DNA from: Candidatus Niyogibacteria bacterium
Lineage (GTDB): Bacteria > Patescibacteriota > Minisyncoccia > HO2-45-28
Assembly: GCA_016432485.1 (NCBI GenBank)
Contig: CP066691.1
Location: forward strand, 77,466 to 141,465
Length of the DNA: 64,000 nt
Direction: 5' to 3'
In this document: piece after piece, positions 1 to 64,000 of the stretch
Numbering within the stretch: position 1 is the stretch's first letter
How the letters are laid out: every line of letters begins with the position of its first letter
Made by a program: the position numbers and the translations under genes
Notes under the pieces: model-generated
What the model saw: only the letters and a program-made list of their open reading frames with translations
The model's database searches: none
Told to the model about the DNA's origin: nothing

Positions 1-1164
1 CTTAATTTCGGGACGCTTGTCGGCCACGGCACTTTGAGGCGCGCTTCGGGTATGGACGTGTCGCGGGAAGCAAGTCCGAACGAACTTGAAAAAATGGCCT
101 ATTTGTTAAGCAGAGCTCTGCGGGAAGGAGCTTTAGGGATTTCAACCAGTTTGGGCCGCAGTTACGCTCTGGCCGCCGATGACAATGAAGTGGAAAGTCT
201 TTTATTTTTGATAAAAAAAGCGGGGAAGCTGGCAACGCACCATCTTGAAGATGAGGGAGGCGGCATTGTGGCGGCGGTTTCAAGAATTGTTTCTTTGAGC
301 CGCGCTTCCGGCGCAAGGAGCCACATTTCTCACTTTAAGGTTTTAGGCAAGAAATCCTGGCCGCAGCAAAAAAAAGCTTTAGAAATAATTGAGCGCGCGA
401 TAACCGGAGGAATGGAGATTACCGCGGATTTTTTTCCTTACACCGCGACCGGCTCCGATCTTTATCTTCTTTTACCGGAGTGGGCCATAATCGGGAAGCA
501 AAATGAAATACTTGGTCGTTTGTCCGATGCCGATATCAGAGAAAAAATTATAAACGCTTTAAAGCTCATGACTCTTCACTACGATAAAATAATCGCGGCT
601 TCAACTTTAAAAGACACTAATGTTGTCGGAAAAAGCCTGGAAGCCGCGGCTAAGGATGCCGGTTTAAGTCCGGAAGAAATGATTATTAATCTGCTTATAG
701 CCAATAATCTGCAGGTCAGTATTTTTAACGAAGTCATTTCGGAGGAAAATATGCTTGAACTGGCTTCCAAGGACTATACGGCTATATCTTCCGACGGTTT
801 TGGTCTTGGGGCGGGCCTCAAATCCCCGCAAAACAACCTTTCGCATCCAAGGTCGTTCGGCGCCTTCCCGCGGGCTTTGAGATGGCTTGTGAAGGAAAAG
901 GGGGTTTTGAGCTGGGAAGAGGCCATACGAAAGATGACCAGCTTGCCCGCGAAAATTTTGGGTATTGAAAAAAGAGGGCAGATTAAAGAGGACTTTTTCG
1001 CGGACATAGTACTTTTTGACCCCGAGACGATCACGGATGAAGCCGACTACAAAAATCCACATCGTTTTTCGAGGGGAGTGGAGCATCTTTTCATCAACGG
1101 ACAGGCCGTTTTATCCGGCGGAGAATTAACGGGAGAAAGACCGGGAAGAGTGATTATGAAATAA
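1..1164 (+). CDS. N-acyl-D-amino-acid deacylase (D-aminoacylase)-like amidohydrolase, C-terminal part; 5' end upstream of window
   Basis: Frame 1 is open from nt 1 to the stop at 1162-1164. The translation (…ADFFPYTATGSDLY…, …RGVEHLFINGQAVLSGGELTGERPGRVI) resembles the C-terminal half of D-aminoacylase-type amidohydrolases. Confidence 0.5.
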   Translation, partial: LNFGTLVGHGTLRRASGMDVSREASPNELEKMAYLLSRALREGALGISTSLGRSYALAADDNEVESLLFLIKKAGKLATHHLEDEGGGIVAAVSRIVSLSRASGARSHISHFKVLGKKSWPQQKKALEIIERAITGGMEITADFFPYTATGSDLYLLLPEWAIIGKQNEILGRLSDADIREKIINALKLMTLHYDKIIAASTLKDTNVVGKSLEAAAKDAGLSPEEMIINLLIANNLQVSIFNEVISEENMLELASKDYTAISSDGFGLGAGLKSPQNNLSHPRSFGAFPRALRWLVKEKGVLSWEEAIRKMTSLPAKILGIEKRGQIKEDFFADIVLFDPETITDEADYKNPHRFSRGVEHLFINGQAVLSGGELTGERPGRVIMK

Positions 1165-1194
1165 AGAAACCTTAAATCGGACAGGCATCTGTCC

Positions 1195-1320
1195 GATTTA
1201 ATAAAATCCCTTAACCCCCTTACTCCCATTTTCTCCCCTTAATCCCTTTTATCCCCTTACCCCCATTTTACTTCCCATTTTCCCCCTTTAGTCCCCCTCA
1301 CCCCTTTTACCGCAGTTGTT
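1195..1320. repeat. Degenerate ~9-10 nt periodic C/T-rich tract (plus strand almost G-free; minus strand carries >=11 runs of G3-G5 separated by A-rich spacers), G-quadruplex-capable
   Basis: Read directly: ttaaccccct tactcccatt ttctcccctt aatccctttt atccccttac ccccatttta cttcccattt tcccccttta gtccccctca cccc. The minus strand reads GGGGTAAAAGGGGTGAGGGGGACTAAAGGGGGAAAATGGG…. Confidence 0.7.
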
Positions 1321-1337
1321 AGAACAACCCGCTCAAA

Positions 1338-1375
1338 ACAACATTCTAACATTCTCAAGAATGTTGGAATGTTGT
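1338..1375. promoter_or_regulatory. 18-bp near-perfect inverted repeat (acaacattctaacattct / agaatgttggaatgttgt) with 2-nt spacer
   Basis: Seen in sequence. Lies in the intergenic region between the deacylase gene and the RM operon. Possible operator or cruciform. Confidence 0.5.
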
Positions 1376-1481
1376 AGGGCGGGGTTTTAGGTTGAAATCA
1401 GGCCAAAAATGCGGGAAAGTAAGGGGAAGATGAGTAAGTCATTCACGATTTATCCAAGGGGGACATCCGGCCTCCCAGAAA

Positions 1482-1511
1482 CCAAAATACCGCTTTCGGG
1501 CGGTATTTTGG
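1482..1511. terminator. 12-bp perfect stem hairpin (ccaaaataccgc-tttcgg-gcggtattttgg) followed by ttt; terminator or attenuator-like
   Basis: Seen in sequence. The short U-tract makes the terminator assignment tentative. Confidence 0.35.
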
Positions 1512-1548
1512 TTTATAATCCCAAATCAGCAATATTTAATAAGCATAT

Positions 1549-1584
1549 TTGACTTGCACCATATTGATGCATTATGATTATAGC
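1549..1584 (+). promoter_or_regulatory. Putative sigma70-like promoter (TTGACT 1549-1554, ~17-18 nt spacer, TtATGAT/TATAGC -10 candidates) feeding a leaderless start at 1585
   Basis: Hexamers read directly. The ORF-track start at 1549 is a TTG that coincides with the -35 box. Confidence 0.3.
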
Positions 1585-1893
1585 ATGTCATTAGAAGAAA
1601 TATCGGGATACAAGGCAATAAAGCGTCTCGCCGTGGAGCGACCAGATTGGCTTCCCATCGTTCGGGAGTGTCTCGCTTTTACGAAAGAATATAAAGCCGA
1701 TTTTGCAGGAGCTTGGATATACCAGCGCTTGCAAGAAAAAGGTGGGCCAAGATTTTCAAATCTCCGCCTACTCGTTAGTTTCGGTATCTTGAAAAAAGAG
1801 GGCACTTCCCGCGCCGGCCGCCGCGCCTATTATTCGTTTGTTGATCCAGTGGGCGTTGAAGAAGCATTAAAAGAACTTTCTCAAGAAATATGA
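1585..1893 (+). CDS. Hypothetical small protein (about 102 aa), first gene of the RM/OLD operon
   Basis: ORF MSLEEISGYKAIKRLAVERPDWLPIVRECLAF…; the first ATG after the putative promoter; its stop overlaps the next start (ATATGA at 1888-1893). No family recognised. Confidence 0.45.
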   Translation: MSLEEISGYKAIKRLAVERPDWLPIVRECLAFTKEYKADFAGAWIYQRLQEKGGPRFSNLRLLVSFGILKKEGTSRAGRRAYYSFVDPVGVEEALKELSQEI

Positions 1894-2369
1894 AAACCAT
1901 TTTTGGGATTATTTTTTTAATAACGATTGGGATGACTGGTTGGTGGTTTGGTTTTTTTGATTTTGTGCCCAAAATCGGCACCCCCTTTGGCGACTTTGTC
2001 AAAAATAAAAGCGGAGAACAAAGTGCCGTGGTAATAATCCCCACAGATCCAATTGATATAGCAGATATCATTGAGAGGATAGAAAACGGCAAGACGGATG
2101 AAGAAGTACAAGATTTGTTGGATATTTATAAAGACACTTTGGTAATGGGGGATGGCAAATATTCAAATAAATGGAGGTCTAATGAGAACGAGGGCCCCAA
2201 AATTGGGATAAAAGTTAACGGTAGAACAGTAAAATGTAATTTTAATCCAGATTGGCAAAAAAGAATTGAGCTGTCGCAATTGGGCGATACTATAAATTTT
2301 TTGGGAACATTCCGTTTTATTGAATCTTGGGGGCGATACTATGTAGAAGATTGTTCCTTAACCAAATAA
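1890..2369 (+). CDS. Hypothetical membrane-anchored protein (N-terminal TM helix, 159 aa)
   Basis: ORF MKTIFGIIFLITIGMTGWWFGFF…; translationally coupled to its neighbours. No recognisable domain. Confidence 0.45.
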   Translation: MKTIFGIIFLITIGMTGWWFGFFDFVPKIGTPFGDFVKNKSGEQSAVVIIPTDPIDIADIIERIENGKTDEEVQDLLDIYKDTLVMGDGKYSNKWRSNENEGPKIGIKVNGRTVKCNFNPDWQKRIELSQLGDTINFLGTFRFIESWGRYYVEDCSLTK

Positions 2370-2377
2370 ATATTTTC

Positions 2378-4642
2378 ATGGAACTATCAGACAACGAAAA
2401 AAGAGATATCGTGAAATATTTGGAAGCGGGAAAACCGCTTCCGGAAAAGTATCGTTTTTTGCTTTTTGATGATGATAGAGAAGTTGAGTTACTTTGGAAT
2501 GGTAAGACAAATGAGGTAACGAATGTTGTCTTACCTTTTCAAGTTATTGAGCAAATAGACGAGCCGAGGAGCGACGCAAAATTTGGCAATCAAAATTCTC
2601 TTTTTGACACCTCGGGACGACAAATAACCGGATGGACGAATAAATTGATTTGGGGAGACAATAAATTGATTCTCTCATCTCTTAAAAATGGACCGCTTCG
2701 CAAAGAAATAGAAGCGCAGGGCGGTTTGAAATTGATTTATATTGACCCGCCGTTTGATGTTGGGGCGGACTTTTCTATGGATATAAAAATTGGTGATGGT
2801 GAGGATGAAGAAAGTTTTACAAAAAAACCGTCAGTGATAGAAGAAATTGCCTATCGCGACACTTGGGGCAAAGGTGCGGATAGTTTTATTGCGATGATTT
2901 ATGAGCGATTGAAACTCATGCACGATTTGCTTGCCGCAGACGGAAGTATTTATGTGCATTGTGACTGGAGAGTGAATAGCTATATGAGGTTAGTTTTAGA
3001 TGAGATTTTTGGTAAGGATAACTTTAGAAATGAAATTGTTTGGAAAAGAACATACTCAACAAAAGCACAGAGTGTTGGTTATGGTAAAACGCATGAGCTT
3101 ATTTTGTTTTACGCAAAAAGTGAGACTACTAAATTAAAGCAACTTTACCAAAAACCAGCTGATGATTATGTAGATAAATATTTTAATAAAACAGATGAGA
3201 ATGGCAAAAAGTACCAATCTTTGAGTTTGACTCAGCAAGGACAGGGTCCCGCTAGATTTTTTGGGGACAGACTAATTGAACCACCCAATGGGATGCATTG
3301 GATTTGGGGGCAAGACCGAATAACAAAAGCTTTTCAGGAAGGTAGAATAGTTTTTACAAAAAACAATTTTCCGAGACTTAAGAAATATCTTGAAGAATGG
3401 AATGAACAAGGTCGTCCGGTTGATGGACTTTGGGTTGATGATGAAGTTGGACCATTAAACTCCTGGCACGGGGAATCGCTGGATTACCCTACACAAAAAC
3501 CGGAGTCAATGCTTGGGCGTATAATTCAATCCTCTTCAAATGAAGGCGATCTTGTTGCTGATTTCTTCTGCGGTTCGGGGACAACGCTTGCGGTTGCTGA
3601 AAAACTCGGCAGAAAATGGATTGGCTCTGACTTGGGGAAATTTGGCATACATACATCACGAAAGAGAATGATTGGCGTACAGCGAGAATTGAAAAAGGAA
3701 AGCAAAAATTTCAGGGCTTTTGAAATCTTAAATGTTGGTAGATACGAAAGAGAAAATTTCCTCGCGACAAATAACGACTTGCGAGCGGAAGAGAAATCAA
3801 AACAAGCCGATAGAAAAGAAAAAGAATTTGTAAAACTCATTCTCTCTGCGTACAAAGCGGAGCCGGTGGAATCTTTTGTAAATGTTATCGGCAAGAAAAG
3901 AGATCGACTTGTGGCGGTGGGACCCATCGATACTCCGGTTTCCTCAAAACTGGTGCAGGACATTGTAAACGAGTGTATAGAAAAAGGAATAACTAAAATT
4001 GATGTGCTTGGTTTCGATTATGAAATGGGGCTTGATTTTTCCCAGTATAAAGATCAGGGCATTGATATTGCTTTCAGAATAATTCCGAGAGAAGTTTTTG
4101 ACAGAAAAGCGGTAGAAAAGGGTCAAGTGAAGTTTTATGATGTGGCGTTTATTGAAGCGAAGCCGATTATCAAAGGGAGGGGAAGCGAAAAAGAAATTTC
4201 TATCGAACTTACCGACTTTTCCGTTTTCTACAATCAAGATGATTCCGGTGAAATAGCCGAGGCGCTTCGGCCCGGTGGTTCTAAGGTTGTAGTGGAAGAT
4301 GGACAAGTGGTGAAAATCACTAAAGACAAGAAAACTGAAGAAATTTCAAAAGAAGTTTTGACTAAAAAATGGAGCGACTGGATTGATTATTGGGCGGTGG
4401 ATTTTGATTTTGCAAGCAGAAAAGAAATCATCAAAATAATTGAGGATGGTGAAGAAAAAGAAGTTTGGACTGGCGACTATATTTTCGACAACGAATGGCA
4501 GAGTTTCCGCACGAAAAAGAACAGAAATCTTGACCTCGTCACTCCTCCCAAGGTGGCTACAAAAGGCAAGCATAAAATAGCCGTAAAGGTCGTGGATATT
4601 TTCGGAAATGACACGACAAAGGTAATAGAAGTAAATATATGA
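2378..4642 (+). CDS. mod: Type III-like restriction-modification methyltransferase (Mod; beta-class N6-adenine/N4-cytosine MTase)
   Basis: Motif IV LIYIDPPFDVGADF comes before motif I DFFCGSGTT, and FRNEIVWKR is present. This order is the beta-class arrangement used by Type III Mod. Start taken at MELSDNEKRD (ATG 2378) after the stop of the upstream ORF. Confidence 0.8.
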   Translation: MELSDNEKRDIVKYLEAGKPLPEKYRFLLFDDDREVELLWNGKTNEVTNVVLPFQVIEQIDEPRSDAKFGNQNSLFDTSGRQITGWTNKLIWGDNKLILSSLKNGPLRKEIEAQGGLKLIYIDPPFDVGADFSMDIKIGDGEDEESFTKKPSVIEEIAYRDTWGKGADSFIAMIYERLKLMHDLLAADGSIYVHCDWRVNSYMRLVLDEIFGKDNFRNEIVWKRTYSTKAQSVGYGKTHELILFYAKSETTKLKQLYQKPADDYVDKYFNKTDENGKKYQSLSLTQQGQGPARFFGDRLIEPPNGMHWIWGQDRITKAFQEGRIVFTKNNFPRLKKYLEEWNEQGRPVDGLWVDDEVGPLNSWHGESLDYPTQKPESMLGRIIQSSSNEGDLVADFFCGSGTTLAVAEKLGRKWIGSDLGKFGIHTSRKRMIGVQRELKKESKNFRAFEILNVGRYERENFLATNNDLRAEEKSKQADRKEKEFVKLILSAYKAEPVESFVNVIGKKRDRLVAVGPIDTPVSSKLVQDIVNECIEKGITKIDVLGFDYEMGLDFSQYKDQGIDIAFRIIPREVFDRKAVEKGQVKFYDVAFIEAKPIIKGRGSEKEISIELTDFSVFYNQDDSGEIAEALRPGGSKVVVEDGQVVKITKDKKTEEISKEVLTKKWSDWIDYWAVDFDFASRKEIIKIIEDGEEKEVWTGDYIFDNEWQSFRTKKNRNLDLVTPPKVATKGKHKIAVKVVDIFGNDTTKVIEVNI

Positions 4643-6288
4643 AGTTTATAAAAAAAATAGAGATTCATTCTTTTAGGTCATGTGAAAATATGCACATTGA
4701 AAATTGTGAAAATTTTAATGTTTTTTTGGGTCTCAACAATTCTGGCAAATCAAATATTCTACGTGCTTTAAATTTATTTTTTAACGGAGAAATTGAGCCG
4801 GGTTTCAAATTTCTTTTGGAAAGAGATGGTAATTTCCCTCCCAAGAAACGTAAAAAGAAAGAAGTTGAAATTAGTATTACTTTTGATACAAGAGAATTAA
4901 AAAAATTACCCCAGTTTAAAAAGGCTGTTGGAAACATTGTTGATGATTATGTAATTACAAAAGTATGGGGTTACCAAGGTTTTTCTGAGGGCCTAATTGT
5001 TGCTAAAGGAAAAGACCAGCTTGATAAGGCCCAAAACCTTCTAAAATTTATAAGATTTCGATATTTAGTTGCTCATCGAGACCCTGCAAAAATCATTATA
5101 GAATCAGAAAAGCGTATACGAAAGGAACTACTTAGAAGGTTTAATTCACGTATTAAAAAGTCGCAAATTTCTGGAGGACAAAATTCCATTACCGAGGTTT
5201 TAAAAATTCTCGAAGATGCTTCAAAGTCATTAATTGACCCAATCGCACTACCCGTTAAAAGCTTATCACCGGAAGTTAAAGACCTTATCCTTTTAACACC
5301 TAAAACATTTCAAGATCTAGTTATTTCCTTGGGATACGCCGTTCAATTAAAAAATGAAAAAATGATTTCCGAAGAATTACAGGGGTCAGGCTTCCAAAGC
5401 CATTTAATGTTTAGAGTTTTGTACTTTGCGGATACGGCGTATAGTTTAGATTTTGGTTGGAAAGGTATAACAATTTGGGCTATCGAAGAACCGGAATCTT
5501 TTCTCCATAAAAATTTAGAGATAGAATTAGGGAAATTTTTTAATGAAATTTCTGAAAAATTTCGTATACAAATTTTTTGCACGACACATAGTGATGTTTT
5601 CCCTCAATATGCAAAAATGTCTTATTTAGCAAAATTTGATGATCTAAAATACTCTCAACTACAATACGATGTATCAAAAAAAATTATTCATGAGTCCTCA
5701 AAATTGGGTATTTCTTCGTTTGTTCATACACTACATTTTCAACAGGGAGTGCCACTTGTTTTAGTAGAGGGTAAAACTGACAAGAAAGTTGTGAATAAAA
5801 CCTTAGAACTTTTAGGTGATGCTGAATTTTTCAGTATTTTTGATAATTTTGATTTGAATCTAGACTCTGGTGGTGTTTCTCAATTATTAAAATATTTACA
5901 AAACAACAAGTTAGTTATTGATAGTAGACAAAAACCCTTTTATATTATTTTAGATTGGAATGAAGAGAATAAAACAGTTAATCAATTTAAAAAGATTAGT
6001 AAAAATATTTTTCCATATAAGTTTGACGAGTCAAAATGTAATCCAAATCTTGACAATAGTTTTAGTGGTATAGAAAGATATTTAACAACAGACTTTATTA
6101 AGAATCCTGCAACAGAAAAGACATTTTCGTATCAAACTGATTCTGTAAATTCTTCTATTTTGTCAATGAAAAAGAGAGTATTGGACGATAATAAAGTTTT
6201 TTTAGCTGATTATTTTGTGAAAAATGCTAGTAAATTGGATTTAAAATTTTTAGAACCAGAAATTAAGAAAGCTTTACACTTAAGTTAA
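4639..6288 (+). CDS. OLD-family ATP-dependent endonuclease-like protein (N-terminal ABC-type ATPase, C-terminal Toprim-like domain)
   Basis: Walker A GLNNSGKSNILRAL, Walker B/D-loop ITIWAIEEPESFLH, H-loop CTTHSD, and a C-terminal PLVLVEGKTDKKVV Toprim-like EGxxD motif. Its ATG overlaps the mod stop (ATATGA). Very AT-rich. Confidence 0.6.
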   Translation: MKFIKKIEIHSFRSCENMHIENCENFNVFLGLNNSGKSNILRALNLFFNGEIEPGFKFLLERDGNFPPKKRKKKEVEISITFDTRELKKLPQFKKAVGNIVDDYVITKVWGYQGFSEGLIVAKGKDQLDKAQNLLKFIRFRYLVAHRDPAKIIIESEKRIRKELLRRFNSRIKKSQISGGQNSITEVLKILEDASKSLIDPIALPVKSLSPEVKDLILLTPKTFQDLVISLGYAVQLKNEKMISEELQGSGFQSHLMFRVLYFADTAYSLDFGWKGITIWAIEEPESFLHKNLEIELGKFFNEISEKFRIQIFCTTHSDVFPQYAKMSYLAKFDDLKYSQLQYDVSKKIIHESSKLGISSFVHTLHFQQGVPLVLVEGKTDKKVVNKTLELLGDAEFFSIFDNFDLNLDSGGVSQLLKYLQNNKLVIDSRQKPFYIILDWNEENKTVNQFKKISKNIFPYKFDESKCNPNLDNSFSGIERYLTTDFIKNPATEKTFSYQTDSVNSSILSMKKRVLDDNKVFLADYFVKNASKLDLKFLEPEIKKALHLS

Positions 6289-6295
6289 AAAGTTT

Positions 6296-8989
6296 ATGGC
6301 ACTACATAAAGACTTTCCAAAAAACCCATACGCGATACTTGACCCGAATATTCGGTGGTTTCCTGCTGACGAAGATTTGCGGGAAAAAGGAGCTATTCAA
6401 AAACTTTTACCTCCTCTTGTCGCGGGTTTGCGGGAAAAAGTAAAAGAATGGCGAGATAAAAATTACGAGGGGGCAAGTAATACTTCTAAATCACTTTTGA
6501 ACTGGTGGTTCAAGGAGGAACATATTTTATATGACCAACACGGAGTATCTTCTCATTTCAAATACTATTTCGCGCAAAGAGAAGCGCTGGAAACAGTCGT
6601 ATGGCTTTATGAGGTGGCGAAAGTAAAAGATAAATACGACCTCATTCGTTACAACTCTACCGGCGTATTAAGTCCGCAAATGTTTACTGAAGAGTGGCTT
6701 CGCTTTGTGATAAAAATGGCGACTGGTGCGGGTAAGACCAAAGTAATGAGTCTAGTTGTCGCATGGGCGTATTTTCATAAAAAGTATGAGGAAGGTTCAA
6801 ATTTGGCAAAGAACTTTCTTTTAATAACGCCGAATGTCATTGTTTTTGAAAGAATAAAGAATGATTTTGAAGGATTGAAGATATTTTTTAGCGATCCTGT
6901 TTTGCCGGATAACGGCTATCACGGACAAAACTGGCAGGATGATTTTCAGATGACTCTGCATTTACAGGATGATTTGCGCAATGTTTCTGACACTGGAAAT
7001 ATATTTTTGACTAACATCCACAGAGTTTTTGAGGGTGATGTGCGCGAAGCGAGTGCAGAAGATGAGGACACTTCTCGATACTTCTTAGGCGATAAACCAG
7101 TCACAAAAACAAGCGACTCTACTGTGGATTTGGGGATGATAGTAAGAGATATCGACGAGCTTATTGTAATCAATGATGAAGCTCACCATTTGCACGATGA
7201 TAAATCAGCTTGGGTTAAATCAATTACCGACATAGACAATCGGCTTAAACAGAAAGGCGCGGGGCTATCTTTACAGCTTGACTTTACGGCTACACCAAAA
7301 AAGAACGATGGCTCCATTTTTGTGCAAACAATTTCCGACTATCCGCTTGTTGAGGCAATTCACCAAAGAGTTGTTAAAAATCCGGTTGTGCCGGACGCGG
7401 CAAGCCGAGGAAAACTGAAAGAAAATCAAAACACACTATTTAGCGAGAGATACCGAGATTATATAAATCTTGGTATTGAAGAATGGAAAAAAACATACGA
7501 AGTATTAAAACCGATGGGTAAAAAATCCATTCTTTTTATTATGACAGACGATACAAGGAATTGTGATGAGGTGGCGGAGTATATTGAAACAAGTTTTAAA
7601 GAGTTGAAAGGGGCAGTTTTGACTATACACACAAACAAGAGCGGAGAAATTTCTGAAAGTGTGTCCGGTAAAAGTAAAGAGGAATTGGATGTGCTTCGCA
7701 AACAAGCGAATGAAATTGATAGTTGGGAAAGCCCGTTCAAAGTAATTATTTCCGTAATGATGTTGAAAGAGGGTTGGGATGTAAAAAATGTAACGACAAT
7801 CGTCGGGCTACGACCTTTCGCAGCCGATTCAAAAATTCTGCCCGAACAAACTCTCGGACGAGGACTCCGTAGGATGTTTTTTGGCAGAGATGATGTTGAG
7901 GAATATGTGAGTGTTGTCGGAACTCCCGCTTTTATGGACTTTGTTGAATCAATCAAGGGCGAGGGCGTTATTCTTGAAAAGAAAGCGATGGGAACGGGAG
8001 CCAAGCCGATAGCTCCGATGGTTATTGAGGTTGATAAGGATAATCCGAAAAAGGACATTGAGAAGCTTGATATTGAGATTCCGGTGATGTCCCCTAGAAT
8101 TCAGAGGGAGTATAAAAACCTAGCCGAGCTGGATGTTTCCAAATTTGGGAATAAAAAGGTCAAAGTAAAAACATTCTCCGAAGAAGAAAAACGAGAAATC
8201 GTGTTTAAGGATGTTGTTGATGAAAAAATCCATCACACAACGATACTTTCTGGCGACATTGAACCTGATTATCAAAGCGTTATCGGATTTTTTGCGCAGG
8301 CAATAATGCGAGAACTACGGCTTTTTGGTTGCTACGATATTTTATTCGGCAAGGTAAGAGAGTTTGTGCAAAATAATATGTTTGACAGTCCCGTGAATTT
8401 ATCAGACCTCAATACTCTGCGAAATTTATCCGAGGTGGAGTATATACGGCTTATAAAAGATTCTTTCAAGAAAGCCATTAACGATCTTACAGTCGAAGAC
8501 AAAGGAGACACAGAGATAAAGAACTACATCAAAATTAGCGAAGCACGTCCTTTTGTCGTTAATGATAAATCGTATTTAATACCCAAAAAGTCTGTTTTCA
8601 ATAAGATTGTTGGCGATAGCGATTTTGAGCTAGTATTTTCTGATTTTCTCGAAAATTGTGATGATGCGATTTCTTTCGCAAAGAATTTTCAAAATAAAGA
8701 AGCGAGCGCGCTTAGAATTGAGTATAAAAATTCGGAAGGATTTATTGCTACCTACTACCCCGATTTCTTTGTTAAGAAAGATGAAAAAACGGTTTATATT
8801 ATTGAAACGAAAGGACGAGAAGAAGATGACGACAAGCTAAAATTTGAAAGACTGCAAAAGTGGTGTGAGGATGTAAATGATCGACAAAATCGGGTCGTCT
8901 ATAAAGCACTTTATATCAAACAAGAAGAATGGAAAAAAGATAAATTCAAGAATTTTGATGAGGTTGTTAGGGTGTTTGATTTAAAATAA
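6296..8989 (+). CDS. res: Type III restriction enzyme Res subunit (SF2 DEAH helicase fused to a C-terminal PD-(D/E)XK nuclease)
   Basis: Walker A MATGAGKTKV, DEAH box VINDEAHHL, motif VI QTLGRGLRR, and a C-terminal nuclease motif YYPDFFVKKDEKTVYIIETKGRE. Confidence 0.85.
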   Translation: MALHKDFPKNPYAILDPNIRWFPADEDLREKGAIQKLLPPLVAGLREKVKEWRDKNYEGASNTSKSLLNWWFKEEHILYDQHGVSSHFKYYFAQREALETVVWLYEVAKVKDKYDLIRYNSTGVLSPQMFTEEWLRFVIKMATGAGKTKVMSLVVAWAYFHKKYEEGSNLAKNFLLITPNVIVFERIKNDFEGLKIFFSDPVLPDNGYHGQNWQDDFQMTLHLQDDLRNVSDTGNIFLTNIHRVFEGDVREASAEDEDTSRYFLGDKPVTKTSDSTVDLGMIVRDIDELIVINDEAHHLHDDKSAWVKSITDIDNRLKQKGAGLSLQLDFTATPKKNDGSIFVQTISDYPLVEAIHQRVVKNPVVPDAASRGKLKENQNTLFSERYRDYINLGIEEWKKTYEVLKPMGKKSILFIMTDDTRNCDEVAEYIETSFKELKGAVLTIHTNKSGEISESVSGKSKEELDVLRKQANEIDSWESPFKVIISVMMLKEGWDVKNVTTIVGLRPFAADSKILPEQTLGRGLRRMFFGRDDVEEYVSVVGTPAFMDFVESIKGEGVILEKKAMGTGAKPIAPMVIEVDKDNPKKDIEKLDIEIPVMSPRIQREYKNLAELDVSKFGNKKVKVKTFSEEEKREIVFKDVVDEKIHHTTILSGDIEPDYQSVIGFFAQAIMRELRLFGCYDILFGKVREFVQNNMFDSPVNLSDLNTLRNLSEVEYIRLIKDSFKKAINDLTVEDKGDTEIKNYIKISEARPFVVNDKSYLIPKKSVFNKIVGDSDFELVFSDFLENCDDAISFAKNFQNKEASALRIEYKNSEGFIATYYPDFFVKKDEKTVYIIETKGREEDDDKLKFERLQKWCEDVNDRQNRVVYKALYIKQEEWKKDKFKNFDEVVRVFDLK

Positions 8990-9031
8990 TTTATGGAACC
9001 CTGGCCAACAAAAAATTAAAAAAATAAATTT

Positions 9032-10264
9032 ATGCCAAAACAAAAGGAGATGTTGAATTTATTCAAGAAAATCAAGGCGGAATTTTTGGGGAAGAAAATC
9101 CTTTTGGTCGGCCTTGGATTGCAGGGCGGGGGAGAGGGTGTTGCGAAATTTCTTTTGAAAGCCGGATCTAAACTCACCATCACGGATTTACGTCCGAAAA
9201 AGGATTTCACCCGATTTTTAAAAAAGTTTGCCAAAAAAAGGGTAAAATTTATCTTCGGGCGTCATCGTTTTTCGGATTTTAAAGCATCCGATATCATCAT
9301 TAAAAATCCCGCCGTCTCCGAGGCCTCGCCTTTCATAAAATACGCCAGAAAAATCGGCAAGCCCGTTTTGACCGAAACCCAAATTTTTTTTGACCTCGTC
9401 CCCAGAGAAAAAATAATCGGCGTCACCGGCACCAAAGGCAAGACCACGACGGCCATGCTTCTGACACACCTGCTTAAAAGCCGTTTTAAAGTTGAACTGG
9501 TGGGAAATATTCCGGGGCGCTCGGCGCTTGAATCGCTTGCAGGTCTAAAAAAATTTCCCGACTTTTTTGTCTACGAACTTTCGAGTTTCAATCTGGAGGG
9601 GCTTCGCGTAAGCCCCAAATACGCGATTATCATCAACATTTTTCCCGACCATCTGAATCGTTATAAAAGTTTTAATGAATACAAAAAAGTTAAAAGCAAC
9701 ATTTTTAAATATCAAAAAAGGGGAGATTTTTTATGGTTTGAAAGAAAAAACAGCTTTTCTTCGGACATCGCCGGGAAAGTCGCCCTGTCTTTCGGGATAA
9801 GCGATAGAGAGGTAAAAAAACGCCTGAAATCCTTTAAGCCGGCCGAGGGACGCCTGGAGAATCTAGGAAAAATAAAAGGAGCGCTCCTGATAAACGATAC
9901 CACCTCCACTAACCCCGGCGCTACTCTTTTTGGCATAGCTCAAATTCAGAAACGCCTTAAGATTAAATCCCGGCGCGTTATTTTGATTGCCGGAGGAGAA
10001 AATAAAAAACTCAAATACGGCGAATTTTCAAAAAAAATCAAAGGGTTGAAGAAAGTTATTTTGATCCCTGGTTCCGCTTCAGACCTTATAAAAGGCAAGA
10101 ATATCTTGCGTGTTAAAACTCTTAAAGATGCGGTTAAAAAAGCGTTTGAAATCGCCAAGAAAGGAGATTCAATACTTTTTTCTCCCGCCTCCGCAAGTTT
10201 TAACGCTTTTAAAAATGAGTTTGAGCGCGGACGAGCTTTCAAAAAAATCGTAAAATCCCTATAA
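9032..10264 (+). CDS. murD: UDP-N-acetylmuramoylalanine--D-glutamate ligase
   Basis: GVTGTKGKTTTAML motif. Sits in the murD-ftsW-murG order. Confidence 0.85.
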   Translation: MPKQKEMLNLFKKIKAEFLGKKILLVGLGLQGGGEGVAKFLLKAGSKLTITDLRPKKDFTRFLKKFAKKRVKFIFGRHRFSDFKASDIIIKNPAVSEASPFIKYARKIGKPVLTETQIFFDLVPREKIIGVTGTKGKTTTAMLLTHLLKSRFKVELVGNIPGRSALESLAGLKKFPDFFVYELSSFNLEGLRVSPKYAIIINIFPDHLNRYKSFNEYKKVKSNIFKYQKRGDFLWFERKNSFSSDIAGKVALSFGISDREVKKRLKSFKPAEGRLENLGKIKGALLINDTTSTNPGATLFGIAQIQKRLKIKSRRVILIAGGENKKLKYGEFSKKIKGLKKVILIPGSASDLIKGKNILRVKTLKDAVKKAFEIAKKGDSILFSPASASFNAFKNEFERGRAFKKIVKSL

Positions 10265-10273
10265 TAAATTCAA

Positions 10274-11359
10274 ATGCCGAGAAAGCGGGATTCAATTCTT
10301 TTTGGTATAATTTTGGCTTTTGTCGCGGTTGGCGCGCTTGCTTTAATGTCGGCCTCGCTCGGGCTTTTTGAGGAAAGCTTATCTCCGTTCAAACTCATTT
10401 TACGTCAGCTCGTCTTGGGCCTCGGGCTGGGTTTTTTATTTTTTTATTTGGCCGATAAGGTTCACTACCGTTTTTGGCATAAAACCGCTTTTTGGATTTT
10501 TCTGGCCAGTTTAGCTCTGACTATTTTGGTGTTTGTGCCCGGCATAGGTTTTGAAAGCGGGGGAGCCAAGCGCTGGATAAGCTTCGGGCCTTTATTTATG
10601 CAGCCGTCAGAATTTTTAAAAATCGGCTTCGTAATATATCTGGCCGCCTGGCTTTCATCTCGCGGGCGAGAAGTCGGCTCAATGCAATTCGGAGCGGTTC
10701 CGATATTCGGAATGATACTCGCGATGTCCGCGATTTTTTTTAAACAGCCGGACTTGGGGACTCTGGGAGTGATTATCATCTCAAGTTTGCTTTTATTTTT
10801 TACCGCCGGCGGAAAATTAAAGCATCTTGGTCTGATGGGCGTTGTTATAATGGTTTTGCTGGCCGGGGCGTTTTATTTCAGGCCGTATTCTCTGGAGAGA
10901 ATACAGGTATTTTTAAACAGTGATTACGACCCGCAGGGCGCGGGTTACCAGGTGCGTCAGGCCTCCATCGCTTTTGGTTCCGGAGGAATTTTCGGCAAAG
11001 GTTTCGGCCAGGGACTGCAAAAATATAATTATCTTCCGGAGCCGACGGCGGATGCGATATTCGCGGTAATCGGAGAAGAATTCGGATTCGTCGGCGCCTC
11101 TTTTTTGGTGCTGCTTTTTATATTTTTTCTGTGGCGTTCAACCATTATTTTAAGGAGAACTCCTGATATTTTCGCTAGACTCCTTGGCTCCGGAATTGTT
11201 ATACTGATAGTTGTTCAGGCTTTTATAAATATGTCGGCTCTTACCGGTTTATTGCCGTTGACCGGCCTGACCCTTCCTTTTATGAGCCAGGGCGGATCGT
11301 CTTTGATCGCGCTGCTTGCGGCCGTCGGCGTTTTATCCAACATTTCAAAATATCGATAA
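10274..11359 (+). CDS. ftsW: FtsW/RodA/SpoVE family peptidoglycan glycosyltransferase (cell division)
   Basis: Polytopic membrane protein lying between murD and murG. Family motifs such as FGSGGIFGKGFGQG are present. Confidence 0.8.
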   Translation: MPRKRDSILFGIILAFVAVGALALMSASLGLFEESLSPFKLILRQLVLGLGLGFLFFYLADKVHYRFWHKTAFWIFLASLALTILVFVPGIGFESGGAKRWISFGPLFMQPSEFLKIGFVIYLAAWLSSRGREVGSMQFGAVPIFGMILAMSAIFFKQPDLGTLGVIIISSLLLFFTAGGKLKHLGLMGVVIMVLLAGAFYFRPYSLERIQVFLNSDYDPQGAGYQVRQASIAFGSGGIFGKGFGQGLQKYNYLPEPTADAIFAVIGEEFGFVGASFLVLLFIFFLWRSTIILRRTPDIFARLLGSGIVILIVVQAFINMSALTGLLPLTGLTLPFMSQGGSSLIALLAAVGVLSNISKYR

Positions 11360-11360
11360 T

Positions 11361-12491
11361 ATGAGAATTCTTTTGACCGGAGGGGGAACCGGAGGCCACT
11401 TTTTTCCGATAGTGGCCGTAATCCGCGCGCTTAAAAAAATGGCCGAATCCGAAAAATTTGTTGAAATGGAGCTAGTGTATCTTTCGGATAGTCCCTACGA
11501 CCTCGGCATTTTAAAAGAAGAGGGAGTGGAATTCATATCTGTTCCGGCTGGAAAAATCCGCCGTTACTTTTCCTTGTTTAATTTCACCGATTTATTTAAA
11601 ACCGCCTGGGGCATAATCCGCGCGATAATATACGTTTTTGGCAAGATGCCTGACGTTATTTTTGCTAAGGGAGGGTATGCCAGTTTTCCGGCCCTGATTG
11701 CGGCGAGGCTTTTTAAAATTCCGGTAATAATCCATGAATCGGATTCGGCGCCGGGCCGGGTTAACCGCTGGGCCGGATCTTTTGCCAAACGCATCGCTAT
11801 TTCGTTTCCGGAAAGCGCAAAATATTTTCCTTCCTCCAAAACGGCTTTAATCGGAAATCCGGTTCGGGAACGGATTTTGGGCGGGAACATTGAAGAGGCC
11901 CGGTCTATTTTTGGCTATGAAGATGTTCCGACCGTGCTGGTTCTTGGCGGTTCGCAGGGTTCTGCTAAATTAAACGATATTTTAATAGATATACTTCCCG
12001 AAATTTTAAAAGAAGCAAAAATTATCCATCAATGCGGTAAGAATAATTTTGACGATGTTTCCAAGAGGATCTCGGTGGTTTTGGGGCAGAATCAATTTAA
12101 AAACAGGTATAAACTTTTTGCCTTTTTAGATGAAAATATTTTGCGAAGCGCCGTTTTAGTGTCAAATTTAATTGTTTCGCGGGCGGGCGCCGGAGCGATA
12201 TATGAGATAGCCGCGTGGGGTAAGCCGTCTTTATTGATACCTCTTCATAATTCAGCCCAAGACCATCAGCGTCAAAATGCTTACGCTTACGCCCGAGCCG
12301 GCGGCGCTGCTCTGGTGGTTGAAGAAGAAAATCTGGCTCCGAATCTTCTTTTGGCTGAAATACGAAAATTATTAAGCGATAAGCCGCGGCTCGAAAGAAT
12401 GGCCCGGGCGGCTTCCAATTTCGCCAAAATTGACGCCGCCGAAATCCTGGCGCGCCAGATTATATTATTGGCTTTGGAACATGTAAGATAA
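11361..12491 (+). CDS. murG: UDP-GlcNAc--MurNAc-pentapeptide undecaprenol GlcNAc transferase
   Basis: MRILLTGGGTGGHFFPIVAV N-terminus. Start chosen at ATG 11361, just after the ftsW stop. Confidence 0.85.
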   Translation: MRILLTGGGTGGHFFPIVAVIRALKKMAESEKFVEMELVYLSDSPYDLGILKEEGVEFISVPAGKIRRYFSLFNFTDLFKTAWGIIRAIIYVFGKMPDVIFAKGGYASFPALIAARLFKIPVIIHESDSAPGRVNRWAGSFAKRIAISFPESAKYFPSSKTALIGNPVRERILGGNIEEARSIFGYEDVPTVLVLGGSQGSAKLNDILIDILPEILKEAKIIHQCGKNNFDDVSKRISVVLGQNQFKNRYKLFAFLDENILRSAVLVSNLIVSRAGAGAIYEIAAWGKPSLLIPLHNSAQDHQRQNAYAYARAGGAALVVEEENLAPNLLLAEIRKLLSDKPRLERMARAASNFAKIDAAEILARQIILLALEHVR

Positions 12492-12494
12492 ATT

Positions 12495-12539
12495 AACCTA
12501 ATTTCTAATTAACCTAATTCACCTAAAATATTCAATTTC
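12495..12539 (+). promoter_or_regulatory. Upstream region of gltX containing TAATTTCTAATTA and repeated AACCTAATT motifs
   Basis: taaattaacctaatttctaattaacctaattcacctaaaatattcaatttcATG. The TAATTTCTAATT 12-mer recurs at 15608 and 34143. Confidence 0.35.
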
Positions 12540-13979
12540 ATGATTCGCACTCGCATAGCGCCTTCTCCAACCGGAACTTTGCATTTGGGCACAGCTAGAT
12601 CCGCTCTTTTTAATTTTATTTTCGCGCGTCAGCGCCGCGGGAAGTTTATTTTAAGAATAGAGGACACTGATTTGGAACGATCCGATCCGGTTTTTGAAAA
12701 AGACATACAGGAAGGATTAAAGTGGCTCGGACTAAATTGGGACGAGTTTTATCGCCAGTCTGACCGATTAGACCTGTACGAAAATTATTTGAAAAAACTT
12801 TTGGAGCGCGGTTTGATTTTTTGGTGTCCTCATTCCGAAGAGGAATTGGCCGCTGAACGTCAAGAACAGGCGTTAAGAAAAGAAGTATTGCGCCACTTTT
12901 GTCCATATCGTGACGGTTCGGCCGACAGCCGGGGCGGTAAAAGCATTTTAAGGTTTAAAAATGATGTTAAGGAAACAATAGTTTTTAATGATTTAATCCG
13001 CGGGAAAATAAGTTTTGACGGCCAAATCCTGGGGGATTTTTCAGTGGCTAAAAATATGCGCAACCCTCTGTATAATTTCGCGGTGGTGGTGGATGATTAT
13101 GAAATGGCGATATCGCATGTCATACGAGGAGAAGACCATATTTCAAACACGCCCAGGCAGATTATTTTGCAGGACGCCCTGGATTTTAAACGTCCCGAAT
13201 ACGCTCATCTGCCTTTAATTTTGGGCCAAGACCGTTCAAAACTTTCCAAGCGCCATGGCGCTACGTCCGTACTGGAGTATAAAAAATCAGGATATCTGGC
13301 CGAGGCAATGATAAATTTTATGATTCTCTTGGGTTGGCATCCCGCATCTTTGTCTGCGGCAAAGGCGCGGGACAAGTCTCTGGAAAAAGAAAAGGAAGTT
13401 TTTACAACGGATGAAATTATTGAACAATTTTCATTGCAGCGCGTTCAAAAGGGCGGAGCCGTTTTTGATATTGATAAGCTTAATTGGCTGAACCATTTGT
13501 ACATAAAAAAAATGGAAATAAAAGACCTGGCTGAAATACTGAAACATTTTGCCGGAGAACTTGGCCAAAAAATTGAAGCTGATTTTGAAAAATGGTTAAA
13601 AATAACTTCTTTGATGCGGGATCGCCTGACCGTTTTAAACGAGGTAGGGGAGTCGGCCGAATATTTTTACAATGAACCGTATTATCCGAGAGAACTTCTT
13701 TTTTGGAAAGAAAATCAGCCCGCCGAAAATATTTTGCGACATTTAAAACATATCTACAAAACACTGTTAGATATCAAAAAATGGCAAAAAGAAAATCTTG
13801 AAAATAAACTTATGCCCTATGCCGATGAAGCCGGCCGGGGAGAAGTTTTATGGCCCTTGAGGGCGGCTCTTTCCGGAAAACGCGCGTCAGCCGGTCCGTT
13901 TGAGATTGCTGAAATTTTAGGCAAAAACGAATCGCTCAGGCGCGTTGAAAAAGCAATTAAAATTATTGAGCAAATATGA
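12540..13979 (+). CDS. gltX: Glutamyl-tRNA synthetase
   Basis: MIRTRIAPSPTGTLHLGTAR (HIGH motif) and KLSKRHG (KMSKS-like). Confidence 0.9.
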   Translation: MIRTRIAPSPTGTLHLGTARSALFNFIFARQRRGKFILRIEDTDLERSDPVFEKDIQEGLKWLGLNWDEFYRQSDRLDLYENYLKKLLERGLIFWCPHSEEELAAERQEQALRKEVLRHFCPYRDGSADSRGGKSILRFKNDVKETIVFNDLIRGKISFDGQILGDFSVAKNMRNPLYNFAVVVDDYEMAISHVIRGEDHISNTPRQIILQDALDFKRPEYAHLPLILGQDRSKLSKRHGATSVLEYKKSGYLAEAMINFMILLGWHPASLSAAKARDKSLEKEKEVFTTDEIIEQFSLQRVQKGGAVFDIDKLNWLNHLYIKKMEIKDLAEILKHFAGELGQKIEADFEKWLKITSLMRDRLTVLNEVGESAEYFYNEPYYPRELLFWKENQPAENILRHLKHIYKTLLDIKKWQKENLENKLMPYADEAGRGEVLWPLRAALSGKRASAGPFEIAEILGKNESLRRVEKAIKIIEQI

Positions 13980-15214
13980 ATTTACGGCTCGTTTTTTTAA
14001 TTCCGCTGGTTTTGGGGCCATTTATTGTTTTCGGGGCTGATCTTGACGAGTTGCGTTTCCAGATTTCCGAGAAAAATAAGCAGATAGCGGAGCTTGAAAA
14101 GGAAATTTCCGAATTTCAGCAGGAAATAGAAAAAACTTCCGAGGAAGCCGATTCGCTTAAAAATCAGATTAACGCTTTCACTGCCACGATTTCCAAATTA
14201 TCCAGGGAGATAAGCGTGGCCCAGAGAAAAATTGAGACGGCCGAACTTAGTCTGGAAGAACTTGGAATTCAGATTGCCGGCAAAGCTTCTTCCATAGATC
14301 AATTTAAAGATTCGCTCGCCGAAATTATCAGAAATATGGACGAATTGGAGTCCCAAAGTTTAGTGGAAATAATGCTGGCCCACGCTTCGCTGTCTAATTT
14401 TTTCAGCGACGTGGATTATATTGAAAATCTTAGCTCTGAAATGGAAATTCGCCTGGCCGAGTTGAAATCGGCTAAATCTGAGCTTGAATCCGAGAAGAAC
14501 AAAAAAGAAGAATTGCGCGCCCAGTTGCGGGACTTGCAATCCGAATTTAACGCGCGTAAGTCTATTGAAGAAAACGCGCGCCGTCAAAAAAACGACTTGC
14601 TAAAAATTACTCAAAATAAAGAAGCGGAATATCAGGAACTTTTGAAAGATCGCGAAGCTCAAAGAGAAGCCGTGCTGAATGAGATACAGGAAATAGAAGA
14701 CGAGTTGAGGAAGCTTATTGATCCGGAATCGCTTCCGGAGGCGCGCGAAGGTGTTCTTGCCTGGCCGATTAAAGGAGCCGTGCTTACTCAAAGCTACGGA
14801 GTTACTCCTTATTCAGAGATACTATATAACGGCAAACCGCATAATGGCATAGATATTCGGGCGCAGATTGGGACTCCGGTTTACGCGGCCGAAGACGGAA
14901 TAGTTATGAAAATAGGCGATACGGATGCTTTCCCCCGCTGTCTTTCATACGGGAAATGGGTTCTCATTAAACATCCGAATAATCTGGCAACCTTGTACGC
15001 GCATCTTTCTTTGATAAAGGTCAATAATAATGACATAATTAAAAGGGGAGAGCTTATGGGCTATTCCGGGGACACGGGATACGCGACAGGACCACACCTT
15101 CATTTTACGGTGTACGATGCCAATACGGTCGAATTCAGGCCTTCCAGCTTGCCTAAAAGCACCTGTAAGCTCCTGCCTTTTGGCGGCTATTTAAACCCCA
15201 TGGCTTATTTATAA
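13976..15214 (+). CDS. M23 family metallopeptidase with N-terminal coiled-coil (EnvC-like)
   Basis: Long coiled-coil N-terminus. C-terminal HNGIDI…GTPVYAAEDG…HLHF M23 motifs. Confidence 0.75.
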   Translation: MNLRLVFLIPLVLGPFIVFGADLDELRFQISEKNKQIAELEKEISEFQQEIEKTSEEADSLKNQINAFTATISKLSREISVAQRKIETAELSLEELGIQIAGKASSIDQFKDSLAEIIRNMDELESQSLVEIMLAHASLSNFFSDVDYIENLSSEMEIRLAELKSAKSELESEKNKKEELRAQLRDLQSEFNARKSIEENARRQKNDLLKITQNKEAEYQELLKDREAQREAVLNEIQEIEDELRKLIDPESLPEAREGVLAWPIKGAVLTQSYGVTPYSEILYNGKPHNGIDIRAQIGTPVYAAEDGIVMKIGDTDAFPRCLSYGKWVLIKHPNNLATLYAHLSLIKVNNNDIIKRGELMGYSGDTGYATGPHLHFTVYDANTVEFRPSSLPKSTCKLLPFGGYLNPMAYL

Positions 15215-15224
15215 TTTTTATATA

Positions 15225-15518
15225 ATGCCCGATAAAAAAAATAAAAAACAGGGTTTTATACAGTTGTTGGTCATTTTGGCGCTGGTAGTCATAATTTTAA
15301 GTTTGCTCGGGGTATCGCTGTCCGCACTTTTTCAGAACAAGGTTTTAAGAGAAAATTTCTCGTTTATCGGAAATATTTTTGACGCGATTTGGAATAGCTG
15401 GCTTGGACGCATAGTTAATGTCGTTTGGAATTTTGCCTATAATTTTTTCACGGATTTTATCTGGGGCGCTTTTATTGACGCGATGAACGCCATTAAGGCC
15501 GGCAAAAACCCTATTTAA
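15225..15518 (+). CDS. Hypothetical small membrane protein
   Basis: ORF with one TM helix. No similarity recognised. Confidence 0.3.
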   Translation: MPDKKNKKQGFIQLLVILALVVIILSLLGVSLSALFQNKVLRENFSFIGNIFDAIWNSWLGRIVNVVWNFAYNFFTDFIWGAFIDAMNAIKAGKNPI

Positions 15519-15589
15519 GTATAAATAGGTCGGAAAAGGTATCTTGGGCGACCTACTCTATATTGTCCCCCGTCAATTAGAGCTAACCA

Positions 15590-15652
15590 AATAAAATTAT
15601 TCTAATTTCTAATTGCTCTAATTATTCTAATCAATTAGAATAATTAGAAATT
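15590..15652. promoter_or_regulatory. Array of TTCTAATT/AATTAGAA 8-mers forming overlapping palindromes (includes the perfect IR ttattctaat-ca-attagaataa) immediately upstream of the nuclease gene
   Basis: taaaattattctaatttctaattgctctaattattctaatcaattagaataattagaaattATG, read directly. Confidence 0.5.
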
Positions 15653-16837
15653 ATGAGAATCTCATATTCGGCCATAGACACATATAAAACCTGCCCGCTT
15701 AAATATAAGTATTCCGAGATTGATAAGATTAAAGCTCCAAAATCTCGCGAGGCTGTTTTTGGAACGGCCCTGCATTCAGCGCTTCGGTTTATGTTTTTGC
15801 GCGATCCTCTGTACCCCGCTCTTGACGAAGTGATTAATTTTTATCGCGAAGAGTGGGCTAGAGTCCGCGAGAGAGTCAGCTGGCCGGACGCGGGGAGCGA
15901 AAAAATTTTAAACGAACACGGAATAAAAATTCTTGAAAAATTTTATAAGAAAAACCTGCCGTGGAATTTTAACGTTCTGGATCTGGAGTCAAGGTTTGAA
16001 CTGCCGATAAAAGACGAATCAACCGGCGAAACGCACACGCTTTCAGGGATTATTGACCGCATAGATAAGCCGGACGACGAAACTTACGAAATAGTGGATT
16101 ACAAAACAGGCAAACGGCTCCCCTCTCAGGAAACTCTTGACCGCAATCTTCAACTCTCCATTTATCATCTGGGACTTTTAAATCGCTGGCCGCATATTTC
16201 AGGCAAAAAAATCCGTTTAACTCTCAATTATCTTCCGCACGGCGAAAATATAAGTACTGAAAGATCTTTGGATGACCTGGAAAAAACTAAAAACAGCGTT
16301 CTTGAAACTATACGAGAAATTGAAAAACGTAAAAATAAAAATAATGATTTTGAGCCTTCCCCGTCCCCTCTTTGCGATTGGTGCGGATATAAGCCGATAT
16401 GTCCTGTCTGGAGACATTTATACGAGAAAGATAAATCCTCTGCTCCGGACGAAGAAAAGATAAAAGAGATAATCGCGGAATATTTTAAGCTGAAAGACGA
16501 ATCAAAAGATACTTCAAGCCGCGTCAAGGAATTGCAGGCGGAGCTGGCCGATTATATGCGCCAAAAAAATGTTTTGCGTCTTTTTGGCGAAGAGGGCTTT
16601 GTGTCAAAAACCATTAAAACAGTTAAAAAATATGATTTAGTAAAAGCTGAGGCTATTTTGCGCCCGATCGGAAAATGGCAGAATGTTCTTAAAGCCGATG
16701 AAAAAAAACTTGAAGAGCTTTTATCTTCCCTGCCTTTGGATACGGTCGGGAAGATAAACGAGGCCGCGACCATAAAAACATCTGAATTTTTGACGGCAAC
16801 CAGGAAAAAGATTCCAAACCCACTTTTCCCCGTTTAA
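15653..16837 (+). CDS. PD-(D/E)XK nuclease family protein (RecB/Cas4-like, with C-terminal Cys cluster)
   Basis: IIDRIDKPDDETYEIVDYKTGKR nuclease core and CDWCGYKPICP Cys motif. Confidence 0.65.
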   Translation: MRISYSAIDTYKTCPLKYKYSEIDKIKAPKSREAVFGTALHSALRFMFLRDPLYPALDEVINFYREEWARVRERVSWPDAGSEKILNEHGIKILEKFYKKNLPWNFNVLDLESRFELPIKDESTGETHTLSGIIDRIDKPDDETYEIVDYKTGKRLPSQETLDRNLQLSIYHLGLLNRWPHISGKKIRLTLNYLPHGENISTERSLDDLEKTKNSVLETIREIEKRKNKNNDFEPSPSPLCDWCGYKPICPVWRHLYEKDKSSAPDEEKIKEIIAEYFKLKDESKDTSSRVKELQAELADYMRQKNVLRLFGEEGFVSKTIKTVKKYDLVKAEAILRPIGKWQNVLKADEKKLEELLSSLPLDTVGKINEAATIKTSEFLTATRKKIPNPLFPV

Positions 16838-16911
16838 TCCACCATTTTACGTTTTTTTAACCTCTCGGCAGTTTGACCTTCTGCCATTTATTTTGCTAAA
16901 ATTTACCCATA

Positions 16912-18252
16912 ATGCCGGATATAGCCCGTATTCCTCCCCAAAATCTTGAAGCCGAGATGTCTGCGCTTGGCGCTTTGATGCTTGACGCTAATGCCGCGTT
17001 TAAAGTTATTGATTATCTGCGCCCCAAAGATTTTTATCGTCCGAATAATAAAACGATATACGAAACAATTCTCGAACTTATTGAGAAAAGAGAACCCGTT
17101 GATATGGTTTCGATCGCAAACCGCCTTCAGGAAAAAAACAATCTGGAAGCCGTCGGCGGGAAAGCCTATTTGACCGATCTTGTTAATTCAATTCCCACGG
17201 CCGCCAACATAGGCCATTACGCGGAAATCGTCCACAAAAAAGGCGTGATGCGTGAATTGTTGGAGGCTTCCCAGCATATAAACGATCTGGGATATAAAGA
17301 GGAAGAAAGCGTTGATTATCTGCTTGACGAAGCCGAGCGCAAAATTTTCTCCATTTCTCAAGCTTCTTTAAAACAGCGGTTCGTTTCTGTGGGGTCGGCT
17401 TTGGGTGAGGCTTGGGAGAGAATAGACCGCCTGCATAAAAATAAAGGAGAATTGCGCGGAGTGCCCACCGGTTTTGCCGATCTGGATAATATTCTTTCCG
17501 GGTTCCAGTCTTCTGATCTCATAGTTCTTGCCTCCAGGCCCTCGCTTGGAAAAACTTCTTTGGCTTTGGATATTGCCCGAAACGCCGCGACAAAGCATAA
17601 TGTTCCGGTAGGCATTTTTTCGCTTGAAATGTCGGCACAGGATTTGATTGACCGTTTTATCGTTGCCGATGCCGATATTGATTTATGGAAATTAAGAACC
17701 GGCCGGCTTTCCGAGGAAAGCGATGATTTCGCTAAAATCGGTTCGGCTCTTGAAAGGCTTTCCAAGGCCCCTATTTTTATTGATGACGAGGCCTCAAACA
17801 ATATTTTACAAATGCGGGCCATGGCCAGGCGTCTGCAGGCCGACAAAGGTCTCGGTTTAATAGTGGTTGATTACCTCCAGCTGATGCAGCCGAGAGTCCA
17901 AAGCGATAATATGGTTCAGCAGATAACCGAAATATCCCGTTCGCTTAAAGCTTTAGCCAAAGAATTGAACGTTCCGGTTTTGGCCTTGTCCCAGCTTTCA
18001 CGGGCCGTCGAACAGCGTCACCCGCCAGTCCCCCGTCTTTCGGATTTACGCGATTCGGGGAGTATAGAACAAGATGCGGACGTTGTTATGTTTATTTATC
18101 GCGAGGATAAATATAAGCAATCAAGCGAACGGCAAAATCAGGCCGATATTTTGATTCAAAAACATAGAAACGGTCCTTTGGGCCAAGTAACCCTTTATTT
18201 CAATCAGCATAAAACCAGTTTTTCAAGTTTTGCCAAGGGAGGGGGATATTAA
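16912..18252 (+). CDS. dnaB: Replicative DNA helicase
   Basis: N-terminal PPQNLEAEMSALGALML; Walker A SRPSLGKTSLAL; RecA-like C-terminal domain. Confidence 0.9.
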   Translation: MPDIARIPPQNLEAEMSALGALMLDANAAFKVIDYLRPKDFYRPNNKTIYETILELIEKREPVDMVSIANRLQEKNNLEAVGGKAYLTDLVNSIPTAANIGHYAEIVHKKGVMRELLEASQHINDLGYKEEESVDYLLDEAERKIFSISQASLKQRFVSVGSALGEAWERIDRLHKNKGELRGVPTGFADLDNILSGFQSSDLIVLASRPSLGKTSLALDIARNAATKHNVPVGIFSLEMSAQDLIDRFIVADADIDLWKLRTGRLSEESDDFAKIGSALERLSKAPIFIDDEASNNILQMRAMARRLQADKGLGLIVVDYLQLMQPRVQSDNMVQQITEISRSLKALAKELNVPVLALSQLSRAVEQRHPPVPRLSDLRDSGSIEQDADVVMFIYREDKYKQSSERQNQADILIQKHRNGPLGQVTLYFNQHKTSFSSFAKGGGY

Positions 18253-18256
18253 AATT

Positions 18257-18862
18257 ATGAGACCCCAAGTTGTTGAGAAATTAACCAGAATTTTTTCCAT
18301 GATGCCCGGTATAGGTCTTAGGCAGGCGTCTCGTTTTGCCTACTGGCTTGTGGATGCCGATAAATCCCTTGTAGAAGGCCTAAAATTGGCCCTAGACGAG
18401 CTGAAAAGCGTTAAAAGGTGCGATACCTGCTTTAGGGCCTATTCAGGGCAAAATTCCTGTTCCATATGCTTGGATGGCTTAAGGGACGATTCTAAGGTCG
18501 CGGTGGTTGAAAAAGACACGGATTTGGAGGCGATGGAAAAATCAGGGATTTATGACGGCCGTTACCATGTTTTGGGCGGGCTTTTATCAGTGCTTGACGC
18601 TCAAAGCCGAGATCGGCTGCGTCTGAAAGAGATTTTCAGCCGTATAAAGAAAGACGGTAGTATTCGGGAGGTTATTCTTGCTTTAAGCGTTACGCCCGAG
18701 GGCGAATTCAGTTCGCGTTACATTGAAAAAATTTTAGAGCCGCTGGCATCTTCCGGGCGCGAAATAAAAATAACGCGGCTCGGCCGCGGGCTTTCGTCCG
18801 GCGCCGAACTCGAATATTTAAATAAAGAAACGCTTAAAAACGCCTTAGAAAACAGGAAATGA
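18257..18862 (+). CDS. recR: Recombination protein RecR
   Basis: MMPGIGLRQASRFAYWL HhH, CxxC…CxxC zinc finger (CDTCFRAYSGQNSCSIC), Toprim. Confidence 0.85.
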   Translation: MRPQVVEKLTRIFSMMPGIGLRQASRFAYWLVDADKSLVEGLKLALDELKSVKRCDTCFRAYSGQNSCSICLDGLRDDSKVAVVEKDTDLEAMEKSGIYDGRYHVLGGLLSVLDAQSRDRLRLKEIFSRIKKDGSIREVILALSVTPEGEFSSRYIEKILEPLASSGREIKITRLGRGLSSGAELEYLNKETLKNALENRK

Positions 18863-19642
18863 TTTGTAAAATGTTTTGTCCCGGAAACGAAGGTCAATGT
18901 AATCCACGTTGCCGAATTTTTCTTTCGGAATATTATTTATGAATATGGCCAGATTTTCGCTTGCGCGGTCAAAATCCGTTTCAGCGTCGACTATAATTTT
19001 AAGCCCGTTTTCAGAATAAAGCCAAAATTCCGGCCCGGTCTTAATTTCAATATTTTTTATTGAAAATCCGCGGTCTTCTTCCAGGCGTCGGACGAAAGCA
19101 TTCAAATTTATAAAAATCTGCTCGTCCATTATTCTTGAACCTAATTCAAGAGCGATTTGGCGCTCATCTTTTATTTTTAACAGCAATTCTCCCAAAAAAA
19201 GAGGCGCCTCCTGGAAAATAATTCCTCCGCTGTCTATGTAAAAACATTTTTGACCGCACCAGACCGCCCAATTATCCCTCTCCCCTATTTGTATTTCCAC
19301 GGATCTCTGCCAGATTTTTCTGGATATTTCAATTTGATTTATGGCCGAGAATTGTTTTTTCAAATCCTCGGCGAGATTTTCAGCGCTGAAAAAAATAATG
19401 TTTTCTTTGGGCCACAAAGACAGAAACCCCCTGTTTAAAATTTGATTGACGTAATTTCTGACATCCTCAGCCGAAATTCGTTCGTTGCCGCGAACCTCTA
19501 TTTTTGTTATACGCAATATTTTGTTTTCGGCGTAAACGAAAATGACCAAAACCGTAATGAGCGCCGCGAGAGTAAATGCAAAACGCCTTAAAAAAAGCAG
19601 GCGTTTATGCCGCTTGAATTTGTGCGCTATTTCGTTAGGCAT
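18845..19642 (-). CDS. FtsQ/DivIB-like cell division protein (TM + POTRA)
   Basis: N-terminal TM helix followed by ITKIEVRGNERISAEDVRNYV, a POTRA-like segment. Confidence 0.55.
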   Translation of the reverse strand: MPNEIAHKFKRHKRLLFLRRFAFTLAALITVLVIFVYAENKILRITKIEVRGNERISAEDVRNYVNQILNRGFLSLWPKENIIFFSAENLAEDLKKQFSAINQIEISRKIWQRSVEIQIGERDNWAVWCGQKCFYIDSGGIIFQEAPLFLGELLLKIKDERQIALELGSRIMDEQIFINLNAFVRRLEEDRGFSIKNIEIKTGPEFWLYSENGLKIIVDAETDFDRASENLAIFINNIPKEKFGNVDYIDLRFRDKTFYKSFPVF

Positions 19643-19652
19643 GGATATAAAT

Positions 19653-20924
19653 TTATTCTTTGGGGTTTATTGAATCAAAACCGGTATATTTTTGTAAAAC
19701 TTTCGGCACTGCCACCGATCCGTCTCGGCGCTGATTATTTTCTAAAATAGAAATCAAAATTCTGGGGGTTGCGATGGCGGTGTTGTTGAGCGAATAGCAA
19801 AATTTTGTCTGATTGTTTCCTATTTTATAGCGTATGCCAAGCCGGCGCGTTTGAAAATCATGATAATAGGAAGATGAATGCGATTCGCGATAACGCCGTT
19901 CCGAAGGAATCCAGACCTCGATATCGTAAGTTTTGACATGCGCTCTGCCTATATCGCCTCCGCTAAGAGTAATAACTCGGTAAGGCAGATTTAGAGACTG
20001 GACCATTTCTTCCGCGTTTAAAGTCAATTCTTCGTGGAGTTTCACTGAATCCTGGTGGTCGGCGGCGCTCAAGATAAGCTGTTCTATTTTATAAAATTCG
20101 TGCAGCCGATATACGCCTTTTACGTCTTTGCCGTAAGAGCCGGCCTCTCTCCTGAAACACGGCGAAAAAGCAACATATTTTTTCGGTAATTCTTCTTCAG
20201 ACAGGATTTCGTCTGAATGCATGCCCATCATCGGAATTTCGGCGGTGGCCGAGAGATAAAGTTCGTCCTGCGTTTTATAAACATCTTCCCTAGATTGCGG
20301 AAAATGCCCCGACCCGTAAAAATTTTCTTCTTTTATCAGCGTTGGCGCGAGAATCGGCGTATATCCTTTGTTTCTGATTTTATCCAATACAAAAAGCCAA
20401 ATGGCCTGGGACAGCAAAACCGCTTCATTTTTTAGAAAATAACCTCTGAATCCGGAAACTTTGGTGCCTCTTTCAAGGTCAACCAAATCAAGCTTTTCCA
20501 TAAGGACGAGGTGGTTAAGGGGCTCAAAATCAAAGACTGGAATGTTTCCCCATTTTCGTTCTTCTCTGGCGTCCCTTTCATCAACGCCTTCGGGGACGGA
20601 GGGGTCGGGGATATTCGGGACGTCATACATCAGGCGGCGCCATTCTGAATCCAATTTTTTGAATTCATATTCTTTTTTAGAAAGTAAGTCCTTGAATTCC
20701 CGCAGATTTTTGATTGCCGATTCTTTTTCGCCCTCATCTTCTATGGTTGCTATGTGGTCGGAGGCTTTGTTTTGTTTGGCCCTAAGCTCCTCTGTTTCGG
20801 CCATTACCTTCCGTCTTTCCTCGTCTAAGGTCAGGAATCCGTCAATATCAAATTCAAGACGCTTTTTTCGCGCGGCCTGTTTTATTAAATCCGGGTTTTC
20901 GCGGATAAACTTGATGTCTAACAT
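19653..20924 (-). CDS. serS: Seryl-tRNA synthetase
   Basis: N-terminal coiled-coil arm (MLDIKFIRENPD…) and class II core motifs. Confidence 0.9.
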   Translation of the reverse strand: MLDIKFIRENPDLIKQAARKKRLEFDIDGFLTLDEERRKVMAETEELRAKQNKASDHIATIEDEGEKESAIKNLREFKDLLSKKEYEFKKLDSEWRRLMYDVPNIPDPSVPEGVDERDAREERKWGNIPVFDFEPLNHLVLMEKLDLVDLERGTKVSGFRGYFLKNEAVLLSQAIWLFVLDKIRNKGYTPILAPTLIKEENFYGSGHFPQSREDVYKTQDELYLSATAEIPMMGMHSDEILSEEELPKKYVAFSPCFRREAGSYGKDVKGVYRLHEFYKIEQLILSAADHQDSVKLHEELTLNAEEMVQSLNLPYRVITLSGGDIGRAHVKTYDIEVWIPSERRYRESHSSSYYHDFQTRRLGIRYKIGNNQTKFCYSLNNTAIATPRILISILENNQRRDGSVAVPKVLQKYTGFDSINPKE

Positions 20925-20933
20925 TTATTTAAA

Positions 20934-22085
20934 TTATACCAATTTTTTTAACGCAATTTCCATAGCCGCTTTGCGGGGGCTGATTTTTCTTCTTATGGAC
21001 GTTTTTAAGACCAAATCCACTCCGCCACCTACTTTTTCTTTGACCAATTTAAACATTTTTTCAGCATTGTATCCTTTATATTCGGAATATGAGGATATGA
21101 CCCCGCCGGCATTGGCAATGATATCGGGCACGATTAGAACTCCCCTTCTCCAAAGTTCTTCCTCAATGTTTTCGCGCATGGGAATATTCGCGCCCTCAAC
21201 TATTATTTTGGCTTTTATTGATTTTTTATTTGTGTCGTTGATAACATCCGTAACCGACGCCGGAATTAAAATATCAATTTTTAAAGCGAAAAAACTTTTG
21301 CGTGAAATCGGACGGCCCTTTTCGCATTCTTCAAGCGATTTTCCGCAGAACTTCACTTTTTTAATGTCATTTTCATTGAGTCCCCTATCGTTATATATCG
21401 CGCCGTGCCTGTCGGCTACCGCAATTATGCGGGCTCCCATAGCGCGTAAATGTTTGAAAGCGAAACTGCCTACGTTTCCGAACCCGTCAATCGCGACCGA
21501 AGCGTCTTTTATATTCAGGCCTCTTATTTTTGCGGCAATCCGCGCGGCTTCAGCCACTCCAAATCCCGTGCTGCCCAATTCATGCGGAAGTCCGCCGAGC
21601 TCGGCCGGCTTCCCGGTAGCCGATTTTTTGTCGCGCGCGGCTTCAACGAACCAGCGCATTTCCCTTTCGCCTGTATTTATGTCCGGCCCCGCGATATATT
21701 TTGAAATTAAAAATGGTTTAATCGCCCGAGCGAAGTTTTGAACAAATTTCTTTTTTAACGCTTTTTGCCCTTTTTTGGACAAAGTCCGACTTTGTCCACT
21801 TTGTCCGGATGGAGGCCAAACGATGCCGGCTTTGGCTCCCCCAAACGGCAAACCGGCCAATGCGTTTTTAAAAGTCATGGCGCGCGCGAGCCGAAAGACC
21901 TCTTCTTCCGAAACATCCGGCGTCATTCTTACGCCTCCCTTCCCCGGTCCGAGTTTCGTATTATCTATAACCAAAAATGCCCGCATATTTATTTTCGGGT
22001 CATAAATTTTAACTACATATTCCGGACCGATATTATCTTTCTCTGTTTTCATTTGAAATAATAAGTTTTTTAAATTCTTCGACAT
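20934..22085 (-). CDS. Glu/Leu/Phe/Val dehydrogenase family protein (Leu/Val-dehydrogenase-like); carries an in-frame 9-bp tandem repeat
   Basis: GPGKGGVRM and GGAKAGIV motifs. The SGQSGQS insert is encoded by (GGACAAAGT)n at 21777-21809. Confidence 0.75.
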   Translation of the reverse strand: MSKNLKNLLFQMKTEKDNIGPEYVVKIYDPKINMRAFLVIDNTKLGPGKGGVRMTPDVSEEEVFRLARAMTFKNALAGLPFGGAKAGIVWPPSGQSGQSRTLSKKGQKALKKKFVQNFARAIKPFLISKYIAGPDINTGEREMRWFVEAARDKKSATGKPAELGGLPHELGSTGFGVAEAARIAAKIRGLNIKDASVAIDGFGNVGSFAFKHLRAMGARIIAVADRHGAIYNDRGLNENDIKKVKFCGKSLEECEKGRPISRKSFFALKIDILIPASVTDVINDTNKKSIKAKIIVEGANIPMRENIEEELWRRGVLIVPDIIANAGGVISSYSEYKGYNAEKMFKLVKEKVGGGVDLVLKTSIRRKISPRKAAMEIALKKLV

Positions 22086-22124
22086 TTTTTATTGCTTCAA
22101 ACATGGCCATAAGCGTTTTGACTG

Positions 22125-24554
22125 TTATATTTTATGCCCGCCGAATACGGCGCGGAGCGTTGAAAGAATTTTTCCGGTAAATGACGGGCTCTTTTTTGAG
22201 CGTACACGGAAAAGATAAGACCTCTTGATAATTGGCGCGGGAACGCCGAGTTCTTTGGCGGTTTTTACCGTCCATTCTCCTTCTCCTGTTTGAGCCACCA
22301 CGCCAGACGCTTTTTTTAAGTCCTCTCCATACTTTTTGAATCCTTCCTCCAGCCACCCCGTAAGCCGCGAGGTAATAATGCTGTTTTGGTTGTACACACT
22401 CGCGACATCTTTAAGATGAAACTCAAACGGCGCCTTTTTTAATACTGAAAATCCTTCGGCCAGCGCCTGCATCATTCCGTACTCAATGCCGTTATGAATC
22501 ATTTTTGTAAAATGCCCGGCCCCAATTTTTCCCATATATCCGGAGGTCGTATCCGACATGGCGTCAAAAATCGGTTTGATTTTTTCATATATTTTTTTAT
22601 TTCCTCCCGCCATAATAGCAAATTTCCCAAGCTGAATGGAAGTCGGCCCGCCCGATACGCCAACATCAAGAAAATGAATTCCTTTTGCTCCCAATTTTAT
22701 TCCTCGGCGAACAGAGTCCTTATAGAAAGAGTTTCCTCCGTCAATTATTATATCCCCTTTCTTGAGTATCCGCGCGAGGCCTTCTTTTCCGAAAATGATT
22801 TCGTCTACGGGCTTTCCCGCGGGCCTGCCCGCCGTAGCTTTACTTTGCCCGTCCGAAGTCTTTGACGAAGGCGGGGCGGAGGCGGGAACCATAAGCCATA
22901 TAACGCGCGGAGTGGAAAGTTTCTTAACAAATTCCGGAATAGAATACGCGCCGATAATTCCATTTTTTTCAAGTTTTTTCGTAGTATCGGGAAAGTGGTC
23001 CATGCCGACAACGCGCCATCCTTTGGCTGAAAGTCGTATCGCGAGATTAGCGCCCATTTTCCCCAAACCGATAATACCGATCTCGCTCATGCGCGTTTCC
23101 GCGTTTTTATCCCTGACGCTCTGCGTATTTTGCAAGATTGCCGGCCGAGGAGTGGTCCCGGGCTTATATTTTGCGAGCGAAACGGTATTTTTATCCCACG
23201 CGCTTTCGATCGGATCGATAAATTTCCATAGCGCCGCCACCTCCCCGGGCGCTATAAAAAATGCCCGATTGCCTTCCATGGCTGCGTTGAAAATTTTTGC
23301 GTATTCTTCCACATATTGCGCCTTTTCTTTTTTTTCGTACAAAAAGAAAGAGAAGGCGCGCCTTTCAAGGGTTTGTTCAAAACCGGGTTTTTTCATCCAA
23401 AAGTAAATAATTATTTCATCATTTGGTTCAAGCCGAAAAACTATTTTATTTGGCTCGTGCGGTCCGACCTCGCAAAGATGACAAATAGCCGGATGTTTTA
23501 GCGTGAGCACTATTTCTTTACGCGCCTCGGCCATCCGTTTCCCCGCTTCCATGAATATCGGGATTCCTTTCCATCGAGGATAGCGGAGCTCGGTTTTGAG
23601 CGCAAAATATGTATCGGTGTTTGAGGCGGGACGAACTCCTTTAATATTCTCATAACCCCGATATTGCGCGCGATAGGTATTGTTTCGGACTGTTTCGGTT
23701 GTCCAGGGTGCTAAAGTTTCTAAAATTTTTGCGCGGTTTTGCCGGATAGAGTCCGCCTCTTTATTTTTAGGATATTCCATGGCAAGTACCGCAAGCATGA
23801 TTAAAAGATGATTTTGTCCGACATCGCGCAGCGCCCCGACAGCGTCGTAAAAACTCCCGCGCTCTTCCACGCCGATTGATTCATAAAGGCGAATATCAAT
23901 TCGCTCAATCATCGTATTATCCCACGCATTTTCAAAAAGGTTATTGGAAAATCTGAAATTTTCTATTCCCTGCAATATTTCTTTAAAAAGATAGTGGTCA
24001 ATTCTGTAAATCTGTTCCTCTTTGAAATATGAGGAAAGAAGCGACTGGAGCTTCCTCGCGCTTTCGGAGTCCTTTCCAAAAGGTTTTTCAATAAGCAGGC
24101 GGCTCCAGCCAAGATTTCCTCCGCAAGGAAGGTTTAATTTTACTGAGGCGAGATTCTTAAAAATTATCTCGTAAGATGACGGAGGAACGGCAAGATAAAA
24201 TAATTTATTGGCGCAAACACCCCAAGACGATTCGGCGCCCGCTATTTTTTCAAAAAGAATCCGAAAGGATTTTTTGTCCTCAAAAGTTCCGGCATGATAT
24301 GAAAATGTTTCAAAGAAACGCGAAAAATCTCTCTCTTTTATTGCCGCCCCTCCGCGCTTTATAAGGGTTTTACGGATAAATTTTTTAAATTCTTCGCGGG
24401 AAAGATTTCTTCGCGAAAATCCCATCACGGAAAAGCGGTCCGGAAAACGGCCTTGTCGGAAAAGGTGCCATAAAGAGGGAATAATTTTTTTAGCCGCAAG
24501 ATCGCCGGTCGCGCCGAATATGGTTAATATGGTCGGCGAATTTTTAATTATCAC
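22125..24554 (-). CDS. Glucose-6-phosphate dehydrogenase fused to a short-form 6-phosphogluconate dehydrogenase-like domain (zwf-gnd fusion)
   Basis: N-terminus has FGATGDLAAKK and RIDHYLFKE (G6PD). The C-terminal ~320 aa have IGLGKMGANLAIRL and the 6PGDH NAD-binding fold. One continuous ORF of 809 aa, including a ~24-aa palindromic-element insert at 22824-22886. Confidence 0.75.
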   Translation of the reverse strand: MIIKNSPTILTIFGATGDLAAKKIIPSLWHLFRQGRFPDRFSVMGFSRRNLSREEFKKFIRKTLIKRGGAAIKERDFSRFFETFSYHAGTFEDKKSFRILFEKIAGAESSWGVCANKLFYLAVPPSSYEIIFKNLASVKLNLPCGGNLGWSRLLIEKPFGKDSESARKLQSLLSSYFKEEQIYRIDHYLFKEILQGIENFRFSNNLFENAWDNTMIERIDIRLYESIGVEERGSFYDAVGALRDVGQNHLLIMLAVLAMEYPKNKEADSIRQNRAKILETLAPWTTETVRNNTYRAQYRGYENIKGVRPASNTDTYFALKTELRYPRWKGIPIFMEAGKRMAEARKEIVLTLKHPAICHLCEVGPHEPNKIVFRLEPNDEIIIYFWMKKPGFEQTLERRAFSFFLYEKKEKAQYVEEYAKIFNAAMEGNRAFFIAPGEVAALWKFIDPIESAWDKNTVSLAKYKPGTTPRPAILQNTQSVRDKNAETRMSEIGIIGLGKMGANLAIRLSAKGWRVVGMDHFPDTTKKLEKNGIIGAYSIPEFVKKLSTPRVIWLMVPASAPPSSKTSDGQSKATAGRPAGKPVDEIIFGKEGLARILKKGDIIIDGGNSFYKDSVRRGIKLGAKGIHFLDVGVSGGPTSIQLGKFAIMAGGNKKIYEKIKPIFDAMSDTTSGYMGKIGAGHFTKMIHNGIEYGMMQALAEGFSVLKKAPFEFHLKDVASVYNQNSIITSRLTGWLEEGFKKYGEDLKKASGVVAQTGEGEWTVKTAKELGVPAPIIKRSYLFRVRSKKSPSFTGKILSTLRAVFGGHKI

Positions 24555-24569
24555 GGTTTATATATTCTC

Positions 24570-25340
24570 CTAGAGATAATCCAATAAACGGTCATAATCT
24601 ATAAATTGAAAAATCTTATAACCGTAAGAAATAAGAAGGCCGATATTGCCAGAAACCAAAAGTATGCCGAGGAAAATAAGAAAGATGCCGCCGATTACGG
24701 AAACGATATTAAGATATTTAGATATATTTTGGACATAACGGGAGGCCGATCCAATGCCTGCGGCAATAAGTAAAAATGGTATCGCGAGTCCCGCCGAGAA
24801 AATAGTAAGCAATAATCCGCCCTGGAGCGCGCTGGTTGAGGTTGAGGCCAATAAGAGCACCGAGCCTAAGATCGGGCCAACGCACGGCGTCCACCCAAAC
24901 GCAAAAGCGCTGCCTAAAATGAACGAGTTGGACGCGCGCCCTCGTTTCAGCAAAGCGGGAGTCTTAATTTGAAATTCGCGCTGTAAAAAAGGCAATTTCA
25001 AAATATTGAGCATAAACAGTCCGAAGATGATAACGAAAATTCCGCCGATTCTTCCAAGCCATAATCTATAAGGAGCAAGAAACCTGGCGCCGACAAAACC
25101 GATGAGCGTTCCCATAACGATAAAAACCGCGCTAAACCCAAGCATAAAGAAAAAGCCGTTGAGAAAAATTTTCCATCGGGCCTGCTTGGCTTTAGCCGGG
25201 TCCTTGAGGTCTTCTAAAGAGGAGCCGCTGATGAAACCCAAATATCCCGGCACCAAAGGAAGGGTGCATGGGGCAAGAAATGTAAGAATGCCGGCAATAA
25301 AAGCCGGAACTATTAACGCGGCAATTGAAAGCTCAAGCAC
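24570..25340 (-). CDS. ccdA: Cytochrome c biogenesis/thiol-disulfide transporter CcdA/DsbD-family membrane protein
   Basis: TFLAPCTLPLVPGYLGFISG and a second conserved Cys (WTPCVGP). Confidence 0.75.
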   Translation of the reverse strand: MLELSIAALIVPAFIAGILTFLAPCTLPLVPGYLGFISGSSLEDLKDPAKAKQARWKIFLNGFFFMLGFSAVFIVMGTLIGFVGARFLAPYRLWLGRIGGIFVIIFGLFMLNILKLPFLQREFQIKTPALLKRGRASNSFILGSAFAFGWTPCVGPILGSVLLLASTSTSALQGGLLLTIFSAGLAIPFLLIAAGIGSASRYVQNISKYLNIVSVIGGIFLIFLGILLVSGNIGLLISYGYKIFQFIDYDRLLDYL

Positions 25341-25797
25341 GATGGTTTTTATAAAATTTTATAAGCGCTTTACGTTGAACGGGCTCTAAGTGAATCGAGG
25401 GTCTTTGTTTTTTAATAAATTTTTCTGCATTCGCCGGAGACATCCCGCGTGTTTTTATAAGATATGCCGCCATCATAGTGGGCGCTCTGCCGTGGCCGTT
25501 TTTGCAGTGCAGATATATCTTTTGCTTCATAGCGACCAAATTTTTAAGGGTCAAGACGCCGAATTCCAGTTGTTCCTGTTTGGGAGCGGTGTGGTTTTTG
25601 ACGGGAATCCACGCGTAAAAATAAGCCCCGAAAGGAGAATCAATCTTCTCTTCCTCAAGAGAAACATCGGCCATTATGCCCTTTTTCTTAAGTTCCCCGT
25701 TAAAATGCGTCTGACAGCACAAATTCGTGCCGATATAAATTCCGTCGGTGATATAGTTATATTCAAATTTAGGAGCTCCGTGTTTTTCTTTAGACAT
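25333..25797 (-). CDS. Dual-specificity/tyrosine phosphatase-like protein (HCxxGxxR)
   Basis: HCKNGHGRAPTMMAAYL catalytic loop. Confidence 0.6.
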   Translation of the reverse strand: MSKEKHGAPKFEYNYITDGIYIGTNLCCQTHFNGELKKKGIMADVSLEEEKIDSPFGAYFYAWIPVKNHTAPKQEQLEFGVLTLKNLVAMKQKIYLHCKNGHGRAPTMMAAYLIKTRGMSPANAEKFIKKQRPSIHLEPVQRKALIKFYKNHRA

Positions 25798-25821
25798 ATT
25801 TTTTACACATCTCCCGCTTTT

Positions 25822-26355
25822 TTATTTGTTAATCAGTTCTTCTATTTTACTTTTAATCTCATCCAATTTCATCGGTCCTCTCTTGTGAATAACTATGTTT
25901 TTTTCAGGGTCAACAAATATTGTTTCCGGCATTGAAAATCCGCCGATTGATTTATAAAAAGAATCAGATGGGTCGAGCAAGAAAACCAGCTGGTTGGTGG
26001 TTCCTTGCCGGTCGGTATATCCCTTTGCGACACCCAATGATTCGGCGCGGTCAATAGCGATAATCACGACTTTATCGCCAAACTCCTTTTGTGCTCTTGC
26101 GAAATCAGGAAGCTCTTCGCGGCAAAACGGACACCATGCCGCCCATGAGTTTATAACCAAAGGTTTGCCCGAAAAATCCGTGAGTCGAACGGTATTCCCG
26201 CCGTAATCCTGTAAAGCAAAATCGGGGGCTTTTTCGGATTGAGCCGTTTGAGCCGTTTGTTTTGATTCTTCGGGGGCGTTTTTCGCGCGAATTACAAGCC
26301 ATCCGACGCCCCCCAGAATCAAAAGCCCTATGATTATTGCGAATAATTTATTCAT
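25822..26355 (-). CDS. TlpA/ResA-like thiol:disulfide oxidoreductase (secreted, thioredoxin fold)
   Basis: WAAWCPFCREELP CxxC motif and an N-terminal signal/TM. Start set at MNKLFAII. Confidence 0.75.
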   Translation of the reverse strand: MNKLFAIIIGLLILGGVGWLVIRAKNAPEESKQTAQTAQSEKAPDFALQDYGGNTVRLTDFSGKPLVINSWAAWCPFCREELPDFARAQKEFGDKVVIIAIDRAESLGVAKGYTDRQGTTNQLVFLLDPSDSFYKSIGGFSMPETIFVDPEKNIVIHKRGPMKLDEIKSKIEELINK

Positions 26356-26369
26356 TTTTATTATCGCGG

Positions 26370-26531
26370 CTATTTGCAACCGCAGTCGCAATGGCCGCCT
26401 TCGTGGTGTTCGTGGCCGCAATGCTCGCATTTCTTATGCTCCACTGGATGATTGTGTTCTTTATGCTCATCACAAGGGCACTCGCAAGCCATGCATTTTT
26501 CGTGTTTTTCGTCGTGTGTATCTTCGTGCAT
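26370..26531 (-). CDS. Unannotated 53-aa Cys/His-rich putative metal-binding protein (MHEDTHDEKHEKCMACECPCDEHKEHNHPVEHKKCEHCGHEHHEGGHCDCGCK)
   Basis: Hand-translated from the minus strand; absent from the ORF track because it is under 60 aa. It has 10 Cys and 11 His in CxC/CxxC/HxxH patterns. It sits between the thioredoxin and tlpA genes on the same strand. The two plus-strand ORFs over it look spurious. Confidence 0.55.
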   Translation of the reverse strand: MHEDTHDEKHEKCMACECPCDEHKEHNHPVEHKKCEHCGHEHHEGGHCDCGCK

Positions 26532-26577
26532 ATTATTTTTTTTAATTAATTAATGATTTGTTTCGGGCAGCCCGACC

Positions 26578-26835
26578 TTATTTTGTGCCTGCCCATTCCT
26601 TTAATTCTTCATAGGGGGCCTCTCCGCAGATAAAGGCGTCAGAGTCGGTATTAATGAAAAACGGAACGCCGCCGCACCGGCCCTTATCATATTCTTTCAT
26701 CTTTTTTGCGTTTTCTTCGTTATGCCAAACTTCATATTTTTCAACTTTCAAACCGGCTTCTTTTTCCAGCCGCTCCACCAACGGCATCATCTTAATGCAG
26801 TGCGGACACTCTTTTCCGTAAAAATCTATAAGCAT
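26578..26835 (-). CDS. Thioredoxin/glutaredoxin-like protein (CPHC active site)
   Basis: FYGKECPHCIKMMP. Confidence 0.7.
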   Translation of the reverse strand: MLIDFYGKECPHCIKMMPLVERLEKEAGLKVEKYEVWHNEENAKKMKEYDKGRCGGVPFFINTDSDAFICGEAPYEELKEWAGTK

Positions 26836-26845
26836 AATTGATTTT

Positions 26846-27880
26846 TTATTTTAATAATTCTGTATCAGGGTGAGCGGCAACCCACGAAAACCAAAATGAG
26901 CCAAATGGGTTGATGCGCAGAAGCGTGCCATCAGTTTTTTTCTCGAAAATCCGCACGGCGTCAATTTCTTTTTCGTACTTCGCAATAATCGTTTTTCCCT
27001 CAAAGCTATCTTCAATTTCACCGACTTTTTTCACCGCCTCCGGCCAATATGCCTTAGCTTTTCCATTTATTACGATGCCGAGAACAAAGTCCTTATCGCT
27101 TAAGCGGTCATCTTTTTTACCAACTGGGAAATAAGTTCCCGGGGTGGTGTAGTAATCGCCGTACGGGTCCTGCCCGTAAAACCGCGTTGTTCCCGTATCT
27201 CGCGAGAGCACTTCTCCTGTCGGGTGGAGCTTCCGCCATTCGCCGAATCGAATCTGGTCTGACTGCAAAACGGCGAGATGCGTTCCGGTTTTTTCTCCGA
27301 CAATCGCTTCGCCCAAAATCTGCGACCACAATGAATCGGTTTTTCGGTCATACATTACCAAGTTTGAATTCCATAATTTACCCGAAGTGCCGAATTCCAC
27401 TCGTTCTCCCTCCACAACGGGGTCAAAAACTATTCCGGACAAGCATAGCGGGCAATAGGTTACAAGAACCCGTTTCCCATTTATGGTGTCATTTACAATC
27501 TCGTGCCAGACCAAAATTTGAAACGGATAAAAACGGCTGACATTGCCCATTTCAAGCGCAAGGCCTGGTTCGGCGTCCGATAACTGCTTCGATGCCTCAC
27601 CAACCGAAATAAATTTGGGATTATCAATGGAAGGAATCCCGTCTTTTGGCGGACCTCCGCCGAGGATAGAGTCCAGAGGAACGCTATGTTTTACGCCGTC
27701 AGTAACCATAATTTCTTTTTCTACTTCACTGCCGTTGTTTTGAATCATAATTATTTCTTTTTTAACCTCTCCACCTTGAGGCAAATTAAAGTCGTTTTTA
27801 AATATAACACGGGACAGAACAAGCGCGGCTACAACCGCAACCCCAACCACTATTATAATTGTAATTACCTTTAAATTCAT
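26846..27880 (-). CDS. DUF3179 family protein
   Basis: Conserved TYCPLC motif and an N-terminal TM. Start set at MNLKV to avoid overlap with the upstream gene. Confidence 0.55.
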   Translation of the reverse strand: MNLKVITIIIVVGVAVVAALVLSRVIFKNDFNLPQGGEVKKEIIMIQNNGSEVEKEIMVTDGVKHSVPLDSILGGGPPKDGIPSIDNPKFISVGEASKQLSDAEPGLALEMGNVSRFYPFQILVWHEIVNDTINGKRVLVTYCPLCLSGIVFDPVVEGERVEFGTSGKLWNSNLVMYDRKTDSLWSQILGEAIVGEKTGTHLAVLQSDQIRFGEWRKLHPTGEVLSRDTGTTRFYGQDPYGDYYTTPGTYFPVGKKDDRLSDKDFVLGIVINGKAKAYWPEAVKKVGEIEDSFEGKTIIAKYEKEIDAVRIFEKKTDGTLLRINPFGSFWFSWVAAHPDTELLK

Positions 27881-27884
27881 CTTT

Positions 27885-28418
27885 TTATTCAATAAGCGAG
27901 GCAACGTCTGATTCCCGAATGTCTCCGGGGATGGTGCGGACCAGATTACCGTTTATGTCTATCAAGAAATGCGTGTTGGTGTACTGAATGCCGAAAACAT
28001 TTGAGGCCCGGCTGAAAGGGTCAAGCGCTATCGGAAAATTTATTCCGCGAGATTCTATAAAATCCGCGACGGTTGACTCATTTTCGTGCAGATTAACTCC
28101 TATCACTTCCACTTTGTCTTTATATTTTTCATAAAAACGATTTAGATTCGGCATGTCTCTTCGGCAATTCGGGCACCACGAAGCCCAAAAATCAACCACC
28201 ACCGGCTTCTTGCCCCTAAACTCCGATAGCGTTATGGTTCCTCCGCCCAGCTTTTGCAGCTTAAAATCCGGCGCGGAGCTTTCTTGCAAAGCTGTTCCGG
28301 ACGCCCCCGAATGCACCGAGGCGCTTTGTGAGGCGGTATTGCCGCCATATGACCTCCCAAACGCTATCAGGCCGATTGCGGCAATAATCGCGCCTATAAT
28401 TAATATTTTGTTTCTCAT
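27885..28418 (-). CDS. TlpA-like thiol:disulfide oxidoreductase (redoxin)
   Basis: FWASWCPNCRRDMP. Confidence 0.75.
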   Translation of the reverse strand: MRNKILIIGAIIAAIGLIAFGRSYGGNTASQSASVHSGASGTALQESSAPDFKLQKLGGGTITLSEFRGKKPVVVDFWASWCPNCRRDMPNLNRFYEKYKDKVEVIGVNLHENESTVADFIESRGINFPIALDPFSRASNVFGIQYTNTHFLIDINGNLVRTIPGDIRESDVASLIE

Positions 28419-28433
28419 TTAGATTTAATAATT

Positions 28434-28745
28434 TTATTTAATAATTTGCATCAGCTGTTTGACCATGGAATTATCCTTTTTTAATTTATAACAAACCATT
28501 TGTCCCATTCTTGTTTTTTCGACCAGTTCAAGCATTTCCAGAACTCTCAACTGCTGGGATGCCGCGGATACCGTAATATCAAAAATGTTCGCCACATCGG
28601 TTACGCAAATATCGTGGTTCTCCGAAAGCAATTTGAAAATCCGAAATCTGCCAGGATCTCCCAGCGCGCCAAGAATGAGGGGCATCCGGTCCATATCGCT
28701 TGACAATTCTTTTTTTATCCTGTTTACCTGTTCTTTTGTAAGCAT
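28434..28745 (-). CDS. ArsR/SmtB-family transcriptional regulator (two-Cys type)
   Basis: wHTH VTDVANIFDITVSAASQQLRVLEMLELV. Cys in ICVTD and in C-terminal VCYK. Confidence 0.8.
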   Translation of the reverse strand: MLTKEQVNRIKKELSSDMDRMPLILGALGDPGRFRIFKLLSENHDICVTDVANIFDITVSAASQQLRVLEMLELVEKTRMGQMVCYKLKKDNSMVKQLMQIIK

Positions 28746-28803
28746 GTTAATTAAGTAATTGCATAATTACTTAATCCTACTCCCAAGAAACTTTTGTGTC
28801 AAC
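28746..28803 (-). promoter_or_regulatory. Promoter of the arsR-redoxin operon (minus strand: -35 TTGACA, 17-nt spacer, -10 TAGGAT) followed by an 11-bp inverted-repeat operator attaagtaatt-N4-aattacttaat that overlaps the start codon
   Basis: Read on the reverse complement of 28746-28803. Confidence 0.55.
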
Positions 28804-28835
28804 CCTGCCTGCCGGCAGACAGGTGTGGATAAGCC

Positions 28836-28861
28836 CCGCCACTTAAAAAGAGCGCCCGAAA
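28836..28861 (-). terminator. Rho-independent terminator after the aroE-like gene (stem agagcgc/gcgctct + T-tract on the minus strand)
   Basis: aaagagcgcccgaaaggagcgctct…, read in minus orientation, is followed by ttttaagt. Confidence 0.5.
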
Positions 28862-28877
28862 GGAGCGCTCTATAAAT

Positions 28878-29933
28878 TTAAGAACCCGCGGCTTGCTTCA
28901 TAACTTCGGCCACTTGTTCCTTGGTGATATTTTTTGCTTCCAAAACTTTTTGATTCACGAGCCAGAAGGCCTCTATTGCCTGATTCAAGACCATCGGTTT
29001 GCCGTCAAGCGTGGAAAACCCGGCCAATTTTGCCTCGCGAATGGTTGCGGTATCTTGATTGCGCAGCATTACATCCGAAATAATTGTTTCTCTATGCATA
29101 CTCTCCATAATTTGTTTTGCTTCTTTGAGATTATCGGCAATATGTTCGGGAGTTGCCGGCAACTCAATCGTTCCAAGAGCCGAATATTGGTCAAGGGGTG
29201 ATGTAGGATCATCGATTACGGAAATGACGAGGTCCGCATCGCGCACTTCATCCTGAATTAGTTCTCGTCCTCCAAACCGCGCGATATTTTTGCGGAAGTA
29301 AGTATTGACGCGCTCAGCTAAGTCCTCCGCTTTAGCCGCGGTTCTATTCAAAATCATAAGGTTGGCCCCTTCTTTAGCAAGAGCAAATGAGATTGCATTG
29401 GCAGTACCGCCGCCTCCTAAAATCACAACCTTTTTACCGCCTATTTGTTCTCCTCGCTCGCCTAATTTTTCTTTCACGCTTTGCGCATAACCAAGACCGT
29501 CTGTATTATAGCCCCTCAATATTCCGTTTTCTTCTTTAACCACAACATTTATGGCTTGCATCTCGCGCGCCAAAGGATCGACTTCGTCAATAATTTTCCA
29601 CGCGCGATCCTTAAATCCCACTCCCACGTCGCCACCAAGATACTTTCGGTCTTTTTTGAAAGAATTGAATATTACTTCAGAATTTTCCGGATCGCCGGCT
29701 AAACGAATGTTTCTGGTGTCAAAGCCGAAATGTTCATAGACGGCATTCCAAAGAAATGGCGTTCTTGCCTGGTAATCTTTATTGGCAATGCCAAGCGCAA
29801 ATTCCGGAAAATCAAGCATTTTGGGATTTTCTTTTGCATTTTCCCCGATTTTTACAATGCCCGATTCAATTAAAGTGTGCACTTGTTCCATATGTTGTTT
29901 TTCCTCCGGGTGTTCCATAGAAAATTTTATCAT
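28878..29933 (-). CDS. Shikimate/quinate dehydrogenase family protein (AroE-like)
   Basis: GYNTDGLG motif and GGGGTANAI Rossmann. Confidence 0.6.
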   Translation of the reverse strand: MIKFSMEHPEEKQHMEQVHTLIESGIVKIGENAKENPKMLDFPEFALGIANKDYQARTPFLWNAVYEHFGFDTRNIRLAGDPENSEVIFNSFKKDRKYLGGDVGVGFKDRAWKIIDEVDPLAREMQAINVVVKEENGILRGYNTDGLGYAQSVKEKLGERGEQIGGKKVVILGGGGTANAISFALAKEGANLMILNRTAAKAEDLAERVNTYFRKNIARFGGRELIQDEVRDADLVISVIDDPTSPLDQYSALGTIELPATPEHIADNLKEAKQIMESMHRETIISDVMLRNQDTATIREAKLAGFSTLDGKPMVLNQAIEAFWLVNQKVLEAKNITKEQVAEVMKQAAGS

Positions 29934-30328
29934 AGATACTCAAAATAAATAAGGCTTACCACATCATCGTCTTGAAATGGTTTTTGATAGATCCATTCCA
30001 GTTGTTTTTTGGCGCTATTTTTGTCTTGACAATCCGGCAGACAGAATTGCAAATCGCGCGTTGTCAATTTTTCTATCTTTTTAACAATAATCTTTTGAAT
30101 TCTGACTTTTTGCTGAAAGTCATCAAATATCGGCTGAATTCCCTTGTCTTCTTGTCCGGGCCGAATGATAATTCGCACTGTCGCTATCTCGCCTTCTTGC
30201 GCGCCTTTGGGTTCCGGATAAATCCTAGTCCCCGGGCGCAGCGCCACTCGAAGCGTCCTATTTTTAATGCGCTCTTTATATTGAGCGCGAAACCATAATT
30301 CATAAGGTTTTTTTCTTGCTCCCCTCAT
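29930..30328 (-). CDS. Hypothetical protein (possibly ASCH/PUA-like)
   Basis: ORF overlapping the aroE-like start by 4 nt. No firm family assignment. Confidence 0.35.
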   Translation of the reverse strand: MRGARKKPYELWFRAQYKERIKNRTLRVALRPGTRIYPEPKGAQEGEIATVRIIIRPGQEDKGIQPIFDDFQQKVRIQKIIVKKIEKLTTRDLQFCLPDCQDKNSAKKQLEWIYQKPFQDDDVVSLIYFEYL

Positions 30329-30389
30329 TTATAAAATAATATCACCATTTGAACATACATACAAATAGTGATATTTTAAAACGCGAAAA

Positions 30390-31184
30390 TCAATCCCATG
30401 CCTCTTTTTTAATCAGTTTAACGCCGGCCCCGCTCAACGCTTCTTGTGTGTCGTTCAGCATGGCTTTAAGTCCGCAGACATAAGCCGTGTATTGCTGAAT
30501 ACCGCCAACGATATCGGGAAAGTCGTTGCGAACTATAATGTCGTCTTTGTCGCGAATCACAAATCTGCCCCGGCCCCAATTCCAATCATCGTTTGCGTAT
30601 CTGGTTAGCGTCGGATAATATTTTATGTTGGGTAATCTTTTGGTAATATCCAACAATTCTTCGTGAAAGATAAGATGTTCTGTAGACCGGAAACTTCCCA
30701 ACAGCCAAACATCGGCATCCAAATTTTTGTCTTTGATGTATCTTACCATCCCGATAAACGGCGCGATACCGGTTCCTCCGCCTATAAACAAGAGTTTGCC
30801 TCCATCAATTTCCGCATCGTATAAAGTTATTTTTCCGTGCCTTACCCAATCTTTACTCGAGATCTCTATTAAATCCCTGCCGGAATCAATCTGCTGCAAT
30901 AGTTTGGAAACATGCGGTTCACGATCTTTCTCCACAATGGTTATTTCATAGAACGGCTGGGTGGGAGAGCTTGATAGAGAATAAGCGCGTATTTCCGTTT
31001 TATCGGACAAACTTTTAACCGTGCTGTCGGACTCTTCTTGAGATGCCGGCACGCGTATGTAAAGAAAGTCGCCCGGCCGATAGTCGGCTAACGCCTCGTT
31101 CTCCGGAACAAAACGAACGGCGCGCAGTTTCGGATTAAATTCAATTACTTCGGTGATTGTTGCCGGTACGACCTTAAGACCCAT
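30390..31184 (-). CDS. Ferredoxin-NADP+ reductase-like FAD/NAD(P)-binding oxidoreductase
   Basis: RAYS FAD-binding motif (EIRAYSLSS) and LLFIGGGTGIAPF NAD(P) motif. Confidence 0.7.
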   Translation of the reverse strand: MGLKVVPATITEVIEFNPKLRAVRFVPENEALADYRPGDFLYIRVPASQEESDSTVKSLSDKTEIRAYSLSSSPTQPFYEITIVEKDREPHVSKLLQQIDSGRDLIEISSKDWVRHGKITLYDAEIDGGKLLFIGGGTGIAPFIGMVRYIKDKNLDADVWLLGSFRSTEHLIFHEELLDITKRLPNIKYYPTLTRYANDDWNWGRGRFVIRDKDDIIVRNDFPDIVGGIQQYTAYVCGLKAMLNDTQEALSGAGVKLIKKEAWD

Positions 31185-31283
31185 GCTCGCCCCCCTTTTT
31201 GAAATGTCAAAAAACCACTTGAATACCTATTCAAATGATAATCCGAAAGCGAGAATTTGTCAAGCGTCTTAAAAATTTTAAAT

Positions 31284-31916
31284 TTATTTTGAAGCTCGCT
31301 CTCCAAGCGTGCCTCCGGGATGAAATTTGGCAAAATGTTCCTGCTTAAATCCTTTCATCTCCTGAAGTGCGCTTGATATCGCGTCCCCCAAGGCCGACTC
31401 AACTAGCGAGCTCGTGGTCGGAGCCAGATTAAAAGTGGTGCAGATTTTGCAGGCCTCTTCCCTGACATGGGTTAAAAGAATTATGTCCGCGAACTTCCCA
31501 AGCGCTGATTTTTCACCTGAGGTGATTGCTATAATCTTATTGCCGAATTTTTTTACAATATTCGCAAAATTAATAACCTCCGGCGTCCCGCCGCTATTAG
31601 AAATAATTATAATGACATCATCTTTCCCGAGCATGCCGAAATCGCCGTGGAGCGCCTCCACCGGATGGACGAAAAGACTGAAAGTGCCGGTGCTGGAAAG
31701 AGTGGCCGCGATTTTTCGCGCCACAATTCCGGATTTGCCTATGCCGGCAAGGACTATCTTTCCCTTCGCGCGATATAACAGCTCAACCGCTTTTACAAAA
31801 GACGAACCGAGTTTTTTCCCAACAACTTGAATCGCGCCCGACTCGTTCTTGAGGACTTCTTTCCCGATTTGTAAGACATTGATTTTGGGCTTTAATTTTA
31901 CAATTTTAGTCGGCAT
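31284..31916 (-). CDS. SIS-domain phosphosugar isomerase (KpsF/GutQ-like)
   Basis: KIVLAGIGKSGIVARKIAATL and VIIIISNSGGTPE. Confidence 0.7.
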   Translation of the reverse strand: MPTKIVKLKPKINVLQIGKEVLKNESGAIQVVGKKLGSSFVKAVELLYRAKGKIVLAGIGKSGIVARKIAATLSSTGTFSLFVHPVEALHGDFGMLGKDDVIIIISNSGGTPEVINFANIVKKFGNKIIAITSGEKSALGKFADIILLTHVREEACKICTTFNLAPTTSSLVESALGDAISSALQEMKGFKQEHFAKFHPGGTLGERASK

Positions 31917-31928
31917 ATTATTTTTTTA

Positions 31929-32441
31929 TCAAACCAGTCCCTTATTTTGCTTTAATTTATAAGTTGATATCAATATGAGAAACGCACCGATTGCGGCTAA
32001 CATAAAAGTCAGCGCAAACGGCCAATACATTAAACTTATCAGAACAAGATAAAGAGCGTAAGAAACATGGTCAATCGGCCGACGAGGAAAAATAATTTTT
32101 TTCTCAATAATCATTCTTTTCATAAGCATTACTGCGCCCCAGATTACACCCGGCAAATACAGTAAAGCAAAAATAATATATTCCGATTTTAAAAACATCA
32201 CGAAATAAACTCCGATAAAAAACGCGAGGTCGGCCACGGTATCCAACATTTTTCCCTTAACGCTTTCTACGCGCCAATGCCGAGCCAAATATCCGTCTAA
32301 ACGGTCGCCGACTGCCTGAAATATAATAAAACCCAGAAACAAACCGCTTGCTCCTATCCAAAAATAGGCCGCGGCCGGTACGGCCAATATCAACCTCGCT
32401 AAACTAATGGTGTTGGGAATATATTTTTTAACTTTGTTCAC
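31929..32441 (-). CDS. CDP-alcohol phosphatidyltransferase family protein
   Basis: GDRLDGYLAR…G…DTVAD motif. Confidence 0.7.
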   Translation of the reverse strand: MNKVKKYIPNTISLARLILAVPAAAYFWIGASGLFLGFIIFQAVGDRLDGYLARHWRVESVKGKMLDTVADLAFFIGVYFVMFLKSEYIIFALLYLPGVIWGAVMLMKRMIIEKKIIFPRRPIDHVSYALYLVLISLMYWPFALTFMLAAIGAFLILISTYKLKQNKGLV

Positions 32442-33874
32442 CGGATGTAATACAAAATCTTTAACAATTTTTTAACAAACGGCGTAAGACGGCCGGCCAT
32501 ATGTTCACTGGCGGCTTTTCGATTGATTCGAGAAGCGACAGGATAGGGATATATTTTATCAAACAGGGCGTTAATTTTCAGTCCGGCGCTGTTGGCCAAG
32601 ATTAATTCCTGGACCATTTCTCCGGCATTTTTAGCTGCCATAGTGCCGCCGAGAATTTTTTTGTCAGAAGATAAAAACAGCTTAAGCATTCCGTCCGTGG
32701 ACTCGTCCACAATCGCGCGGTCGTCGTTTTTAAAAGATTTTCTTATCGTAGAATACTTTATCCGTTTTTTGTCTAAATCTTTCTCGCTTAGCCCGAATGT
32801 TGCTATCTCCGGGTCGGTATAAGTAACCCAGGACATTTTGTCGGTTTCCAATCTTTTCTTAAATGGCGAGAAAAAGTTCTTTAAAACAAGTTTTGCGTGC
32901 AATTCCGCCGCGTGGGTAAATTGGTGTTGTCCGGCAACATCGCCCACCAAGTAAATATTTTTATTTGTGGTTTTAAGATAAGAATCAACTTTTATTTTTC
33001 CGTTATCCATTTCAACGCCGGCTTTTTCAAGATTCAGCCCCTCTGTATTTAAAGATCTGCCCATAGCGACAAGCAGAGCGTCAAATTCCAAACTGATTTC
33101 TTTGCCGGTTCCGTCTTTAATAACAATTTTATTCCTATCCACAATCTTTTCCGGCCGGCTGTTCATATAAAACCTCATACCGTCCTCAGAGAGCTGTTTA
33201 AAAATAAAATCGGAAACTTCAGGATCTTCTTTATTTAAAATTGAATCGCCCCGAACCACGACCGAAACGTCTGAACCAAGATATTTAAAGGCCTGGCCGA
33301 GTTCCATTCCAATAGGACCGCTGCCAATAACCACCATTTTTTTAGGAAAGAAATTAATGTCAAAGATTGTTTCATTGGTAAATATGTTTGACGCGTCTTT
33401 GACCCCGGGAATATCCAGCTGTTTTGGGCGCGATCCGGTGGCTATTATAATTTTTCTGGCCTCATATTCTTCTCCGCCAAGAACAACGGCATTAGAAGAA
33501 ATAAATTTAGCCAAACCCAACTTAACGGTAATCCCTTTTTTACTAAGGGCTCGAAAATTTTCATCTTCTCTGATAATGCCCTGCTTTTCTTTTATGTACG
33601 CCGTGACCTTGCCGATATCAACTGCGCCGTTTGTTTTAAGCCCGAATCTCTCAACACCCTTTCCGTTTTTTATAATTCTTGCAACATGAATAAGCGCTTT
33701 TGACGGGACACAACCAAAATTCAAGCAATCGCCGCCGATGTTTCTGTCGCTTTTATCAATTAGAAGCGTCTTGAAACCGGCTTTATTCATAAATGAAGCA
33801 ACATTAAGACCGCCTGAACCAGCGCCAATAACAATAATATCAAAGGTTTTGTTTATAAATTCCCGCACGGGCAA
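32438..33874 (-). CDS. Class I pyridine nucleotide-disulfide oxidoreductase (dihydrolipoyl dehydrogenase/MerA-like)
   Basis: IVIGAGSGG FAD motif and redox-active GGDCLNFGCVPSK. No C-terminal Cys pair. Confidence 0.75.
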   Translation of the reverse strand: MPVREFINKTFDIIVIGAGSGGLNVASFMNKAGFKTLLIDKSDRNIGGDCLNFGCVPSKALIHVARIIKNGKGVERFGLKTNGAVDIGKVTAYIKEKQGIIREDENFRALSKKGITVKLGLAKFISSNAVVLGGEEYEARKIIIATGSRPKQLDIPGVKDASNIFTNETIFDINFFPKKMVVIGSGPIGMELGQAFKYLGSDVSVVVRGDSILNKEDPEVSDFIFKQLSEDGMRFYMNSRPEKIVDRNKIVIKDGTGKEISLEFDALLVAMGRSLNTEGLNLEKAGVEMDNGKIKVDSYLKTTNKNIYLVGDVAGQHQFTHAAELHAKLVLKNFFSPFKKRLETDKMSWVTYTDPEIATFGLSEKDLDKKRIKYSTIRKSFKNDDRAIVDESTDGMLKLFLSSDKKILGGTMAAKNAGEMVQELILANSAGLKINALFDKIYPYPVASRINRKAASEHMAGRLTPFVKKLLKILYYIR

Positions 33875-33877
33875 ATT

Positions 33878-34120
33878 TTATTTTACTCCCAACAAAACAT
33901 CAACTTTTTCTTTGTCAAACCCGACAATTATTTTACCGTCTATTTCCACCGTTGGCGTGGAGAGAAGCCCGCCGTTTTTGGCAATCATTTCTTCTCTTGC
34001 TTTCGCGTCTTCGCCCACATCCTTATTTTCATACCCAAATCCTTTTTCCTGAAGATACGCCTTCAGCATTTTGCAGGAAGGACAGGTGGAAGTTGAGTAA
34101 ATAGTTATTTTGTGTTCCAT
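33878..34120 (-). CDS. Glutaredoxin-like protein (NrdH/Grx, CPSC)
   Basis: ITIYSTSTCPSCKMLK. Paralog of the gene at 37864-38100. Confidence 0.75.
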   Translation of the reverse strand: MEHKITIYSTSTCPSCKMLKAYLQEKGFGYENKDVGEDAKAREEMIAKNGGLLSTPTVEIDGKIIVGFDKEKVDVLLGVK

Positions 34121-34182
34121 AAAATTATATTGATAAGTTTTTAATTTCTAATTGTCGTTAGTTATTTCAGCTCTTCCGGCAT
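34121..34182 (-). promoter_or_regulatory. Upstream region of the glutaredoxin gene containing TAATTTCTAATTG (same 13-mer as at 15608)
   Basis: …gtttttaatttctaattgtcgttagtt…. Confidence 0.3.
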
Positions 34183-34863
34183 TTAGCTCATAGTCGCCTC
34201 TGTGCCGCCCCTGGTACCCACTCTGGCAAAATGCTTCTCCTGAAAAGCTAAGAGTTCGTCCTTGTGGTTTTTTATCAGCATGGCGTAATTCATTAAATTT
34301 CTGGCCGTAACGGCAATCATGGCTTTGGTGGCTTTGTTTTGACGGCGTTTATCCGCGTCTCCATTCATCCCGCCGCCGACTTCGCCCACCCAATACACCG
34401 CGGCTTCGGGCGGTATTACAAATCCAAGCCACTGCAAAAAATTAGACAGATTACCGACGATATGTTGCACACCATCCTCATGTCCCGTTATGACGATACC
34501 GGCCACTTTATGGTAGAGGTCTGATTTGTTGGTCATAACATACGACTCGTCAAAATGAGTCATTCGTTCTATAACGCGCTGAATCAAACTGGATTGCCCG
34601 CCCCACCAAATGGGCGTGGCAAAAATCACGATGTCCGCTTCGCGGATCGCATTAGCCAGACGGGGCCAATCGTCGCCGTCGGACATTTTTTCTAACAAGC
34701 CGACGGGTAAATTCAGATTGGCAAGACGGATTTTCTCTGTGGATATGTCATATTCGTTAAAATGCCTGAACAGGTCGTCAATCAGTTCGTCGGTATTGGA
34801 GGGTTCGTCGCCGGTTTTCAGCGTTCCCAAAAGCGCTAACGCCTTTATATTAAATTTTTTCAT
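34183..34863 (-). CDS. Flavodoxin-like NAD(P)H-dependent FMN reductase family protein
   Basis: IVIFATPIWWGGQSSL motif. Confidence 0.6.
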   Translation of the reverse strand: MKKFNIKALALLGTLKTGDEPSNTDELIDDLFRHFNEYDISTEKIRLANLNLPVGLLEKMSDGDDWPRLANAIREADIVIFATPIWWGGQSSLIQRVIERMTHFDESYVMTNKSDLYHKVAGIVITGHEDGVQHIVGNLSNFLQWLGFVIPPEAAVYWVGEVGGGMNGDADKRRQNKATKAMIAVTARNLMNYAMLIKNHKDELLAFQEKHFARVGTRGGTEATMS

Positions 34864-35289
34864 CTAGATTAATTTTTTAACCTCTTCTTCTAATTGGCCT
34901 TCGACTCCAGGACCAAGAATATTAAAAACAATGTCGCCGTTTTTATCAATTAAGTAATACGCCGGCCAATTTTCCACTTTGTACGCTTTCCAATTTTGCC
35001 TTGCGTTATCGGTAAGCACCGGAAAATCCACTTTCAAAACTTTCATTTGTTTCTTGAGGGCTTCGATGTCCCGCTCAAAAGTTGTTTCCGGAGAATGAAC
35101 ACCAAGCACTATCAACCCCCTGTCTTTGTATTTCTTTTCAATCTCCATAATGCCAGGCAAATCCTGCTGGCACCAAGAGCACATAAAAGTCCAGAATTTA
35201 ATTAAAACCACTTTGCCTTTCAGGTCGGCGAGTTTAAGCGGCTCTGAATTGAGCCATTTTTCGCCATCGGTTATAAATTCCGGCGCCCT
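34864..35289 (-). CDS. Thioredoxin-fold redoxin (AhpC/TSA/TlpA-like, CSWC)
   Basis: KFWTFMCSWCQQDLP. Start set at MRAPEF, 7 nt downstream of the merA-like stop. The longer ORF-track start would overlap merA by ~100 nt. Confidence 0.65.
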   Translation of the reverse strand, partial: RAPEFITDGEKWLNSEPLKLADLKGKVVLIKFWTFMCSWCQQDLPGIMEIEKKYKDRGLIVLGVHSPETTFERDIEALKKQMKVLKVDFPVLTDNARQNWKAYKVENWPAYYLIDKNGDIVFNILGPGVEGQLEEEVKKLI

Positions 35290-35296
35290 CATATAT

Positions 35297-36823
35297 TTAT
35301 TCCGTACAGCAGGAAAGTTTGTTGACATCCTTTCGGAATGACTGCGCGACCCATTTGATTGATTCGGCCATAGTGGGAAAGATAAATGTATTTTCAATTA
35401 TATCATCTAATTTCATACGATGCTTGATAATGAAACTGGCAACGGAAATGATTTCATCGGCTCTGGCGCCCGCCATATGGATACCGACGACTTCCTCGGT
35501 TTTTGAATCAATTACCATTTTAATTAAGCCGTCCGCCGCTTCTAGAATATGCGCCTTTGGCACAAGTTCCAAACTCAAGGTGCGGCAGCTGCATACTAGC
35601 CCCGTTTGCTTGACGATTTGAGCGTCAGTCAGGCCGACGCTCGCCAGCGGCGGGTCGGTGAAGATGGCGTGGGGTGCCGCCCGGAAATCAACTTTGATGC
35701 CCTTATTTTCCAAAAGATTAGACGCGGCAACAAAACCCTCTCTGCCCGCGACGGTTTCCAGTTTAAGATTAACCTCTTCGCCCGACTGATCCACCACATC
35801 GCCGGCGGCAAATATGTGAGGTAGGTCTGTTTGTAGAAATTCATTGGTTGCGACTCCGCCTCTTTCGCCGACACGAACACCGATATGCTCAAGATTTAAT
35901 GATTGGGTATTGGCTCTTACTCCTGATGCAACCAGTATTTTTTCTGCCTCAATAATAATTTCTTTCTTGCCCGCCGTAGCTTTACTGCGTCCTTCCGTAG
36001 CCTTTGGCGAAGGAGGAGCGGAGGCGGGGTCGCCAACCTCGACAGTTGCTTTAATAAGATTGCCGTTATGCTCAACACCCTTGGTTTTAGCGGAAGTATA
36101 AATGGTTGTGCCCTCTTTTTCTAGTTTCTTTTTCAGAAAATCTGAAAGCTCCGGCTCTTCGCGGTCGGCTATTTTGTCCGCATACTGCAAAACCGTAACC
36201 TTCGTTCCGAAACGATTGTAAATTTGGGAAAATTCAAGACCCAACGGCCCCCCGCCCAAAATAATCATTGATTTCGGCAACTCCTTCAAACTCAAGGCCT
36301 CGATATTGGTGAGATACGCGACTTTATCCAGCCCATCAATCGGAGGAATAAAAGTGGAAGAACCGGTTGAAATCAAAAATTTTTCTCCCGTAATTTTCTC
36401 CCCGCCCGCCGTAGCTTTAGCGGAGGCGGGGCCATTTATTTCAACCGTGTGCTCGTCAATAAATTTCGCGTCTCCTTCTTTAAGAGTTACATAAACCAGA
36501 AATTTAAGAGTTCCGGCATACGCCTTTCCCTGAAGTTTGCGGATTAGCGCGTCTTTGGATTCAACGACTTTTTTAAAATCCAAATCCGGCACACTGCCGG
36601 CTACGCCGTCATACTTGCTGTAACGCGCGTTCCAATAGGATTCGGCCACAGTAAGCAATCTTTTTGACGGCATACATCCGACATTAATGCAGGTTCCGCC
36701 CAAAGGAACTTTTCCGCCCGATATCATTAAAGTTTTAATCTTCAAAGAATCCGCCTTGATGGCAGCCGCGAAACCCGCGGCTCCGCCCCCGATGATGATA
36801 AACTGATAGTCGTAATTTTTCAT
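35297..36823 (-). CDS. Mercuric reductase-like pyridine nucleotide-disulfide oxidoreductase (no NmerA domain) carrying two in-frame palindromic-element insertions
   Basis: GGTCINVGCMPSK active site and a C-terminal vicinal Cys pair …KLSCCTE, which is a MerA hallmark. Inserts PASAKATAGG (36402-36432) and ASAPPSPKATEGRSKATAGKK (35969-36029). Confidence 0.65.
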   Translation of the reverse strand: MKNYDYQFIIIGGGAAGFAAAIKADSLKIKTLMISGGKVPLGGTCINVGCMPSKRLLTVAESYWNARYSKYDGVAGSVPDLDFKKVVESKDALIRKLQGKAYAGTLKFLVYVTLKEGDAKFIDEHTVEINGPASAKATAGGEKITGEKFLISTGSSTFIPPIDGLDKVAYLTNIEALSLKELPKSMIILGGGPLGLEFSQIYNRFGTKVTVLQYADKIADREEPELSDFLKKKLEKEGTTIYTSAKTKGVEHNGNLIKATVEVGDPASAPPSPKATEGRSKATAGKKEIIIEAEKILVASGVRANTQSLNLEHIGVRVGERGGVATNEFLQTDLPHIFAAGDVVDQSGEEVNLKLETVAGREGFVAASNLLENKGIKVDFRAAPHAIFTDPPLASVGLTDAQIVKQTGLVCSCRTLSLELVPKAHILEAADGLIKMVIDSKTEEVVGIHMAGARADEIISVASFIIKHRMKLDDIIENTFIFPTMAESIKWVAQSFRKDVNKLSCCTE

Positions 36824-37182
36824 ACTTTTAATCGCCCCTTAAGAATTTGCACCAAGGGAGTTTTCCTTAATTTATAATACACATTGCGGAAATCTCGACG
36901 GCGCTCCACAATGTCCGCTTTTTGTAATTTTTTAAGGGTGTGTGAGACGGCAGAAATGGAAATGCCGACCACCTCGGCAATGTCTCCGACGGACAGTTCC
37001 TTGTGCCGGCACAAAAGATAACAAATTTTCAGACGCGTCGGGTCGCCGACCATATTAAATTCCCGCGCGCAGGCAATAATGGCGTTTTTATCGTTAAGTT
37101 CCTTTTTGAGATTATTTTTATTCCTACTTGAGCTCACGTTCAAATGATAACAAAATAAATATAAAAGTACAACAAGCATCAA
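36820..37182 (-). CDS. ArsR/SmtB-family metalloregulator (CxC in alpha-helix: KICYLLC); start uncertain, may be at MVGDP (37053)
   Basis: wHTH SVGDIAEVVGISISAVSHTLKKL. Overlaps the merA-like start by 4 nt. The N-terminal 43 codons of the ORF contain promoter-like AT-rich sequence. Confidence 0.6.
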   Translation of the reverse strand: MMLVVLLYLFCYHLNVSSSRNKNNLKKELNDKNAIIACAREFNMVGDPTRLKICYLLCRHKELSVGDIAEVVGISISAVSHTLKKLQKADIVERRRDFRNVYYKLRKTPLVQILKGRLKV

Positions 37183-37249
37183 AACTTAGACCCCAATACA
37201 AAAGCCGGGCAAGCTCGGCTTTTTATAAAAATATTCTTAACCTATAGGT

Positions 37250-37837
37250 CTAATTTTGGTGGTATTTGCTTGGTAAATTTTTCCGTCCCCACAGCATTGT
37301 CTCGGCCATCCAGATAAGTTCTTCCAAAAATTCATCAGCGCGTTGATTATACGCGTCGTCTTTCAATTTACCGTCGCTATCAAAAGTATTTTGAACTTGC
37401 GGAAAATTCAGATTGGAGAAAGTGACCGCCAGCCCCAGTTCTCTTACCACCGGAACAAGCGACTCAACGGCCCTGGTTCCTCCCCAGGGACCCGCTGAAA
37501 CACCCACAAGTCCGACTGCCTTATGCACATATTCCCGAAGCACGACATCCAAGAGCGATTTAAGCGTCCCGGGATAAGCGTGATTATATTCCGGAACAAC
37601 AACAACAAGCCCGTCGGCCTTTATTATCGCGTCGCGATATTCGGAGAATTTTCCCTTATCTTTAAGTGCTTGTCCGTAATCATTTGTCGGAAAGTTAAAG
37701 TCGCGGACATCAAAAAGTTTTGTCTCAATCTTTTCATGCCCGTTCATCCTGTCATATAAAAACTTGGCGACATTTTCGCTTTGCCTGCCTTCCCGGTTTG
37801 TTCCAAGAATTACCGGTATAAATAATTTTTCCGTCAT
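37250..37837 (-). CDS. NAD(P)H-dependent FMN reductase / flavodoxin-like protein
   Basis: GLVVVVPEYNHAYPGTLKSLLD. Confidence 0.6.
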   Translation of the reverse strand: MTEKLFIPVILGTNREGRQSENVAKFLYDRMNGHEKIETKLFDVRDFNFPTNDYGQALKDKGKFSEYRDAIIKADGLVVVVPEYNHAYPGTLKSLLDVVLREYVHKAVGLVGVSAGPWGGTRAVESLVPVVRELGLAVTFSNLNFPQVQNTFDSDGKLKDDAYNQRADEFLEELIWMAETMLWGRKNLPSKYHQN

Positions 37838-37863
37838 ATATTTGAGTTTTATTATTTATTAAA

Positions 37864-38100
37864 TTATTTAATTCCCAAAAGGCCGGAGAGCCGTTCTTTG
37901 TCAAAGCCGACCGTGAGTTCGCCGTCGATATCCGTCACAGGCACGCCCATTTGTCCCGACTTTTTAATCATTTCCTCGCGCGCCGCGGCGTCCGAAGCAA
38001 CGTCTTTTTCGGAATATTCAATATTATTTTCCTTGAAGAACGCCTTAGTCATCTTGCAGTAGACGCACGAAGGGGTGGTATAAATTGTTACATTTTTCAT
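37864..38100 (-). CDS. Glutaredoxin-like protein (CVYC)
   Basis: VTIYTTPSCVYCKMTK. Confidence 0.75.
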   Translation of the reverse strand: MKNVTIYTTPSCVYCKMTKAFFKENNIEYSEKDVASDAAAREEMIKKSGQMGVPVTDIDGELTVGFDKERLSGLLGIK

Positions 38101-38122
38101 AATTTTTATTTATTTTTTTAAT

Positions 38123-38404
38123 TTAACTTATAATTTTTAGAATCGATTTTACGACTGAATCGTTTCTTTTGACTTTATAGCATATTTTTTGGCCCATTCT
38201 TTCCCTTTTAACGAGCCCCGCCATTTCCAGAATCCTGAATTGCTGGGAGACCGCTGGAACCGATATTTTAAGGGCGGAGGCGATTTCCGAAACGCAAAAA
38301 TCCTTCTTTTTGGCAATCAGCTCAAGTATGCGAAACCTGCTCGGATCGCCCAATACATTGAAAATAAGCCGGGTTTTTTCTTTTTTTGCCTTATATTTAG
38401 CCAT
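38123..38404 (-). CDS. ArsR-family regulator (paralog of 28434-28745, two-Cys type)
   Basis: GDPSRFRILELI…FCVSEIASALKISVPAVSQQFRILEMAGLV…KICYK. Confidence 0.8.
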   Translation of the reverse strand: MAKYKAKKEKTRLIFNVLGDPSRFRILELIAKKKDFCVSEIASALKISVPAVSQQFRILEMAGLVKRERMGQKICYKVKRNDSVVKSILKIIS

Positions 38405-38470
38405 AGAATATTAAACATTTAAGCAACTACTTAAAGTATACTCCGAGATAAAAGCGGTGTCAACCCCGTT
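38405..38470 (-). promoter_or_regulatory. Promoter of the second arsR operon (minus strand: -35 TTGACA, 17 nt, -10 TATACT) with a ttaag…cttaa operator-like sequence
   Basis: Reverse complement reads cggggTTGACAccgcttttatctcggagTATACTttaagtagttgcttaaatg…ATG. It shares the GGGTTGACAC block with the arsR1 promoter. Confidence 0.5.
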
Positions 38471-38517
38471 TTAGAAAGACCTGTGTATAACTTCCCCTCT
38501 TTTATCTCTGCCCCGTC

Positions 38518-39048
38518 CTATATCCCGCCGCTTGCTCCCGGTATTTTCTCCGGGCCTCTGTTGCTGTAGCGTTTAATAAAATCTTCAATGCGTTGGACGG
38601 GCAGAATGTTATTTTCGATATTAAAAGTATCCAATCGGCCCCAGGCGGCAAGAGCTATGTCGGCATCGTTAGTTTCCCGCGGTTCTATGATGACTTTAGC
38701 GGCTCCGAACTCCTTTAATTGGTTTTTTATTTCGTCCGTAACGCGCGGATGGTAGGCAATCCAAACATCGCCATGCTCAAGATTATGGATAATATGCTGA
38801 TCGGCTATTGATTCGGCGCGAAATCCGGAGCGCGCGGTTTGTCCGTAGTGAGGCCCCGATGTGGGCGGATTTGAAGTATATTCCGGAAGCGGGCCGCCTA
38901 CGGCTATGTGGCTTATATTTTCCATAATAGGAATTTGTCGGCTAAAATCCTCGCCTTCGGGAGTGGCATTTTGTACCAAAAGATATAAACCGAAACTTAT
39001 GGCGGCAATAACAGCAATGATTATAATGTAAAATTTTAATTTGCGCAT
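38518..39048 (-). CDS. DUF3105-like secreted/membrane-anchored protein
   Basis: N-terminal TM. PPTSGPHYG and HNLEHGDVWIAY motifs. Confidence 0.45.
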   Translation of the reverse strand: MRKLKFYIIIIAVIAAISFGLYLLVQNATPEGEDFSRQIPIMENISHIAVGGPLPEYTSNPPTSGPHYGQTARSGFRAESIADQHIIHNLEHGDVWIAYHPRVTDEIKNQLKEFGAAKVIIEPRETNDADIALAAWGRLDTFNIENNILPVQRIEDFIKRYSNRGPEKIPGASGGI

Positions 39049-39096
39049 AAATTATATCGCATTTATTTAACAATAGTTTTTCGACTTAATTATATT

Positions 39097-39525
39097 TTAT
39101 TGGTTTTTTGAATATTCCGCAAGAAGTTTTGAGCTTGAGCGTATTTTTCCGCTTCGGCCGACGTTAAAAACCATTTTCACTCCAAGCTTTTTGCATATTT
39201 TAGCTTCGGGTATTGACGCTTCGTTTTTTCGGTCTCCGCCATTGGCAAATATATCCGGCTTGAATTTTTCTATCGCCTCCCCCACATCATTTCTGTCGCT
39301 TTGAAGCACATAAACATCATCAACATATCTTATGCTTTTTATCAGTTCGGCCCGGTCGTTTTGATTCATAAAAAATTTTCCTTTTTTGCGGACAAGCCAG
39401 TCATCGCAGTTTAAAACCACAAGAAGTTTTCCGCCAAGTTCTTTGGCTTCTTTGAACATCTCAAGATGGCCAACATGTATTGGGTCAAATCCGCCGGAAA
39501 CCATGACCACGCGCCCTTCTCGCAT
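39097..39525 (-). CDS. Cytidylyltransferase-like nucleotidyltransferase (HxGH; RfaE-domain-II/TagD-like)
   Basis: VVMVSGGFDPIHVGHLEMF. The ORF-track N-terminal extension (to 39627) runs into a tRNA gene and is rejected. Confidence 0.65.
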   Translation of the reverse strand: MREGRVVMVSGGFDPIHVGHLEMFKEAKELGGKLLVVLNCDDWLVRKKGKFFMNQNDRAELIKSIRYVDDVYVLQSDRNDVGEAIEKFKPDIFANGGDRKNEASIPEAKICKKLGVKMVFNVGRSGKIRSSSKLLAEYSKNQ

Positions 39526-39570
39526 ATATAAATCGTAATTAATCTCCTTTTTTCCGTCAAACTTGTTTTT

Positions 39571-39641
39571 TGGACCGTGGGAGAATCGAACTCCCGTCTC
39601 CCGGATGCAAACCGGGTGCATTGCCACTGTGCTAACGGCCC
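39571..39641 (-). tRNA. tRNA-Ala (anticodon TGC)
   Basis: Minus strand: GGGCCGT-TA-GCAC…TGCA-CCCGG-TTTGCAT-CCGGG-AGAC-GGGAG-TTCGATT-CTCCC-ACGGTCC-A. It has the G3:U70 Ala identity pair and the UGC anticodon. No encoded CCA. Confidence 0.8.
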
Positions 39642-39725
39642 CCTTTCACAGTTTAAAATTTATAATATAATAAAAACGGTGTTTTCTCAAGCCCTTTAAT
39701 CTATTTCAGCCAATGGAGGCGGCCG

Positions 39726-40436
39726 ATGACGGACAAAAATCCGCCGCCCCTCCGGCGGCGTATATTCTTATATCCGGGTAAAAATTCCAGAAAGGTCTGT
39801 TTCTTTACTCTTACGGCGCTTTGGGTTTTCTTTTTTTGGATGTGGGGGCCTCTGGGGCCGTTTAATCTCGGGGCGGCGGATAATGTTCTTTTTTCATCCA
39901 AGTGGTGGTTTGACACATTGGGACACGCTATTGCCGGAATTATGCTCATTTTTTCCTTCCTGTATATTTACCGAACTCCCCAGCGCGTTCTTGAACTTGA
40001 ACGGGATGAACAAAAACATGAAATTCTGATACTCTCCGCCAAAATCACGGTTTTCGCGATAGCCGTATTATGGGAAGTTTTTGAGATGGCTGTTGACTGG
40101 TATATAAATGACTATACCTTTGCCGAGTTCAAGCACAATATGCAAAAAGGGGGCGCGGACACCACCCTTGATATTGTCGCGACAGGATTTTGCGGCTGGC
40201 TGACGGCCGGGTGCTACGGGCTATATAAAAAAAGATTCAGGATCAGGCATCTGAATGAACATTTTGAAATAGACAAAAAAATAGAATTAATTCAGGCCTT
40301 AACCGGCGAAGTTTTGGATGATTTACGGGTCTTACGCAAAGAAGACCGCAAAGAACGAATGGTAAAATTAAAAAGGAATGCGAGAAAACTAATGAAATTT
40401 TTTAAAAAGAAAAGCCGCTCAATGGGCCGCCCCTAA
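39726..40436 (+). CDS. Hypothetical integral membrane protein
   Basis: ORF with several hydrophobic helices. Start uncertain. Confidence 0.4.
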   Translation: MTDKNPPPLRRRIFLYPGKNSRKVCFFTLTALWVFFFWMWGPLGPFNLGAADNVLFSSKWWFDTLGHAIAGIMLIFSFLYIYRTPQRVLELERDEQKHEILILSAKITVFAIAVLWEVFEMAVDWYINDYTFAEFKHNMQKGGADTTLDIVATGFCGWLTAGCYGLYKKRFRIRHLNEHFEIDKKIELIQALTGEVLDDLRVLRKEDRKERMVKLKRNARKLMKFFKKKSRSMGRP

Positions 40437-41437
40437 AGGACGGCTTTTTTCATGGCAAGTTCCAATAAATGGTCAATCAGTTGATGAAATTCAAGACCGG
40501 CGGCTTCCAGCGCTTTCGGGCAAAGACATTCGCCGGCAAGTCCGGGAAGCGTGTTTAATTCCAAAAAATATATCTTGTTTCCGGAAACTATGAAGTCCGA
40601 GCGCGAATAATGCCGGCAGCCGAGGGCATTATGCGCGATAACGGCAAGAGTTTTTAATTTGCGCGCTGTTTCATCATTAAACCTTCCTGGGCATATTTCC
40701 TGCGTAGAGCCGTCATATTTACATTCATAGTCAAAAAATTCTTTTCCTGTCGGTGGAATAATTTCCACAATCGGAAAAGCGTAGTGAGGTTGCTGCCGAA
40801 AATTATCTACAACCGCGCAAGTTGCCTCGCGTCCCTTGATGAAAGGTTCAACCAGTGCCGTTTTATCGCGTCTAAGCGCGTCAGAGATGCCGGTAATCAG
40901 GTCATAGACGGTGCGGCATACGCTTACGCCTATTGACGACCCACAGCCTGCTGGTTTTACAATTAGCGGTAGGCCGAATTGGCGGATAGCTTCTGCGGAT
41001 TTGCTTTTTATGTCATCTGAAGTTTTTACCGCGATATAAGGCATAACGGGCATAGCGGAAAGCCGGAGCACTTCTCTTGCAAGGTGTTTCTGCATGGCAA
41101 GGGATGAGGCCAGCGAGTCCGAGCCGGTGTAAGGAACGTTGTGCGCTTCAAAGATTTTCTGCGCGGTTCCGTCTTCGCCGTATTCGCCGTGCAGAGCGTT
41201 AAATATAACATCAATGGATTTAAAAATTTTATGCGGCTCGCCTTGTTTTCCGTATAAATGCCAGACGCCGGTTTTATCAATGAAAATATCAACTGGTTCG
41301 TACTTGTCCTGAGCTTGCTTGCCGTGAGCTTGTCGAATCAGTCGAAGGGTTTTAAGCACAGTCTCCCCTGTTTTCAGGGAAACCTCGTATTCCGATGAAG
41401 GCCCTCCGCGCAAAACTCCGACTTTGATTTTAGCCAT
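40433..41437 (-). CDS. ddl: D-alanine--D-alanine ligase
   Basis: MAKIKVGVLRGGPSSEYEVSLKTG N-terminus and ATP-grasp core. Start at MAKIK rather than the extended ORF. Confidence 0.85.
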   Translation of the reverse strand: MAKIKVGVLRGGPSSEYEVSLKTGETVLKTLRLIRQAHGKQAQDKYEPVDIFIDKTGVWHLYGKQGEPHKIFKSIDVIFNALHGEYGEDGTAQKIFEAHNVPYTGSDSLASSLAMQKHLAREVLRLSAMPVMPYIAVKTSDDIKSKSAEAIRQFGLPLIVKPAGCGSSIGVSVCRTVYDLITGISDALRRDKTALVEPFIKGREATCAVVDNFRQQPHYAFPIVEIIPPTGKEFFDYECKYDGSTQEICPGRFNDETARKLKTLAVIAHNALGCRHYSRSDFIVSGNKIYFLELNTLPGLAGECLCPKALEAAGLEFHQLIDHLLELAMKKAVL

Positions 41438-41485
41438 TAACTTTATTATACTGTAATAAGATTGAAGGCAAAATAGGAGACGCCG

Positions 41486-42313
41486 ATGCTCACAAGGCTT
41501 GATTTTTATGGTGGGCTTGAACAGCTCCGCGGTTTTAACAGTTTTCCGGCGCCGCATTTTTTTACAACATTGCAAGCCGGCAATATGTCTTCGGAATGGG
41601 GAGACGAGGAAGAGGTTTATGACAATTTTAAAAATTTTCTTCGTCAGGTGATGCCCCGTAGACCTAAGCCGGTTTTAATGCTCCCCGAGCATTCGCATAA
41701 AATTACTATTTTATCACCTCATCAGTCTTCCGCTTGGAATATCAAATGCGACGGCTTACTCACAGCGTCTCCACATATCGCGCTGGTGATGAAACCGGCG
41801 GATTGTCTTCCGGTCTTGATGACAACAGCCGACCGAAAATTTGTCGGTTTGATTCATGCCGGCTGGCGCGGGACAAATGAAGAAATTGCCAGCAAAGCCG
41901 TAGAATTAGCCGTTAGCGCTTACAAAGTTAAACCCGAAGAAATTTTTATCGGAATCGGACCCGGGATTCATGAGTGTTGTTATGATGATGAAGAATTGGC
42001 TCGTAAACTTTTATCGGATGAACGTTGGCGGCCGTTTATCAGCGGGGGTCCGCTCGGAGCGCGCATTGATTTGCTTGATTTTAACGTAAGACAGCTTTTG
42101 GGCGCCGGAGTTAAGCGTGAACATATAAAAGTCGCCGAAAATTGTACCTGCCATTCGCGGGAAAAAAATGAATATTTGTTTTTTTCTCATCACCGCGTGA
42201 AAAGGCAAAGCGAAGAAAAAGCGCGTTTGGAAAAAGAGGGTCGGTTTGAAGAAGCTGAAAAAATCATTCCGGAACCCGAAGGTCGACATGCCGCAGTCGT
42301 TTCAATGATTTAA
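41486..42313 (+). CDS. pgeF: YfiH/PgeF-family laccase-domain protein (peptidoglycan editing factor)
   Basis: HIALVMKPADCLPVL…GLIHAGWRGT…GIGPGIHECCYD. The start may lie downstream. Confidence 0.7.
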   Translation: MLTRLDFYGGLEQLRGFNSFPAPHFFTTLQAGNMSSEWGDEEEVYDNFKNFLRQVMPRRPKPVLMLPEHSHKITILSPHQSSAWNIKCDGLLTASPHIALVMKPADCLPVLMTTADRKFVGLIHAGWRGTNEEIASKAVELAVSAYKVKPEEIFIGIGPGIHECCYDDEELARKLLSDERWRPFISGGPLGARIDLLDFNVRQLLGAGVKREHIKVAENCTCHSREKNEYLFFSHHRVKRQSEEKARLEKEGRFEEAEKIIPEPEGRHAAVVSMI

Positions 42314-42352
42314 GGATTTAGATTTAAGAGCATAATCTAATATCAGCGGTCG

Positions 42353-42380
42353 CTTGTATTAGATTATCATAAAAAATCCC
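42353..42380. terminator. Bidirectional rho-independent terminator (tcccgac-gcgtt-gtcggga flanked by A/T tracts) between convergent genes
   Basis: aaaaaatcccgacgcgttgtcgggactttactttttag. Confidence 0.55.
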
Positions 42381-42397
42381 GACGCGTTGTCGGGACT

Positions 42398-43120
42398 TTA
42401 CTTTTTAGCCGCGATTTTGTCTTTGATGGCATTGAACACCGCCTCAATTGTTTTATCAAACATTTGGGGCTTTGAAAGTTCAGTTGAGTCAATCAAGATA
42501 ACCGGTTTTCCGGCGCCTTTCATTTCCTCATAACTTTGGCTGAAAATTTCAACTAGTTCACCCGTGGTTTTTAAATCAGTATAGCTCCCCTCTTTTGATT
42601 CAATGATTGTCGGCGCGTCAAGTTTCGCCCGCCTCTTTGCTTCTTCTGGCGAGCAGATTACATACAGGCATAGATCAATAAAGTCAAGTATTAGCGTATT
42701 GGTGAAGAATTTTTGAAATTCAGCCATTTCTTTTTTGCTTAGGTTGCCCCTGCGTTGCCAGAAAATCATCCATCCATGAGCGTCATAAAGCGCGCGGTCA
42801 AGCAAAACGACATCGTGGTCCCGGCCGGTTGCCGCGCTTGAAACATTAATAAGCCCATAAGCGCCGGTAGTCAGGTTATAAAGCGGCGTTTTTCGCGATA
42901 AAGCCCTGAAAACCTCGGCGCCTTCTTGAGGTCTATACACTTTGAAGGCGCTATGTCTGAAAATGGAATCCACGCCGTTAATCAGCGTAGTTTTGCCCGA
43001 GTTAGGCGAACCTGTAAGCTCTATAATGAGCGGTCTTGGGATTTCCTCGCGCAAGTTTCTTTTCAGAAATTCGCGCATTTCCTGTAAAAGTTTTTCAAAT
43101 TCTTTAGTTTGATTGGCCAC
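42398..43120 (-). CDS. P-loop nucleotide/nucleoside kinase-like protein
   Basis: Walker A ELTGSPNSGKTTL and VLLDRAL. Confidence 0.4.
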   Translation of the reverse strand: MANQTKEFEKLLQEMREFLKRNLREEIPRPLIIELTGSPNSGKTTLINGVDSIFRHSAFKVYRPQEGAEVFRALSRKTPLYNLTTGAYGLINVSSAATGRDHDVVLLDRALYDAHGWMIFWQRRGNLSKKEMAEFQKFFTNTLILDFIDLCLYVICSPEEAKRRAKLDAPTIIESKEGSYTDLKTTGELVEIFSQSYEEMKGAGKPVILIDSTELSKPQMFDKTIEAVFNAIKDKIAAKK

Positions 43121-43165
43121 TTCAAACTCCTTGTAAAAAAATTTTTATCTGACTAAAATGCTAAC

Positions 43166-43744
43166 ATGTTAAAAATGACCAAAATAGGTCTTGATTTAGA
43201 TGGCGTCATAATTGATCATACGTCAAGCCGGATTAAAAAGGCCCGCGAGCTTGGCTATGACGTCAAGCCTCGCGAAACTTCGACGCATATCATAAAAAAA
43301 CTTTTATCGCCGGAACATTATAAAGAACTTCAGATGTACGTTTATGGTCCGGCTTCACTTTTGGCGCCCACAATGGAGAGGGCGGCTGAACAGATTAAAA
43401 AGCTTGCGTCTAAAAACGAACTTTTCATAATTTCCCGCCGCAATATTTATGATGAAGGGGATAAGTTAGGCTTAAAATGGCTTGAATCTAACGGTTTATT
43501 TGATTTTATACCAAAAGATAAAATTATTTTCGTGCCTCACGACGAAAAGGGGGCAAAAAATGTTGCTGCCAAAAAACTGGGTATTGAAATTTATCTAGAC
43601 GACCAATTAAAAATTCTTGAAGAAATTCCGGATGTCAAAACCCGCGTTCTTTTTGACCAGCACAATATCTCTTCTCCTCCGCCTCCCTACGCCAAAGTGG
43701 TAAACTGGCTGGAGTTTGCCGATTTTGTATCCAAATTCTCCTAA
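43166..43744 (+). CDS. HAD-superfamily hydrolase (5'(3')-deoxyribonucleotidase-like)
   Basis: N-terminal IGLDLDGVIIDH (DxDxV/T motif). Confidence 0.55.
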   Translation: MLKMTKIGLDLDGVIIDHTSSRIKKARELGYDVKPRETSTHIIKKLLSPEHYKELQMYVYGPASLLAPTMERAAEQIKKLASKNELFIISRRNIYDEGDKLGLKWLESNGLFDFIPKDKIIFVPHDEKGAKNVAAKKLGIEIYLDDQLKILEEIPDVKTRVLFDQHNISSPPPPYAKVVNWLEFADFVSKFS

Positions 43745-43880
43745 AAAACTAAACACCGAGTGTCTAGTAAAAATTGATAAAAAATAAAACCCCGCTTTAT
43801 AAAATACTCTTATCCTTGACGTCAACCCCATAAGCAAAGCAGAATTTAACTAAAGAACCTTGTTTTATGGGGGCTTCGAA

Positions 43881-44492
43881 ATGCTGCGAATAGCTATTTT
43901 GGGAGCGACCGGCGTCGGTAAGGACACCCTTTGCCGTCTGCTTGCCAACGATCTGGCGCGATATTCTCTCGCTCGGAAAAAGCTGGTTAAAATCCGAGAA
44001 ATTCAGGAGTACTCGGTTTTGTGGACGGATAAAACCGGCGGAACAAAAGAATTTTTTGAACAATTTTGGATTTATCAGATGCAAAGGGAATGGGACCATG
44101 ATTTTGACTCGCGCTCAAACGATGACTTTTGCGCGGTTATTTTACGAGCACCCGCTCCACTGGCATACTTTTTTGCTCTCGCTTTCGCCGATATTAAAGA
44201 CGAAAAGCATCGCGAGGCCCTTGCCGACCTCTACAAAGAGGCGTTGGGCGAACTTTTGAAATACGATCTGATATTTTTCCTTCCCATTGAATTTAATGTG
44301 CCAGAGGGAGACCGTTTGCGTAAAAAAGATTTCCGTTTTAATGTTAACGCGTCAATCAGGTCATTTCTTCCCCTGCATAAAATACCTTTTATTGAAATAC
44401 GCGGCACGGAAACTGAAAGAGCCAAAAAAGTTGCAAGAGCAGTTAAAGATATGTTTAAAGCCAAAGTCGCCCAAGAGACGCAAAAATCTTAA
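43881..44492 (+). CDS. P-loop NTPase, hypothetical
   Basis: MLRIAILGATGVGKDTL Walker A. Confidence 0.4.
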   Translation: MLRIAILGATGVGKDTLCRLLANDLARYSLARKKLVKIREIQEYSVLWTDKTGGTKEFFEQFWIYQMQREWDHDFDSRSNDDFCAVILRAPAPLAYFFALAFADIKDEKHREALADLYKEALGELLKYDLIFFLPIEFNVPEGDRLRKKDFRFNVNASIRSFLPLHKIPFIEIRGTETERAKKVARAVKDMFKAKVAQETQKS

Positions 44493-44494
44493 AA

Positions 44495-44520
44495 GTCCCG
44501 CTGTTGTCGGGACTTTTGTT
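44495..44520 (+). terminator. Rho-independent terminator (agtcccg-ctgttg-tcgggact + tttgtttt)
   Basis: Seen in sequence. The stem is related to the one at 42353. Confidence 0.5.
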
Positions 44521-44551
44521 TTGAGTGAAAAAATGTATAATAAATAATTAA

Positions 44552-44664
44552 GGGCGTATAGCTCAGTGGGTCAAAAGCGTTTAAATAGCTTTTGACGGGC
44601 GATTACAATAATTTAAATATAAATTTAGGTCGCCCAGGGAGAGCGCAGTCCTGACCCCAGTACC
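44552..44664 (+). other. tRNA-like 5' fragment (GGGCGTATAGCTCAGTGGGT…GGAGAGCGCAGTCCTGACCCCAGTACC) interrupted by two AT-rich hairpins; not a complete tRNA
   Basis: tRNA-like acceptor/D-arm sequence, but no complete cloverleaf can be folded. Its 3' end, CCCCAGTACC, is complementary to GGTACGGGG at 44781-44789. Confidence 0.35.
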
Positions 44665-44673
44665 AAAAAATTT

Positions 44674-44747
44674 GCGGCTATAGCTCAGTTGGTTAGAGCG
44701 CGTCACTGATAATGACGAGGTCCTTGGTTCGAGTCCAAGTAGCCGCA
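44674..44747 (+). tRNA. tRNA-Ile (anticodon GAT)
   Basis: GCGGCTA-TA-GCTC-AGTTGGTTA-GAGC-G-CGTCA-CTGATAA-TGACG-AGGTC-CTTGG-TTCGAGT-CCAAG-TAGCCGC-A. A perfect cloverleaf. Confidence 0.9.
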
Positions 44748-44780
44748 CTAAATGTAGAGCAAATTTTTGGTACGGGGCAA

Positions 44781-44820
44781 GTAATGACGAGGCCGGAGGT
44801 TCGATCCCTCCCATGCCCAC
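44781..44820 (+). other. tRNA 3'-half-like fragment with T-arm, acceptor 3' strand and encoded CCA (…TGACGAGGCC-GGAGG-TTCGATC-CCTCC-CATGCCC-A-CCA)
   Basis: The T-arm carries compensatory changes relative to tRNA-Ile. No matching 5' half lies adjacent. Acceptor pairing with 44552-44558 is partial. Confidence 0.35.
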
Positions 44821-44828
44821 CAGAATAG

Positions 44829-44911
44829 AACTCAAAGGGTTTTGAGAGACCGAATTGTGGGCGGCGCAAAGCGCCGCCCACCAAATGGCTCTCAAAAAGC
44901 CGTTGAGTTTT
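44829..44911 (+). other. Cluster of three nested hairpins, including the 11-bp GC stem gtgggcggcgc-aaa-gcgccgcccac, directly after the tRNA region
   Basis: ctcaaagggttttgagag / gtgggcggcgcaaagcgccgcccac / ctctcaaaaagccgttgag, read directly. Confidence 0.5.
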
Positions 44912-44949
44912 ATCATGGTGTATTTATACGACCAAGCTCGAACCTATTT

Positions 44950-45420
44950 TAGCAGAAATTTCTGACACTGACGAACGCCCCGCCGCCCGCCTCCGCTAAC
45001 GCTCCGGCGGCAACCTCGCAGAAAAATATCCTCCGCAATTCTTTTTTTGCGCGCGCCCGATTTTTTCCTAAACAAGGAAGAGGATATTTTCTGCTCGGTT
45101 CCGCCCTCCAAGTATTTGGGCGGAGCGGCGGGGCTTCCATTCGCTTGGACGGCGCGGAATTCCCCCCTTGAACCCCCCTTCCGCCGCGCCCGAGCCGAAG
45201 CGAAGCCCCGTCGCCTGCTCTTTTAAGAGCAGAAGCCAGCAAAAAAGTTTTCTTCACCTTTTAGAAGAAAAAATTTATGGCGCGCGAAAATCAAAAATTG
45301 AGAAGAAAACTTTTTTGCTGGCTGGCGAGCGTCAGCGAGCGGCGGCGGGGCGAAGCGTCAGGCGTTCCGTTCAAAATAGGTTCGGATTATTTTCAGAGTA
45401 CTCCACAAGACTCCAAAATT
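44950..45420. repeat. GC-rich block containing several degenerate copies of the CCGCC…GGCGG palindromic element family
   Basis: For example, ccccgccgcccgcctccgctaacgctccggcgg (44988-45010) is approximately the reverse complement of the 36402 copy. ggagcggcggggc is repeated at 45122 and 45333. The ORFs predicted here (44949..45257, 45168..45437) look spurious. Confidence 0.5.
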
Positions 45421-45493
45421 ATCGACTTTACATTTAGAACTTTGCCGACTAGACTGGTTAATAGTTCTGAATATAGGGTCGTGGAGGGTTATT

Positions 45494-45805
45494 ATGCCTA
45501 AAGCCGATGTGGTTCTTGAAATCGATTTTGACGTTAACAGTCCGGAAAAAAGTGTAATAAGAACTAACGCCAAAAAAGAAAAACTTGGAGAGACACTTGA
45601 AGCGTGGCTGTCTTGCCAGTTTGGACTGGGTGAAGATGAGAGCGAGTTAGACAAAAAGGATATATATAAAATAAAAATCCAATTGGATTTAAGCGACGAC
45701 TCTTTCTATACCAACAGCGATACGGGGAATAAGGGACTTACTTGCGGAATTATTATATGCGTACTCGATAACTTGAGCCGGATTGAAGTTGTTGATCTTT
45801 CATAA
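45494..45805 (+). CDS. Hypothetical protein
   Basis: ORF only. Confidence 0.3.
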   Translation: MPKADVVLEIDFDVNSPEKSVIRTNAKKEKLGETLEAWLSCQFGLGEDESELDKKDIYKIKIQLDLSDDSFYTNSDTGNKGLTCGIIICVLDNLSRIEVVDLS

Positions 45806-45903
45806 ATCTGAAAGATAAAAAGTTAAGGCCGACGCATGTCGGTCTTTTTCTTTTAAATTTGTTGTCCTATGATATTTATGGGTGTTCTTACGGGAGGTCG
45901 GCC

Positions 45904-46701
45904 ATGGATTTACAAAAAATTATATTGACTCGATTGGATGAATATTTATTCGTGAATTTGGCAAATCCTCCGGTAAACGCGTTAAGTCGCGAGGTAATTG
46001 AAGAACTTCACGCAATGCTTGATTACGCTCAGAAAGAAGATTCAATACGGCAAATATTCATTGGCCACGGCGGAAAATTTTTCAGCGCCGGAGCCGACCT
46101 TGAGGAGTTACGCGAAGTGATTATGTCTGCGGATTGTTATATTAAAGCGGGAATGTTTTCCCGCCGCGGACAGATGCTTACTATGCGTATTGCCCGTTTT
46201 CCCAAAAAAATTATCGCGACCGTTAATGGGTATTGTCTTGGAGGAGGGCTTGAACTTGCGCTGGCATGCCATGAACAAATTTTTTTAAGTCAAGCTAAAA
46301 TTGGCTTGCCCGAAGCAACTCTTGGAATTATCCCCGGCTGGGGCGGTACGGCGTTAGCGCCCTTGAGGATTAAAGGCGCGCATAAATCGTTTCTTTCACG
46401 CGCTCAGATCGCGGCTCCCAGCGCGCTTTCTGACGGCGATATAAAAACAGAAACAAAAACTCCATCGCCTCTCGCGTTGAAATGGACAGAACTTCTGATG
46501 ACATTTGCCGCGCGTAGACATAAAGCGCTTGAATGCGACCTTGAATATCATTTCGCGATGGAAGCCGCGATATTCGCTTTTCTTTGCTCGGAAAGCGACG
46601 CGCGCGAAGGCCTAAGCGCGTTTTTTGAAAAAAGAAAGACTAATTTCAGCGCGGCTTCTCCGTCAACCGCGTTTGACCATATGGTCAAAATTTTTCGATA
46701 G
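45904..46701 (+). CDS. Enoyl-CoA hydratase/isomerase (crotonase) family protein
   Basis: FSAGADLEEL and GYCLGGGLELALACHEQIF…GIIPGWGGT. Confidence 0.75.
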   Translation: MDLQKIILTRLDEYLFVNLANPPVNALSREVIEELHAMLDYAQKEDSIRQIFIGHGGKFFSAGADLEELREVIMSADCYIKAGMFSRRGQMLTMRIARFPKKIIATVNGYCLGGGLELALACHEQIFLSQAKIGLPEATLGIIPGWGGTALAPLRIKGAHKSFLSRAQIAAPSALSDGDIKTETKTPSPLALKWTELLMTFAARRHKALECDLEYHFAMEAAIFAFLCSESDAREGLSAFFEKRKTNFSAASPSTAFDHMVKIFR

Positions 46702-46738
46702 TCTTGTGGATTGGATATGACAGAAAAAAGAAACGCGC

Positions 46739-47299
46739 CTAAGGCGCGTTTTTGAACTCTCTCCAGCGATCTGCCGTAAGTTCGTATCGTACAAAATCCA
46801 ACCATTGGCCCTTCCAAAAATACTCGTTTTTAAGAACGCCTACTTCACAATAGCCGAATTTTTCCGTGACATGGCGCATTCTTGCGTTATCAACACGGAA
46901 GTTCATATAAACCTTGTTCAATTTCAGATATTCAAAAACCCACTTATGCAGAATTTCCAACATTTCCTGAGCGTATCCTTTTCCGGTAAAATCTTTGTTT
47001 ATAATCATAATTCCCACACGGGCATTTCTGTTTATATCATCAATATCATGAATTCCAACCGTCCCGATTAAAACGTCTTTTTCGAGCGTTTCAGCGACAA
47101 ACACGAATTCTCGATACGGTCTTTTTGTCACGGCTTCTATCCACGCAGCTTCCCGCTCCAATGACGGCGCGCCGTCGGAAAAGAATACTAAATTGGATGC
47201 TATTCCAGGATTGTCCCCGAGAAGGGTTATAATAGGTAAAGCGTCTTTTATTTGAATCTGTCTTAACCTGATTCTTTTACCAGGAAGAAATTTGGCCAT
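46739..47299 (-). CDS. GNAT-family N-acetyltransferase (RimJ/RimL-like)
   Basis: GNAT core (…IGIMIINKDFTGKGYAQEML…). Confidence 0.7.
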   Translation of the reverse strand: MAKFLPGKRIRLRQIQIKDALPIITLLGDNPGIASNLVFFSDGAPSLEREAAWIEAVTKRPYREFVFVAETLEKDVLIGTVGIHDIDDINRNARVGIMIINKDFTGKGYAQEMLEILHKWVFEYLKLNKVYMNFRVDNARMRHVTEKFGYCEVGVLKNEYFWKGQWLDFVRYELTADRWREFKNAP

Positions 47300-47374
47300 G
47301 TCGTTTTCTCTCCCGTGAATTTTACAAAACCATTATTTATATAGCATATCTATATTTAGACGTCAAATTCAAAA

Positions 47375-47407
47375 ATCCCCCGCCAACTGCGGGGGATTTT
47401 TGATTAA
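47375..47407 (-). terminator. Rho-independent terminator of the SWIB gene (aaaaatcccccgc-caact-gcgggggattttt)
   Basis: Perfect 8-bp GC stem flanked by A/T tracts on both sides. Confidence 0.65.
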
Positions 47408-47460
47408 GAAAATTTTCCTACTTGGCACGCCGAAGCGAATTTTAATTCGCGAAGGCAGGC

Positions 47461-47760
47461 CTAACTCATATGTTTTGAGACGAGTTTGGTCATCTCAAAC
47501 ATGTTGACTTCTCCTTTGCCGTCAAATAGCGGCCGGAGTTTGTCGTCGGCTTTGATGTTTCTTTTATTCTGGGGATTTTGCAGGTCGTGCTTTTTTATGT
47601 ACTCCCAGATTTTCTTAACGACCTCTCCTCTTGACATTGGGCCTTTACCGACAACGGCCTCGAGTTCCGAGGAAAGATTTAACGGCTTTAGTAAAGCCGG
47701 ATTTGCTTTTCTTACCATAGACTTTTGGATTAGATTAGTTATTAACATAATTCGACGCAC
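47461..47760 (-). CDS. SWIB/MDM2-domain protein
   Basis: …GKGPMSRGEVVKKIWEYIKKHDLQNPQNKRNIKADDKLRPLF…. Confidence 0.65.
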   Translation of the reverse strand: MRRIMLITNLIQKSMVRKANPALLKPLNLSSELEAVVGKGPMSRGEVVKKIWEYIKKHDLQNPQNKRNIKADDKLRPLFDGKGEVNMFEMTKLVSKHMS

Positions 47761-47804
47761 TTACATTATAGCATATTGAGCTTTATTTTGTCCCGTTCCC
47801 TTGT

Positions 47805-47832
47805 CCGCCATAGCTTTAGCGACGGCGGAGCC
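47805..47832. repeat. Copy of the palindromic element (gtccgccatagctttagcgacggcggag) in the 16S 3' trailer
   Basis: Same CCGCC-[AG]TAGCTTTAGCG-GGCGG architecture as the in-gene copies. Confidence 0.5.
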
Positions 47833-48140
47833 CCGATTTAAGGCTCTATGGGCGATACCTTATCCGCCAATGAGGCGGAAACGACCTTGCTAACAGCTAA
47901 AAGCTATAAGCTAAAAGCTGTGTTAGCTAAGTAAATAATCCACGACCAGCTTCCGCTAGCCGTGCCTTGTTACGACTTAGTCCCTGTCACCGAGCTCACC
48001 TTAGCCGAGCACCACTTTTACAACTATTGTTCTTACAAAAGAACGAGTTATGCAGTGCTACTTGGCGCTTATATTACAAGCGCTTTTCGCAAAAGTGGTG
48101 CTCGGTTTCGGGTGTTCCCGGCTTCCTTGACTTGACGGGC

Positions 48141-49122
48141 GGTATTATGGTCTAATATCTTTTCAAATATTTAGCCATGCACCACTGGGCAAGCAGTTTT
48201 CCTGCACCCTAGCGGTTTTCGTAGGTTCGGGCTTTTTTGCCTCGAGCCCTGATTTCTTCGCGTATTTTGATAATTTTCTTAAATCCTTTGTCCGTTAAAT
48301 GCTCTTTCTGTTTTACTTTCAAAACAATTGTTTTGAATCTTTTGTAGACCTCCGCCTTTTTTGCCTGTAAAGGACATTTATCAAGAAACGGAAAAAGAAA
48401 TTCTGTTAAATCCTTGTTGTTTGTAATTTTATATTTTACATGCGGATACCATCCATACCTTTCGTATGAAAGATCATAAATTCGTCCGCACCCAATTGTG
48501 ATTAAGATTCGTTCCAATATTTCTCTGTCATCGGCCCGAACTTCTATTTCAAACTCCGGCCTTATTTCAAGGCCGCGTTTAAGAGTTTTGTGTCTGCCAA
48601 TGCTTACTGAAAACGATCCCTCACCGTCAATAAAACCCGCAACATAGTTAGGATCAAGTTTTTTCCTACGAATTCGTTCCTTCCCAAACGGCGCTTTTAA
48701 TAAGCAGTTTTTGTGGTCGTCATTTTCAGACGACTTTCGTTTGGTACTACGAACTTTGCTGACTTCTTGCGTTGTTTTTGGACGATTGCTCGTTTTCATA
48801 CCTCGAGGTTATTATACCACGAGGACAACGCAAGATCTCCCACGGTAACCCATATATCTGTGTGTATCTATCTCGATGCCACTACACGCGTTATGCATTT
48901 TTTGCGGCGGGATTCTTCCTGTACTCGAGGAATCTCCCGCATAACGCGCCACAAACTGGCATTCAAGCTAAATACTGCTAATTTCACCCTTCGCCACGGC
49001 TCCTCGCGGAGACGGGCTGTGATTTTGCTTCGTTTCTACCGCAAAGAAACGGCTGGACTTCCGAGCGCATAAAACGTTATGTGCTTCGGTCACCAGCTAG
49101 ATACACGGATCGCATGGCGACC
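48141..49122 (-). mobile_element. ~1 kb intron in 16S (E. coli position ~1390-1400) encoding a LAGLIDADG homing endonuclease; probable group I intron
   Basis: The conserved GTACAC|ACCGCCCGTC block is split by ~980 nt containing a sense-strand ORF. Confidence 0.75.
48209..48799 (-). CDS. LAGLIDADG homing endonuclease (intron-encoded)
   Basis: YVAGFIDGEGSF motif. Same strand as the rRNA. Confidence 0.8.
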   Translation of the reverse strand: MKTSNRPKTTQEVSKVRSTKRKSSENDDHKNCLLKAPFGKERIRRKKLDPNYVAGFIDGEGSFSVSIGRHKTLKRGLEIRPEFEIEVRADDREILERILITIGCGRIYDLSYERYGWYPHVKYKITNNKDLTEFLFPFLDKCPLQAKKAEVYKRFKTIVLKVKQKEHLTDKGFKKIIKIREEIRARGKKARTYENR

Positions 49123-49630
49123 CGAGTACAAGACTCGAGAACGTATTCACCGCGGCGTTCTGATCCGCGATTACTAGCGATTCCGGCTTCACGAGGTCAG
49201 GTTGCAGACCTCGATCCGAATTGGGGCCGGCTTTGATGGGATTAGCTCCGCCTTACGGCTTGGCGACCCTTTGAACCGGCCATTGTAGCACGTGTGTAGC
49301 CCAGGGCATCAGAGGGCCATGCTGACTTGGCGTCATCCCCACCTTCCTCCCCGCCCTCTAAGCTCTACTTTAAATCCTCTTTACAAACTTATTGTGTTGA
49401 AGATTTACAACGACCGACGCGGTCATTGTTAAAGCATAGAGGGCGGGGCAGTTTCGCCTGACATATATAACAGGCAATGGGGGTTGCGCTCGTTACCCCA
49501 CTGAAGGGAACAACTCAAGCCACGAGCTGACGACAGCCATGCAGCGCCTGTCCAGCCGTCCTTGTGAGAAAACCTGCCTTTCGGCAAATTGTCGTCTGGA
49601 TTTCAAGCCCTGGTGAGGTTCTTCGCTTAC

Positions 49631-49665
<35 letters not shown>

Positions 49666-49676
49666 AGTCCCCGTCT

Positions 49677-49718
<42 letters not shown>

Positions 49719-49813
49719 GAGGCTTAACGCGTTAGCTTCGACACTCAAAGGGTCGATACTTCGAATATCTAGCCTCCATCGTTTAGGGCGCGGAGTACAA
49801 GGGTATCTACATC

Positions 49814-50200
49814 ATTGTTACTTAAACCGAACTTATTAATCATCGGTTAAGGAGCGAACATTTCTGCCGCTCTCTCCGTGTTACCACGAAGATCGGACTA
49901 TATCATCCCGCCAACATCTATAAAGTTGTGGCGGGCTCGGCGTATAGTCTCTACGGGGTTACTGGAAACTTATACTTGTATTTAGGCAATATATATTTTT
50001 TAACTGCAAACCACAATTTTTTAATTATCGTATATTTGCCATAAACACACGTATAAGTTTCCAGAACTTCCCTCGGTATTTTCCGTTTTTTAAAAACGGA
50101 TTTCTACCGATATAGCCGAGTTTGCATTCCATTGTCGCCAATGGAAGGGACTAGCAGCCAACTTTAATTATATCAATAAAGTTGGATACCCATGCCAATC
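49814..50200 (-). mobile_element. ~390-nt ORF-less intervening sequence in 16S (E. coli position ~790-800); probable intron
   Basis: GGGTATCTAATCC…CGCTTTCG is interrupted. No ORF longer than 60 aa on the rRNA strand. Confidence 0.55.
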
Positions 50201-51042
50201 CTTTTCCATACCCGCGCTTTCGTGTTTCAGAGTCAGGAACGCGCCAGTAGACTGCCTTCGCCTTTGGTGTTCCCCTGGATATCAATGGATTTCACTCCTA
50301 CACCCAGAGTTCCGTCTACCTCTCGCGTCCTCCGAGTTCAATGGTATCCCCTGCATTTTCGCCGTTGGGCGGCGATATTTAACAAAAGACTCATTAAACC
50401 TCCTACACACCCTTTACGCCCAGTAAATCCGGATAACGCTTGGGCTCCTCGTATTACCGCGGCTGCTGGCACGAGGTTAGCAAGCCCTTATTCATGGGAT
50501 ACTGTCACTTGCGTTCATCTCCCATAAAAGCAGTTTACGTCCCGAAGGATTTCTTCCTGCACGCGGCGTCGCTCGATCAGGCTTTCGCCCATTGTCGAAT
50601 ATTCTCGACTGCTGCCACCCGTAGGTGTATGGCCCGTGTCGCAGTGCCATTGGTGGGGGGCGAGCTCTCACTCCCCCTAGCCGTCATAGCCTTGGTAGGC
50701 TTTTACCCTGCCAACAAGCTGATAGCCCGCAGACCTTTCCCAGAGCGTCTTACGACTTTACCCTCACGGGAACTATCGGGAATTAGCCCCGCTTTCGCGG
50801 GGTTATGCCCGTCTCTGGGGTAAGTATCTACGTATTACTACCCCGTCTGCCACTCGCCAACGCTTCGCGTTGGAAGCACGAAATCCTAAATCCGAAATAC
50901 GAAACAAACTCAAAATTACAATACTCAAATTCCAAATGTTTTTAGTTTAGAATTTCGAGTTTGGATATTGTTTCGGATTTCGATATTCGAATTTCGAATT
51001 TCCAGTGCGAAGCACTGGCTCGTACGACTTGCATGCCTTATC

Positions 51043-51145
<103 letters not shown>

Positions 51146-51249
51146 TGAACGGGACAAAATAAAACTCACATGTTTTCCATACGAAATAAAAAACTTTAGT
51201 TTTTATAAATTTCGTATGGGATGCGTATAATGTGTATTAAATTTTCAAG

Positions 51250-51310
51250 GTTCTTGGGGGTTTCTATGAAAAGAAACCCGCGGCTGCCTTCTTTTTCCAA
51301 AGACAGCCGC
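51250..51310. terminator. Bidirectional terminator hairpin (ccgcggctg…cagccgcgg, T-tracts on both strands) between the gtrA-like gene and the rRNA promoter region
   Basis: aaacccgcggctgccttctttttccaaagacagccgcggacttcttttt. Confidence 0.5.
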
Positions 51311-51428
51311 GGACTTCTTTTTAACTTTTCAATTTATTTCGTTTATCTACTTACGGGCCACATATTTCAATCTATTAACTAATAGTAATTTTCTATTAAG
51401 TCGATAATGATTCCATTATATCCATCCT

Positions 51429-52061
51429 TTAAACGCTGTCAAGTCCTCTATTCACAGGGTTGTTTGGGACTTTAAACACTATAAATTTGTATCCCAAAAA
51501 GTTCCAAATTAGACTGGCTCCAACGCCCGCGGCGGCCCCGACATTAGCCCATAGAGTTGGCGTCAGTCCCAATTGCGCGGGAATAAAATTTACCACCAAA
51601 GAAGCAATGCCAACATTTACGATAATACCAATAACGCTGACCAAAAGAAACTGGGCGTATTCTTTTCCGGCGGCCCTTTCTCCGCCTTCGGCAAAGAAAA
51701 CCCAAAAGCGGTTCCAGACATAGCTATTTATATTGGCAACGATAAAACTCACGGTTTTAAAGAGCGAGAAATAAAGGCCGGACGGGATGCCCGTTATAAA
51801 AATTAAAAAGTTCAAAACGCCGAAATCAATGGCGGTATTTAGAAATCCGACTTCCGCAAATTTCGTCAACTGCCAAAGCCATAAAAAACGCCGTCTTAAA
51901 AAATGAACCAGCCATACTCCTAAAACAAAAATAGCCGGCCAAATAACAATGAATAAAAATTCCCCGTAGGGAATTTTTATTCCCAGATTGCGTACGGTGG
52001 GAATAAGAAGTGCTCCCGTAATCAATCCTGCGATAATCGCGAAAAAATAATCTTTTTTCAT
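51429..52061 (-). CDS. GtrA-family membrane protein
   Basis: Four TM helices and a GtrA-like pattern. Start set at MKKDYFF. Confidence 0.55.
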   Translation of the reverse strand: MKKDYFFAIIAGLITGALLIPTVRNLGIKIPYGEFLFIVIWPAIFVLGVWLVHFLRRRFLWLWQLTKFAEVGFLNTAIDFGVLNFLIFITGIPSGLYFSLFKTVSFIVANINSYVWNRFWVFFAEGGERAAGKEYAQFLLVSVIGIIVNVGIASLVVNFIPAQLGLTPTLWANVGAAAGVGASLIWNFLGYKFIVFKVPNNPVNRGLDSV

Positions 52062-52062
52062 T

Positions 52063-54480
52063 TTAAAATTGAGGATAGCGTTTTTTAATTTCGGCTTCAA
52101 TTTCGGCAATGGGACGGCCGTATTTATTGGCGGATAATTTTTTGAGTAATACAGCGCTTGTTTCATTGCCCGTCTCCCTGGGCATAATTTTTATGTTAAA
52201 GGGTTTAATGGTCTGTCCGCGCACCAAAAGTTTGAGATAGCAGTTGAAGTTTTCAATGTTCATTAAATCTCTGGCTCCAAAAACCGGTTCAAATTGCTTC
52301 TCCATAAATTCCGCGTCATCCGCTCCGATTCTGAAAGAAGCGATTGAGCCGACGTTCCCGAAAACGGAAAGCCGTATGGGCTCGGTCAGCTGTCCTATAA
52401 ATTGGTGCGCCATCGTGAGGTCTAGGCGGTATTTTCTGGCTTCTGAAAGAATGGTGGCTATTGAAGGGGTTGTCACGTTTTGAAACTCGTCAAGATAGAG
52501 ATAAAAATCCCGTCTTTTCTCCTCCGGTATATTAACGCGGGAAAAGGCAGCCATCATAATTTTTCCGACTATTATCAATCCCAATAGCGACGAATTTGTC
52601 TCTCCTATTCTTCCTTTTGATAAATTAACGATTAAAATTTTTCCGCTGTCCATAATTTCTCGGAATTTCAGCGACGACTTTTCCTGCAAAAGAACGGGCC
52701 TCATAAATTCATTGCTTAAAAAGGCGTCAAACTTGGAGGTGATATAAGGCGTCATATTTGCAAGCGCCGCTTCTCCTCCGGCTTTTTCGGCTACATCGCG
52801 CCAGAAAGCGTTGATCACCGGATTTCTGGAACGGGAGAGTTTTAATCTGCGAAATTCCGGATCGGACATAACCCGTTCTATTTCAAAAAGCGTATTGCCG
52901 GAAGGCGGGTCTTCCATTACTAAGAGCGTTGAATTTCTAAAATAAGTTTCAAACATCGGGCCCAGCGCCTCCGGAACGTCCGCGTAAAGTTTGCGGAATA
53001 TCTCCAAAAGCTCGTTGACTATGAAAGTTTTTTGTTCGGGATAGGCCGGGTCATATTCCAAAAAATTAAGGCCCATAGGTCTGGATGTGTTTGCGGGGTC
53101 AAAATATACGACATCTCCTAAGCGATTTTCCGGAATATAACCAAGCGCTGTTTCGGCCATATCGCCATGCGGGTCAATAACGCATAAGCCCTCTCCGGAT
53201 TCAATATCTTGTTTTATCATATTTTGCAGGAAAGTCGTTTTGCCGGTGCCGGTCTGTCCTATTATATATAGGTGTCTGCGCCTGTCGTCTTTAGACAGTC
53301 TGATTGGCGCGCTTTCGCCTCGGTAAATATTTTCTCCCAAAAGAATTCCTTCCGTAGGCAGTCCGGGCGGCGCGGGCGCGTCTTTAGCTTTGAGAAATTT
53401 CAGTTTCGGAGCAGTCGTAATAACGGACGGAAAATGATATACGCTTGTCAGTTCTCGGCTGTTTAGCGCCATAGTTTTCGCCGCGTCCGGCGTCCTAAAA
53501 GAGAAACGATATATAAAATTATTTAAATCCCTTGGTTTAATTTTTTTGAAAACAAAACTGTTTCCCCTTGTCTCGGCAAATTGAATAAAGGCGCTGGCCA
53601 ATTCCTGAAGAATTCTTTCGGCTTCCTCCGGTTCTGAAGCCGAAGTTACAAGGCGTATGTTGACGCTAAATACCGGGAAAGCGGCTTTTTCTTCAAGAAG
53701 TTTGGCGGTTTCTTCGTCAACTACGGCCGGGCCGTCTTTTTTGGGCCCTTCTCCCCTGCCCGTTAATAAAAATTTGATGGTCTCTTTCGTTTTGTTTAAT
53801 CCTTCGCCGGTTTGGATTTTTTTACCTTCGCGAACGGACTTAATGGCGCCCTTCAGCTTTTTGATAAAATTTTTGGGTCCGCGGCTGACTATTATTTGAA
53901 GCGCGGCTCCCTCGCCTTCTTTTTTAAGTTTGGCAAAAGCGTTGGCAATAACTTCAAGAGGGTCGGCGTCAAGCCGCTGATAGGTTCGTATGGATAAAAG
54001 CGGAGAAACGGCTAAAGAAAAATAACCTCCGGCGCTCGCGCCCTCGGCATTAAAAATATTATAATCCTCTTTTTTTTCCTCAATTTTGGCGTAGGGGTAT
54101 AAACCCTGCAGATGTTTTTCAAAAAGCCGCGCCTTTTTCCTTGGAACCGCCGCATAAAAAACGGCTTCTTCTCCGGCTGAAGGCAGGGCCAGCTCCAGAG
54201 CAAAACCGGAACGGCCGAACCATCGGTCTTCAAAAATAGCGGCCAGTCCCGCGTAAAATTGCTCCATAGTTGAAATCAGGTCCTTGAAAGAAAGATTTTC
54301 TTTTGGGGGTTGGCCGCCAAAAGGCAGAGTCACTTCATAGAGAGCGAATTCAAGAGAAGATAAAATCTCGCGCCGCTTTTTAATCCTTCTTATAAAAAAA
54401 AATAAAGCGCCGCCCAGGATTAAAAACAAAGCCGCGCCGATATATATAAAGAAAAGCTGTTGGAAAGTGAGAAGAATCAT
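52063..54480 (-). CDS. VirB4/TraC-like (DUF87-type) membrane-anchored P-loop ATPase of a type IV secretion/pilus-like system
   Basis: N-terminal TM; Walker A IIGQTGTGKTTFL; DPHGD; Walker B FYLYLDEFQNV. Confidence 0.45.
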   Translation of the reverse strand: MILLTFQQLFFIYIGAALFLILGGALFFFIRRIKKRREILSSLEFALYEVTLPFGGQPPKENLSFKDLISTMEQFYAGLAAIFEDRWFGRSGFALELALPSAGEEAVFYAAVPRKKARLFEKHLQGLYPYAKIEEKKEDYNIFNAEGASAGGYFSLAVSPLLSIRTYQRLDADPLEVIANAFAKLKKEGEGAALQIIVSRGPKNFIKKLKGAIKSVREGKKIQTGEGLNKTKETIKFLLTGRGEGPKKDGPAVVDEETAKLLEEKAAFPVFSVNIRLVTSASEPEEAERILQELASAFIQFAETRGNSFVFKKIKPRDLNNFIYRFSFRTPDAAKTMALNSRELTSVYHFPSVITTAPKLKFLKAKDAPAPPGLPTEGILLGENIYRGESAPIRLSKDDRRRHLYIIGQTGTGKTTFLQNMIKQDIESGEGLCVIDPHGDMAETALGYIPENRLGDVVYFDPANTSRPMGLNFLEYDPAYPEQKTFIVNELLEIFRKLYADVPEALGPMFETYFRNSTLLVMEDPPSGNTLFEIERVMSDPEFRRLKLSRSRNPVINAFWRDVAEKAGGEAALANMTPYITSKFDAFLSNEFMRPVLLQEKSSLKFREIMDSGKILIVNLSKGRIGETNSSLLGLIIVGKIMMAAFSRVNIPEEKRRDFYLYLDEFQNVTTPSIATILSEARKYRLDLTMAHQFIGQLTEPIRLSVFGNVGSIASFRIGADDAEFMEKQFEPVFGARDLMNIENFNCYLKLLVRGQTIKPFNIKIMPRETGNETSAVLLKKLSANKYGRPIAEIEAEIKKRYPQF

Positions 54481-54878
54481 TTTTTTCTTGCGGCGAGTTC
54501 AAGCGCCAGCCGGTCGTGAAAATCATCCAGAAGATGCGGATTTTTCAGATGTCTGGCCACTTCAACCGCGTAAATTATTCCGTTTTTTTGGGCAATATTT
54601 AAAAGTTCGCCGATTTGTTTGGCGTGCGGTTCGTTTTGAAGAATTTGAGCCGCTTTTTTGGTTTCATCGCTTGAGGCGTCTGCGGAAGTGGTCGGAGTTT
54701 GAGCGGTGTATTCTTTAATCACTTCTTTGGCCGTTTCTTCTTCTTTAAACTCCGTGCCGGATTCGGTCAGTTCTTTTTTCTTTTCGGCCAGTGCCCCTTC
54801 TAATTTTCTTATTTCTTCTTGAATTATATTCGGAGATTCTATTTCAGTCATTGATTTTATAATATTCCATATTGCCAA
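54477..54878 (-). CDS. Hypothetical coiled-coil protein
   Basis: ORF overlapping the ATPase gene by 4 nt. Confidence 0.4.
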   Translation of the reverse strand: MAIWNIIKSMTEIESPNIIQEEIRKLEGALAEKKKELTESGTEFKEEETAKEVIKEYTAQTPTTSADASSDETKKAAQILQNEPHAKQIGELLNIAQKNGIIYAVEVARHLKNPHLLDDFHDRLALELAARKK

Positions 54879-54898
54879 TTATAACAAAATAACAAGAT

Positions 54899-56536
54899 TT
54901 GGGATATGATATAAATATGCACAATTCCAGGAAAGCCGTTTTTATAGCCGTGGTTATTTTTTTAATCGCCGTTTTTTTCAGATTTTGGATGTTGGGAAGT
55001 TCTCCCCCGGGGCTTTATCCGGACGAAGCAATGAACGGCAATAATGCTTTGTACGCCGGGAAAATCGGCAACTTCTCGGCTTTTTATTCTGAAAATAATG
55101 GCCGTGAGGGGCTTTTTATGAATATAATTGCGGCTTCTCTTTGGTTTTTCGGCAATGAACCCTGGGCAATTCGGCTGGTTTCGGCGATTTTCGGGGCGCT
55201 GACGGTTTTGGGTGTTTTTTATCTGGGACGCGAACTTTTCCGCTCCGTTTCTTACGGTAAAAAATTAGTCGGAATTTCGGCGGGCGAAATAATAGCTCTT
55301 TCGGCGTCCTTTTTTATGGCCGTAAGCTTTTGGCACATTAATTTTTCACGCATCGGCTTTCGGGCGATAATGGCGCCGTTCTTTTTGGTCTGGGGACTAT
55401 ATTTTTTGTGGCTTGTTTTTAGAGATAACCTTTCGGAAAAAAACAAATACCTGACGGTGCTGGCCGGCGGATTTATTTTTGGGCTCGGCGCCAATTCTTA
55501 CATTGCTTATCGCGTCGCTCCCCTTCTTCTTATAGCGCCGTTTTTAAAAATGGCGAAACTGCGTTTTGGTTATAAAAAAATCGCCGTGTTTTTGGCCGCG
55601 GCTCTAATCGCTTTTTTGCCGCTGGGTCTGTATTATTTGCAAAATCCGGGTGATTTTTTGGGCAGAACAAGCCAGATTTCAATTTTTTCAGAAATTTCTC
55701 CGGTCAAATCTTTAGCGCTGAATTCATTGAAAACTTTAGGCGCCCTGTGGTTTTCGGGCGACCAAAATCCCCGCCATAATTTGCCGGAAGCCGCGCTTCT
55801 TTGGTGGCCGGTCGGAATATTATTCGCCGTCGGACTTATTTTCAGTATCGGAAAATATCGCAGAGAATATTCGGCAGGGTTTTTTTGGCTTTGGATAGCG
55901 GTTTCCTTGGCGCCGGCGGCTTTTTCTTCGGAGGGCGTTCCGCACGCTTTACGTTCAATTATGATGCTGCCGGCGATAATGTATTTTGCCGCTATTGGTT
56001 TTTGGGAAATTTTGTCCCGGATTGCCGGCTGGCTCGATTCGCGTCTTGAATATTTTCCGAAACTTATATTTTTAATCGCGGCCTTTTTTGCCTCTAACAT
56101 TATCATAACTTACTCCGATTATTTTACGCGCTGGACGAACTTACGAGAAACCTATTTCGCCTTTAACGCCAATTATGTTGAAATCGGCCGATGGCTCAAC
56201 CGTCAGCCCGAGGACATAAAAAAATATGTGGTGGTTAACGCCGCGGGCGTTCCGGTCTCCGCGCCCGACGATTACGGCTCAAAATCTGTCCCAATGCCGT
56301 CCCAAACCGTTATGTTTTTAACCGATACCTGGCCTCAAAGCGAAAGAACGAAAAAGAACTTTTATTATATTTCGCCCCAGGATTTAGATTTGATTGATTG
56401 CAAGGTTCGCTGTCTGATAATCCCTCTTGAAAACGACCCGAAGTTAAATTCCAGGATAAGATTGATCGCGGACGCACCAAGATTAAGCGTGCGGCCCGGC
56501 TTCATTTTGTTTTACAAAGGGATGGATATAAAATAA
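54899..56536 (+). CDS. Family 39/83 glycosyltransferase (ArnT/PMT-like, lipid-carrier dependent)
   Basis: Polytopic membrane protein with the PMT_2-like N-terminal pattern (…YPDEAMNGNNAL…). Confidence 0.6.
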   Translation: MGYDINMHNSRKAVFIAVVIFLIAVFFRFWMLGSSPPGLYPDEAMNGNNALYAGKIGNFSAFYSENNGREGLFMNIIAASLWFFGNEPWAIRLVSAIFGALTVLGVFYLGRELFRSVSYGKKLVGISAGEIIALSASFFMAVSFWHINFSRIGFRAIMAPFFLVWGLYFLWLVFRDNLSEKNKYLTVLAGGFIFGLGANSYIAYRVAPLLLIAPFLKMAKLRFGYKKIAVFLAAALIAFLPLGLYYLQNPGDFLGRTSQISIFSEISPVKSLALNSLKTLGALWFSGDQNPRHNLPEAALLWWPVGILFAVGLIFSIGKYRREYSAGFFWLWIAVSLAPAAFSSEGVPHALRSIMMLPAIMYFAAIGFWEILSRIAGWLDSRLEYFPKLIFLIAAFFASNIIITYSDYFTRWTNLRETYFAFNANYVEIGRWLNRQPEDIKKYVVVNAAGVPVSAPDDYGSKSVPMPSQTVMFLTDTWPQSERTKKNFYYISPQDLDLIDCKVRCLIIPLENDPKLNSRIRLIADAPRLSVRPGFILFYKGMDIK

Positions 56537-56546
56537 AGAAAATAAG

Positions 56547-58406
56547 ATGACTAATCGCCGCGTTTCAAATATTATCGCTTTTCTGATGCTCGTGGTTATG
56601 TTCGTTTTGATGTTTTTTTCTTCTCTGAATGATTCTGCGGTTATGGACGAGCTGGCCCATATTCCGGCGGGCTATTCTTATCTTACTCAAAAAGATTACC
56701 GGCTTAATCCGGAACATCCGCCCTTGATAAAAGATTTGGCCGCCTTTCCGCTGTTATTTTTGAATCTTAATTTTCCAACCGATGTCCGGGCTTGGACCGA
56801 AGACATAAACGGCCAATGGGATATGGGGCGCATTTTTCTTTACGAATCGGGAAATAATCCGGACCGGATTCTTTTTTGGTCAAGACTGCCGATGATGCTT
56901 TTGGCGCTGCTCTTTGGCTGGCTGATTTTCAGCTGGTCGCGGCGCATTTATGGTGATAAAGTCGGACTGCTTACTCTTCTTTTTTTCAGCTTTTCGCCGA
57001 CATTCATAGCTCATTCCAGATACGTGACCACCGACCTGGCCGCGTCTTTCGGTTTTTTTATAGCCATAGTTTCTTTCGTGCGTTATCTTGAATTGCCGGA
57101 CATAAAGCGCTTAATTATTGTCGGCGCATCCTTGGGAATAGCGCTTCTTTTAAAGTTTTCTCTGGTTATTTTAATTCCCCTATTCGTTATTATAGGTGTG
57201 CTGTGGGTTTTTCTTTCCAGGCTTGATATTTTGCGTTTCGCCGAAAACAATTACAAGCGCCTGAAACTTCTTTTGGCCGGATGGCTCGGCTTATTTTTAA
57301 GGCTCGCCGTTATTTTTGCCATCGCGGGTTTGATAATCATTTTAGTTTATCAATTCCATGTTTGGAATTATCCGCAAGAGCGCCAGATCAATGATTCGGC
57401 TTTCATTTTAAGTTCCTTCGGCTTCAGGTCTGCGGTTGATCTGACTTTGTTCATGGCGGAAAAACCGATTTTAAAGGCTCTGGCTGAATATTTCCTGGGG
57501 CTTTTGATGGTTATTCAGCGCGCGGCTGGCGGAAACACCACTTATTTTTTGGGAGAGGTCGCGTCAAGCGGCTGGTGGTATTATTTCCCGATCGCCTACA
57601 TATTGAAGGAACCGCTGGCGTTTTTGTTTCTTGCGGCCATTTCTGTTTTTGTTGCCATAAAATCACTTCGCCAAAGTTGTGAGAAATCGTTTGGTATCGC
57701 TCTTGAGTGGATGCGCGATAATTTTTTTCTGACAGCAAGCTTTATATTCATTGCCGTTTATTGGCTGCAATCAATGCAAAGCACCTTAAATATAGGCGTG
57801 CGCCATGTTTTGCCGACGTTCCCGTTTATTTATCTTCTGGTGTCCCGCGAATTAATGCGCTGGACCAGGTCCTATTCTTTTAATGAACCGAGGAGTTTCG
57901 GCGAATGGATTTTTTCCGTTTATGAACGCTATGTGAAATCACTGCCGCGGTATTTTTTGATAAGCTTTCTTTTATTTTGGATGATTTTAAGCGCGTTTAA
58001 CTCTTTCCCGAATTATCTTTCTTACTATAACGGACTGGCTGGCGGAACAAAGCAGGGCTATAAGTACATAACGGATTCAAATTATGATTGGGGACAGGAT
58101 TTAAAGCGCCTGGGCGATTTCATAGAAAAAAATAAAATAGAAAAAATAGCCGTGGATTATTTCGGCGGAGGGTCTCTTGAATACTCTCTCAAAGAAAAAT
58201 TCGTGCCTTGGCAATCGGCTCTGGGAAAACCGAATATTAAAACCGGAGACCCCGAATGGTTTGCCGTATCAGCCACGATTCGACAGGGCGCCTTCGGTCA
58301 GCCGGTCAAAGGTTTTGTAAAAAAACCGGAAGATTCTTATGTCTGGCTTCAGGGCGTTGAACCGGTGGCCCGCGCGGGACAATCTATTTTTATCTATAAA
58401 TTTTAG
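56547..58406 (+). CDS. Family 39/83 glycosyltransferase (second paralog)
   Basis: MDELAHIPAGYSY…PPLIKDLAAFPL, polytopic. Confidence 0.6.
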   Translation: MTNRRVSNIIAFLMLVVMFVLMFFSSLNDSAVMDELAHIPAGYSYLTQKDYRLNPEHPPLIKDLAAFPLLFLNLNFPTDVRAWTEDINGQWDMGRIFLYESGNNPDRILFWSRLPMMLLALLFGWLIFSWSRRIYGDKVGLLTLLFFSFSPTFIAHSRYVTTDLAASFGFFIAIVSFVRYLELPDIKRLIIVGASLGIALLLKFSLVILIPLFVIIGVLWVFLSRLDILRFAENNYKRLKLLLAGWLGLFLRLAVIFAIAGLIIILVYQFHVWNYPQERQINDSAFILSSFGFRSAVDLTLFMAEKPILKALAEYFLGLLMVIQRAAGGNTTYFLGEVASSGWWYYFPIAYILKEPLAFLFLAAISVFVAIKSLRQSCEKSFGIALEWMRDNFFLTASFIFIAVYWLQSMQSTLNIGVRHVLPTFPFIYLLVSRELMRWTRSYSFNEPRSFGEWIFSVYERYVKSLPRYFLISFLLFWMILSAFNSFPNYLSYYNGLAGGTKQGYKYITDSNYDWGQDLKRLGDFIEKNKIEKIAVDYFGGGSLEYSLKEKFVPWQSALGKPNIKTGDPEWFAVSATIRQGAFGQPVKGFVKKPEDSYVWLQGVEPVARAGQSIFIYKF

Positions 58407-58424
58407 CCCCCGAAAGACGGTTTT

Positions 58425-58748
58425 TTACTTGCCAAAATTTATATCCTTAATTAAGAGTTCGCTGAAATGCTGGCGGTGGCCTCTTTTGGTGCGCGCCCGG
58501 GTTTTTGATTTGTAACGAAAAACTATCACCTTTTTGGCTCTTTTTACGCCCAAAAACTCGGCTTTGACTTCGGCTCCCGCCACCTTAGGACGGCCCACTT
58601 CTATTTTTGAACCGTCGCCGTATAAGAGCACATCGCCAAATTTAATTTCGTTCCCTTTTTCGGGGGCCTCAATTTTTTCCGTTTTTATTTTTTTGCCCGG
58701 CTCCACAAAATATTGTTTTCCGGCGATTCTGACTATCGCGAATTTCAT
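58425..58748 (-). CDS. rplU: 50S ribosomal protein L21
   Basis: MKFAIVRIAGKQYFVEPG…. Confidence 0.85.
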   Translation of the reverse strand: MKFAIVRIAGKQYFVEPGKKIKTEKIEAPEKGNEIKFGDVLLYGDGSKIEVGRPKVAGAEVKAEFLGVKRAKKVIVFRYKSKTRARTKRGHRQHFSELLIKDINFGK

Positions 58749-58759
58749 ATTATAAAATT

Positions 58760-59797
58760 TTATTCCTCGGCGTCCGGTTTGTCAATGGCTATGGGTTCAA
58801 AATCCGAGGACTCCCCGGTTATTTTCAAAAGGTCCTTATCAATTTTTTTGAATTCCGCCGACGATTTATCGTACATATTAACCGCCGTCAAAAGATGGCC
58901 GCCGAGTTTTTGGTGAAAGGTTTGATAGCTTATCAGATGCTTGGTGAGATTTCTGACCCTTTCGCCGATCATTTTCGCGGCTTCCTCGATTTTTAAAGCC
59001 CTTAATCCCTGAAGCACTGTTTGAAGGTAAGCGAGAAAGGTAGTGGGAGAGACGATTATCACTTTTTTCTGTCCGGCGGCGTATTCCACGAGATTCACGG
59101 TGTTCGCTTTTATAGAGCCGACTTTATTTATTAAAAGATCGTAGTAGACGGCTTCAGACGGTATGAACATAAAAGCGAATTCCAGCGTGCCTTCTTCCGG
59201 ACGGATATATTTTGAGGTTTCCTCCACTCTTATTTTAAGGTCGTTGTAAAAAGAATTTTCATAGCGCTGTCTTTCATCCGCGGTGGAGGCCTCCAGAATG
59301 CGATTATAGTTTTCTAAACTGAATTTGGAATCAATCGGTATCAAGCCCTGTTTGGTCTTGATTATGGCATCCACCCTGCTTCCGTCCCGAAATTCGTATT
59401 GCAATTCAAAAGTGCCCGGAGGCATGACATTTTTCAAAACGGTCTCAAGATAGTATTCTCCCAGAACTCCGCGCTGTTTGGGGTTTTTCAGAATATCCTG
59501 CAAGTTTCTCAGTTGATCGGTAACGCTCATCACTTGTTTTTGCCCCTCGCTCACCTTGGTCAGTTCTTTGGTTATGTCCTGAATGAGTTTCGCGCTTTGA
59601 TTTAATTGATCTCGCATGGCTTTGGTTGAATCGCCCATCTCGCCTCTTAACGCTCGCGTAAGTTCGTTTATCTGATTTTGCAATACCAAAACCGCGCCGT
59701 CGTTCTTGCCCGCGCGCTTAAAAATAAAAACCGCAATCGCTCCGAGCACTGCCCCCGCAAGAATCGCGATAACGCCAATTAAGACCGTCTGGCTCAT
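58760..59797 (-). CDS. rmuC: DNA recombination protein RmuC
   Basis: N-terminal TM plus coiled-coil. VDAIIKTKQGLIPIDSKFSLENY RmuC core. Confidence 0.75.
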   Translation of the reverse strand: MSQTVLIGVIAILAGAVLGAIAVFIFKRAGKNDGAVLVLQNQINELTRALRGEMGDSTKAMRDQLNQSAKLIQDITKELTKVSEGQKQVMSVTDQLRNLQDILKNPKQRGVLGEYYLETVLKNVMPPGTFELQYEFRDGSRVDAIIKTKQGLIPIDSKFSLENYNRILEASTADERQRYENSFYNDLKIRVEETSKYIRPEEGTLEFAFMFIPSEAVYYDLLINKVGSIKANTVNLVEYAAGQKKVIIVSPTTFLAYLQTVLQGLRALKIEEAAKMIGERVRNLTKHLISYQTFHQKLGGHLLTAVNMYDKSSAEFKKIDKDLLKITGESSDFEPIAIDKPDAEE

Positions 59798-59802
59798 TTG
59801 AT

Positions 59803-60771
59803 TTATTTTAAACCGTTTTTAAACCAAAATTCCAGAAATATGAATATCGCGTATACCGCTATCAAAAATACGCCTTCGCGCCCGGAAATAAAAGTTCGGC
59901 TGTAGACGAAAATATTGAAAAGCAAAAAGGCGACAATAAAGGCGCTGGCCACGAAAAAGAACTGGCTAAGCCCGCTTATGGTTATCGGGCGTATTACGCT
60001 CACCACGCCTATGATGAAAGCCGAATTAAAAGCTATTGACCCCAGCGAATTGCCGACGGCCATTGAACCGTGTTTGGCGAGCGCGGCGCGTATGCCGAAA
60101 GCCATTTCCGGAAGAGTGGTGCCTAGAGCTACGAATACGGCTCCGAATGAAAAAATCGTAAAAGTTGCCATCGCGGCTATTTTGGTCCCCGTCCAGACTA
60201 AAGCGGCCGAACTTGCGAGGAGTACCGTAACAGCGGCAAAGAAAATTATAATATCGCGCGCGGTTCCGGTAACCGCGGCAATTCCTTTAGGCCGGTGATT
60301 GACTGTTTTGGTAAAATATTCTTTTTCGCCCAGGACATGCCAGATATATATGAAAAAAGAGATGAGCAATATCGCGCCGTCGGCCCTTGAAATTACGCCG
60401 TCCGCGCCAAGCAATAGAGGAAATAGCGAGATGATAAAAATAAGCCAGAAGTTGACCCGCGAAATCTTGCTTTCAAGTTCCACCCCCTTATGTATCAGAG
60501 ACGCTATGCCTATTACCAAGGTTATATTCAAAAGGTTTGCTCCGAAAATGTTTCCGAGCGACAAACTCGGCGCGTTGCTGACCGCCGAACTTATTCCGAC
60601 GAAAAGCTCGGATATGGAAGTGGCAAAACTCATCAAAATGAACGCGACCATATACTCCGAAAAACGCAGAAGTCTGGCAATGCCGGTCAGAGATTTAACC
60701 AAGGCCGAACTTGACTTTACCAAAAACAGAAATGATGCGAGGAATATGATTATCAGCCAGATTGGGTTCAT
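59803..60771 (-). CDS. Ca2+/Na+ antiporter (CaCA family)
   Basis: Two alpha-repeat motifs (GNIFGANLLNITLVIG / GNSLGSIAFNSAFIIG). Confidence 0.75.
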   Translation of the reverse strand: MNPIWLIIIFLASFLFLVKSSSALVKSLTGIARLLRFSEYMVAFILMSFATSISELFVGISSAVSNAPSLSLGNIFGANLLNITLVIGIASLIHKGVELESKISRVNFWLIFIISLFPLLLGADGVISRADGAILLISFFIYIWHVLGEKEYFTKTVNHRPKGIAAVTGTARDIIIFFAAVTVLLASSAALVWTGTKIAAMATFTIFSFGAVFVALGTTLPEMAFGIRAALAKHGSMAVGNSLGSIAFNSAFIIGVVSVIRPITISGLSQFFFVASAFIVAFLLFNIFVYSRTFISGREGVFLIAVYAIFIFLEFWFKNGLK

Positions 60772-63437
60772 AATTCCATATTATATTTATGACGGCGGCG
60801 AATAAAGAGGTATTTGGCCGTTTCTATGAGAGTCAGGTTGAAAAGACCGATTAAAACAAGCACCCCCAGGTCAAAAGGCGTTAATTTCACAACCTGAAGC
60901 AGACCGGCAATCGGTCCGAAATATAAAGCCCCGACAAGCAAAATAAGACTTATGGCGAAAGCAAAAAGCAAATAAGGATTGCTGAAAATATTTATATGCC
61001 AGAGGGATTTGCGCAGGCTTTTAAAAGAAAAAGCGAAAAAAAGAGCGTCAAGCGAAATGCCGACAAACATAATGGTTCTCAATTCTTCCAAAGGCAGTCC
61101 GTAATTATAAAGGAGTAAAAATAAAATTAAGAGAAATAAAGAAGTGATAATTCCGACCCCCAGTATTATATAAAGCATTTCTTTGTTTAAAATTCGGCGG
61201 GAGGAATTCGTCCGCGGATTTCTTTTTAAAACGTCGTTTTCTTTGGGTTCAAACGCGAAGGCAAAATTCATAAAGCCCTCTTGCACTATATTGGCCCAGA
61301 GAATTTGCGCGGGCAGTATCGGTAGAGGCAGACCGAAAACCAAAGCTCCGGAAATAAGAACTATCTCGCTGAAATTTGCGGCCAATAAATACGTGATTAT
61401 CTTGCGCAAATTATCCAGAATTACCCTCCCCTCTTCTATCGCGTGGAAAATAAGACCAAAGTTGTCGTCAGTCAAAACTATTCCCGAGGATTCTTTGGCT
61501 ACATCCGTTCCCGACCCCAGCGCTATGCCTATATCGGCTCTATGCAGCGCCGGAGCGTCGTTTACGCCGTCGCCGGTCATAGCCACCACTTCGTCAAGCG
61601 ACTGCCACGCGCCGACAATCGCTGATTTTTGATGCGGAAGAACACGGGCAAAAATAGCGACATCCGGCACGATTTCTCTAAGTTCTTTTTCAGACATATT
61701 TTCTATTTGTCTGCCTTCAACAATTTTTACTTTGGACCAATCGTCAACCAGCCCGGCCGATTCAGCTATGGATTTCGCGGTGGAAGCATGATCTCCGGTC
61801 AGCAAAACTATTTTTATACCGGCCTCTTTCGCGCCTTTTATGGTTTTTTGGACATCCGGCCTTAAGGGGTCGCTGAAACTGATGAGTCCGAGAAACACTG
61901 TTTTTTCAAACATATGGTCTTTTTGCCTCGCGATTTCCGACCAGTGATCCCGACGATAAGCTGCCGCCAGCACTCTTTCTCCTCGCCCCGCGGATTCAAG
62001 ATATATGGATGTTAATTTTTCTTTAAGTTCTTTGGTAAACGGTCCGGGCGCGCCGCCGGTAAATATTTCCGCGGACATTTCTATCAGTGTTTCCGGCGCG
62101 CCGGCGATATAAATTGCGGTTTCGTTTCCTGATTTATGCAAGGAGGCGCTGTATTTTCTTTCGGCTTCAAACGGAATAAAATCAATCCTCGGCTCGCTTT
62201 CCAAAAGTTCGCCCGGGTTTAATCCCGCCTGTATTCCGGCCTCAAGCAATGCTTTGTCTGTTGATCTCCCCTGAACGCGCCACTGATTTCGCGGGTCATC
62301 GGGATTTTCAATGAACGCCGCCGAAGCCATTATTGCTCCCTTCAGCGTTTCAAAAACGCCCCCGGAAAGATCCATATCAGTCTTGGTCGCTATTTTATCG
62401 CAAGTAGCTATTTCCACCGCCTCCATTTTCGCCTGGGTCAGAGTTCCGGTTTTATCGGTCAAAATAATACTTGTCGAACCAAGAGTTTCGGCGGCGGCAA
62501 GTTTTCGCGTAAGTCCTCCTCTACGCATAATTCTGTACATTCCCACGGCAAGCACCACGGTTACCGCGACCGGCAGTCCCTCGGGAATAATTGAAACCGC
62601 GACGGCCACGGATATAAAAAACATTTCTCCGAAATTATGCCCGCGAATAATTCCCAAAATAAAAATGGCTAAAATAACGAGGGCCGCAAACGCGCCTATC
62701 AACATTGCTATTTTTTTAATGCCTTTTTGAAAGGGCGTGGGCGATTCTTTAACCTCTTTTACCAATTTCGCTATTTTCCCGAGTTCTGTTTTTTCGCCTG
62801 TTGAAACTATGACTGCCTTGCCCCAGCCTTCGCTGACCGAAGTTCCCATCCAAATCATTGAGTTTCTTTCGGTCAAAACGGTTTTTTCATCCACGCCCTC
62901 CGGATTTTTGGCAACTGCCGCCCATTCTCCCGTCAGAATTGCCTCATTGGCTTCCAGGGCTTTTGATTCAATAATTCTTGAATCTGCCGGAATGCGGTCG
63001 CCGGATTGGACCAGTATGATATCCCCAGGCACGAGCATTGCGGTATCAATTTTTTGTTTGCGTCCGCTTCTGATAACCGTAGCGCTGGTTTTCGTCGCCA
63101 GTCTTAACTGGTCAAAAGCCAGCGAGGCGCGCCCTTCCTGAATGGCGCCGACAACGGTATTAATGGCAACCGCGATAAAAATAACGGCGGCATCGGCCTT
63201 GTTTTCAAGTAATAACGAAATAAAACCCGCGATAATAAGTATAAAAACCAGCGGGCTTTTAATTTGAGCCGATATTATTTTATAGAGTCGGAATGACGGG
63301 CGTTTTTCAAAATCATTGGGGCCGAATTTTTCAAGACGCGCCTTTGCTTCGGCCGTCTGTAAACCGTGTTCTGTGTCGGTTTCCAAAGCCGCCGCGGTTT
63401 CTTTTGGGCTGATCGCATGCCAAATTTTTTCCTGCAT
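60768..63437 (-). CDS. P-type cation-transporting ATPase (Ca2+/Mg2+ type IIA/IIB-like)
   Basis: DKTGTLT, TGDHASTAKSIA, MTGDGVNDAPAL. Confidence 0.85.
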   Translation of the reverse strand: MQEKIWHAISPKETAAALETDTEHGLQTAEAKARLEKFGPNDFEKRPSFRLYKIISAQIKSPLVFILIIAGFISLLLENKADAAVIFIAVAINTVVGAIQEGRASLAFDQLRLATKTSATVIRSGRKQKIDTAMLVPGDIILVQSGDRIPADSRIIESKALEANEAILTGEWAAVAKNPEGVDEKTVLTERNSMIWMGTSVSEGWGKAVIVSTGEKTELGKIAKLVKEVKESPTPFQKGIKKIAMLIGAFAALVILAIFILGIIRGHNFGEMFFISVAVAVSIIPEGLPVAVTVVLAVGMYRIMRRGGLTRKLAAAETLGSTSIILTDKTGTLTQAKMEAVEIATCDKIATKTDMDLSGGVFETLKGAIMASAAFIENPDDPRNQWRVQGRSTDKALLEAGIQAGLNPGELLESEPRIDFIPFEAERKYSASLHKSGNETAIYIAGAPETLIEMSAEIFTGGAPGPFTKELKEKLTSIYLESAGRGERVLAAAYRRDHWSEIARQKDHMFEKTVFLGLISFSDPLRPDVQKTIKGAKEAGIKIVLLTGDHASTAKSIAESAGLVDDWSKVKIVEGRQIENMSEKELREIVPDVAIFARVLPHQKSAIVGAWQSLDEVVAMTGDGVNDAPALHRADIGIALGSGTDVAKESSGIVLTDDNFGLIFHAIEEGRVILDNLRKIITYLLAANFSEIVLISGALVFGLPLPILPAQILWANIVQEGFMNFAFAFEPKENDVLKRNPRTNSSRRILNKEMLYIILGVGIITSLFLLILFLLLYNYGLPLEELRTIMFVGISLDALFFAFSFKSLRKSLWHINIFSNPYLLFAFAISLILLVGALYFGPIAGLLQVVKLTPFDLGVLVLIGLFNLTLIETAKYLFIRRRHKYNMEL

Positions 63438-63482
63438 TGTCTTATTTTAACAATTTTAACTCAATTCGATAATCGCATTTAA

Positions 63483-64000
63483 TCAGTTTCTTATTTTCCC
63501 AGCCAGTTTCCGGGCAAATTGCCAAAGGTCTCCCGCGCCCATGGTTATTATCAGCCGTTTGCCTTTGCCGCCGGCAAGCGTTTTTTCAGATGGCAGGCCT
63601 TTAAAGCAATTTTTATTATTTTTTTTAACGGCCCCGTAGAGCATTTCATCCATACCCTCTCCCCCTTCTATGTTTTCTCTTGCCGAAGAATAAGTGGGAA
63701 CTAGAAATATCTCGTCGGCGTCCTTAAAAGCGGCGGCGAATTCGGAGAGAAGAGCTTTGGTGCGGCTGAAAGTGTGCGGCTGAAAAATAGCCGTAATTTT
63801 ATGGCGCGGCCAGCGCGCTCTCACTGCTTTTAATGTCGCTGAGATCTCGGCCGGATGATGGGCGTAGTCATCCATTATCACCATATTGCCGCTTTGAGCG
63901 TAAATTTCCATTCGTCGGCGAACTCCCCGAAATTCAAGCAGCCCCTTTTTAATATTTTCATCGCTTATGTTCAATTCTTGAGTCGCCGCCAAAACCAATG
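63483..64000 (-). CDS. murC: UDP-N-acetylmuramate--L-alanine ligase, C-terminal domain; N-terminus beyond window end
   Basis: DDYAHHPAEI motif and the Mur ligase C-terminal domain. The ORF is open to the window edge. Confidence 0.7.
   Translation of the reverse strand, partial: LVLAATQELNISDENIKKGLLEFRGVRRRMEIYAQSGNMVIMDDYAHHPAEISATLKAVRARWPRHKITAIFQPHTFSRTKALLSEFAAAFKDADEIFLVPTYSSARENIEGGEGMDEMLYGAVKKNNKNCFKGLPSEKTLAGGKGKRLIITMGAGDLWQFARKLAGKIRN

Follow-up and report, generated by a model that had tools for sequence, protein, structure and literature searches.

The window, that is, the whole 64-kb stretch of Candidatus Niyogibacteria DNA analysed here, opens with the 3' part of a D-aminoacylase-like amidohydrolase gene on the plus strand (34-1164, stop codon at 1162-1164; Pfam Amidohydro_3/1), the product of which is 100% identical to a protein from a Candidatus Niyogibacteria MAG. 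It is the last host gene before an insertion, and beyond the right end of the insertion lies murD (9050-10264, plus strand). Five relatives were compared, with amidohydrolases 63-72% identical, and in four of them only 2-20 nt separate the amidohydrolase gene from murD, which heads the series murD-ftsW-murG; the fifth carries a different small insert after its amidohydrolase gene. This adjacency implies that the DNA from 1165 to about 9049 (~7.9 kb) has been inserted, and the inserted DNA includes both a terminator-like hairpin and the C-rich tract that is the subject of this analysis. The tract starts 41 nt past the amidohydrolase stop codon. The placement of the tract at the upstream boundary of a defence operon, as first proposed in an earlier note made from this DNA, is thus borne out, with the tract 41 nt inside the left junction and four of the five relatives without the insert, and the defence island at whose left margin it lies, acquired horizontally, splits a cell-wall operon.

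The operon in the island is a type III restriction-modification (R-M) system with an OLD-family ATPase embedded in it, as identified by Pfam, PADLOC and NCBIfam. All of its genes are on the plus strand, with Mod at 2378-4642, the OLD/GajA-like ATPase-Toprim protein at 4639-6288 and Res at 6296-8989, preceded by orf159 (1890-2369) and by the first gene, orf102/108 (1585-1893), which encodes a protein of 102 amino acids with a winged-helix fold. The AF2 model of this protein has a pLDDT of 85.5 and was matched by Foldseek to winged-helix-turn-helix (wHTH) proteins of the PadR/ArsR type (probability 0.99, E ~0.03), and the protein is probably the controller of the cassette. A promoter/operator block lies ahead of it on the plus strand (1549-1587), with the boxes TTGACT-18-TATGAT at 1549-1578 matching the consensus at 10 of 12 positions in a promoter scan, and the ATG follows 7 nt past the -10 box, so that the transcript would be leaderless. 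The operator of the controller is a palindrome centred on ATGCAT within the promoter, and the whole block is invariant across related cassettes. Between res and murD no terminator was found. The island has no reverse transcriptase, so that a retron-like non-coding RNA, a candidate prompted by a weak match of the OLD ATPase to a retron Eco8 effector, was set aside. As a separate observation, the 16S rRNA gene of this genome contains a group I intron.

On the plus strand there is no G at all between 1196 and 1290 (95 nt), a single G occurs at 1291 and the following stretch from 1292 to 1311 is again without G, so that 116 nt (1196-1311) hold one G and eleven runs of three to five Cs. The tract proper can be set at 1205-1312 on the plus strand, with base counts of 50 C, 40 T, 16 A and 2 G. 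The C runs start at 1208, 1215, 1225, 1235, 1244, 1253, 1260, 1274, 1282, 1293 and 1301, spaced 7-14 nt apart (mean 9.3), and they are separated by irregular spacers such as TTAA, TTACT, ATTTTCT, TTA and TCA, among others. The minus strand accordingly carries eleven runs of three to five Gs separated by A/T spacers, the number found being that of the at least eleven consecutive runs claimed by the earlier note. The same note had described a tract of about 125 nt at 1195-1320 made of almost G-free C/T repeats; the tract is there and G is nearly absent from it, with limits rather at about 1196 or 1205 to 1311 or 1312, and the description as C/T is slightly inexact given that some 15% of it is A.

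In composition the tract departs clearly from chance. Elsewhere in the 64 kb no G-free run exceeds 54 nt, and first-order Markov shuffles of the window give runs free of G or of C of at most 65 nt. In the same shuffles no stretch of 120 nt has more than 9 same-base runs, compared with 11 in the tract, so that values like those of the tract are never attained, and the tract is also the extreme of the window in G4Hunter score, as given below. Shuffling the tract itself yields 5.7 +/- 1.4 runs of three or more Cs, compared with the 11 observed (P = 2e-4). Three independent Logan assemblies of other samples (L011-L013) contain the identical sequence, base for base, from which it follows that the tract is no assembly artefact and is real and stable. 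It is both real and statistically exceptional.

Within the tract a hierarchy of degenerate repeats of about 9, 19 and 49 nt can be recognised. TRF reports a period of 19 (2.9 copies, 83% matches) and a period of 9 (6.2 copies), and from TRF, direct repeats and a unit scan a tandem unit of about 19 nt, with the consensus CCCCTTACYCCCATTTTAC, can be followed along the plus strand from 1216 to 1312. The unit is made up of two C runs with T/A spacers and occupies five positions, 1216-1234, 1235-1252, 1253-1273, 1274-1292 (permuted) and about 1293-1312, which are spaced 18-21 nt apart and are 60-83% alike (63-83% matches by TRF). In the unit scan these score 11-19, the maximum in 200 random segments of the window being 11. 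A single inverted copy, reading CCCCTTACTTTCCCGCATTTT on the minus strand, lies at 1406-1426 with a score of 11, a value which 0.5% of random 411-nt segments of the window reach. The tract is therefore most likely a lineage-specific degenerate tandem repeat, or minisatellite, of some five copies of a ~19-nt unit. Spacings of 18, 19, 12 and 27 nt between T runs are out of helical phase, and a role through phasing or curvature was rejected.

A repeat of this kind need not have a function. It is a real, if somewhat doubtful, possibility that the tract is a neutral and cryptically simple minisatellite which arose by replication slippage or template switching at the hairpin-prone junction of horizontally acquired DNA, its other properties, whether resembling those of a G-quadruplex (G4) or of a Rho utilisation (rut) site, being incidental. 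Such an origin would sit well with the restriction of the tract to one lineage, with the hierarchy of degenerate repeats, with units just 60-83% alike, with the lack of any Rfam match and with the fact that amplification of a G-free unit gives a G-free tract automatically. What it accommodates less easily is the constancy of the C runs, all eleven of which keep at least three Cs although the spacers differ in sequence and length, with short C runs strongly depleted (5 observed, 21.6 expected from shuffles of the tract). The sequence is moreover the same across at least three samples, and the region looks organised, with its inverted unit and a terminator on either flank. That one G has been gained despite the divergence of the units is a weak argument, there being about a dozen substitutions, and a test for avoidance of G among the unit substitutions was not significant, ~6-12 substitutions being too few.

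The tract does not stand alone, it forms one part of a structured non-coding buffer of ~310 nt in which a first hairpin, the C-rich arm, a palindrome, a G-rich arm with the inverted unit and a second hairpin follow one another. Hairpin 1 (1172-1201) has a perfect 13-bp stem and a 4-nt loop, is terminator-like in both directions with the better U-tail on the minus strand, where it was flagged by a terminator scan, and is missing in the relatives without the insertion. Hairpin 2 (1479-1514), directly upstream of the island promoter, has a perfect 15-bp stem and a 6-nt loop with A/U-flanked arms and also resembles a bidirectional terminator; read from both strands, the two hairpins have the A-tract and U-tract flanks of such terminators. 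Between the tract and hairpin 2 there is a small palindrome read from the sequence, GTTGTT-AG-AACAAC (1315-1328), which is paired in all folds, and then an extended palindrome (1323-1388; 76% over 68 nt when the region is compared with itself by BLAST) with a core at 1338-1375 of 18-nt arms that are 94% complementary. The G-rich arm (1376-1461, plus strand) is predicted by the folds to base-pair with the tract's right half. Nothing in the whole buffer is coding; the tract has stop codons in all frames on both strands, and the sole open reading frame that touches it (1047-1229, minus strand, 60 amino acids) runs antisense into the amidohydrolase gene. Rfam gave no family at the gathering threshold anywhere in the window, and for 1100-1650, at E <=10, nothing beyond generic hairpin noise.

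The search for similar sequences that the earlier note had proposed found the tract to be unique within the 64-kb window and found none like it in the five relatives, in phages or in plasmids; the unit, a 28-mer and the palindrome, searched for separately, were not found in viral contigs. The winged-helix gene with its invariant promoter/operator is present in many genomes of the Candidate Phyla Radiation (CPR) and others, where it heads differing cargo, and the element upstream of it elsewhere can be a tRNA, a serine recombinase gene in divergent orientation or a hairpin of ~90 nt. In none of more than 100 related cassette loci is there a G-free tract of >70 nt at the same position. Four sister islands (L127-L130), found via homologues of orf159 and having orf159, Mod and Res in common with this island, have no tract and a different first gene. 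As far as can be sampled from these sequences, the tract would appear to be unique to this lineage.

The hairpin of related CPR cassettes is one of the closer parallels to the tract. It has a C/T-rich 5' arm, a loop of T7/G7-9 and a G-rich 3' arm, and about nine loci carry it (among them L016, L017, L022, L023, L026, L035, L051 and L099), with some compensatory changes between the arms. With the tract it shares its placement with respect to the conserved promoter, the C-rich arm first and the G-rich arm second, and a locus-wide maximum of C over G followed by one of G over C; it differs in being ~90 nt long, with one copy of the arm and with its T7/G7-9 loop. Across the related cassettes, C exceeds G most strongly, over the whole locus, at 110-160 nt ahead of the promoter, with the G>C maximum coming after it, in 8 of 13 non-redundant loci, which are not independent as several share the same hairpin sequence. 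The leaders of the relatives match no Rfam family, a covariance model built from seven of their hairpins matched the leader in the window at E ~2 (1328-1385), as a generic hairpin, and BLAST found no similarity between the relatives' hairpin and the window leader. An expansion of the C-rich arm of this hairpin into the tract, suggested by a MAFFT alignment and by a 10-mer common to both (CCCTCACCCC), was downgraded, having support from neither the covariance model nor BLAST. The likeness is thus an analogy of architecture, with no demonstrable homology.

Of the functions considered, the one we tentatively favour, as a possibility that falls well short of a firm assignment, is that the tract is the amplified C-rich arm of an insulating leader which shields the R-M island from host transcription; it is in this form that the transcription barrier mentioned by the earlier note is kept. 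RNA that is rich in C, free of G and unstructured is the textbook loading platform for Rho, and R-M operons regulated by a controller (C) protein depend on being shielded from outside transcription. With a wHTH controller acting on a conserved leaderless promoter, insulation would matter here too, to judge from those C-protein systems. In such a scheme the C-rich arm would have been enlarged by slippage or duplication of the ~19-nt units, and an RNA polymerase leaving the host operon and passing hairpin 1 would make an untranslated, G-free and largely unstructured C-rich RNA. Rho would load on this RNA and the pause hairpins would come next, the RNA also being able to pair with the G-rich arm, and host transcription would thereby stop short of the leaderless, controller-regulated R-M promoter. 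The scheme would take as given transcription of the plus strand, the presence of Rho in this organism and any selection on the tract.

The composition of the leader is consistent with this. The most extreme 78-nt window of C over G on the plus strand of the whole sequence is 1209-1286 (37 C, no G), and that of the minus strand is 1359-1436; the two C-rich arms thus converge on the central palindrome, and from either direction a C-rich RNA would be made ahead of it. In plus-strand folds the first 50-90 nt of the tract are unpaired. On the left the island is closed by the two perfect hairpins (13 and 15 bp) that bracket the buffer, whereas on the right it is open and ends without a terminator. 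The C>G maximum ahead of the same promoter in 8 of 13 related loci also counts in favour, as an analogy. RhoTermPredict defines a Rho-dependent terminator by an excess of C over G (C/G >1) across 78 nt, by Cs recurring at 11-13 nt and by a pause hairpin within 150 nt, in an untranslated region (PMC6407284), and in formal terms the tract has a C/G ratio >1 and six Cs at 11-13-nt steps, is untranslated and is followed within <150 nt by the palindromes 1315-1328 and 1338-1375. Its likeness to rut sites as so defined (PMC6407284) extends to at least 78 nt of untranslated C-rich, G-poor RNA with regular Cs and little structure, to hairpin pause sites within 150 nt and to a place just past a stop codon. 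It differs from natural rut sites in being far more extreme (37 C and no G in 78 nt), in being a tandem repeat of conserved runs of three to five Cs and in having a hairpin like that of an intrinsic terminator ahead of it.

There are points against insulation as well. Hairpin 1 alone may end host transcription, and the tract would then be redundant. Rut sites need scattered Cs and not conserved runs of three to five, and the tract is found nowhere among the >100 cassettes, the sister islands or the relatives. No rho gene was found in the window, ~8% of the ~837-kb genome, or in the 650 kb of other loci that were retrieved, a result that carries no information on Rho in this organism, and literature searches on Rho or on G4s in CPR bacteria yielded nothing of use.

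The G-rich minus strand offers a further set of possible functions. G4Hunter gives -1.67 over 100 nt, the extreme of the window, and up to -2.24 over 25 nt, and putative quadruplex sequences (PQS) of the canonical G3+N1-7 form start at eight positions on the minus strand, found only here in the window. A PQS calls for four or more G runs, each of 3 nt or longer, with short loops and an absolute G4Hunter score above ~1.2-1.5, and by this measure the G4-capable minus strand predicted by the earlier note from its eleven G3-5 runs stands up computationally. Folded by itself with G4s allowed, the tract forms two of them at -19.4 kcal/mol, compared with -2.6 kcal/mol without (119 nt; RNA-model energies), whereas in the longer context of 1165-1478 the G4 loses to canonical pairing with the complementary arm (again with RNA-model energies). 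On the favoured reading the capability would be a by-product of strand asymmetry and not the feature that was selected. Two related suggestions of the same note did not survive. H-DNA would call for a homopurine-homopyrimidine mirror repeat of about 15 nt or more, and the longest pure pyrimidine run in the tract is 12 nt (the window maximum, elsewhere, being 17), the best mirror-repeat arms are 7 nt and 20% of the minus strand is T. A likeness to telomeric repeats is contradicted by irregular units at spacings of 7-14 nt and by the internal place of the tract, with genes on both sides.

A DNA-level role for the G4 is known from pilE of Neisseria gonorrhoeae, where G4 formation requires transcription (PMC3547852; PMC11170735), and by comparison leftward transcription from the palindrome could displace the G-rich non-template strand of the tract, giving G4s or a hybrid of G-rich RNA with C-rich DNA. 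The resulting G4/R-loop element would be a putative hot spot of breakage and recombination, or a replication barrier, that promotes the exchange of defence cassettes. The two systems are alike in that a variable locus is preceded by a motif able to form a G4 and, with the cis-acting small RNA of pilE in mind, by a possible adjoining promoter whose transcription would free the G-rich strand. The pilE motif is a single, strictly conserved 16-nt sequence, whereas the tract has eleven degenerate runs in one lineage, and pilE has silent donor copies and recombination at the motif, neither of which was found for the tract.

The assembly graphs bear on this reading too. All Logan contigs, from at least nine samples, break at the 31-mer at 1381-1411, ~70 nt from the tract, the left contigs ending at 1410 and the right ones starting at 1382 with exactly one 31-mer missing between them, as would be expected if this 31-mer were a node common to another sequence context. 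The branching graphs, the differing cargo behind the controller gene in different genomes, the strongest PQS cluster of the window, the two G4s predicted for the tract alone and the orientation of the candidate promoter, which makes the G-rich strand the non-template, all speak for a pilE-like element. We nevertheless think it decidedly unlikely, as neither a recombinase nor donor cassettes nor duplicates of the sequence were found, the length of the tract is the same in all assemblies, related cassettes swap cargo without such a tract, and the G4 is itself a prediction with which the complementary arm competes in silico. Still less credence is given to a transcription-activated G4/R-loop recombination module made up of the array of G runs together with the inverted unit, the promoter borne by the palindrome and the shared node of 31 nt, and the step from there to a module that would trigger breaks or template switching, and thereby swaps of defence cargo behind the conserved CPR controller gene, is to be regarded with just as much scepticism.

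That the tract is itself a scar of integration or recombination, as had also been suggested, is not supported by the junctions, which have no direct or inverted repeat of at least 9 nt in common (no k-mer of >=9 nt is common to 1140-1580 and 8880-9120 on either strand), and there is neither a tRNA nor a recombinase gene in the island. An att site, a target-site duplication and a MITE were likewise rejected, with no shared end repeats, no second copy in the window and no tRNA nearby.

If the minus strand is transcribed, the product itself might be what matters. A purine-rich small RNA of ~170 nt could start at about 1336 and end at hairpin 1, with eight GGA and eleven G-run motifs in an unstructured stretch, and could act as a sponge, either for an RNA-binding protein (Csr/Rsm-like) or for partners that are C-rich or anti-Shine-Dalgarno-like. 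The eight GGA motifs can be read on the minus strand, the tract alone has nearly no canonical structure, hairpin 1 has its U-rich tail on this strand and is the only terminator call on this element in 1000-2000, and a candidate extended -10 element, TGTTAGAAT, lies at 1351-1343 on the minus strand. This element is a consensus match from a lenient promoter scan, with a weak -35 box (3/6), and the standard scan gave nothing on the minus strand. Related leaders have no matching promoter, the RNA is conserved nowhere else, and no match to CsrB, RsmX, RsmY or RsmZ was found in Rfam at E <=10 (1100-1650); nor was csrA found in the window, which covers ~8% of the genome. The Csr/Rsm sponges CsrB, RsmY and RsmZ are also short RNAs with many GGA motifs that end in a strong intrinsic terminator, but they present GGA in hairpin loops, whereas the proposed RNA is an unstructured purine tract with no Rfam similarity and a doubtful promoter. 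We regard a small RNA as unlikely.

The repeats could also be sites for a protein. Four to five direct units, then an inverted unit and then a promoter make up a layout which we take to resemble iteron or parC arrangements, and with a wHTH protein encoded next door the units might be putative binding sites for it or for the product of orf159, on which a repressive or partition-like complex would assemble. The units are poorly conserved for this (60-83%) and irregularly spaced (18-21 nt), the conserved operator of the controller is the different, ATGCAT-centred palindrome inside the promoter, and elsewhere the two small proteins have homologues with no such array near them. Iterons and centromeres are expected to consist of conserved, phased repeats of 17-22 bp together with a Rep or Par protein, and neither such repeats in the tract nor a Rep or Par gene or domain in the island was found, which makes an iteron- or centromere-like array very unlikely.

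A phase-variable simple-sequence repeat was rejected, as the units are degenerate and the sequence is the same in three assemblies of different samples. The tract shares with the phasevarion repeats of type III mod genes an association of a repeat with type III R-M, but those are perfect units of 1-5 nt, within mod or its promoter and variable in length, whereas the tract is degenerate, does not vary between the assemblies and sits behind a terminator, ~240 nt ahead of the promoter.

The tract falls within known kinds of sequence, being at once a PQS cluster, a rut-like bubble of C over G and a cryptically simple repeat, and what is described here is modest, a single lineage-specific sequence with a function proposed from its letters. 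For the finishing of CPR genomes it matters that assemblies break repeatedly at the tract and the 31-mer next to it. Were the G4 reading right, no earlier G4-linked element would have been reported in Patescibacteria, as no paper was found that combines both terms. If it is an insulator, it would offer a natural element that is rut-like in an unusually clean form, in a phylum whose transcription termination is unstudied. A mobile R-M island could then split an essential cell-wall operon whilst being walled off from host transcription on one side, and expression of murD-ftsW-murG, on the other, would probably come under its control.

The small winged-helix gene that opens the island, the type III R-M/OLD insertion between an amidohydrolase gene and murD, stands at the head of defence cargo that varies from genome to genome, in CPR as well as in other phyla, and its promoter/operator is almost invariant, reading TTGACTTGYAYCAYWKTGATRCATTATGATTATAGCATG (window 1549-1587; loci L016-L037 and L096-L104). 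The gene is leaderless with its ATG 7 nt past the -10 box, the spacer of the promoter holds a palindrome centred on ATGCAT, and the product looks like a non-Xre analogue of the controller (C) proteins of R-M systems. In some genomes a divergent serine recombinase is found directly upstream of the controller-gene cassette and in others the cassette lies against a tRNA gene's 3' end (loci L029-L031 and L100-L102; L025, L027 and L033). Each of the two arrangements suggests that this family of cassettes has integrative mobility. A CPR-type hairpin, promoter and controller gene (77% identity) are also carried by a contig from a 'Methanosarcinales archaeon' bin, L099 (CAYHTH010000124.1), which is probably mis-binned.

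Assemblies break repeatedly close to this promoter. In at least 9 samples the left Logan contigs stop at 1410 and the right contigs begin at 1382, with exactly one 31-mer (window 1381-1411) absent between them, a gap which implies that this 31-mer is a graph node that those communities also contain in one or more other sequence contexts. Metagenome contigs of many studies terminate on the upstream side of the conserved promoter, 0-450 nt away from it (L016, L017, L021-L024, L035, L096-L099), with several of these ends falling within the hairpin element, the ~90-nt hairpin that precedes the promoter in other CPR cassettes. The homopolymers of the hairpin loop vary in length among close relatives, being G7, G8 or G9 and T6 or T7, and could be slippage-prone tracts or trouble spots for sequencing.

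Short degenerate 9-nt tandem repeats, AATTAACCT / AATTNTTCT, at 12491-12526 and 15595-15631 immediately precede start codons. Besides the tract at the left border of the island, they give rise to additional stretches free of G, with lengths of up to 54 nt. A GC-rich segment with many C runs (45100-45330; CCCCCCTTGAACCCCCC) ranks second in the window for extreme G4Hunter values; it lies ~400 nt downstream of the tRNA-Ile gene (44674-44748, plus strand), has a long palindrome of AT-rich sequence after it and has no match in Rfam. Neither this tRNA gene nor that for tRNA-Ala (39571-39641, minus strand) is linked to the 16S rRNA gene (49012-51088, minus strand), which spans 2,077 nt and is interrupted by a group I intron (49874-50189), and the window holds no 23S gene, all of which are oddities typical of CPR.

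Within the island an OLD/GajA/AriA-like ATPase-Toprim gene (4639-6288) sits between the type III mod and res genes, the same slot being occupied in the sister islands L127-L130 by a Schlafen-AlbA_2/HATPase_c_4 protein, and this may be an exchangeable accessory position. At the right end, the gap between res and murD (window 8990-9049) holds neither a terminator nor a good promoter, and transcription of the essential murD-ftsW-murG genes is probably now driven from the island. If these genes do depend on island transcription, loss of the island could be difficult.

Follow-up and report, generated by a model that had tools for sequence, protein, structure and literature searches.

A putative OLD-family nuclease gene carried as an exchangeable cassette in a Type III restriction-modification locus of Candidatus Niyogibacteria

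Results

Five chained genes on one strand

The window, the whole stretch of DNA analysed here, comprises 64,000 nucleotides of contig CP066691.1. Within it we confirmed five co-oriented ORFs at 1585-8989, flanked by an amidohydrolase-family gene and a gene for a MurD-like ligase:

1585..1893, + strand: ORF1, 102 aa, predicted winged-helix protein and putative controller of operon transcription
1890..2369, + strand: ORF2, 159 aa, predicted N-terminal membrane anchor
2378..4642, + strand: Mod, Type III beta-class N6/N4 DNA methyltransferase, 754 aa
4639..6288, + strand: embedded OLD-family nuclease gene (ATPase gene), 549 aa
6296..8989, + strand: Res, Type III restriction subunit, 897 aa

ORF1 and ORF2, as well as Mod and the ATPase gene, are joined by ATATGA stop/start overlaps (1888-1893 and 4637-4642, respectively). 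Given a Mod start at ATG 2378, which corrects an earlier call at TTG 2327, ORF2 and Mod are separated by 8 nt, and the gap between the ATPase gene and Res is 7 nt. The five genes and their chaining were therefore as the initial annotation had described them. A search for internal terminators in the chain found none that was convincing, and we infer that the five genes are co-transcribed as an operon.

The block had been described as 30-35% GC. It is indeed poorer in GC than the remainder of the window (37.1% vs 44.0%), but only the ATPase gene falls within that range (29.8%, or 30%, against 46% for ORF1, 37% for ORF2 and 39% for both Mod and Res). Horizontal acquisition of the five-gene locus, proposed at the same time, is supported by GC below that of the genome and by cassette homologues in Elusimicrobia and other CPR bacteria.

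A structured element and a conserved promoter precede ORF1

Four features lie upstream of the first start codon:

1206..1317, C-runs on the + strand (G-runs on the - strand): C-run tract, repeat family D1, roughly 9-nt periodic
1338..1375: inverted repeat I1, 18-nt arms, 2-nt loop, 94% complementary
1479..1514: hairpin (repeat I4), perfect 15 bp, immediately 5' of the promoter
1549..1578, + strand: promoter module, TTGACT, 18-nt spacer, TATGAT

The tract, with 11 runs of at least three C per 120 nt, is the densest in the window and forms a portion of a strongly structured intergenic element (about 1200-1520), in which it pairs with a G-rich segment at ~1400-1440 (RNA fold, z = -7.3). An Rfam search of the element matched no family. 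Both boundary features noted originally, a G-run tract and a long inverted repeat, are present, although the former reads as C-runs on the + strand. The hairpin at 1479-1514 was also seen in the RNA fold and looks like a terminator or insulator.

The promoter module scored 10/12 matches in a consensus scan. The ORF1 ATG lies 6 nt past the -10 hexamer, suggesting that the ORF1 mRNA is probably leaderless. Eight different genomic contexts keep the pattern TTGAC-N17/18-TATGAT-N5-7-ATG 5' of their ORF1 homologue, and upstream conservation among these homologues starts exactly at the -35 hexamer. The start of ORF1 had been placed at TTG 1549; because this TTG is the -35 hexamer of the conserved promoter, and NCBI likewise calls a 102-aa product, ATG 1585 is most likely the true start.

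ORF1 and ORF2 also occur apart from this locus

No match to ORF1 was found among Pfam, PADLOC, NCBIfam and PHROG profiles. Its homologues (n=37, 71-85% identity) all belong to CPR bacteria, and the family comprises 188 clusters at 50% identity. The AF2 model (pLDDT 88) gave fold matches that are weak by E-value (about 0.02); the top 50 in the PDB were all winged-helix-turn-helix regulators, e.g. PadR and ArsR/SmtB. First listed as an anonymous small protein, ORF1 is thus a predicted winged-helix protein that leads an R-M-type operon in 8/8 contexts examined. Since these operons span Types I, II, IIG and III across CPR bacteria, we regard ORF1 as a candidate analogue of controller proteins, with a putative regulatory function. 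The R-M locus lacks ORF1 in its Elusimicrobia and L177 forms. Large serine recombinases adjoin ORF1 in some loci, a neighbourhood that would instead suit a factor for excision or directionality.

ORF2 is the membrane-anchored member of the two small proteins, as initially proposed, and appears to be an accessory protein; its N-terminus is hydrophobic (KD 1.82 over residues 4-22). All six homologues share the hydrophobic N-terminus and two conserved Cys. A homologue precedes a near-identical Mod in the related loci L177-179, the only other lineage in which ORF2 accompanies this R-M pair. It also occurs in unrelated loci, among them ones with the order HigB-M78 peptidase-ORF2 homologue-Beta_protein.

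Mod and Res form a Type III pair

Profile matches and intact motifs agree with the Type III identities first assigned to Mod and Res:

2744-2755: Mod, DPPF motif
3125-3484: Mod, variable target-recognition region
3566-3586: Mod, FCGSGTT motif
6719-6739: Res, SF2 helicase motif ATGAGKT
7172-7189: Res, SF2 helicase motif DEAH
7286-7297: Res, SF2 helicase motif TATP
7844-7873: Res, SF2 helicase motif VI
8753-8767: Res, C-terminal PD-(D/E)xK nuclease, YYPDF
8798-8815: Res, C-terminal PD-(D/E)xK nuclease, IIETKG

Mod matched Pfam N6_N4_Mtase (4e-44) and PADLOC MTase_III (8e-113), and outside residues 250-369, the recognition domain, it is 86% identical to the L177 Mod. Res matched ResIII (1e-17) and PADLOC REase_III (8e-20), and also the NCBIfam BPTD_3080-family REase at 5e-80, a score under that model's cutoff. 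Res shares 95% identity with its L177 counterpart and 59% with that of an Aminobacter plasmid, and its helicase and nuclease motifs are invariant among 8 homologues. Judged by sequence, Mod and Res are an intact Type III R-M pair.

The gene between Mod and Res encodes a predicted OLD-family nuclease

An OLD-like ABC-ATPase/Toprim protein had been proposed for the middle gene, and profiles, motifs and predicted fold agree on this assignment. The motifs are:

4729-4752: Walker A
5377-5400: signature-like motif
5476-5499: Walker B
5578-5592: H-loop
5761-5787: Toprim, LVEGKTD
5947-5961: Toprim, ILDWN
6064-6081: Toprim, GIE

ATPase homology came from Pfam (AAA_15, 1e-21; AAA_21, 2e-13) and PADLOC (AriA/GajA/Old, 1e-17 to 1e-21), and Toprim homology from a match of the C-terminal profile to the Toprim protein 1t6t (2.6e-4). 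Against the PDB, the profile found GajA (3.5e-17) and TsOLD (9e-17), the alignment reaching through the first Toprim strand, and in Foldseek the AF2 model (pLDDT 86.7) matched GajA, TsOLD and the retron-Eco8 OLD over the full length. Across 32 homologues, Walker A, Walker B and H-loop do not vary. The Toprim residues E377, D381, D439 and E479 are likewise invariant and correspond, by their order and spacing, to E377, D381, D431 and E480, the metal ligands of TsOLD (PMC7049728). In the Toprim DxD motif, Asn (N441) takes the place of the second Asp, at a position that varies across the family, so the nuclease chemistry could be altered. The protein is presumably an active nuclease.

The OLD gene is exchanged as a cassette

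The initial annotation treated the five genes as one candidate composite system. The neighbourhoods of relatives argue against a fixed set: OLD does recur in R-M contexts, but the mod-OLD-res arrangement is not constant, and ORF1 and ORF2 are found without it. In L177-179 the same R-M pair (Res 95%, Mod 86%) carries a SLFN_AlbA_2+HATPase_c_4 gene in the slot instead of OLD; at the nucleotide level, homology ends precisely with the ATGA at 4639-4642 and returns with the Res ATG at 6296. Mod and Res simply abut in L125, L154 and L036, and in cultured relatives such as the Aminobacter plasmid, where they overlap by 1 nt. The closest OLD relatives (47-76% identity) lie inside or adjoining Type I, II and III R-M operons, including Type I HsdMS-X-HsdR (L090, 72%), Type II EcoRI-like MTase-X-REase_II (L007, 70%), Type II MTase-REase-X (L004, 47%) and Type III Mod-X-DUF3800-Res (Elusimicrobia, 60%). 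GC of the OLD gene is 30-32% in 5/5 contexts, each time lower than its neighbours. Because the slot content is swapped, Mod and Res abut elsewhere and relatives sit in Type I, II and III systems, the OLD gene is, on these comparisons, no fixed third subunit but a cassette that is portable between R-M systems and nests in them.

In the wider OLD family (~30% identity), the genes directly adjoining OLD are often components of R-M systems: HsdS is the upstream neighbour in 7/68 cases; downstream lie an N6_N4 MTase (4/59), an HsdR N-terminus (3/59) or DUF1156 (5/59). For most of these members, phmmer detected neither a Mod-like nor a Res-like gene at a distance of up to 10 kb. One Elusimicrobia MAG carries a Res homologue cut short near residue 500, indicating that a working R-M system is not always part of the association.

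Discussion

We favour, with a probability of roughly 0.55, a horizontally acquired Type III R-M operon, its Mod bearing an exchangeable recognition domain, in which an ORF-precise OLD insert provides a second, autonomous defence layer and ORF1 exerts control. The OLD gene would have entered exactly at the junction of Mod stop and Res start, sharing a transcript with the R-M genes, its translation coupled to Mod through the ATGA overlap. OLD would act on its own and not as a subunit of the restriction enzyme: an ATP-regulated ABC dimer may sense a sign of infection, for which aberrant DNA ends or anti-restriction activity would be plausible, and license the Toprim nuclease, which would destroy nucleic acid and abort infection once restriction fails. 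Both this abortive or back-up role and its trigger are conjectural. The conserved promoter would drive the operon, probably with a leaderless mRNA for ORF1, and ORF1 may autoregulate or time R-M expression, as the C proteins of Type II systems do. Guardians and embedded ABC-ATPase nucleases have precedents in PrrC, PARIS and HEC-04 (bioRxiv 10.1101/2024.01.29.577857; PMC12707154). Recurrent embedding of OLD could also stem from co-transfer, or from a "genomic sink", with no functional link between the genes.

OLD could instead partner the host R-M system by degrading restriction-made DNA ends, like E. coli RecBCD, which would render inefficient Type III cleavage lethal to phage in reduced-genome bacteria. 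In vitro, P2 Old and TsOLD digest linear dsDNA as non-specific exonucleases with 5'-3' polarity (PMC10568477; PMC7049728), and an end-acting activity would account for non-homologous Type I, II and III partners. We nevertheless hold this unlikely, as the identical slot can carry a non-nuclease gene (AlbA_2/HATPase_c_4) and many family members lack a nearby R-M system. Quite unlikely, too, is a latch of the PrrC type, with OLD held inactive by Mod/Res until a phage anti-restriction protein inhibits the complex and frees it. The position of OLD is that of prrC, it has an ABC-ATPase N-domain as PrrC does, and guardians of R-M are an established concept (PMC12707154). However, relatives at 60-72% identity pair with unrelated HsdMS/HsdR or with an EcoRI-like MTase and Type II REase, so a specific protein-protein latch would be hard to maintain, and the nuclease domain is Toprim where PrrC has a HEPN anticodon nuclease.

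Cassette-like exchange with ORF-precise boundaries, and a low GC retained in every host context, would also suit a cassette that, as with the AlbA_2 and DUF3800 genes, rides along as a passenger, whether selfish or neutral, and plays no part in phage defence in this host, the Mod/Res junction serving as a safe, expressed landing site; insertion of mobile elements into R-M loci has long been noted (PMC2632904). We think such a passenger, and such a landing site, decidedly improbable, since homologues as distant as 28% identity retain every catalytic residue of the ATPase and most of those of the Toprim domain, which points to purifying selection on OLD activity. Moreover, defence has been demonstrated for the embedded ABC-ATPase/Toprim fusion HEC-04 (bioRxiv 10.1101/2024.01.29.577857) and for OLD-family proteins (PMC12392090). 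Tight chaining, a single conserved promoter and the lack of a convincing internal terminator would fit one defence machine that needs all five proteins. This is very improbable: the full set does not co-occur elsewhere, the Elusimicrobia locus has neither ORF1 nor ORF2, L177 has neither ORF1 nor OLD, and both OLD and ORF1 are found with other R-M types.

The favoured reading, of a second layer inside an R-M operon, can be set against known systems. Like canonical Type III loci (EcoP15I-like mod-res), this one has mod before res, a beta-class Mod with a central variable recognition domain, and a Res combining an SF2 helicase with a C-terminal PD-(D/E)xK motif. It differs in that a foreign gene of 1.65 kb parts mod from res, two extra genes lie 5' of mod, and Res is nearest the BPTD_3080 family yet under its cutoff. 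ORF1 resembles the C proteins C.PvuII and C.AhdI as a small predicted DNA-binding protein encoded first in the operon, tightly coupled to the next gene and starting a few nt past the -10, which implies a leaderless mRNA; C genes often have leaderless transcripts (PMC2632904). In contrast, C proteins have an Xre/lambda-repressor-type HTH and belong to Type II systems, whereas ORF1 is predicted to be winged-helix (PadR/ArsR-like), has no profile-library match and precedes Type I, II, IIG and III operons.

The OLD protein resembles Class 1 OLD (P2 Old, Thermus scotoductus OLD; PDB 6P74): it is a single ~550-aa polypeptide without a UvrD-like, reverse-transcriptase or AriB partner, with full-length fold and profile matches and parallel Toprim acidic residues. 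Identity to TsOLD is only about 15%, N441 replaces the second Asp of DxD, and this clade, unlike Class 1 OLD, is embedded in R-M operons. The analogy to PrrC (EcoprrI Type Ic R-M locus; also RloC), raised in the initial annotation, holds for placement of an ABC-ATPase-nuclease between modification/specificity and restriction genes and for the proposed back-up role after restriction is defeated, but not for the protein family: the effector is Toprim here and HEPN in PrrC. PrrC is found almost only in Type I systems (bioRxiv 10.1101/2024.01.29.577857), whereas members of the OLD clade accompany Types I, II and III. In HEC-04, Walker A or Toprim metal-site mutations abolish defence (bioRxiv 10.1101/2024.01.29.577857); a PADLOC search of the OLD protein ranked AriA, GajA and Old best, with no HEC-04 model above E ~2e-10. 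Type III R-M lay outside the survey of embedded defence genes by Payne et al., whose scope was Hma, BREX, DISARM and Type I R-M (bioRxiv 10.1101/2024.01.29.577857). The embedding of one defence in another is already published, mod-OLD-res is not an already-named system, and the locus adds a fresh example of defence genes nesting in other defence systems.

A five-gene block upstream of murD

The initial annotation had claimed a chained five-gene operon. All five plus-strand ORFs are present, between an amidohydrolase-family gene and a MurD-like ligase gene, and they are chained as described, by ATATGA stop/start overlaps at 1888-1893 and 4637-4642 and by gaps of 7-8 nt elsewhere. The locus is arranged as follows:

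34-1164, amidohydrolase-family gene, upstream flank of the block
1338-1375, inverted repeat with 18-nt arms
1479-1514, perfect 15-bp terminator-like hairpin
1585-1893, plus strand, ORF1
1890-2369, plus strand, ORF2
2378-4642, plus strand, Mod
4639-6288, plus strand, OLD-family ATPase gene
6296-8989, plus strand, Res
9032-10264, MurD-like ligase gene, downstream flank and first gene of the murD-ftsW-murG run

Two of the gene starts required correction. ORF1 was placed at ATG 1585 instead of TTG 1549, since that TTG belongs to the -35 hexamer of a conserved promoter, and the start of Mod was corrected to ATG 2378. The block is of lower GC than the rest of the window, as had been noticed (37.1% vs 44.0%); the estimate of 30-35% is true of the ATPase gene only (29.8%), Mod, Res and ORF2 having 37-39% and ORF1 46%. 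The G-run tract reported upstream is a C-run tract on the plus strand (1206-1317), followed by the inverted repeat that had also been reported. Folding of the intergenic region 1200-1520 pairs the C-run tract with a G-rich segment around the 18-bp hairpin, with the 15-bp hairpin downstream, at a predicted minimum free energy of -105 kcal/mol (z = -7.3 vs shuffles). An Rfam scan of this region assigned it to no family, yielding sub-threshold chance matches to miRNA and sRNA models only. A second copy of the element is absent from the rest of the window and from every fetched locus; of the upstream intergenic region, only the ORF1 promoter has counterparts in the fetched loci. Direct repeats of at least 10 nt do not flank the island, hence no att-like target duplication was found.

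The Res stop codon is separated from the murD start by 42 nt (8990-9031) without a terminator-like site, so transcription of the inserted operon may read through into the cell-wall genes murD-ftsW-murG. Elsewhere in the window we noticed a 16S rRNA gene of 2,077 nt (49012-51088, minus strand) with a group I intron at 49874-50189, as is typical for CPR bacteria (Patescibacteria), and near it tRNA-Ile (44674-44748) and tRNA-Ala (39571-39641).

The middle gene encodes a predicted OLD-family nuclease

The window belongs to a Candidatus Niyogibacteria (CPR/Patescibacteria) genome, and the product of the middle gene is 100% identical to a Niyogibacteria protein recorded at NCBI as 'AAA family ATPase'. 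Profile, motif and predicted fold all bore out the assignment of the middle gene as an OLD-like ATPase-Toprim protein. Its product matches AAA_15 (1e-21) and AAA_21 in Pfam and the AriA, GajA and Old models in PADLOC; weak matches to MADS3, PtuA and RecF (NCBIfam) were disregarded, being restricted to the P-loop region. Walker A (GLNNSGKS, residues 31-38), Walker B (WAIEEPES, 280-287) and the H-loop (TTHS, H317) do not vary among 32 homologues, pointing to an N-terminal ATPase of the ABC type. A profile built from these homologues matched the solved structures of GajA, the Gabija nuclease (3.5e-17), and TsOLD of Thermus scotoductus (9e-17), the GajA alignment extending through the first Toprim strand, LVEGKTD. 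A C-terminal profile of 205 residues matched the Toprim protein 1t6t (2.6e-4) across the EGxxD and DxD regions, and a weak Pfam match to DUF3226 (E 2.5e-4, below threshold) overlaps the Toprim-like region. E377, D381, D439 and E479 are invariant, whereas the second Asp of DxD is replaced by Asn441, a position variable in the family. The four invariant residues parallel in order and spacing the metal ligands E377, D381, D431 and E480 of TsOLD (PMC7049728). In addition, an AlphaFold2 model (pLDDT 86.7, pTM 0.83) gave as best full-length Foldseek matches in the PDB GajA (8e-17), TsOLD (9e-16) and the retron-Eco8 OLD protein (9e-16), and the predicted overall fold is thus like that of solved OLD proteins. 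The locus has no GajB, RT or AriB partner gene, which makes the OLD protein Class-1-like in composition.

Mod and Res form a Type III pair that looks functional

Methyltransferases of the beta class (N6/N4) have their motif IV (DPPY/F) ahead of motif I (FxGxG), with a central variable recognition domain. Mod, which matches N6_N4_Mtase (Pfam, 4e-44) and MTase_III (PADLOC, 8e-113), has DPPF at residues 123-126 ahead of FCGSGTT at 397-403. Residues 250-369 are non-homologous to the Mods of the metagenomic loci L177-179, which are elsewhere 86% identical. Judged from these features, Mod is a beta-class enzyme of the Type III kind. Res matches ResIII (Pfam) and REase_III (PADLOC), and, below cutoff, the BPTD_3080 restriction-endonuclease family of NCBIfam. 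In an alignment of 8 homologues the SF2 motifs ATGAGKT, DEAH, TATP and QxxGRGLR are invariant, as is a C-terminal PD-(D/E)xK nuclease motif (P822-D823...E837-x-K839), the marks of an SF2 helicase with a C-terminal endonuclease. From the profile matches, the beta-class motif order and the invariant Res motifs, both genes, which are intact, look functional and constitute a Type III-type pair. Such systems are distinguished by ATP-dependent cleavage that requires two inversely oriented unmethylated sites and by hemi-methylation by Mod.

The order and strand of mod and res are as expected of Type III, with the 1.65-kb OLD gene lying between them. In close and distant homologues mod and res abut: they overlap by 1 nt at the nearest cultured Res homologue (59%), on an Aminobacter plasmid, and more distant pairs abut as well (L125, L154 and L036). 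On this plasmid (NZ_AP017989.1, 32292-40979) Mod-Res is immediately preceded by genes for a SIR2-like protein, an ABC-3C middle-component-like protein (MComp1) and an ABC ATPase, a further ABC-ATPase system joined to the same R-M family.

OLD is an exchangeable insert at the Mod-Res junction

The five genes had been read as a candidate composite anti-phage system. A fixed composite was not borne out, as the same R-M system carries another gene in the slot of OLD. At L177-179, where Res is 95% identical and Mod 86% identical outside its recognition domain (residues 250-369), a 481-aa SLFN_AlbA_2+HATPase_c_4 gene replaces OLD (L177:10646-12091; weak PADLOC match to PDC-S50). The exchange is ORF-precise: nucleotide homology between the window and these loci ends at the Mod/insert ATGA and restarts at the Res ATG. 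A third arrangement is found in Elusimicrobia, where the order is Mod (55%), OLD (60%), DUF3800 and Res (65%), with an ATGA junction identical to that of the window; the DUF3800 gene in the slot (L001:11748-12473) has no PADLOC match. These data indicate that OLD is an exchangeable insert and not an R-M subunit. Both the SLFN_AlbA_2+HATPase_c_4 and the DUF3800 genes may have embedded defence or accessory roles.

In one Elusimicrobia metagenome-assembled genome Res is truncated at residue ~500-540 (L001:12602-14224), and in an Elusimicrobia-related contig from one sample Mod is split in two ORFs (L003:1960-4223). The OLD gene is intact where these R-M genes are damaged. The split Mod and truncated Res could reflect decay, phase variation or assembly error.

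ORF2 goes with the near-identical Mod-Res of L177-179 and is missing from the Elusimicrobia cassette. In all 6 homologues the N-terminus is hydrophobic, and the soluble domain, ~120 aa long and bearing two Cys, is conserved. In L172-174 (5465-8665) an ORF2 homologue follows genes for a HigB toxin and an M78 peptidase and precedes a Beta_protein gene (P4 gop/beta/cII-like), next to a gene of the Phage_P4_cII type; such surroundings, mobile or defence-related, differ greatly from those of the small membrane protein in the window.

Close relatives of OLD recur in R-M loci

The OLD-type gene is intact and conserved. Its close relatives have 47-76% identity, followed by a gap down to ~35%. In this close clade every distinct context is an R-M locus, and R-M contexts recur across types. 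The OLD gene has 30-32% GC in all of them, invariably under that of its neighbours.

R-M contexts of the close OLD clade (locus; identity to the window OLD; arrangement)
Window; 100%; Type III
Elusimicrobia; 60%; Type III
L090; 72%; Type I, HsdM/S fusion-OLD-HsdR
L007; 70%; Type II, EcoRI-like methylase-OLD-Type II REase (PADLOC 1e-137)
L004; 47%; Type II, MTase-Type II REase-OLD

In the wider family the immediate upstream neighbour is HsdS in 7/68 loci and ResIII in 5/68, and the downstream one is an N6_N4 MTase in 4/59, an HsdR N-terminus in 3/59 and DUF1156 in 5/59; by phmmer, a Mod- or Res-like gene is absent from most wider-family loci. Class 1 OLD genes have been described as single and not proximal to other defence genes (review, PMC10568477). 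The clade of the window OLD departs from this description, as one OLD subfamily that is habitually R-M-associated, contrary to the textbook stand-alone Class 1 OLD.

A phage origin was unsupported by scans of viral contigs, which gave 0 matches for the OLD clade and 1 weak partial match for ORF1; tblastn of OLD against plasmids gave a single weak partial match. As sole query in a metagenome scan the OLD protein retrieved nothing, whereas the clade alignment recovered relatives.

ORF1 is a putative winged-helix leader of CPR restriction operons

ORF1 has no match in Pfam, NCBIfam, PADLOC or PHROGs. Its 37 homologues (71-85% identity) come without exception from CPR bacteria, and an exhaustive search yielded 188 clusters at 50% identity. 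The predicted structure (pLDDT 88) matched winged-helix regulators only (PadR, ArsR/SmtB; probabilities 0.95-0.99, E-values ~0.02). In 8/8 contexts ORF1 heads an R-M-type operon and is closely coupled to the gene that follows.

Operons led by ORF1 (locus; system)
Window; Type III
L186; Type I HsdR-M-S
L183; Type II MTase+HinfI
L180; Type IIG
L175, L185, L187; DrmD-like SNF2 plus Type IIG
L169; large helicase

A promoter block, TTGAC-N17/18-TATGAT-N5-7-ATG, is kept in all eight contexts, and conservation begins exactly at the -35 hexamer. Since 5-7 nt separate the -10 hexamer from the ATG, the ORF1 mRNA is probably leaderless or nearly so.

Controller (C) proteins have an HTH of the Xre/lambda-repressor type, and are so far known only with this fold and only in Type II systems. 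Two hallmarks of the Type II controllers are a leaderless transcript and a place at the head of the operon (PMC2632904). ORF1 shares the first-gene position, the own promoter and, probably, the leaderless mRNA; in contrast to the Xre-type C proteins it is predicted to be a PadR/ArsR-like winged-helix protein, without homology to them. We therefore propose that ORF1 is a functional analogue of the C proteins without belonging to their family. The rival explanation, that ORF1 is an excision or directionality factor, draws on the large serine recombinase encoded divergently upstream of it in L185 and L186; L169 and L175 have one in the vicinity. In the window, L180 and L183 ORF1 occurs with the recombinase absent. 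As a separate observation, the ORF1-led R-M operons of L169-171, L175-176, L185 and L186 adjoin the divergently transcribed recombinase gene, and L169-171 and L175-176 also carry a ParB_N+N6_N4 methyltransferase fusion and a gene of ~236 aa. These loci look like small CPR integrative elements with restriction systems as cargo.

ORF1 is a highly conserved, unannotated protein that may control all restriction types in CPR bacteria, which to our knowledge are unculturable and almost unknown in their gene regulation.

A model for the operon and its relation to known systems

We suggest that the operon would be read as a single transcript from the promoter at 1549-1578, with translational coupling at both ATGA overlaps, and that OLD may act as an autonomous ATP-gated Toprim nuclease, a second layer once restriction has been evaded. 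Because the partners of OLD are promiscuous, a latch to one enzyme in the manner of PrrC is disfavoured; this promiscuity is compatible with sensing of a generic cue, in the way that PARIS and Gabija sense Ocr (Payne et al., bioRxiv 10.1101/2024.01.29.577857), or with action on DNA ends left by restriction. The rivals of an autonomous second layer are a latch of this kind, action on such DNA ends, and OLD as a pure hitchhiker. Whether OLD cooperates or rides is directly testable by cassette swap, because the same R-M system is found with different slot genes, a clean natural experiment.

A broader reading would be that ORF1 founds a new winged-helix family of R-M controllers and that the OLD clade accompanies R-M systems of any type as a companion nuclease. 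We hold this joint claim tentatively, at a probability of roughly 35%. If true, ORF1 and its portable leaderless promoter module would regulate CPR restriction systems whether of Type I, II, IIG or III, the Type III Mod-Res junction would be a dedicated exchange slot for companions (OLD, AlbA_2/HATPase_c_4, DUF3800), and OLD proteins would have a further genomic-context class beyond Classes 1-4.

The Mod-OLD-Res arrangement is no named system, and the concern that it might be an already-named one did not hold; Hma, Gabija, PARIS, retron-OLD and PrrC were each rejected for lack of a defining feature. In Gabija (Class 2, GajA+GajB) the partner of OLD is GajB, and here OLD is flanked by Mod and Res, with no UvrD/PcrA-like helicase gene in the window locus or in those of close homologues. 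AriA and AriB are separate in PARIS (Class 4), whereas ATPase and Toprim are fused here in a single 549-aa protein, of which the PADLOC AriA model matches N-terminal residues 4-137 only. A retron OLD (Class 3) was rejected as the locus has no RT gene, the Eco8 effector model of NCBIfam scores 49 vs a cutoff of 250, and the Rfam scan of the window revealed no retron RNA. The C-terminal domain is Toprim-like and not the HEPN anticodon nuclease of PrrC/RloC, neither of which has a model among the PADLOC matches listed. As for the three component models of Hma, Res matches the REase_III and mREase_IV models only in PADLOC, and the matches listed for Mod (to E ~4e-12) and the ATPase (to ~2e-10) include none of Hma. 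An unrelated SNF2 protein of L175 matches HmaA (PADLOC).

ABC-ATPase nucleases embedded in defence operons are already known from PrrC and HEC-04, and the survey of embedded genes covered Hma, BREX, DISARM and Type I R-M (Payne et al., bioRxiv 10.1101/2024.01.29.577857). In the literature searched we found no description of embedding between mod and res of Type III systems. What is most novel here is the natural exchange of cassettes between Mod and Res, together with the winged-helix leader gene found across CPR bacteria, and the principle of defence genes embedded in defence systems is extended to two-gene Type III systems.

What the first reader, a model, noticed from the sequence alone, without database searches (positions are those of the whole stretch)
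4639..6288. Embedded ATPase has full ABC-ATPase motif set plus a C-terminal Toprim-like EGxxD motif (OLD family); very AT-rich
The protein has Walker A (GLNNSGKSN), Walker B/D-loop (IWAIEEPESF) and H-loop (TTHSD), then VLVEGKTDKKVV. This matches the domain logic of P2 Old and Gabija GajA. Known OLD classes pair with UvrD (class 2/Gabija) or with retrons. Pairing with Type III Mod and Res would be a different context.
Basis: partly seen in the sequence, partly recalled or inferred. Interest (0 to 1): 0.7.

Follow-up and report, generated by a model that had tools for sequence, protein, structure and literature searches.

The report
OLD-type nuclease embedded in restriction operon
The gene between the methylase and the nuclease of this Type III restriction system encodes an OLD-family ATP-driven nuclease, probably an anti-phage backup weapon, and it sits in a slot that related operons fill with dozens of different defence-like genes or leave empty.

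Summary
ORF 4639-6288 (549 aa) carries every quoted motif. It is an ABC ATPase fused to a Toprim domain.

Evidence for OLD-family identity:
- The acidic metal ligands E377, D381, D439 and E479 are invariant or conservatively kept in 119 homologues.
- The ATPase motif pattern mirrors Thermus OLD.

A dedicated OLD/Type III pairing is not supported.
- Distant relatives (~30% identity) are mostly solitary genes in defence-island-like neighbourhoods.
- Close relatives sit beside four different kinds of methylase/nuclease pairs.
- I compared 66 operons whose Res is 70-97% identical to this one. In 16, mod and res abut. In 50, they hold 0.5-2.35 kb of co-directional cargo from at least 38 protein clusters. 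These include Schlafen-like, NYN, Fic, HEPN, DUF3800, fused PARIS and three other OLD-like lineages.
- Cargo identity is randomised once Res differs by about 3-7%.

Best reading: a self-contained, single-gene OLD nuclease riding in a fast-turnover cargo slot and co-transcribed with the restriction genes. A PrrC/PARIS-style guard role is plausible but untested. Embedding is already described for Type I, BREX, DISARM and Hma loci. I found no description for Type III.

The parts
2378..4642 (+). Type III Mod methyltransferase. The ORF is open from TTG 2327; the probable start is ATG 2378, giving 754 aa. Motif IV DPPF lies at nt 2735-2758 and motif I FxGxG (FFCGSGTT) at 3563-3586.
   Evidence: Pfam N6_N4_Mtase 4.3e-44. 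PADLOC MTase_III 7.6e-113. DNA homology to related operons begins at about 2357-2390. Motif positions.
3045..3480 (+). Variable central segment of Mod, presumably the target-recognition domain. It has no DNA homology to otherwise 80-89% identical mod genes.
   Evidence: The blastn HSPs of the window against 30 or more related loci all break at about 3021-3047 and resume at about 3478-3539. A variable central third is known for Type III Mod (PMC1976455).
4639..4642 (+). ATGA overlap of the OLD start codon with the Mod stop codon (translational-coupling geometry). This is also the left boundary of the cargo slot.
   Evidence: Sequence. DNA homology to related operons ends at 4640-4644. The same ATGA overlap joins Mod to Res in most of the 16 empty operons and joins Mod to the first cargo gene in 25 of 50 filled ones.
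4639..6288 (+). Embedded OLD-family protein, 549 aa: an N-terminal ABC ATPase (about residues 1-355) plus a C-terminal Toprim and helical region (about residues 356-549).
   Evidence: AlphaFold2 model with pLDDT 92.3 and pTM 0.89. Top Foldseek PDB hits are GajA 8u7i 1.7e-16, retron Eco8 effector 9lpa and Ts OLD 6p74.
4729..4755 (+). Walker A / P-loop GLNNSGKSN (K37).
   Evidence: G31, N33, G36, K37, S38 and N39 are invariant in 119/119 homologues.
5083..5265 (+). Two long helices (residues 149-177 and 184-209) inserted in the ATPase. This is the candidate dimerisation insert.
   Evidence: Secondary structure of the model. By analogy with the dimerisation domain inserted in the Ts OLD ATPase (PMC7049728). 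Inference; not superposed.
5377..5400 (+). Signature-like motif LQGSGFQS, located about 30 residues upstream of Walker B.
   Evidence: G249, G251 and Q253 are invariant, and S250 is kept in 105/119. Its position relative to Walker B is read from the sequence. Assigning it as the ABC signature is inference.
5473..5508 (+). Walker B and D-loop region IWAIEEPESFLH (E283, E284, H290).
   Evidence: W280, E283, E284, P285 and E286 are 119/119, and H290 is 117/119. The pattern matches Ts OLD, where E276 replaces the Walker B Asp and H283 lies in the D-loop seven residues later.
5569..5595 (+). H-loop QIFCTTHSD (H317).
   Evidence: Q311 and H317 are 119/119. H317 corresponds to Ts OLD H310.
5758..5793 (+). 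First Toprim motif VLVEGKTDKKVV. E377 is the metal A ligand equivalent and D381 the metal B ligand equivalent.
   Evidence: E377 is E in 107 and D in 12 of 119. G378 and D381 are 119/119. Ts OLD uses E377 and D381, and Bp OLD uses E400 and E404.
5944..5970 (+). Second Toprim motif IILDWNEEN. D439-W440-N441 occupies the place of the canonical DxD.
   Evidence: D439 is 119/119 and W440 is 111/119. Position 441 is D in 53, E in 33, N in 26 and S in 5; the window protein has N.
6061..6081 (+). Third motif FSGIERY. G477-x-E479 occupies the place of the [S/T]xE metal B ligands.
   Evidence: G477 and E479 are 119/119. Ts OLD has S478/E480 and Bp OLD has T506/E508.
6190..6210 (+). C-terminal helical region containing K519. 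K519 is a candidate equivalent of the catalytic Lys/Arg (Bp K562, Ts R487).
6289..6295 (+). A 7-nt spacer between the OLD stop and the Res ATG. This is the right boundary of the cargo slot.
   Evidence: Sequence. DNA homology to related operons resumes at 6281-6296.
6296..8989 (+). Type III Res subunit, 897 aa. It has an SF2 helicase core (MATGAGKT at nt 6716-6739; DEAH box NDEAHH at 7172-7189) and a C-terminal PD-(D/E)xK motif (YYPDFF at 8753-8770; IIETKG at 8798-8815).
   Evidence: Pfam ResIII 1.1e-17. PADLOC REase_III 7.8e-20. NCBIfam BPTD_3080-family restriction endonuclease 5e-80, below its cutoff. Motifs read. 570 relatives were confirmed among 600 candidate stretches in metagenomes; the best 80 are 70-97% identical.

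Best explanation
ORF 4639-6288 encodes a divergent OLD-family enzyme. An ABC-ATPase head acts as sensor or switch, and it controls a two-metal Toprim nuclease. The gene works as a self-contained, single-gene (Class-1-type) anti-phage module, most likely a second-line or abortive effector. It does not work as a subunit of the Type III enzyme. It sits in a cargo slot at the mod|res junction of a widespread, horizontally mobile Type III R-M operon. There it is co-transcribed and probably translationally coupled with Mod, so it is inherited and expressed together with restriction.

Shown here: the domain identity, the conservation of catalytic residues, the operon geometry, the variability of the slot, and the non-R-M contexts of relatives.

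Inferred: ATPase and nuclease activity, the defence role, the trigger and the substrate. The trigger could be a phage anti-restriction or anti-RecBCD protein, or aberrant or replicating phage DNA. The substrate could be DNA nicking or degradation as in Ts, Bp and Vc OLD and GajA, or tRNA cleavage as in AriB and P2 OLD.
For: (1) ABC ATPase. AAA_15 scores 1.2e-21. Walker A, E283/E284, H290 and H317 are invariant or nearly so in 119 homologues. The motif pattern parallels Ts OLD K34/E276/H283/H310.

(3) Full-length Foldseek top hits are GajA, the retron Eco8 effector and Ts OLD.

(4) No conserved partner. Relatives at about 30% identity are solitary. The genes downstream of P0002 and P0008 are unrelated to each other.

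(5) The slot is generic. Of 66 related operons, 16 are empty and 50 carry at least 38 cargo clusters. 81 of 82 cargo ORFs are co-directional, and 25 of 50 first cargo genes overlap the Mod stop by ATGA. Cargo includes PADLOC Old at 1.3e-29, fused AriAB at 2.5e-33, PDC-S05, Schlafen/AlbA_2, NYN, Fic, HEPN, DUF3800, DUF4145 and Bro-N.

(6) Turnover is rapid. Cargo is the same in 7/7 pairs with Res at least 99.5% identical, in 5/11 pairs at 97-99.5%, and in 7/139 pairs at 93-97%.

(7) Composition is foreign. The gene has GC 0.298 against 0.39 for Mod and Res, and cargo GC is lower than its flanks in 43 of 50 loci.

(8) Neighbours of 38 distant relatives are enriched for R-M and toxin-antitoxin or defence families: N6_Mtase, Methylase_S, Eco57I, ResIII, NTP_transf_2/HepT and Fic.

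(9) Literature. Single-gene ABC-TOPRIM HEC-04, found embedded in Hma, defends in a way that depends on Walker A and the Toprim metal site. OLD-ABC/TOPRIM modules have been proposed as backup effectors embedded in BREX.
Against: There is no experimental datum for this protein or its subfamily. The organism is an uncultured CPR bacterium (Candidatus Niyogibacteria).

The second Asp of the DxD motif is Asn in this protein and is variable across the family. The Ser/Thr metal B ligand is an invariant Gly. The active site therefore differs from characterised OLDs, and activity is not guaranteed.

All sequence-based Toprim models fail on the C-terminus.

Close relatives (47-72% identity) lie next to a methylase/nuclease pair in 4 of 5 contexts examined. 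That is denser than expected for a purely independent gene and leaves room for functional coupling with R-M enzymes.

The tight ATGA coupling to Mod could also reflect stoichiometric co-assembly.
Confidence: 0.6

Rival explanations
1. PrrC/PARIS-style guard. The OLD protein is held inactive by, or monitors, the Mod2Res complex. It is unleashed when a phage anti-restriction factor disables or mimics the substrate of the R-M enzyme. The physical neighbourhood would then reflect a functional, possibly physical, coupling.
For: The gene is embedded inside the operon with an ATGA overlap to Mod. Close relatives lie beside four different methylase/nuclease pairs: a Type III operon carrying an additional DUF3800 gene, EcoRI-like MTase with GmrSD-HNH, a small N6_N4 MTase with DUF6996/6997, and this one. 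A fused PARIS AriAB occupies the same slot in L133. There is precedent: PrrC in EcoprrI is activated by T4 Stp (PMC12707154), and PARIS and Gabija are activated by Ocr.
Against: The R-M partners of close relatives are unrelated to each other, so a specific protein-protein interface with Mod or Res is unlikely to be conserved. Most distant relatives have no R-M neighbour. The same slot holds dozens of unrelated proteins or none. [quoted passage not shown] A trigger of the PARIS kind (sensing the phage protein directly) needs no coupling to the R-M enzyme.
Confidence: 0.22
2. Integral third subunit. OLD cooperates with the Res SF2 helicase as GajA does with the GajB helicase, forming a new composite 'Type III + OLD' restriction complex, i.e. 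a new OLD class.
For: OLD classes are defined by synteny with a partner. Res is a helicase-nuclease encoded immediately downstream.
Against: Res keeps its own intact PD-(D/E)xK motif and helicase motifs. Res proteins 95% identical work with no cargo or with unrelated cargo. None of the 80 related operons carries this OLD subfamily. Res is SF2, not a UvrD-like SF1 helicase.
Confidence: 0.05
3. Not a defence gene. It could be a selfish or addiction cassette, or a DNA-repair or recombination ATPase of the RecF/SbcC kind that happens to be inserted here. Alternatively it could be an inactive relic.
For: GC is low and turnover is rapid. RecF and Rad50 are the best sequence-level PDB hits for the N-terminus. 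The second metal A position is Asn441 rather than Asp.
Against: The full ORF is intact. 25 positions are invariant across 119 homologues at 26-72% identity, which indicates purifying selection on both active sites. The fused OLD-type Toprim and the defence-rich neighbourhoods argue for conflict biology. Asn at position 441 is shared by 26 of 119 homologues. No integrase or transposase lies in the slot.
Confidence: 0.08

Closest known systems
Class 1 OLD nucleases (P2 Old, Thermus scotoductus OLD, Vibrio cholerae OLD)
   Same: A single polypeptide with an N-terminal ABC ATPase and a C-terminal Toprim, and no dedicated partner gene. The ATPase motif pattern is the same as Ts OLD: Glu in place of the Walker B Asp, His in the D-loop seven residues later, an H-loop His and an Arg at the Q-loop position. 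E377/D381 even share numbering with Ts OLD.
   Different: Only about 15% identity to Ts OLD in the structural alignment. Pfam and PADLOC Toprim/Old models do not detect the C-terminus. There is a C-terminal helical region, and the best structural match is the Class 2 Bp OLD CTR, whereas Ts OLD lacks that domain. An invariant GSGxQ sits at the signature position, whereas the signature is reported as degenerate in Class 1. DxD is relaxed to D-W-[D/E/N], and [S/T]xE becomes GxE. The gene is embedded in an R-M operon.
Gabija GajA (Class 2 OLD)
   Same: It is the best full-length structural match (8u7i, Foldseek 1.7e-16). Several PADLOC GajA models hit, and some span into the Toprim region. The Toprim-plus-helical CTR resembles Class 2.
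   Different: No UvrD-like gajB lies downstream here or in any relative examined.
PARIS AriA/AriB (Class 4 OLD) and fused AriAB
   Same: It combines an ABC ATPase with a Toprim. The top PADLOC hit is AriA at 2.1e-21. AriB appears among structural and profile hits. PARIS is a paradigm for sensing anti-restriction proteins and is often linked to methylation-based defence. A fused AriAB sits in the same mod|res slot in L133.
   Different: The window protein does not match the AriB or AriAB models over its Toprim domain. The trigger and the tRNA target are unknown here.
PrrC in the EcoprrI Type Ic R-M locus, and the 'guilt-by-embedding' systems such as HEC-04 (Payne et al. 2024)
   Same: An ABC-ATPase-based effector gene is nested inside an R-M or methylation-based defence operon. 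HEC-04 is likewise a single ABC-TOPRIM protein whose defence needs Walker A and the Toprim metal site.
   Different: PrrC carries an anticodon-nuclease domain, not a Toprim, and resides in Type I loci. Payne et al. surveyed Hma, BREX, DISARM and Type I but not Type III. HEC-04 is smaller; its mutated Toprim residues are E319, D375 and D377.
OLD-ABC/TOPRIM 'backup effectors' embedded in BREX and BREX-related loci (NAR 2026, PMC12839542)
   Same: The theme is the same: OLD-type ABC plus Toprim nucleases sit inside or beside methylation-based defence operons and are interpreted as suicidal second-line effectors.
   Different: The host system here is a classical Mod/Res Type III R-M. It is not BREX or a DUF499/DUF1156 'BR' system, and no such domains are present.

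Membership tests
OLD family nuclease (general) | N-terminal ABC-type ATPase with Walker A Lys, a Walker B acidic pair and an H-loop His | tested here: met
   AAA_15 1.2e-21 and SMC_N/AAA_23 hits. K37, E283, E284 and H317 are invariant in 119/119. The ABC fold matches GajA, Eco8 effector, Ts OLD, SMC and Rad50.
OLD family nuclease (general) | C-terminal Toprim fold | tested here: met
OLD family nuclease (general) | Metal A ligands: a Glu plus DxD (Ts E377/D431/D433; Bp E400/D455/D457) | tested here: inconclusive
   E377 (E 107, D 12) and D439 (119/119) are present. The third ligand position, 441, is D/E in 86, N in 26 and other residues in 7 of 119. It is Asn in the window protein. Residue equivalence is inferred from motif order, not from a superposition.
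OLD family nuclease (general) | Metal B ligands: an acidic residue four positions after the Glu, plus [S/T]xE (Ts D381/S478/E480) | tested here: inconclusive
   D381 and E479 are invariant, but the Ser/Thr position is an invariant Gly (G477).
OLD family nuclease (general) | ATP hydrolysis and metal-dependent nuclease activity | not testable with these tools
   Biochemistry is required.
Class 1 OLD | Single isolated gene without a conserved partner | tested here: met
   Relatives at about 30% identity are solitary. Neighbours of close relatives differ from one another.
Class 1 OLD | Toprim without the Class 2 C-terminal helical domain (as in Ts OLD) | tested here: not met
   About 70 residues of helices follow the Toprim core. 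The best match is the Class 2 Bp OLD CTR, with 148 residues aligned against 132 for Ts OLD.
Class 2 OLD (Gabija GajA) | [quoted passage not shown] | tested here: not met
   The downstream gene is the Type III Res, an SF2 ResIII helicase. No UvrD-like gene lies in any related locus examined.
Class 3 OLD (retron effector) | Adjacent reverse transcriptase and msr/msd ncRNA | tested here: not met
   The flanking genes are Mod and Res. NCBIfam retron_eff_Eco8 scores only 49 bits against a cutoff of 250. No ncRNA search was done.
Class 4 OLD (PARIS) | Separate AriA ATPase and AriB (DUF4435-type Toprim), or the fused AriAB | tested here: not met
   AriA models hit the ATPase only. The C-terminal domain gives no AriB or AriAB hit in PADLOC and only E=0.13 to AriB in the PDB profile search.
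Type III restriction-modification system (the host operon) | Mod (a beta-class N6/N4 MTase with a variable TRD) followed by Res (an SF2 helicase with a C-terminal PD-(D/E)xK nuclease) | tested here: met
   PF01555 and PADLOC MTase_III 7.6e-113; PF04851 and PADLOC REase_III. Motifs DPPF, FxGxG, GAGKT, DEAH and PD...ExK are present. The TRD is variable. Enzymatic behaviour was not tested.
PrrC-like R-M-embedded guard | Effector gene nested inside an R-M operon | tested here: met
   There is an ATGA overlap with Mod and 7 nt to Res.
PrrC-like R-M-embedded guard | Effector kept latent by physical association with the R-M enzyme and released by an anti-restriction factor | not testable with these tools
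   Co-purification and phage assays are needed. The comparative data (variable partners) argue against a specific interface.

The most novel reading that the evidence does not exclude
The mod|res junction of this widespread Type III R-M family may be a dedicated, translationally coupled 'plug-in' site. Interchangeable latent effectors would be installed there, including OLD-type nucleases, fused PARIS, Schlafen-like, NYN, HEPN, Fic and many unknown proteins. They would be functionally subordinated to the restriction complex, expressed in fixed ratio with it and fired when restriction is evaded or inhibited. Type III R-M would then be a general chassis for two-layer immunity in small-genome CPR and groundwater bacteria. 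The cargo clusters with no Pfam hit, three of which also lack any PADLOC hit, would be new defence genes.
Probability: 0.25. Interest if true: 0.7.

Novelty: new variant of a known kind. Interest (0 to 1): 0.48.

Why it matters
It adds a deeply divergent OLD subfamily that current Pfam and PADLOC Toprim models miss. This subfamily combines Class-1 synteny with a Class-2-like C-terminal region and a relaxed metal-binding motif. That is useful for defining what is truly essential in OLD catalysis.

The wider result is the slot. In the related Type III operons examined here, the junction between mod and res is a fast-turnover slot for defence-like genes. In 66 related operons, 76% are occupied, by at least 38 protein clusters. 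That extends 'guilt by embedding' from Type I, BREX, DISARM and Hma to Type III systems. It also gives a ready list of candidate new anti-phage genes in CPR and groundwater bacteria, whose immunity is poorly known. Finally, it offers a natural experiment for asking whether embedded effectors are merely co-inherited or actually guard the restriction enzyme.

Tried and rejected
1. Sequence-model detection of the Toprim domain. Pfam on the full protein and on the isolated C-terminus gave only sub-threshold DUF3226. PADLOC on the C-terminus gave only mad4 at E=0.014. phmmer against PDB hit 6p74 only over the Walker B region. I therefore moved to structure prediction.

2. Full-length fold search. 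It is dominated by the ATPase, so it cannot by itself prove the Toprim fold. I modelled and searched the C-terminal domain separately.

3. A conserved partner gene. The ORFs downstream of P0002 and P0008 are unrelated to each other and have no informative family hit. Rejected.

4. A specific OLD/Type III association. Among 38 GTDB relatives, only L027 (Mod/Res-like genes downstream) and L034 (EcoRI-like MTase with GmrSD-HNH) showed R-M neighbours with my targeted queries. The unbiased neighbour scan showed mixed R-M and toxin-antitoxin families at low frequency.

5. Phage origin. Viral contigs hold only 22-30% identical relatives, mostly matching the ATPase only.

6. Promoter and terminator scans. 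Counts are not above the shuffled expectation, so they are not informative about internal promoters or terminators.

7. BREX-related 'Type-1 BR' identity of the host operon. Rejected, because no DUF499 ATPase or DUF1156 MTase is present.

8. [quoted passage not shown] The only extra gene reported is a helicase-like ATPase 5' of mod in m4C systems. Absence from this library is not proof that it has never been described.

Full report
**1. What is at the coordinates**

The window carries three tightly packed co-directional ORFs.
- A 754-771 aa methyltransferase. The ORF is open from 2327, and the probable ATG is at 2378.
- The 549 aa ORF 4639-6288.
- An 897 aa ORF at 6296-8989.

The first is a Type III Mod: Pfam N6_N4_Mtase 4.3e-44 and PADLOC MTase_III 7.6e-113, with DPPF and FxGxG motifs. 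The third is a Type III Res: Pfam ResIII, PADLOC REase_III, a GAGKT/DEAH helicase core and a C-terminal PD...ExK motif.

The middle gene's ATG overlaps the Mod stop codon (ATGA, 4639-4642). Its stop lies 7 nt before the Res ATG.

The gene is strongly AT-rich. Its GC is 0.298 and GC3 is 0.216. Mod has 0.394, Res 0.388 and the window 0.432. The R-M operon is therefore a low-GC island, and the middle gene is a still lower-GC inclusion within it.

The identical protein is on record as 'AAA family ATPase' from a Candidatus Niyogibacteria (CPR) MAG, on a contig of 837 kb.

**2. Is it an OLD-family protein?**

The N-terminal two thirds are an ABC ATPase: AAA_15 1.2e-21, AAA_21, SMC_N and AAA_23, and PADLOC AriA, GajA, Old and retron ATPase-Toprim models at 1e-12 to 1e-21.

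In an alignment of 119 homologues at 26-72% identity, the following are invariant: Walker A (G31, N33, G36, K37, S38, N39), a GSGxQ motif (G249, G251, Q253), W280, E283-E284-P285-E286, Q311 and H317. R141 and H290 are nearly invariant.

This pattern has Glu rather than Asp at Walker B, a His seven residues later in the D-loop, an H-loop His and an Arg at the Q-loop position. It is the pattern that Schiltz et al. describe for Thermus scotoductus OLD: K34, H140 (often Arg), E276, H283 and H310 (PMC7049728).

No Pfam or PADLOC Toprim model recognises the C-terminal third. I therefore modelled the protein.
- The full-length AlphaFold2 model is confident (pLDDT 92.3, pTM 0.89). Its best Foldseek matches in the PDB are GajA, the retron Eco8 effector and Ts OLD.
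- A sequence profile of the domain hits the Aquifex Toprim protein 1t6t (1.2e-3) and, weakly, AriB.

The catalytic constellation is present in the right order and is conserved.
- E377 is E in 107 and D in 12 of 119.
- D381 is 119/119.
- D439 is 119/119.
- E479 is 119/119.
- K519 is 118/119.
- R430 is 117/119.

For comparison, Ts OLD uses E377/D431/D433, D381/S478/E480 and R487. Bp OLD uses E400/D455/D457, E404/T506/E508 and K562.

There are two deviations. The second Asp of DxD is D/E in 86, N in 26 and other residues in 7 of 119, and it is Asn441 in the window protein. The Ser/Thr of [S/T]xE is an invariant Gly477.

The fold is a nuclease-type Toprim, and the acidic residues are conserved. 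I could not superpose coordinates, so the residue equivalences are inferred from motif order.

**3. Is Type III Mod/Res a specific partner?**

I looked at relatives in two directions.

*Relatives of the OLD protein.*
- The 60% identical protein from an Elusimicrobia MAG sits in the same kind of operon, Mod-OLD-DUF3800-Res. There Mod is 54.5% and Res 65% identical to the window's.
- A 70% identical protein lies between an EcoRI-like methylase and a GmrSD_N+HNH nuclease.
- A 47% identical protein follows a small N6_N4 methylase and a DUF6996/6997 protein.
- A 72% identical protein is on short contigs flanked by unknown ORFs.
- Relatives at about 30% identity from Anaerolineales, Terriglobia, Bdellovibrionales, Actinomycetota and others are mostly solitary genes.
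- An unbiased Pfam scan covered the two nearest genes on each side of 38 such relatives. The most frequent neighbour families were N6_Mtase, Methylase_S, Eco57I, AAA_21 and NTP_transf_2 (4 each), and ResIII and phage integrase (3 each). This is a defence-island flavour at low frequency, with no fixed partner.
- There is no UvrD-like or reverse-transcriptase neighbour anywhere.
- Viral contigs hold only remote relatives.

*Relatives of the Res protein.* A metagenome scan confirmed 570 relatives among 600 candidate stretches. The best 80 have Res 70-97% identical to the window's. Sixty-six loci contain both Mod and Res.
- In 16, the two genes abut, mostly with a 4-nt ATGA-type overlap.
- In 50, they are separated by 0.5-2.35 kb carrying 1-4 ORFs.
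- 81 of 82 of those ORFs are co-directional, and they fall into at least 38 sequence clusters.
- In 25 of the 50, the first cargo gene overlaps the Mod stop by ATGA, exactly as in the window. In 18 more it starts 6-13 nt later.

The cargo comprises the following:
- Schlafen/AlbA_2+HATPase_c_4 proteins in 9 loci.
- NYN-domain proteins in 8 loci.
- Three further ABC-ATPase lineages with EGxxD...DxD-type C-termini. One matches PADLOC Old at 1.3e-29, one matches Old at 2.5e-24, and one matches the fused PARIS AriAB at 2.5e-33.
- Fic/DOC, HEPN, DUF3800, DUF4145 and Bro-N proteins.
- The embedding-derived candidate PDC-S05.
- Many proteins with no family hit.

None of the 80 loci carries the window's own OLD subfamily.

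DNA homology between the window and these loci stops at the Mod stop codon (4640-4644) and resumes at 6281-6296.

Cargo state is shared by 7 of 7 locus pairs whose Res proteins are at least 99.5% identical. It is shared by 5 of 11 pairs at 97-99.5% and by only 7 of 139 pairs at 93-97%, which is the background level.

The window's nearest Res relatives, at 95-95.5% identity, carry a Schlafen-like gene, nothing, another OLD-like gene, or a Bro-N gene.

Cargo is lower in GC than the flanking mod and res in 43 of 50 loci.

**4. Interpretation**

The gene is a bona fide but deeply divergent OLD-family ABC-ATPase/Toprim protein.

By synteny it behaves as a Class 1 (single-gene) OLD. The four classes are defined by synteny (PMC12392090). 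Its C-terminal region resembles the Class 2 Toprim-plus-helical architecture more than that of Ts OLD.

Its position between mod and res does not reflect a dedicated OLD/Type III partnership. It reflects a rapidly exchanging cargo slot in a horizontally mobile Type III operon.

This is the Type III counterpart of a known phenomenon.
- PrrC lies inside the EcoprrI Type Ic locus (PMC12707154).
- Defence genes are embedded in Hma, BREX, DISARM and Type I loci. One is the experimentally validated single-gene ABC-TOPRIM HEC-04 (bioRxiv 10.1101/2024.01.29.577857).
- OLD-ABC/TOPRIM 'backup effectors' lie inside BREX loci (PMC12839542).

My searches of the held literature found no description of such a slot in Type III systems. 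This is absence of evidence only.

**5. Mechanism**

The most likely mechanism, at confidence 0.6, runs as follows. The ABC head, probably dimerising through the helical insert at residues 149-209, binds and hydrolyses ATP. It gates a two-metal Toprim nuclease. The protein acts on its own as a second-line or abortive effector. It is co-transcribed and probably translationally coupled with Mod, so that restriction and backup are inherited and expressed together.

What triggers it, and what it cuts, are not determinable here. Characterised relatives nick or degrade DNA (Ts, Bp and Vc OLD, and GajA) or cleave tRNA (AriB; P2 OLD according to bioRxiv 10.64898/2026.07.10.737580). They are triggered by anti-restriction or anti-RecBCD proteins, or by phage replication intermediates.

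The main rival, at 0.22, is a PrrC-like guard that is physically controlled by Mod2Res. The dense association of the close clade with methylase/nuclease pairs favours it. The diversity of those pairs and of the slot's cargo disfavours it.

A Gabija-like composite with the Res helicase is largely excluded. Res proteins 95% identical operate with no cargo or with unrelated cargo, and Res retains its own nuclease motif.

**6. Verdict**

The OLD-family assignment is supported. 'A new OLD context defined by Type III pairing' is not supported as a specific partnership.

The finding is a new, divergent member of the OLD family in a previously undescribed variant of the embedding phenomenon. The Type III mod|res cargo slot is the more interesting result. 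It yields a list of unannotated candidate defence genes.

Noticed in passing
window 4639-6295, compared with loci L098-L177: The junction between mod and res of this Type III family is a hypervariable cargo slot. Of 66 related operons, 16 are empty and 50 carry 1-4 co-directional genes from at least 38 clusters. Cargo identity is randomised once Res has diverged by about 3-7% at the amino-acid level.
   Followed up: yes
L113:2512-3780, L156:6109-6996, L172:6111-6998, L123:2564-3364, L147:3798-4454, L132:1259-1819, L150:2826-3431, L173:6439-6993: Cargo proteins in the same mod|res slot that have no Pfam hit. L113, L156 and L172 also have no PADLOC hit. By guilt-by-embedding they are candidate new defence genes.
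   Followed up: partly
L133:5438-6997; L121:5146-7014; L105:5284-6996: Three other ABC-ATPase/Toprim lineages occupy the same slot. One matches fused PARIS AriAB at 2.5e-33, and two match PADLOC Old at 1.3e-29 and 2.5e-24. OLD-type effectors have therefore been captured repeatedly and independently by this operon.
   Followed up: partly
window 3045-3480: The central part of mod has no DNA similarity to mod genes that are otherwise 80-89% identical. This is the expected swapping of the target-recognition domain, and it implies many specificities within this R-M family.
   Followed up: partly
window about 2357 and about 9003: Homology to all related loci starts just before the Mod ATG and ends a few bases after the Res stop, and the flanks differ in every locus. 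The whole mod-cargo-res unit therefore appears to move between genomes as a compact module. No integrase or transposase is visible beside it in the window.
   Followed up: partly
window 1549-1893 and 1890-2369: Two small overlapping + strand ORFs (114 and 159 aa) lie immediately upstream of mod. They have no Pfam, NCBIfam or PADLOC hit, and they are not part of the conserved R-M module.
   Followed up: no
L170:5123-6319 and 6325-9019: A Res with 89% DNA identity to the window's is preceded by a Fic/DOC gene and a housekeeping YceG gene. No mod lies within 6 kb upstream. It may be an orphaned res or a rearranged operon.
   Followed up: partly
L034:11931-15743 (minus strand) and L013:255-4176: The same unusual pair, an EcoRI-like methylase with a GmrSD_N+HNH nuclease, lies next to OLD-family members that are only about 27% and 70% identical to the window protein. 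In L034 the pair shows as fragmented hits. This is a second recurrent R-M partner type for the family.
   Followed up: no
L027:9965-18090: A distant (32%) OLD relative in a Terriglobia MAG sits immediately upstream of Mod-like and Res-like genes, in the order OLD-Mod-x-Res. This is a different placement relative to a Type III-like system.
   Followed up: no
window 4639-6288 (protein residues 4-47 and 373-445): There are weak similarities to the MADS system components MAD3 ATPase (NCBIfam 9e-5, N-terminus only) and mad4 (PADLOC 0.014, Toprim region). They hint that MADS contains a split OLD-like ATPase/Toprim pair.
   Followed up: no
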